The translations under genes were made by a program, and so were the position numbers. The notes below the pieces were generated by a model. That model saw nothing but the letters and a program-made list of their open reading frames with translations, did not search any database and was not told where the DNA came from. Below, in pieces: positions 1 through 64,000 of a stretch of DNA of 64,000 nt. The stretch spans positions 24,427 through 88,426 of the forward strand of contig CAXHJY010000643.1 of the NCBI GenBank assembly GCA_964016885.1, given 5' to 3'. The stretch's first letter is position 1. Each line of letters begins with the position of its first letter. The stretch is from Eledone cirrhosa. Lineage: Eukaryota.

Positions 1-32851: not shown

Positions 32852-33332
32852 TGTGGTCCAATTCGCCATCGAAATTACTAATCCTTCTTCTCTAACTATA
32901 AACATGTCTTTCTGGTTATATAACAATATGTTAGAACAAATTACCAGGAATCCGTGGGAAAATTATTTCTAATAAAACTCGTCCTTGGTTGTGAAATTAT
33001 TGACAACCGTTCATTGTTCTAAAAGTATTCTAGACCAGAGTTCTAAGTAGGAGTAATAGCCCCTATGGCAGGCAGTGATATTGTGACCCTGCCCAGAGAA
33101 AATAACTAGGGAAAATAGCTCCTATGGCAGGTAGTGAAATTGTACCCCTACCCAGCACTGTATGTTTACCTATGGAGGTCTAATAATTTATATAAATGGT
33201 TTAATGATCCAGCCACCATAGTGTTCTCACCCATGATAGAGACAGATCATACATCTGAAGGAGTTTCTTTATTCACTCTCCAACGAGGTTTATTTGACTT
33301 TAAACTTTTGACAATAAACTTTTCAACCGACC

Positions 33333-33379
<47 letters not shown>

Positions 33380-33462
33380 TATATATATATACACATACTT
33401 ATAAACATATATATATATACTTATATACACACATATATATATACATATATAGTAAGGTGCAT

Positions 33463-33531
<69 letters not shown>

Positions 33532-33840
33532 GAAAGAGAAACATGTTTATAGTTAGAGAAGATTTGTTTGGTCATAGATTCTTTTCTTGACCTCTGATTG
33601 ACCTCTTAATATAATCCTTGACCACCCATCTCTTGACAACCCATCCCTTGACAACCCATTCCTGATAGACCTCCAAATAGAATCAGTCCCCTTCCCAATA
33701 CCTGGTATGTACAAAAATAAATTAGTGAATAAATAAATAAATAAACAGCTGACACCCTCCGTAAGATCTGAATGACCATCTGAGGAAGTATCCCCCCACG
33801 AGGTGGGGTGGGTGTTGAAGCCGGTGTCGCTGGTCATTGT

Positions 33841-34157
33841 GGTCCTAGGGCCAAGGACCAGAAGCCGGTGGTGGTGAGTAGGGAGGTGGTCCTAGGATCA
33901 AGGACGCCTGAAACCGATGGTGGTGAGTAGGGAGGTGATTCTGGGGCCAAGGACACCAGAAGCTGATGGTGGTGAGTAGGGAGGGGGTCCTAGGGCAAGG
34001 ACATCAGAAGCCGATGGTGACGAGTAGGGAGGGGGTCCTAGGGCAAGGACACCAGAGGTCGATGGTGGTAAGTAGGGGGGGTCCAAGGGCCTAGGACACC
34101 AGAGGTCAATGGTGGTAAGTAGGGGAGTGGTCGTACGGCTAAGCACACCAGAAGTTT
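33841..34157. repeat. 46-49 bp GC-rich minisatellite, ~6.5 copies
   Basis: GGTCCTAGGGC(C)AAGGACACCAGAAGCCGATGGTGGTGAGTAGGGAGG unit. Confidence 0.9.
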
Positions 34158-34481
34158 CCACAGCTACGGGCTCGACTGCAAACCTGTCAGAGAGCGAACA
34201 ACATTTGGAGAGTTTACCCTCCTCGGCCCGAAGTGCAGCAGAACCTGGATTAGTCTGTTAACTGTTTAACTATCAACTATAAACACTAATGATCTTATAA
34301 ATCGGAAACCTGTATAAGCAAGTTGTATTTTTATTGTTTTATCTCCGTCCACTTCTCTCACAAGTGTCGGATTTTCGGGCCAAAAGTTCACTTGACCAAC
34401 TGAGAGCAGTCAGTCGCATTGCCATTGAACGTGGCCGGTATCGACCAGCTTGGGTACATCTGCACTAAATACATAGGCTGT

Positions 34482-35636
34482 TAGTAGTATAGTATAGTGT
34501 GGTATGGTATAGTAGGGTATAGTATAGTACAGTACAGTATAGTACAGTGTAGTGCAGTATGGTGTGGTATGGTATAGTAGGGTATAGTATAGTACAGTAC
34601 AGTATAGTACAGTGTAGTACAGTATAGTATGGTATGGTATGGTATAGTGTAGTATAGTATGGGATAGTATAGTATAGTATTGTATAGTACAGTATAGTAT
34701 AGTACAGTATAGTATAGTATGGTATGGTTATGGTATGGTATAGTATAGTACAGTATAGTACAGTACAGTATAGTATAGTACAATATAGTATAGTATAGTA
34801 CAATATAGTATAGTACAGTATAGTATAGTATAGTATAATATAGTATAGTATAGTATGGTATGGTATAGTATAGTATAGTATATTACAATATAGCATAGTA
34901 TAGTACAGTATAGTATAGTACAGTATAGTATAGTACAGTATAGTATAGTACAGTATAGTATAGTACAATATAGTATAGTATAGTATAGTACAGTATAGTA
35001 TAGTACAGTACAGTATAGTATAGTACAATATAGTATAGTATAGTATAGTACAGTATAGTATAGTACAGTACAGTATAGTATAGTACAATATAGTATAGTA
35101 TAGTACAGTATAGTATAGTATAGTACAATATAGTATAGTATAGTACAGTATAGTATAGTACAGTATAGTATAGTATAGTATGGTATGGTATAGTATGGTA
35201 TGGTATAGTATAGTATGGTATGGTATAGTATAGTATATTACAATATAGTATAGTATAGTACAGTATAGTATAGTACAGTATAGTATAGTACAGTATAGTA
35301 TAGTATAGTATAGTATAGTACAGTATAGTACAGTACAGTATAGTATAGTACAATATAGTATAGTATAGTATAGTATAGTATAGTACAATATAGTATAGTA
35401 TAGTACAGTATAGTATAGTATGGTATGGTATAGTATAGTATAGTATAGTACAGTACAGTATAGTATAGTACAGTACAGTATAGTATAGTACAGTACAGTA
35501 TAGTATAGTATAGTATAATATAGTATAGTATAGTATAGTACAATATAGTATAGTATAGTACAGTATAGTATAGTACAGTATAGTATAGTACAGTATAGTA
35601 TAGTATAGTATAGTATAGTATAGTATAGTATAGTAT
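34482..35636. repeat. (TAGTA)n pentanucleotide satellite
   Basis: TAGTA/CAGTA/TGGTA units over ~1.15 kb. Confidence 0.95.
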
Positions 35637-37199
35637 GGACCCGTAATTCCTGAAGGAACCGTAGAGGGCGCTATATCAACATACAGCGTTTCTAGGACAC
35701 TGTTAGGTGTTTCAGTTGTTATTCTTTAAGTCTGAGAGGTATGTGGGGGAGGGGGGTTCCAGCGTTCTTGGCCCCCTGGACCTACTGGCTGCTATCGGGT
35801 TAGGGCGGGGGGGAGTAGAGGTAGCTACCCGCAAGTTCGAGGCCCACCAGGTGGAGTGAGGTTGTCCCAGCACCTCTCCTTAGCCAATAATTCCGAGGGC
35901 AAAGTCTTCTCCTCCTACCTGTCGGCCATTGGGACCACGAGGCCGGCTGACCCTTAAACAGTGAGTGGTATATACTGGTCTCACACACACACACACATAC
36001 TACACCTATATACACACATACACACACTCGCATACTTTCACACTCACACCTATATACATACATACATACATACACACTCACACTCTGACACACATACTCA
36101 CACCTATATACACACTCTCACACACTCTCACACACTCTCACACACTCTCACACACTCACACACTCTCACATACTCTCACACACTCTCACACACTCACACA
36201 TACTCTCACACACTCTCACATACTCTCACACACTCTCACATACTCTCACACACTCACACATACTCTCACACACTCTCACACACTCTCACATACTCTCACA
36301 TACCCTCACACACTCACACACTCTCACACATAGAAAGAGAGAGAGAGAGAATATTATTTCATGTGTATAATTCCCATATATAAACAAAAATAATATCAGT
36401 CAATATAAACATTATTCTCTCTTTCTCTCGCTCTCGCTCTCTCTCTCTCTCTCTCTCTCGCTTTCGCTCTCGCTCTCGCTCTCTCTCTTTCGTTATTCTC
36501 ACAGAATAACAACCTAGGAAACGAGGGATTGTAGCTTTAGGGTTAGAATTAGGGTTAGGGCTCTTGGGTGTGTTTTATTTTATTTTATTTGTATGTTTGG
36601 TAGTTCTGAAGGAAGGGTCTTATGCGCTGCCTATAATATGTTGTTAGCTCCGAAAAAAGAGGCCATGCTAGCTCAGAAGGAAAGAGGCCTATGCTATGCC
36701 CATAACATTTTGCTAGGTCTGAAAGAAAGGGGCCCACGCTATGCCCATAACATTTTGGCGCCCAATTGTGTAGTCAAATATTAGGATCAGGTCACTGTCT
36801 CCCGTCCCAGTCGTCTCAGAATCCCCCCCTCCCCCAACAAGGGTCGTATCTACTTGCCCTTCTTCCCCTATCGATTGCTGACAGATTTGGGGTAGAACTC
36901 GTCGAATAGGACCAAGGAAATAATGTTTCCATTGGTCTTGTCATTGTTGATATTATCCATTGGTCGTAATTGTTGGTAAATCTGTTACAAATCATTCACT
37001 GACATTATCAAGCCTTATCTCTACAGACAGGTTGTCTCCTCTCTCTATTCTACCGCAACTACAACGGTCTCTGCTCCTCAGAACTGGTGGTCTCCTACTA
37101 TCACCACCTCAGTCTCTGGACCACAGACAGATTATCTCACCTTTCCATATCTACCACTATATATAGCGGAGTTTTAAATAAACCTGAATCAACTGAATA

Positions 37200-37315
37200 T
37201 GGCCTTCGATCTTTTGCCGAGGTTAACTTTGCCTTTCATCCTTACGGGATCGATAAAATAAAGTACCAGTAATACACTGGGGTAATTGCTGGCCTTGTGC
37301 CAAATGTAGAAACAA
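37200..37315 (+). mobile_element. tRNA-derived SINE, 5'-truncated
   Basis: GCCGAGGTTAACTTTGCCTTTCATCC..GTACCAG..GCTGGCCTTGTGCC. Confidence 0.85.
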
Positions 37316-37359
37316 TTAATATATACATATATATATATATTATCCCGGGTTCAATCGGG

Positions 37360-37410
37360 GGCTTCCTGATGATTTCTCCCGAATGAAACAGTTCTAGTGC
37401 TGTAGAAGCC
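37360..37410 (+). ncRNA. Type I hammerhead ribozyme (family C, intact core)
   Basis: GGCTTC-CTGATGA-TTTCTCCCGAAT-GAAA-CAG(TTCTAGTG)CTG-TA^GAAGCC; preceded by an inverted piece of the element's 3' end. Confidence 0.85.
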
Positions 37411-37743
37411 TTTCTATATTAAACATATATATATATACTACCACTATCACCACACCACCACCTCTACCTCAATCAACGCCATCATCACCACTACCATCAC
37501 CATCTCTACCACCAACACCACCATCACCACTACCACCACCACCACTATCTCCTCCTCCCACCACCACCACTATCTCCTCCTCCCACCACCACCACTATCT
37601 CCTCCTCCCACCACCACCACTATCGCCTCCTCCCACCACCACCACTATCATCTATTCAAATCAAGACAACTTCCTCTCCCATCGATAAAACCATCTTACT
37701 GTTAACTGTCGGCATCCAAACACACACATACACACACACACAT

Positions 37744-37792
<49 letters not shown>

Positions 37793-37797
37793 TACAT

Positions 37798-37828
<31 letters not shown>

Positions 37829-38182
37829 TACACACACACACATACACACACACACATATATACACACACACACATACACATACACACACACATACATTCA
37901 CATACACACACATACATTCACATACACACACACATAAACATACATATGCACAACGTATATATGTGCATACATACATACATACATACATACATACATACAC
38001 ATATAAATATGTGCATTGACGCATACATACATATATATATATATGCAACAAACATAGATGTATAATTATGCACACCTATATTCTTCATATACACACATGT
38101 ACGCATGCAAAATGACATTTATGTATACATGTATGTTTATATATATTTGCTCATATATATTTGCACACATACACACACACAT

Positions 38183-38217
<35 letters not shown>

Positions 38218-38218
<1 letters not shown>

Positions 38219-38336
38219 TGAAAAATTGAACGGGAACAAAACAGAGAGGCAGTACGAACAAAGGTTTATTAGTTTCACGCTTTTGAGAGTGGGGTGGTGG
38301 TGGGGAACGACGTTTCGGGCATAAGCCCTTCTTCAA
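38218..38336 (-). mobile_element. Family M element starting with a minimal hammerhead (5' stem I strand lost)
   Basis: Minus TTGAAGA-A-GGGC(TTAT)GCCC-GAAA-CG-TC^GTTCCCC. Confidence 0.65.
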
Positions 38337-39195
38337 ATATATATATATGTATGTATGTATAGTGCATGCAAGTGGTAATACTAATACGTATTATACATAA
38401 ACACTCACTCCATTTAACTATGAGATGAGACTAGATGTTATTATAAAGCTTAACAAAACAGTCCCTAGTGCATTACAGGTACAGATAATTGATTATATGA
38501 AATACTGTTCTGTCAGGCAGCTACTGTAGCAATGTTGATTGAAAGGGGTGGCTATGGCCGGTGTAGTGGTTCGCCAAACGACACCGGTAAGGTAATATTT
38601 GAACACACAGTGAACGAGAGAACGACCAGCTAGTAAAACAAAAGACTGGAATACACAAGGCCGGCTGTCTGATAGCTCCGCCCTCTTACAACAGACTCCG
38701 TACTACAGGGACATGTGTTAAGGTGTGTGTAGATATGTGTGTGTTTGTGTGTATACATGCACACACATTATATATATATATACACATACATTATATATAT
38801 ATATATACACAGACATTATATATATATATGCACACGCAGATAAATACATCAACTAATTGCAAATACATAAATGTGCGTATGTGTTTTGAATGCATGTATG
38901 TGTGTGTGTGTGTGTGTACATATATATATGTATATATGTGTGTGTGTACATATATATACATATATGTGTGTGTACATATATATATACATGTGTGTGTGTG
39001 TACATATATAAACGTGTGTGTGTGTGTGTACATATATATATATATATACATGTGTGTGTGTGTACATATATATACATGTGTGTGTGTGTACATATATATA
39101 TATGTGTGTATGTGTACATATATATACATATACGTGTGTGTGGGTGTGACCACACAAGGATTTATATATAGAGAGATAATGATGGATAGATAGAT

Positions 39196-39244
<49 letters not shown>

Positions 39245-39393
39245 AAAAACATGGGGAGAAGAATACTGCATGGTTGCACATGGATTACATATTATAAAAT
39301 TAGTCCCTCATCAGTGATTTGCCAACGATCATTGGTATTTCATCGCATTATTTATATATATATATATATATATAAATATATGTGTGTACACCT

Positions 39394-39446
<53 letters not shown>

Positions 39447-39489
39447 GTGTGTATAATACATATATGCATGAATATTTTCTTGTGCAAAG

Positions 39490-39634
39490 ACGCTGGGCAG
39501 TTGCCCGGGGGTCCCACGAGGATAGGGGACCCATTTGTATTTTTATTCCTGTGAGTGGTTGTGTAGGTAGGGGCCCCAGTGCTCTGCTTTGCCCGGGTGG
39601 GGCGGGGGGCTATAATGCTATTAAGACGACCCTG
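39490..39634. mobile_element. hAT-type MITE right end
   Basis: Terminal TTAAGACGACCCTG and subterminal TTGCCCGGG/GGGGCCCC motifs. Confidence 0.5.
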
Positions 39635-39729
39635 CAGAGATATACACTTACACACACTCACACATACAACCTGCAGATATACACACACTCATGTGTGTAT
39701 GTGCGTGTGTGTGTATGTGCATGCGTAAG

Positions 39730-39776
<47 letters not shown>

Positions 39777-39941
39777 ATGCGTAAGTAGGTGTGTATGAGT
39801 GTGTGTATATGTGTGTGTGTGTGTGAGTGTATGCACAGACGGACATTACACAATTCCGGATATTTATATATACATAAACAAGAGTGTTGTATATATCTAT
39901 ATATCTATATATATATATCTATATAGATATATATATATAAA

Positions 39942-40028
<87 letters not shown>

Positions 40029-40189
40029 CTATTCTGAGCATTGTTGACAGATCTGGAAAAACCAAGTGTATATGCGTGTAAAACGTGTGTGTGTGTGCAT
40101 GTGTGTATGTATGTGTGTGTAAATATATTACACACACATACATACAATGTGCGTGTAAATATATATTTAGACACATTCATACATTTGCT

Positions 40190-40238
<49 letters not shown>

Positions 40239-40398
40239 CAGATAGATAGATAGATCCACGGATGCATATATATATATATAGAGAGAGAGAGAGATGCGTG
40301 TATGTATAGTGTGTATACATGAATCATAAAACATGCATGTATGTATGTATATATGCATGAGTATTTTTTACACACACATATATATATATACATAATTG

Positions 40399-40457
<59 letters not shown>

Positions 40458-40520
40458 ATATATACGTATATGTTCATATGTATAATGTGCATATGCATAT
40501 TTCGCGCGCACGTATATATT

Positions 40521-40558
<38 letters not shown>

Positions 40559-41003
40559 TTTCTATGCATATATACATATATGTTTGATATAAACCAACTA
40601 CAACAACAATGACAGCGGTAAAATGTGTAACAACAACAACAACAACACCAACTGCAATAAGAAACATTTAAAATACTATTAAAAGCAAAACAAGAAAAGC
40701 ATTTCTTTGTCGGTGTTTTTAAACATATCATCTTTAACTCACCTATATCACAGAATCAGGTATCTTCTTCCAGGTAGTTCCCTTGAAATTGTGTGTATAT
40801 ATATATATATACACACATAGATATATGTCTGTGTGTGTGTGTGTGTATACACGTGTGTGTGTTTGTATGTATATTGATGTTTTAGTGTATCTATTTATAA
40901 ATATATATTAGTATATATGTATATATATATATGTGCATATATTTATGTGTGTATATATATATATATATATATAATGATGTATATATATATATATATATAT
41001 ATA

Positions 41004-41067
<64 letters not shown>

Positions 41068-41420
41068 ATGATGTATATATATATATATATAATGATGTAT
41101 ATATATTATATATGCCTGTATCTGTGTATATATGAATCTAAGTATGTAAGTCCACAAAGAAAAGTACTGGTCTTCTTACAAGAGTATTTAAATGTTTAAT
41201 ATTTATGTTTGACTGTCTTGAATGTTGTCTTAATGTAAACCCTTCTCTCTATCCATCTATCTATCTATCTATCTCTATCTATCTATATATCTATCTCTAT
41301 CTGTCTATCTATCTATCTCTATCTGTCTATCTATATCTCTGCTTAATAAAGAAAATATTTACGATGTTCTTCCCGCAAGTTATTAAACATTTGTGTTATA
41401 ATAACTGTGTTGTTGATAGT

Positions 41421-41473
<53 letters not shown>

Positions 41474-42558
41474 TGTGTGTGTGTGTGTGTGTGTGTCTGT
41501 GTGTGTGTCTCCGGGTACAAAAGGAATTGCCAAGCCAGCGGACTGAACTTGACTGAACGAATGGGAGAATGCGAGTAGATGTGGGAAAGAGAGGCAGAGA
41601 GAGAGATACAGAGAGGGTGACTGTCAGAGAGAGAGTGAGAGTGACTGACAGAGAGAGAGACTGACAGACAGAGAGAGAGAGAGTGAGTGTGACTGACAGA
41701 TAGAGAGAGAGAGAGAGACTGACAGATAGAGAGAGAGTGTGAGAGTGACTGACAGATAGATAGAGAGAGAGAGAGAGAGAGACTGACAGATAGAGAGAGT
41801 GTGAGAGTGACTGACAGATAGAGAGAGAGAGACAAAGAAACAGAGAGTTTAAGAGAGGGGAGTGTTTAAACGATTATAGTGTATGTATGTATATGTTTAT
41901 ATATATATATGTGTTGTATGTTTATATATATATATGTATGTGTGGTTATATACATATATATAGGTGTGTGTATGTATAGATATATGTGTATATAAATGTG
42001 TGAGTCAATACACTCTACAATATTTTACACATTTTCAAAAAGTTTTAAATAAATATTCATTATCAAATAATTAACTAATGGTTGTTGTTGTTGTTACTGT
42101 TGTTGTTACTGTTGTTACTGTTGTTGTTGTTGTGACTGTTGTTATTGTTGTTGTGACTGTTGTTGTTACTGTTGTTATTGTTGTTGTTGTTGTTGTTATT
42201 GTTATTAATTCATTTCATATTTCATAATTATTTCCTCTTTGTTATATTAAACCATACAAATATATTAAATTATATATTGTTTCATATTATATTATATTAT
42301 ATATTATATTATATTATATTGTATTATATTATATTATATTATATATGTATTTTACTGCATATTTACCCTTTCATCCTCTCCCCCTCCCCCCCCCCCCCAC
42401 ACACACACGCACACGCACACGCGCGCGCACTAACCCTATCTTTTTTTTACGCTCTCTTGTTACCCGCGCGCTATACGAATCTCTCTCTCTCTATATATAT
42501 ATATATGTATATACCGAGAGAGAGAGAGGGGGGGATAGAGAAAAAGAGAGAGAGAGAT

Positions 42559-42717
42559 GATTTCTACACGACAAGAACTGTTTCATTACTTCTGATTTCT
42601 TTCGAACGAAACAGTTCTAGTCCTGTAGAAGCTATCTCTGTACTAAATCTGATGTTTACACTCTACTAATGTATTGAGTACCTTACTGACTGTGGTTACC
42701 CCTGATTGAACCCGAGA
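42559..42717 (+). mobile_element. Family C element with short inverted hammerhead piece
   Basis: AGAACTGTTTCATT (antisense) then GAAACAGTTCTAGTCCTGTAGAAGC and family C tail. Confidence 0.75.
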
Positions 42718-42910
42718 TACACACACACACATGACTAAGCTGTAACTTCGAAGTCACTGCCAGTTTTCTACTTAGTAAATCTCTACTCTCCCAACACAAC
42801 ACAAAAATTGGGGCTCGTTTGGTTGTTTTAAAAGATACTACAGTGTTTTGTAAGACAACTTTCTCTCTCTCTCTCTCTCTGATAACTATCTTTCTCTCTC
42901 ACGCACACAT

Positions 42911-42973
<63 letters not shown>

Positions 42974-42978
<5 letters not shown>

Positions 42979-43088
42979 AAAATATTCAAGACCCCGGGGT
43001 GTTGAATATTTTCCTATTACCCACTCTAAGTATTGAGTACTCTGGTGCGTTATGGTCCATCTGGTTCCTTACCACAATTCCCTTGTTA
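42974..43088 (+). mobile_element. Family J element with fold-back centred on CCCC|GGGG
   Basis: ATAGGAAAATATTCAAGACCCC|GGGGTGTTGAATATTTTCCTAT then family J tail. Confidence 0.85.
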
Positions 43089-43400
43089 TATATATATATA
43101 TATACAAAGCAGAGTATATATATATAAGTATTGAATACTTAGTTCAATACTTATATATATATATAAAGTATTGAACTAGTATATATATATATATAAGTAT
43201 TGAACTAGTATATATATATATATATATATACTAGTTCAATGTATATTTAATCTTGATAATTTGTATAATTTTGTATAATTTTGTACATAGATCTGTTGAA
43301 TATGCATACCAATTATAACACATATATACCCTAGAAACGATCGTTAAATAATGAACTTTTTTTGTTTAATATAAGGAATTGTTTATTCATTATTTGTTTA

Positions 43401-43451
<51 letters not shown>

Positions 43452-43502
43452 TAGTTCAATACTTATACAGCTCTCAAGGGAATGATCGTAGCATATTCTA
43501 CA

Positions 43503-43548
<46 letters not shown>

Positions 43549-43549
<1 letters not shown>

Positions 43550-43612
43550 TCTGCTATGTATTGAGTACCTTACTTACTGTGGTTACCCTCGATTGAACCC
43601 GGGGTAAACTTA
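43549..43612 (+). mobile_element. Family C 3' fragment
   Basis: CTCTGCTATGTATTGAGTACCTTACTTACTGTGGTTACCCTCGATTGAACCCGG. Confidence 0.8.
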
Positions 43613-43718
43613 TCTATCTATATATTGTGTGGTGTCTCTCTCTCCTCTCTCCTCTCTCTAACAATGCTACACTCTACTTCTATCTATCTTTCTTTCGTTC
43701 CTTCTGTATATATGTATT

Positions 43719-43760
<42 letters not shown>

Positions 43761-43904
43761 AGCCTGGCTGACTATCAGTCTGCTTGTATAAAACATTTCC
43801 GTAATTGCCTGTCTGTCTTTCTTCCTTCTTCAATTTAATTACTCTCTCTCCCTCTCCTCTTCTCTCTCTCTCTCTCTCTCTCACTCTCTCTCTGTGTGTC
43901 CCAA

Positions 43905-44060
43905 AGCTCTGATACCATCAACACTATAACCACAGAGCTGGCATATCTAAGAACTGACTAACTGCCTGATGAGGTCATAGCCATTCAATGGCTTTCATCG
44001 AAATATATATATAAGCAATAAATAAAGGATTATGAGTTCATGCAATTGACTTATGTTTTG

Positions 44061-44064
<4 letters not shown>
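43905..44064 (+). mobile_element. Family A element (copy 2) with hammerhead at 43961-44019
   Basis: Reverse complement of 646-801. Confidence 0.85.
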
Positions 44065-44126
<62 letters not shown>

Positions 44127-44249
44127 TTCGTCCACATGTCTGAATGAAGGGCCAGTTTAAAAGTGCCTCCTCCATTTTACAGTGGTGGCCATAAATGGAC
44201 CCCGAAACCATTGGTAGTACATACATGTTAAGTGTATGACACTCTGTTT

Positions 44250-44454
<205 letters not shown>

Positions 44455-44526
44455 GGTTCACCACTGGATACAATTGGTCATTCCGTATAGCCAACCACGG
44501 TGTAATATTAGGAAAAGCACTCGACG

Positions 44527-44575
<49 letters not shown>

Positions 44576-44905
44576 GCCCTTTCAGGGTATAGGTCTGTAC
44601 CTCTTCCTTGTGCAGTATGAACCTGGTGAATTACGTAGGGCTTCAGTTTCCGTTAGGAGAGACAGACAGGGCGGTGGGGGTCTATTGATATATTTGTTCA
44701 TCCGTTTCGTCCCTCTTCAATTCTTCTCCCTTCTCTCTATCTTTGATCGTCTTTTGTCTGTTTTATTTGAAAAAAAAAAGGGAGCAGGCCGATAACTCTA
44801 GATTTGTCCCCTTTTATTTCTCATATCTTCTCTCCATCTTACATTACCTCTTTATTTCCTCTTTCTCCCTTATTATATATATATACATATTATATATATA
44901 TATAC

Positions 44906-44954
<49 letters not shown>

Positions 44955-44975
44955 TATATATATATATATATATAC

Positions 44976-45067
<92 letters not shown>

Positions 45068-45559
45068 TATATATATATATATATACATATTATATATATA
45101 TATATACATATTATATATATATATATACATATTATATATATATATATATACATATTATATATATATATATATACATACATATATATATATTACCGATTCC
45201 CTAGAGAATAAGGGTTCGACTGCTATGTATCAGAGGGGGGGGGGAGCCTCTCCTTGTAATCGATAATACAGTAGTTAGGGAACACAAACATGTGTAGGGA
45301 TGGACTATCAATAAATATCTTTCGTTTCAGTCGTTTTTGGGGGGGGAAATAAAGAGACGTCTTTGTCACTGTAGCCTAGAATAGACCAAACGTCTTTCCA
45401 ACATGTCTTCCACGCCATCTTCCGGGTCAGCCATTCTGTCTTCTAGGACCAGTAGGGAGGAGGGGGAGGGGGAGAATATACGCATGGCCCTCTTACACTC
45501 TCACATCGGAGATCGCTTCCCCACCCTTTCCTTACTCCGTCTAGGTCCTGACTCTTTGC

Positions 45560-45640
45560 TTATTACCCGCTCTACTACCACCCGTATTGAGTACTCTGGT
45601 GCGTTATGGCCCATCTGGTATCTTACCACACCCTCTTTAT
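45560..45640 (+). mobile_element. Family J 3' fragment
   Basis: TATTACCCGCTCTACTACC..GTATTGAGTACTCTGGTGCGTTATGG. Confidence 0.75.
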
Positions 45641-45646
45641 ATATAC

Positions 45647-45709
<63 letters not shown>

Positions 45710-45827
45710 TCTTACTGGTAATAAGATAGTAATTAATGACTATCTTTCACTATTTAAGGTTTGTATAAAAAAAATATATTACCATAAAAGGTTTTATTAC
45801 ATACATAACCATAAATAGTATCCTTAA

Positions 45828-45873
<46 letters not shown>

Positions 45874-45934
45874 TGTGTGTGTGCTTGTGTGTGTTTGTTT
45901 GTGTTAAGATAATTTACCTCTGAATGGGTTTACT

Positions 45935-46000
45935 GGGATCGTCCTACCCATGCTAGTGTGGAAAATGGACGTTAAACGATGATGATGATGACAGTGATGA
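45935..46000 (+). mobile_element. Cephalopod SINE/RTE-type 3' tail (also 52067-52115 -)
   Basis: CCCATGCTAG(T/C)GTGGAA..GGACGT(T/A)AAACGATGATGAT. Confidence 0.7.
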
Positions 46001-46013
46001 AGATGATATATAT

Positions 46014-46083
<70 letters not shown>

Positions 46084-46211
46084 GAGAAAAAAAACGAGGA
46101 AATTTCATTTACATATATATTTTTCGTTGATATGAATATATATAAACAGTGAGTGTGTTCTGTTATTTCTGGGAATATTAGAACAATATGACTCTCCTCA
46201 AGTATAACAAT

Positions 46212-46275
<64 letters not shown>

Positions 46276-46572
46276 TTACTTCAAACATATAGGAGGGTCG
46301 GCTGAAAGGTTCATAAGTTGACCAAGATACTCTCATGGAATGACCAAATGACGTTGTGGTTTTTTTCGACATAGTTCCACTGGAAAGAAACACTGTAGTT
46401 ATTATTAATACGAAGAGTTGAAATTAATGTCATGCAAGATTTTACAGCTCTATCATCACTCCTTCATAGTCAGCCAATGTAAGTGGACCGGATAAGTACT
46501 TGCAATAGTTTAAGTAATGTTAGTCGAATGTTGTAGTACCAAATGTTTGTCAGAGAAATTCACTTGACAGAA

Positions 46573-46896
46573 TCCTCAAACCACCTGCCCCTACTTACTG
46601 CTATCAGAGGTAGAGTTCTGGTTTCTGGGTCCTCAGACCACCTGCCCCTACTTACTGCTATCAGAGGTAGAGTTCTGGTTTCTGGGTCCTCAGACCACCT
46701 GCCCCTACTTACTGCTATCAGAGGTAGAGTTCTGGTTTCTGGGTCCTCAGACCACCTGCCCCTACTTACTGCTATCAGAGGTAGAGTTCTGGTTTCTGGG
46801 TCCTCAGACCACCTGCCCCTACTTACTGCTATCAGATGTAGAGTTCTGGTTTCTGGGTCCTCAAACCACCTGCCCCTACCTACTGCTCTCAGAGGT
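46573..46896. repeat. 57 bp minisatellite, ~5.6 nearly identical copies
   Basis: Unit starts at 46573, 46630, 46687, 46744, 46801, 46858. Confidence 0.95.
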
Positions 46897-47142
46897 GTAC
46901 AGTTGGCCAAGCTCAAGAGTGAGCCTCTAGAAGTAAACTGCTGACATGTCAAACCTACAGCGGAATGGTGACTTCTGGTGTTCTGGGTCTCCGAACGACC
47001 CCACCTCCCCCTACTCACTGTTATCTGGGGTGAAGTTGGCCACCCGTAAGACCCTTGCCAGTTGCTATGGCTATTTCAACGCCTTTCCCTCGCTCGCCAT
47101 CCTCCGGAGTATTCTGTCCACACACACACTCACAAACACATG

Positions 47143-47184
<42 letters not shown>

Positions 47185-64000: not shown

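What the first reader, a model, noticed from the sequence alone, without database searches (positions are those of the whole stretch)
42974..43017. Inversion breakpoints map to the predicted self-cleavage site
The family J cleavage site is predicted at GUC^GGGGUC (16375/16376). At 42995/42996 a fold-back palindrome is centred exactly on CCCC|GGGG. At 48409-48428 the antisense segment ends exactly at GACCCC. At 17335 the sense segment restarts at GGGGTC. Family C at ~50621 has its antisense arm ending at GGCCTC (the complement of ^GAAGCC), and the family F sense arm (8511) starts ~4 nt after ^. Inference: ribozyme cleavage defines the 5' end of the RNA template, and the cDNA end folds back or switches template there. 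This would be genomic evidence that the ribozymes act in vivo during transposition.
Basis: partly seen in the sequence, partly recalled or inferred. Interest (0 to 1): 0.82.

Follow-up and report, generated by a model that had tools for sequence, protein, structure and literature searches.

The report
Penelope copies record two RNA ends
This 44-base palindrome is one of tens of thousands of short two-armed copies of a Penelope-type jumping gene; about nine in ten arms run straight through the predicted ribozyme cut and stop some 41-45 bases before it, likely at the capped start of the RNA, while 1-3 in 100, like this one, stop exactly at the predicted cut, which would be a rare genomic trace of the ribozyme cutting in living cells.

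Summary
The palindrome is real (42 of 44 paired, centred on the predicted GUC^GGGG site), but the general claim fails. It is a two-armed insertion of an RT+GIY-YIG Penelope-like element (family J, 28,727 exact tails in the genome). In 125 tail-selected copies, 187 of 210 arms pass the site; 128 stop at -47..-33, in loop II of the hammerhead, with an untemplated G at -41 that points to a capped start. Family C: 1 of 124 arms at the site; F: no peak. Yet a small class is sharp: both arms stop exactly at +1 with untemplated A/T between them (10 A/T, 0 C/G single-base spacers of 50 listed), and the partner arm also stops there in 12 of 18 cases against 6 of 125 overall. That is best read as a cleaved RNA end (about 70%). 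Against it: a lineage with a mismatched C3-A8 core gives such ends as often. The scan noted cap-ended, and rarer cut-ended, Penelope stubs before in other genomes. Partly supported.

The parts
42977..42995 (-). Family J antisense arm: starts at the first fixed priming point beside (TA)n and ends at position +1 of the predicted hammerhead cut
42996..43014 (+). Family J sense arm from +1 (GGGG) to the first priming point; one substitution against the other arm
43015..43086 (+). One-sided tail between the two priming points (about 80 nt in most copies, shortened here), followed by (TA)n
16301..16471 (+). Family J copy of the common kind: arms meet at 16331/16332 (-45/-44); A(-41) of the likely start is 16335; predicted cut 16375/16376 is crossed by the sense arm
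16331..16339 (+). Likely capped transcription start zone (A-45 and A-41) inside loop II of the hammerhead
   Evidence: start and cap are inferred
16345..16381 (+). 3' half of the type I hammerhead: stem II 3' strand, GAAA, stem III, GUC^, stem I 3' strand. The 5' half (CCCC, U3-A8 core) is absent from short copies and present in long ones
17212..17351 (-). Family J copy; long arm crosses the site, short arm ends within a 3-nt microhomology that spans +1
48412..48500 (+). Family J copy; antisense arm ends at +1 or within a CCC overlap with the tail (3 of 18 J1b arms ending at +1 are of this form)
48523..48698 (-). Family C copy with whole hammerhead; both arms cross the predicted cut
50543..50654 (-). 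Family C copy; sense arm starts at or near the predicted cut within a possible 4-nt microhomology, antisense arm crosses it
8234..8770 (+). Family F two-armed copy of a roughly 540-bp non-coding hammerhead unit; antisense arm holds the whole hammerhead, sense arm starts 4-6 nt after the cut

Best explanation
The palindrome is a two-armed insertion of a Penelope-like element whose arms both stop exactly at the predicted hammerhead cut, a 1-3% minority class that likely comes from self-cleaved RNA, whereas most arms pass that site and stop 41-45 nt upstream at what is likely the capped RNA start. Steps: (shown) both arms begin at two fixed points about 80 nt apart, each beside (TA)n, and meet head to head; (shown) arm ends pile up at -47..-33, with an untemplated base complementary to G right after A(-41); (shown) a second, single-base peak at +1 has untemplated A/T and coupled ends; (inferred) both ends of a cut (TA)n prime a cDNA, each runs off the 5' end of the RNA, and the two are joined by microhomology or end joining; (inferred) the start lies in loop II, so the 5' end of the normal transcript holds only half a ribozyme and cannot cut itself in cis; (inferred) the +1 class comes mostly from the complete hammerhead of the 3' repeat, cut in roughly a tenth of the templates used, leaving a short 3' piece with both priming points; (inferred) cleavage is a side route that makes dead stubs, not the step that defines the element's template.
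For: Element identity: 718-aa ORF with YRDD and C-terminal GIY-YIG-like motifs between repeated hammerheads, atlas neighbours 0.97-0.99 with HTH_animal, GIY-YIG, RVT_1. Main end: 128 of 210 arms at -47..-33, 187 pass the site; 2,729 double-arm joins there; in J1, 2,416 arms leave the template right after -41, and of 100 listed 49 add C, 43 G, 8 T, while of 100 listed one base further only 1 adds C, about 1,180 against 50 arms. Minor end: of 50 J1b short palindromes listed, 12 are blunt at +1 and 14 have both arms at +1 with an untemplated spacer, 1 has that form at -2; single-base spacers are A/T in 10 of 10, which CpG decay of a templated base cannot give; 464 J1b arms leave the template right after +1 against 76 after -5, and 19 of 30 inspected are true ends; the partner arm is also at the site in 12 of 18 against 6 of 125. 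The class scales with arms that hold the whole hammerhead (J1b 307/2,695, J1 102/950) and not with all inverted arms (11,167 and 10,956). Hammerhead: core invariant except N7 and position 3, 94% of 305 cells paired against at most 54% when slid.
Against: The natural dead-core control was not met: 700 of 950 long J1 arms have a mismatched C3-A8 core, and by a linked tail marker (13 of 15 U3 arms, 0 of 13 C3 arms) only 4 of 23 site-ended J1 copies come from the U3-A8 lineage, 12 from the C3-linked one and 7 from a third lineage of unknown core. G (43 of 100) is nearly as common as C after -41, so the cap signal is not clean. No compensatory base-pair change in 17 copies; no Rfam hammerhead match; no Pfam match for the ORF. 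Family C has a canonical core and a near-whole ribozyme in its template yet no peak. In vitro, a lizard PLE used uncut RNA and no reads ended at its site (PMC11167929). Counts rest on exact patterns that favour young copies, and tallies come from the first 50-100 listed places.
Confidence: 0.7

Rival explanations
1. One reading: ribozyme cleavage defines the template 5' end in J, C and F, and breakpoints in general map to the cut.
For: The 42995/6 centre; a real +1 class in J.
Against: 187 of 210 J arms and 115 of 124 C arms cross the site; 4,389 arms hold a whole uncut J hammerhead; F arms run through tandem hammerheads.
Confidence: 0.03
2. Cap-ended majority as above, but the +1 class has no ribozyme cause: the enzyme stalls at the foot of stem III or at the G run, or a protein nuclease cuts or trims the RNA there.
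For: Stem III ends 2 nt from the site; the C3-A8 lineage gives +1 ends at the same rate per long arm; family C has none.
Against: Independent stalls would not couple the two arms (12 of 18 vs 6 of 125); J1 and J1b share stem III and have equal numbers of inverted arms yet differ threefold; untemplated additions fit a run-off end; the end falls on the exact base that the hammerhead fold predicts.
Confidence: 0.2
3. The +1 palindromes arise from microhomology or from deletion of the centre of longer hairpin insertions after integration.
For: CG across the site explains the blunt form; GAGCTC-centred palindromes (18 of 50) and GAC/GTC joins show microhomology is active; central deletion would couple both arms.
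Against: Spacers such as T, A, TA, TT, CAAAT match neither template and sit at one base only; nothing marks +1 in a perfect DNA hairpin that runs on to -35.
Confidence: 0.05
4. The -41/-45 pile-up is not a capped start but a splice acceptor, another cut, or joining favoured by the AT-rich loop.
For: TTTAG and TCCAG resemble acceptors; D. virilis Penelope has an intron that ends at its hammerhead (PMC4209133); ends spread from -47 to -33; G after -41 is common.
Against: No shared upstream exon follows the end in any inspected copy; extra C is specific to -41; TCATTT and TTAGTC fit the initiator consensus (recalled); Penelope has an internal initiator-type promoter in its pLTR (PMC2377424).
Confidence: 0.1

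Closest known systems
Endonuclease-bearing Penelope-like elements with pLTR, inverted 5' copy and one-sided tail (PMC8557442 passages; PMC3846280 passages)
   Same: RT plus C-terminal GIY-YIG ORF, tandem and inverted copies, tail on one arm, (TA)n targets, hammerhead in the repeat, palindromes at inverted joins.
   Different: Tail about 80 nt, not 30-40; tens of thousands of 120-210-bp stubs; joins resolved here to two defined RNA ends. PMC3846280 read such palindromes as self-priming on an antisense template.
Poseidon element of Anolis in vitro (PMC11167929, parts 1-2 of 4 read: main text and start of methods)
   Same: Both DNA strands extended, two internal start sites bounding the tail, uncut RNA as main template.
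   Different: That study found no reads ending at the cut; here a small class of genomic copies ends there. Both J start points are followed by UAU, complementary to a (TA)n primer end, whereas the paper reports no homology.
PLE minimal hammerheads incl. the U3-A8 variant (PMC4209133, parts 1-2 of 4 read)
   Same: Type I motif, G10.1-C11.1 pair, long stem II, palindromic loop III, U3-A8 core as in Schistosoma PLEs.
   Different: 6-bp stem III, 35-40-nt loop II that likely holds the transcription start; a large lineage with C3-A8.
R2 element, HDV-like ribozyme and 5' junctions (PMC3774820, abstract only)
   Same: Genomic 5' junctions read as a record of where a ribozyme cuts.
   Different: In R2 the cut defines the normal template; here it accounts for a few percent of ends and leaves dead stubs.
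D. virilis Penelope promoter (PMC2377424, passages)
   Same: Internal initiator-type start within the pLTR.
   Different: There an intron follows and the hammerhead lies downstream of the start; here the start appears to split the hammerhead.

Membership tests
EN+ Penelope-like element (family J) | Single ORF with RT and C-terminal GIY-YIG endonuclease | tested here: met
   L229 ORF with YRDD and VIY..AYIG motifs read by eye; atlas neighbours carry HTH_animal, GIY-YIG, RVT_1; Pfam scan itself gave no match
EN+ Penelope-like element (family J) | Direct pseudo-LTRs from partial tandem copies | tested here: met
   495-bp direct repeat with hammerheads 3,118 bp apart in L229; same layout in L230
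EN+ Penelope-like element (family J) | Inverted 5'-truncated copy and one-sided tail | tested here: met
   85 of 125 copies have an antisense arm from a fixed point; tail about 80 nt
EN+ Penelope-like element (family J) | Clade placement (Penelope/Poseidon, Neptune, Nematis, Hydra) | not tested
   no tree built
Type I hammerhead ribozyme | Core N3-UGA-N-N8-A, GAAA, UH with stems I-III | tested here: met
   17 long copies: positions 4-6, 8, 9, 13-15.1, 16.1 invariant; U3-A8 in 13, C3-A8 in 4; 94% of cells paired
Type I hammerhead ribozyme | Compensatory covariation or Rfam model match | tested here: not met
   0 of 18 pairs with a change on both sides; no hammerhead hit at gathering or at E<=5
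Type I hammerhead ribozyme | Self-cleavage at GUC^ | not testable with these tools
   only indirect genomic ends; dead-core control not met
R2-like ribozyme-defined template 5' end | Most full 5' junctions fall on the ribozyme cut | tested here: not met
   9 of 210 J arms and 1 of 124 C arms at -1..+3
Capped Pol II template | Extra untemplated G at one start base | tested here: met
   49 of 100 departures after -41 add C on the cDNA against 1 of 100 listed at the next base; RNA evidence not available
Non-LTR retrozyme (family F only) | Tandem non-coding unit with a type I hammerhead in each repeat | tested here: inconclusive
   head-to-tail units about 540 bp apart with one hammerhead each, read by eye in 30 loci; coding capacity and circles not tested

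The most novel reading that the evidence does not exclude
The genome holds a quantitative fossil record of a Penelope hammerhead cutting in the germ line: about one in ten templates with a whole ribozyme was cut, the element's promoter starts inside loop II so that the capped transcript carries only a substrate half, and that half can be completed and cut in trans by the 5' half of another copy, which would explain cut ends in the lineage whose own core is mismatched.
Probability: 0.3. Interest if true: 0.78.

Novelty: new variant of a known kind. Interest (0 to 1): 0.55.

Why it matters
The role of the hammerhead in Penelope-like elements is open: the founding paper states there is no in vivo evidence (PMC4209133), a later one calls its function unclear (PMC8557442), and the only in vitro system found it dispensable (PMC11167929). 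Insertion ends counted in one genome give a direct, testable answer for this family: the working template is capped and uncut, cleavage happens but is rare and yields stubs. They also name the exact bases to test (-45, -41, +1) and supply natural core variants. I found no paper that reports either end class for PLEs in searches, but the library lacks subscription journals and Lunse et al. 2016 could not be opened; this scan has noted similar ends in other genomes.

Tried and rejected
The repeat finder on the raw window was swamped by microsatellites; a masked self-BLAST replaced it. The first 30 loci were chosen by full match across the site, so they are biased and were left out of all histograms. 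The first arm parser was misled by the element's own hairpins and was replaced by a joint non-overlapping parse. The first structure string was out of register and was redone. The subfamily difference (41 of 50 blunt palindromes are J1b against 20 of 125 copies) first looked like a live-core versus dead-core control; it was rejected because the ratio follows the number of long arms and the tail marker shows no U3 enrichment. Rfam and Pfam gave nothing relevant. No RNA holder listed; no reads were laid. The bacterial promoter scan does not apply to this genome. A sequence look-up of earlier notes found nothing. One fixed fold-back cDNA was rejected because either arm can be longer. A trans complex of the 5' half with the start-initiated half folds as a hammerhead at -26.6 kcal/mol, which shows only that it is possible. 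Family F ends were read by eye, not parsed.

Full report
Numbering: +1 is the first G after the predicted GUC^ (window 16376); negative numbers run upstream. Subfamilies are named by the letters after GGGGTC: J1 (CTAC), J1b (TTAC), J2 (ATAC), J3 (TTGA, the finding's copy). Tallies marked 'listed' were read by eye from the first 50 or 100 places a search printed, which lie in order along the first contigs.

1. Observation. The 44-nt palindrome is there, 42 of 44 paired, centred on 42995/42996, with (TA)n on the left and a 72-nt tail plus (TA)n on the right. The other four coordinates are correct, but none is diagnostic alone: the CG across the site is self-complementary; 48428 overlaps a CCC in the tail; 17335 lies in a repeated CCG motif and its partner arm crosses the site; 50621 is a sense-arm start in a possible GAAG overlap with a partner that crosses the site; the F partner arm holds the whole hammerhead. 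Two copies in the window contradict the rule: 16331/16332 and 48590-48698.

2. What the element is. The window lies in a 3.0-Gb genome. A 33-nt J tail motif occurs 28,727 times. [quoted passage not shown] Pfam gave no match; atlas neighbours at 0.97-0.99 carry HTH_animal, GIY-YIG and RVT_1. Short copies have an antisense arm that starts at about +17 and a sense arm that ends at about +97, each beside (TA)n. This is the known Penelope layout with inverted copy and one-sided tail (PMC8557442, passages), and the two points match the two start sites found in vitro (PMC11167929, main text read). In the element both points are followed by TAT, which could pair with a (TA)n primer end (inference).

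3. The ribozyme. In 17 long copies the core reads N3-UGA-N7-A8-A9, GAAA, UC; N7 varies freely, position 3 is U in 13 and C in 4. Stems I-III pair in 94% of 305 cells against at most 54% when slid, with no compensatory change. The U3-A8 variant is described in Schistosoma PLEs (PMC4209133, results and discussion read). Rfam has no match.

4. Where arms end. Copies were chosen on the tail only (99, 26 more) and parsed against real long copies. Of 210 arms, 187 pass the site by 2 nt or more; 128 end at -47..-33 (mode -41), 32 at -32..-2, 9 at -1..+3, 14 downstream, 27 further upstream. Of 85 two-armed copies, both arms pass in 69 and both end at the site in 1. Joins carry an insert in 35, microhomology in 34, and are blunt in 16; the antisense arm is the longer in 29 and the sense arm in 13, which favours two separately primed cDNAs over one folded-back cDNA. 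Family C (70 of 2,089 tail matches): 115 of 124 arms pass, 1 ends at the site, 65 end at -56..-36, at the 5' edge of the hammerhead; all 20 short C palindromes were listed and none is blunt at the site, 1 has a 2-nt spacer there. Family F (30 of 475) is a tandem unit of about 540 bp with scattered ends, read by eye.

5. The main end looks like a capped start. 2,729 copies have both arms reaching -41 with 0-8 nt between. In J1, whose template continues with A on the cDNA, 2,416 arms leave the template right after -41; of 100 listed, 49 add C, 43 G, 8 T. One base further, 92 of 100 listed stay templated, 7 add G, 1 adds C. An extra C on the cDNA is what copying a cap G gives (recalled from L1 work; one search returned one paper, listing only). 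The G excess is unexplained in part (a C-42 lineage, or joins to GAATT). The sequence at -45 and -41 fits an initiator (recalled), and D. virilis Penelope has an initiator-type promoter in its pLTR (PMC2377424, passages). These bases lie in loop II, so a transcript from them lacks the catalytic 5' half.

6. A small class ends exactly at the cut. Blunt palindromes: 124, 0.4% of tails. With 1-20-nt spacers: 600; of 50 listed, 21-22 have both arms at +1 around an untemplated spacer, 18 are centred on GAGCTC, 7 are GAC/GTC joins, 3-4 other. Single-base spacers are A or T in 10 of 10. In J1b, allowing ends from +6 to about -10, 307 copies; of 50 listed, 12 blunt at +1, 14 both at +1 with spacer, 4 with one arm at +1, 9 GAC/GTC, 11 other, of which 1 has both arms at -2 around an insert. 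464 J1b antisense arms leave the template after +1 against 76 after -5 (43 T, 27 G, 6 A). Of 30 inspected, 9 are CpG changes, 2 are C-run slips, 19 true ends (18 independent); the partner ends at +1/+2 in 12, in the tail in 3, elsewhere or absent in 3, against 6 of 125 sense arms at the site overall (p about 3e-9). About 3% of J1b inverted arms belong to the class. In the 125-copy sample alone the excess at -1..+3 is weak (9 of 55 ends in -32..+36, p 0.005; not significant against a uniform spread). The finding's copy belongs to the blunt form but was not among the 124 because of its substitution.

7. Tests of the ribozyme cause. J1b and J1 have equal numbers of inverted arms (11,167 and 10,956) but 307 and 102 short palindromes. 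Arms with a whole hammerhead number 2,695 and 950, so the ratios are 0.11 and 0.11: the class follows templates with a whole ribozyme, as expected if it comes from the 3' repeat. Against: 700 of the 950 J1 arms have C3-A8. A tail marker separates the cores (13 of 15 U3, 0 of 13 C3 arms with a full tail). Among 30 fetched of 49 J1 site matches, 7 GAC/GTC or G-spacer rows were dropped; of the other 23, 4 carry the U3 marker, 12 the C3-linked tail, 7 a third variant seen in no long arm. So a perfect core in cis is not required. Residual C3-A8 activity, cutting in trans (the two halves can fold together) or a non-ribozyme cause remain. 4,389 arms were copied through a whole J hammerhead, so cutting is partial at best.

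8. Known and new. Layout, two start points, hammerhead and uncut template are published. Ends as a record of ribozyme cutting are known for R2 (PMC3774820, abstract). Palindromic joins were earlier read as self-priming (PMC3846280, passages). bioRxiv 10.64898/2026.07.22.740005 (part 1 of 5) and PMC6765202 (passages) add nothing on ends; supplements were not read. My searches found no report of cap- or cut-defined ends in PLE insertions; Lunse et al. 2016 was not held. Earlier notes of this scan report the two-armed layout in this genome and cap-ended, rarely cut-ended, stubs in other genomes; my reading was written before I saw them. Particular here: the start inside loop II, coupling of the two arms, scaling with whole-ribozyme templates, and the unmet dead-core control.

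9. Verdict. Observation partly confirmed, interpretation partly supported. Interest 0.55; new variant of a known kind; confidence in the two-end model 0.7 (capped start about 0.85, ribozyme cause of the +1 class about 0.7).

Noticed in passing
G000:C1:91473158-91493817: Five J1b hammerheads on one strand 3,542-3,543 bp apart plus one opposite: a multi-unit tandem arm, copied through several intact ribozymes or duplicated later.
   Followed up: no
J1 long arms, L334-L358: A lineage of at least 700 arms amplified with a C3-A8 mismatch in the core, so a canonical core is not needed for spread.
   Followed up: partly
L229:2909-2912 and 2989-2992 region; window 43015-43017, 43087-43089: Both priming points are followed by TAT in the element, complementary to a (TA)n primer end.
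   Followed up: partly
G000:C1:65061358, C1:66966195, L076: A few insertions have arms with different subfamily letters, suggesting two different RNA molecules in one event.
   Followed up: no
window 8234-8770; L250, L253, L255, L258, L260: Family F is a roughly 540-bp tandem hammerhead unit with longer-than-unit arms and Penelope-type ends, retrozyme-like.
   Followed up: partly
window 48590-48698; Family C arms stop at the 5' edge of stem I, so its template holds nearly the whole canonical hammerhead yet is copied uncut.
   Followed up: partly
J and C tails, window 43028-43042 and 43559-43573: Two otherwise unlike families share the motif TATTGAGTAC in their tails, perhaps a protein-binding signal.
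   Followed up: no
window 13876-14006, 16726-17065, 17374-17433, 48772-49092, 51321-51749: Further inverted pairs from other repeat families.
   Followed up: no
window 45537-45646: Older, diverged J-like tail without an inverted arm.
   Followed up: no
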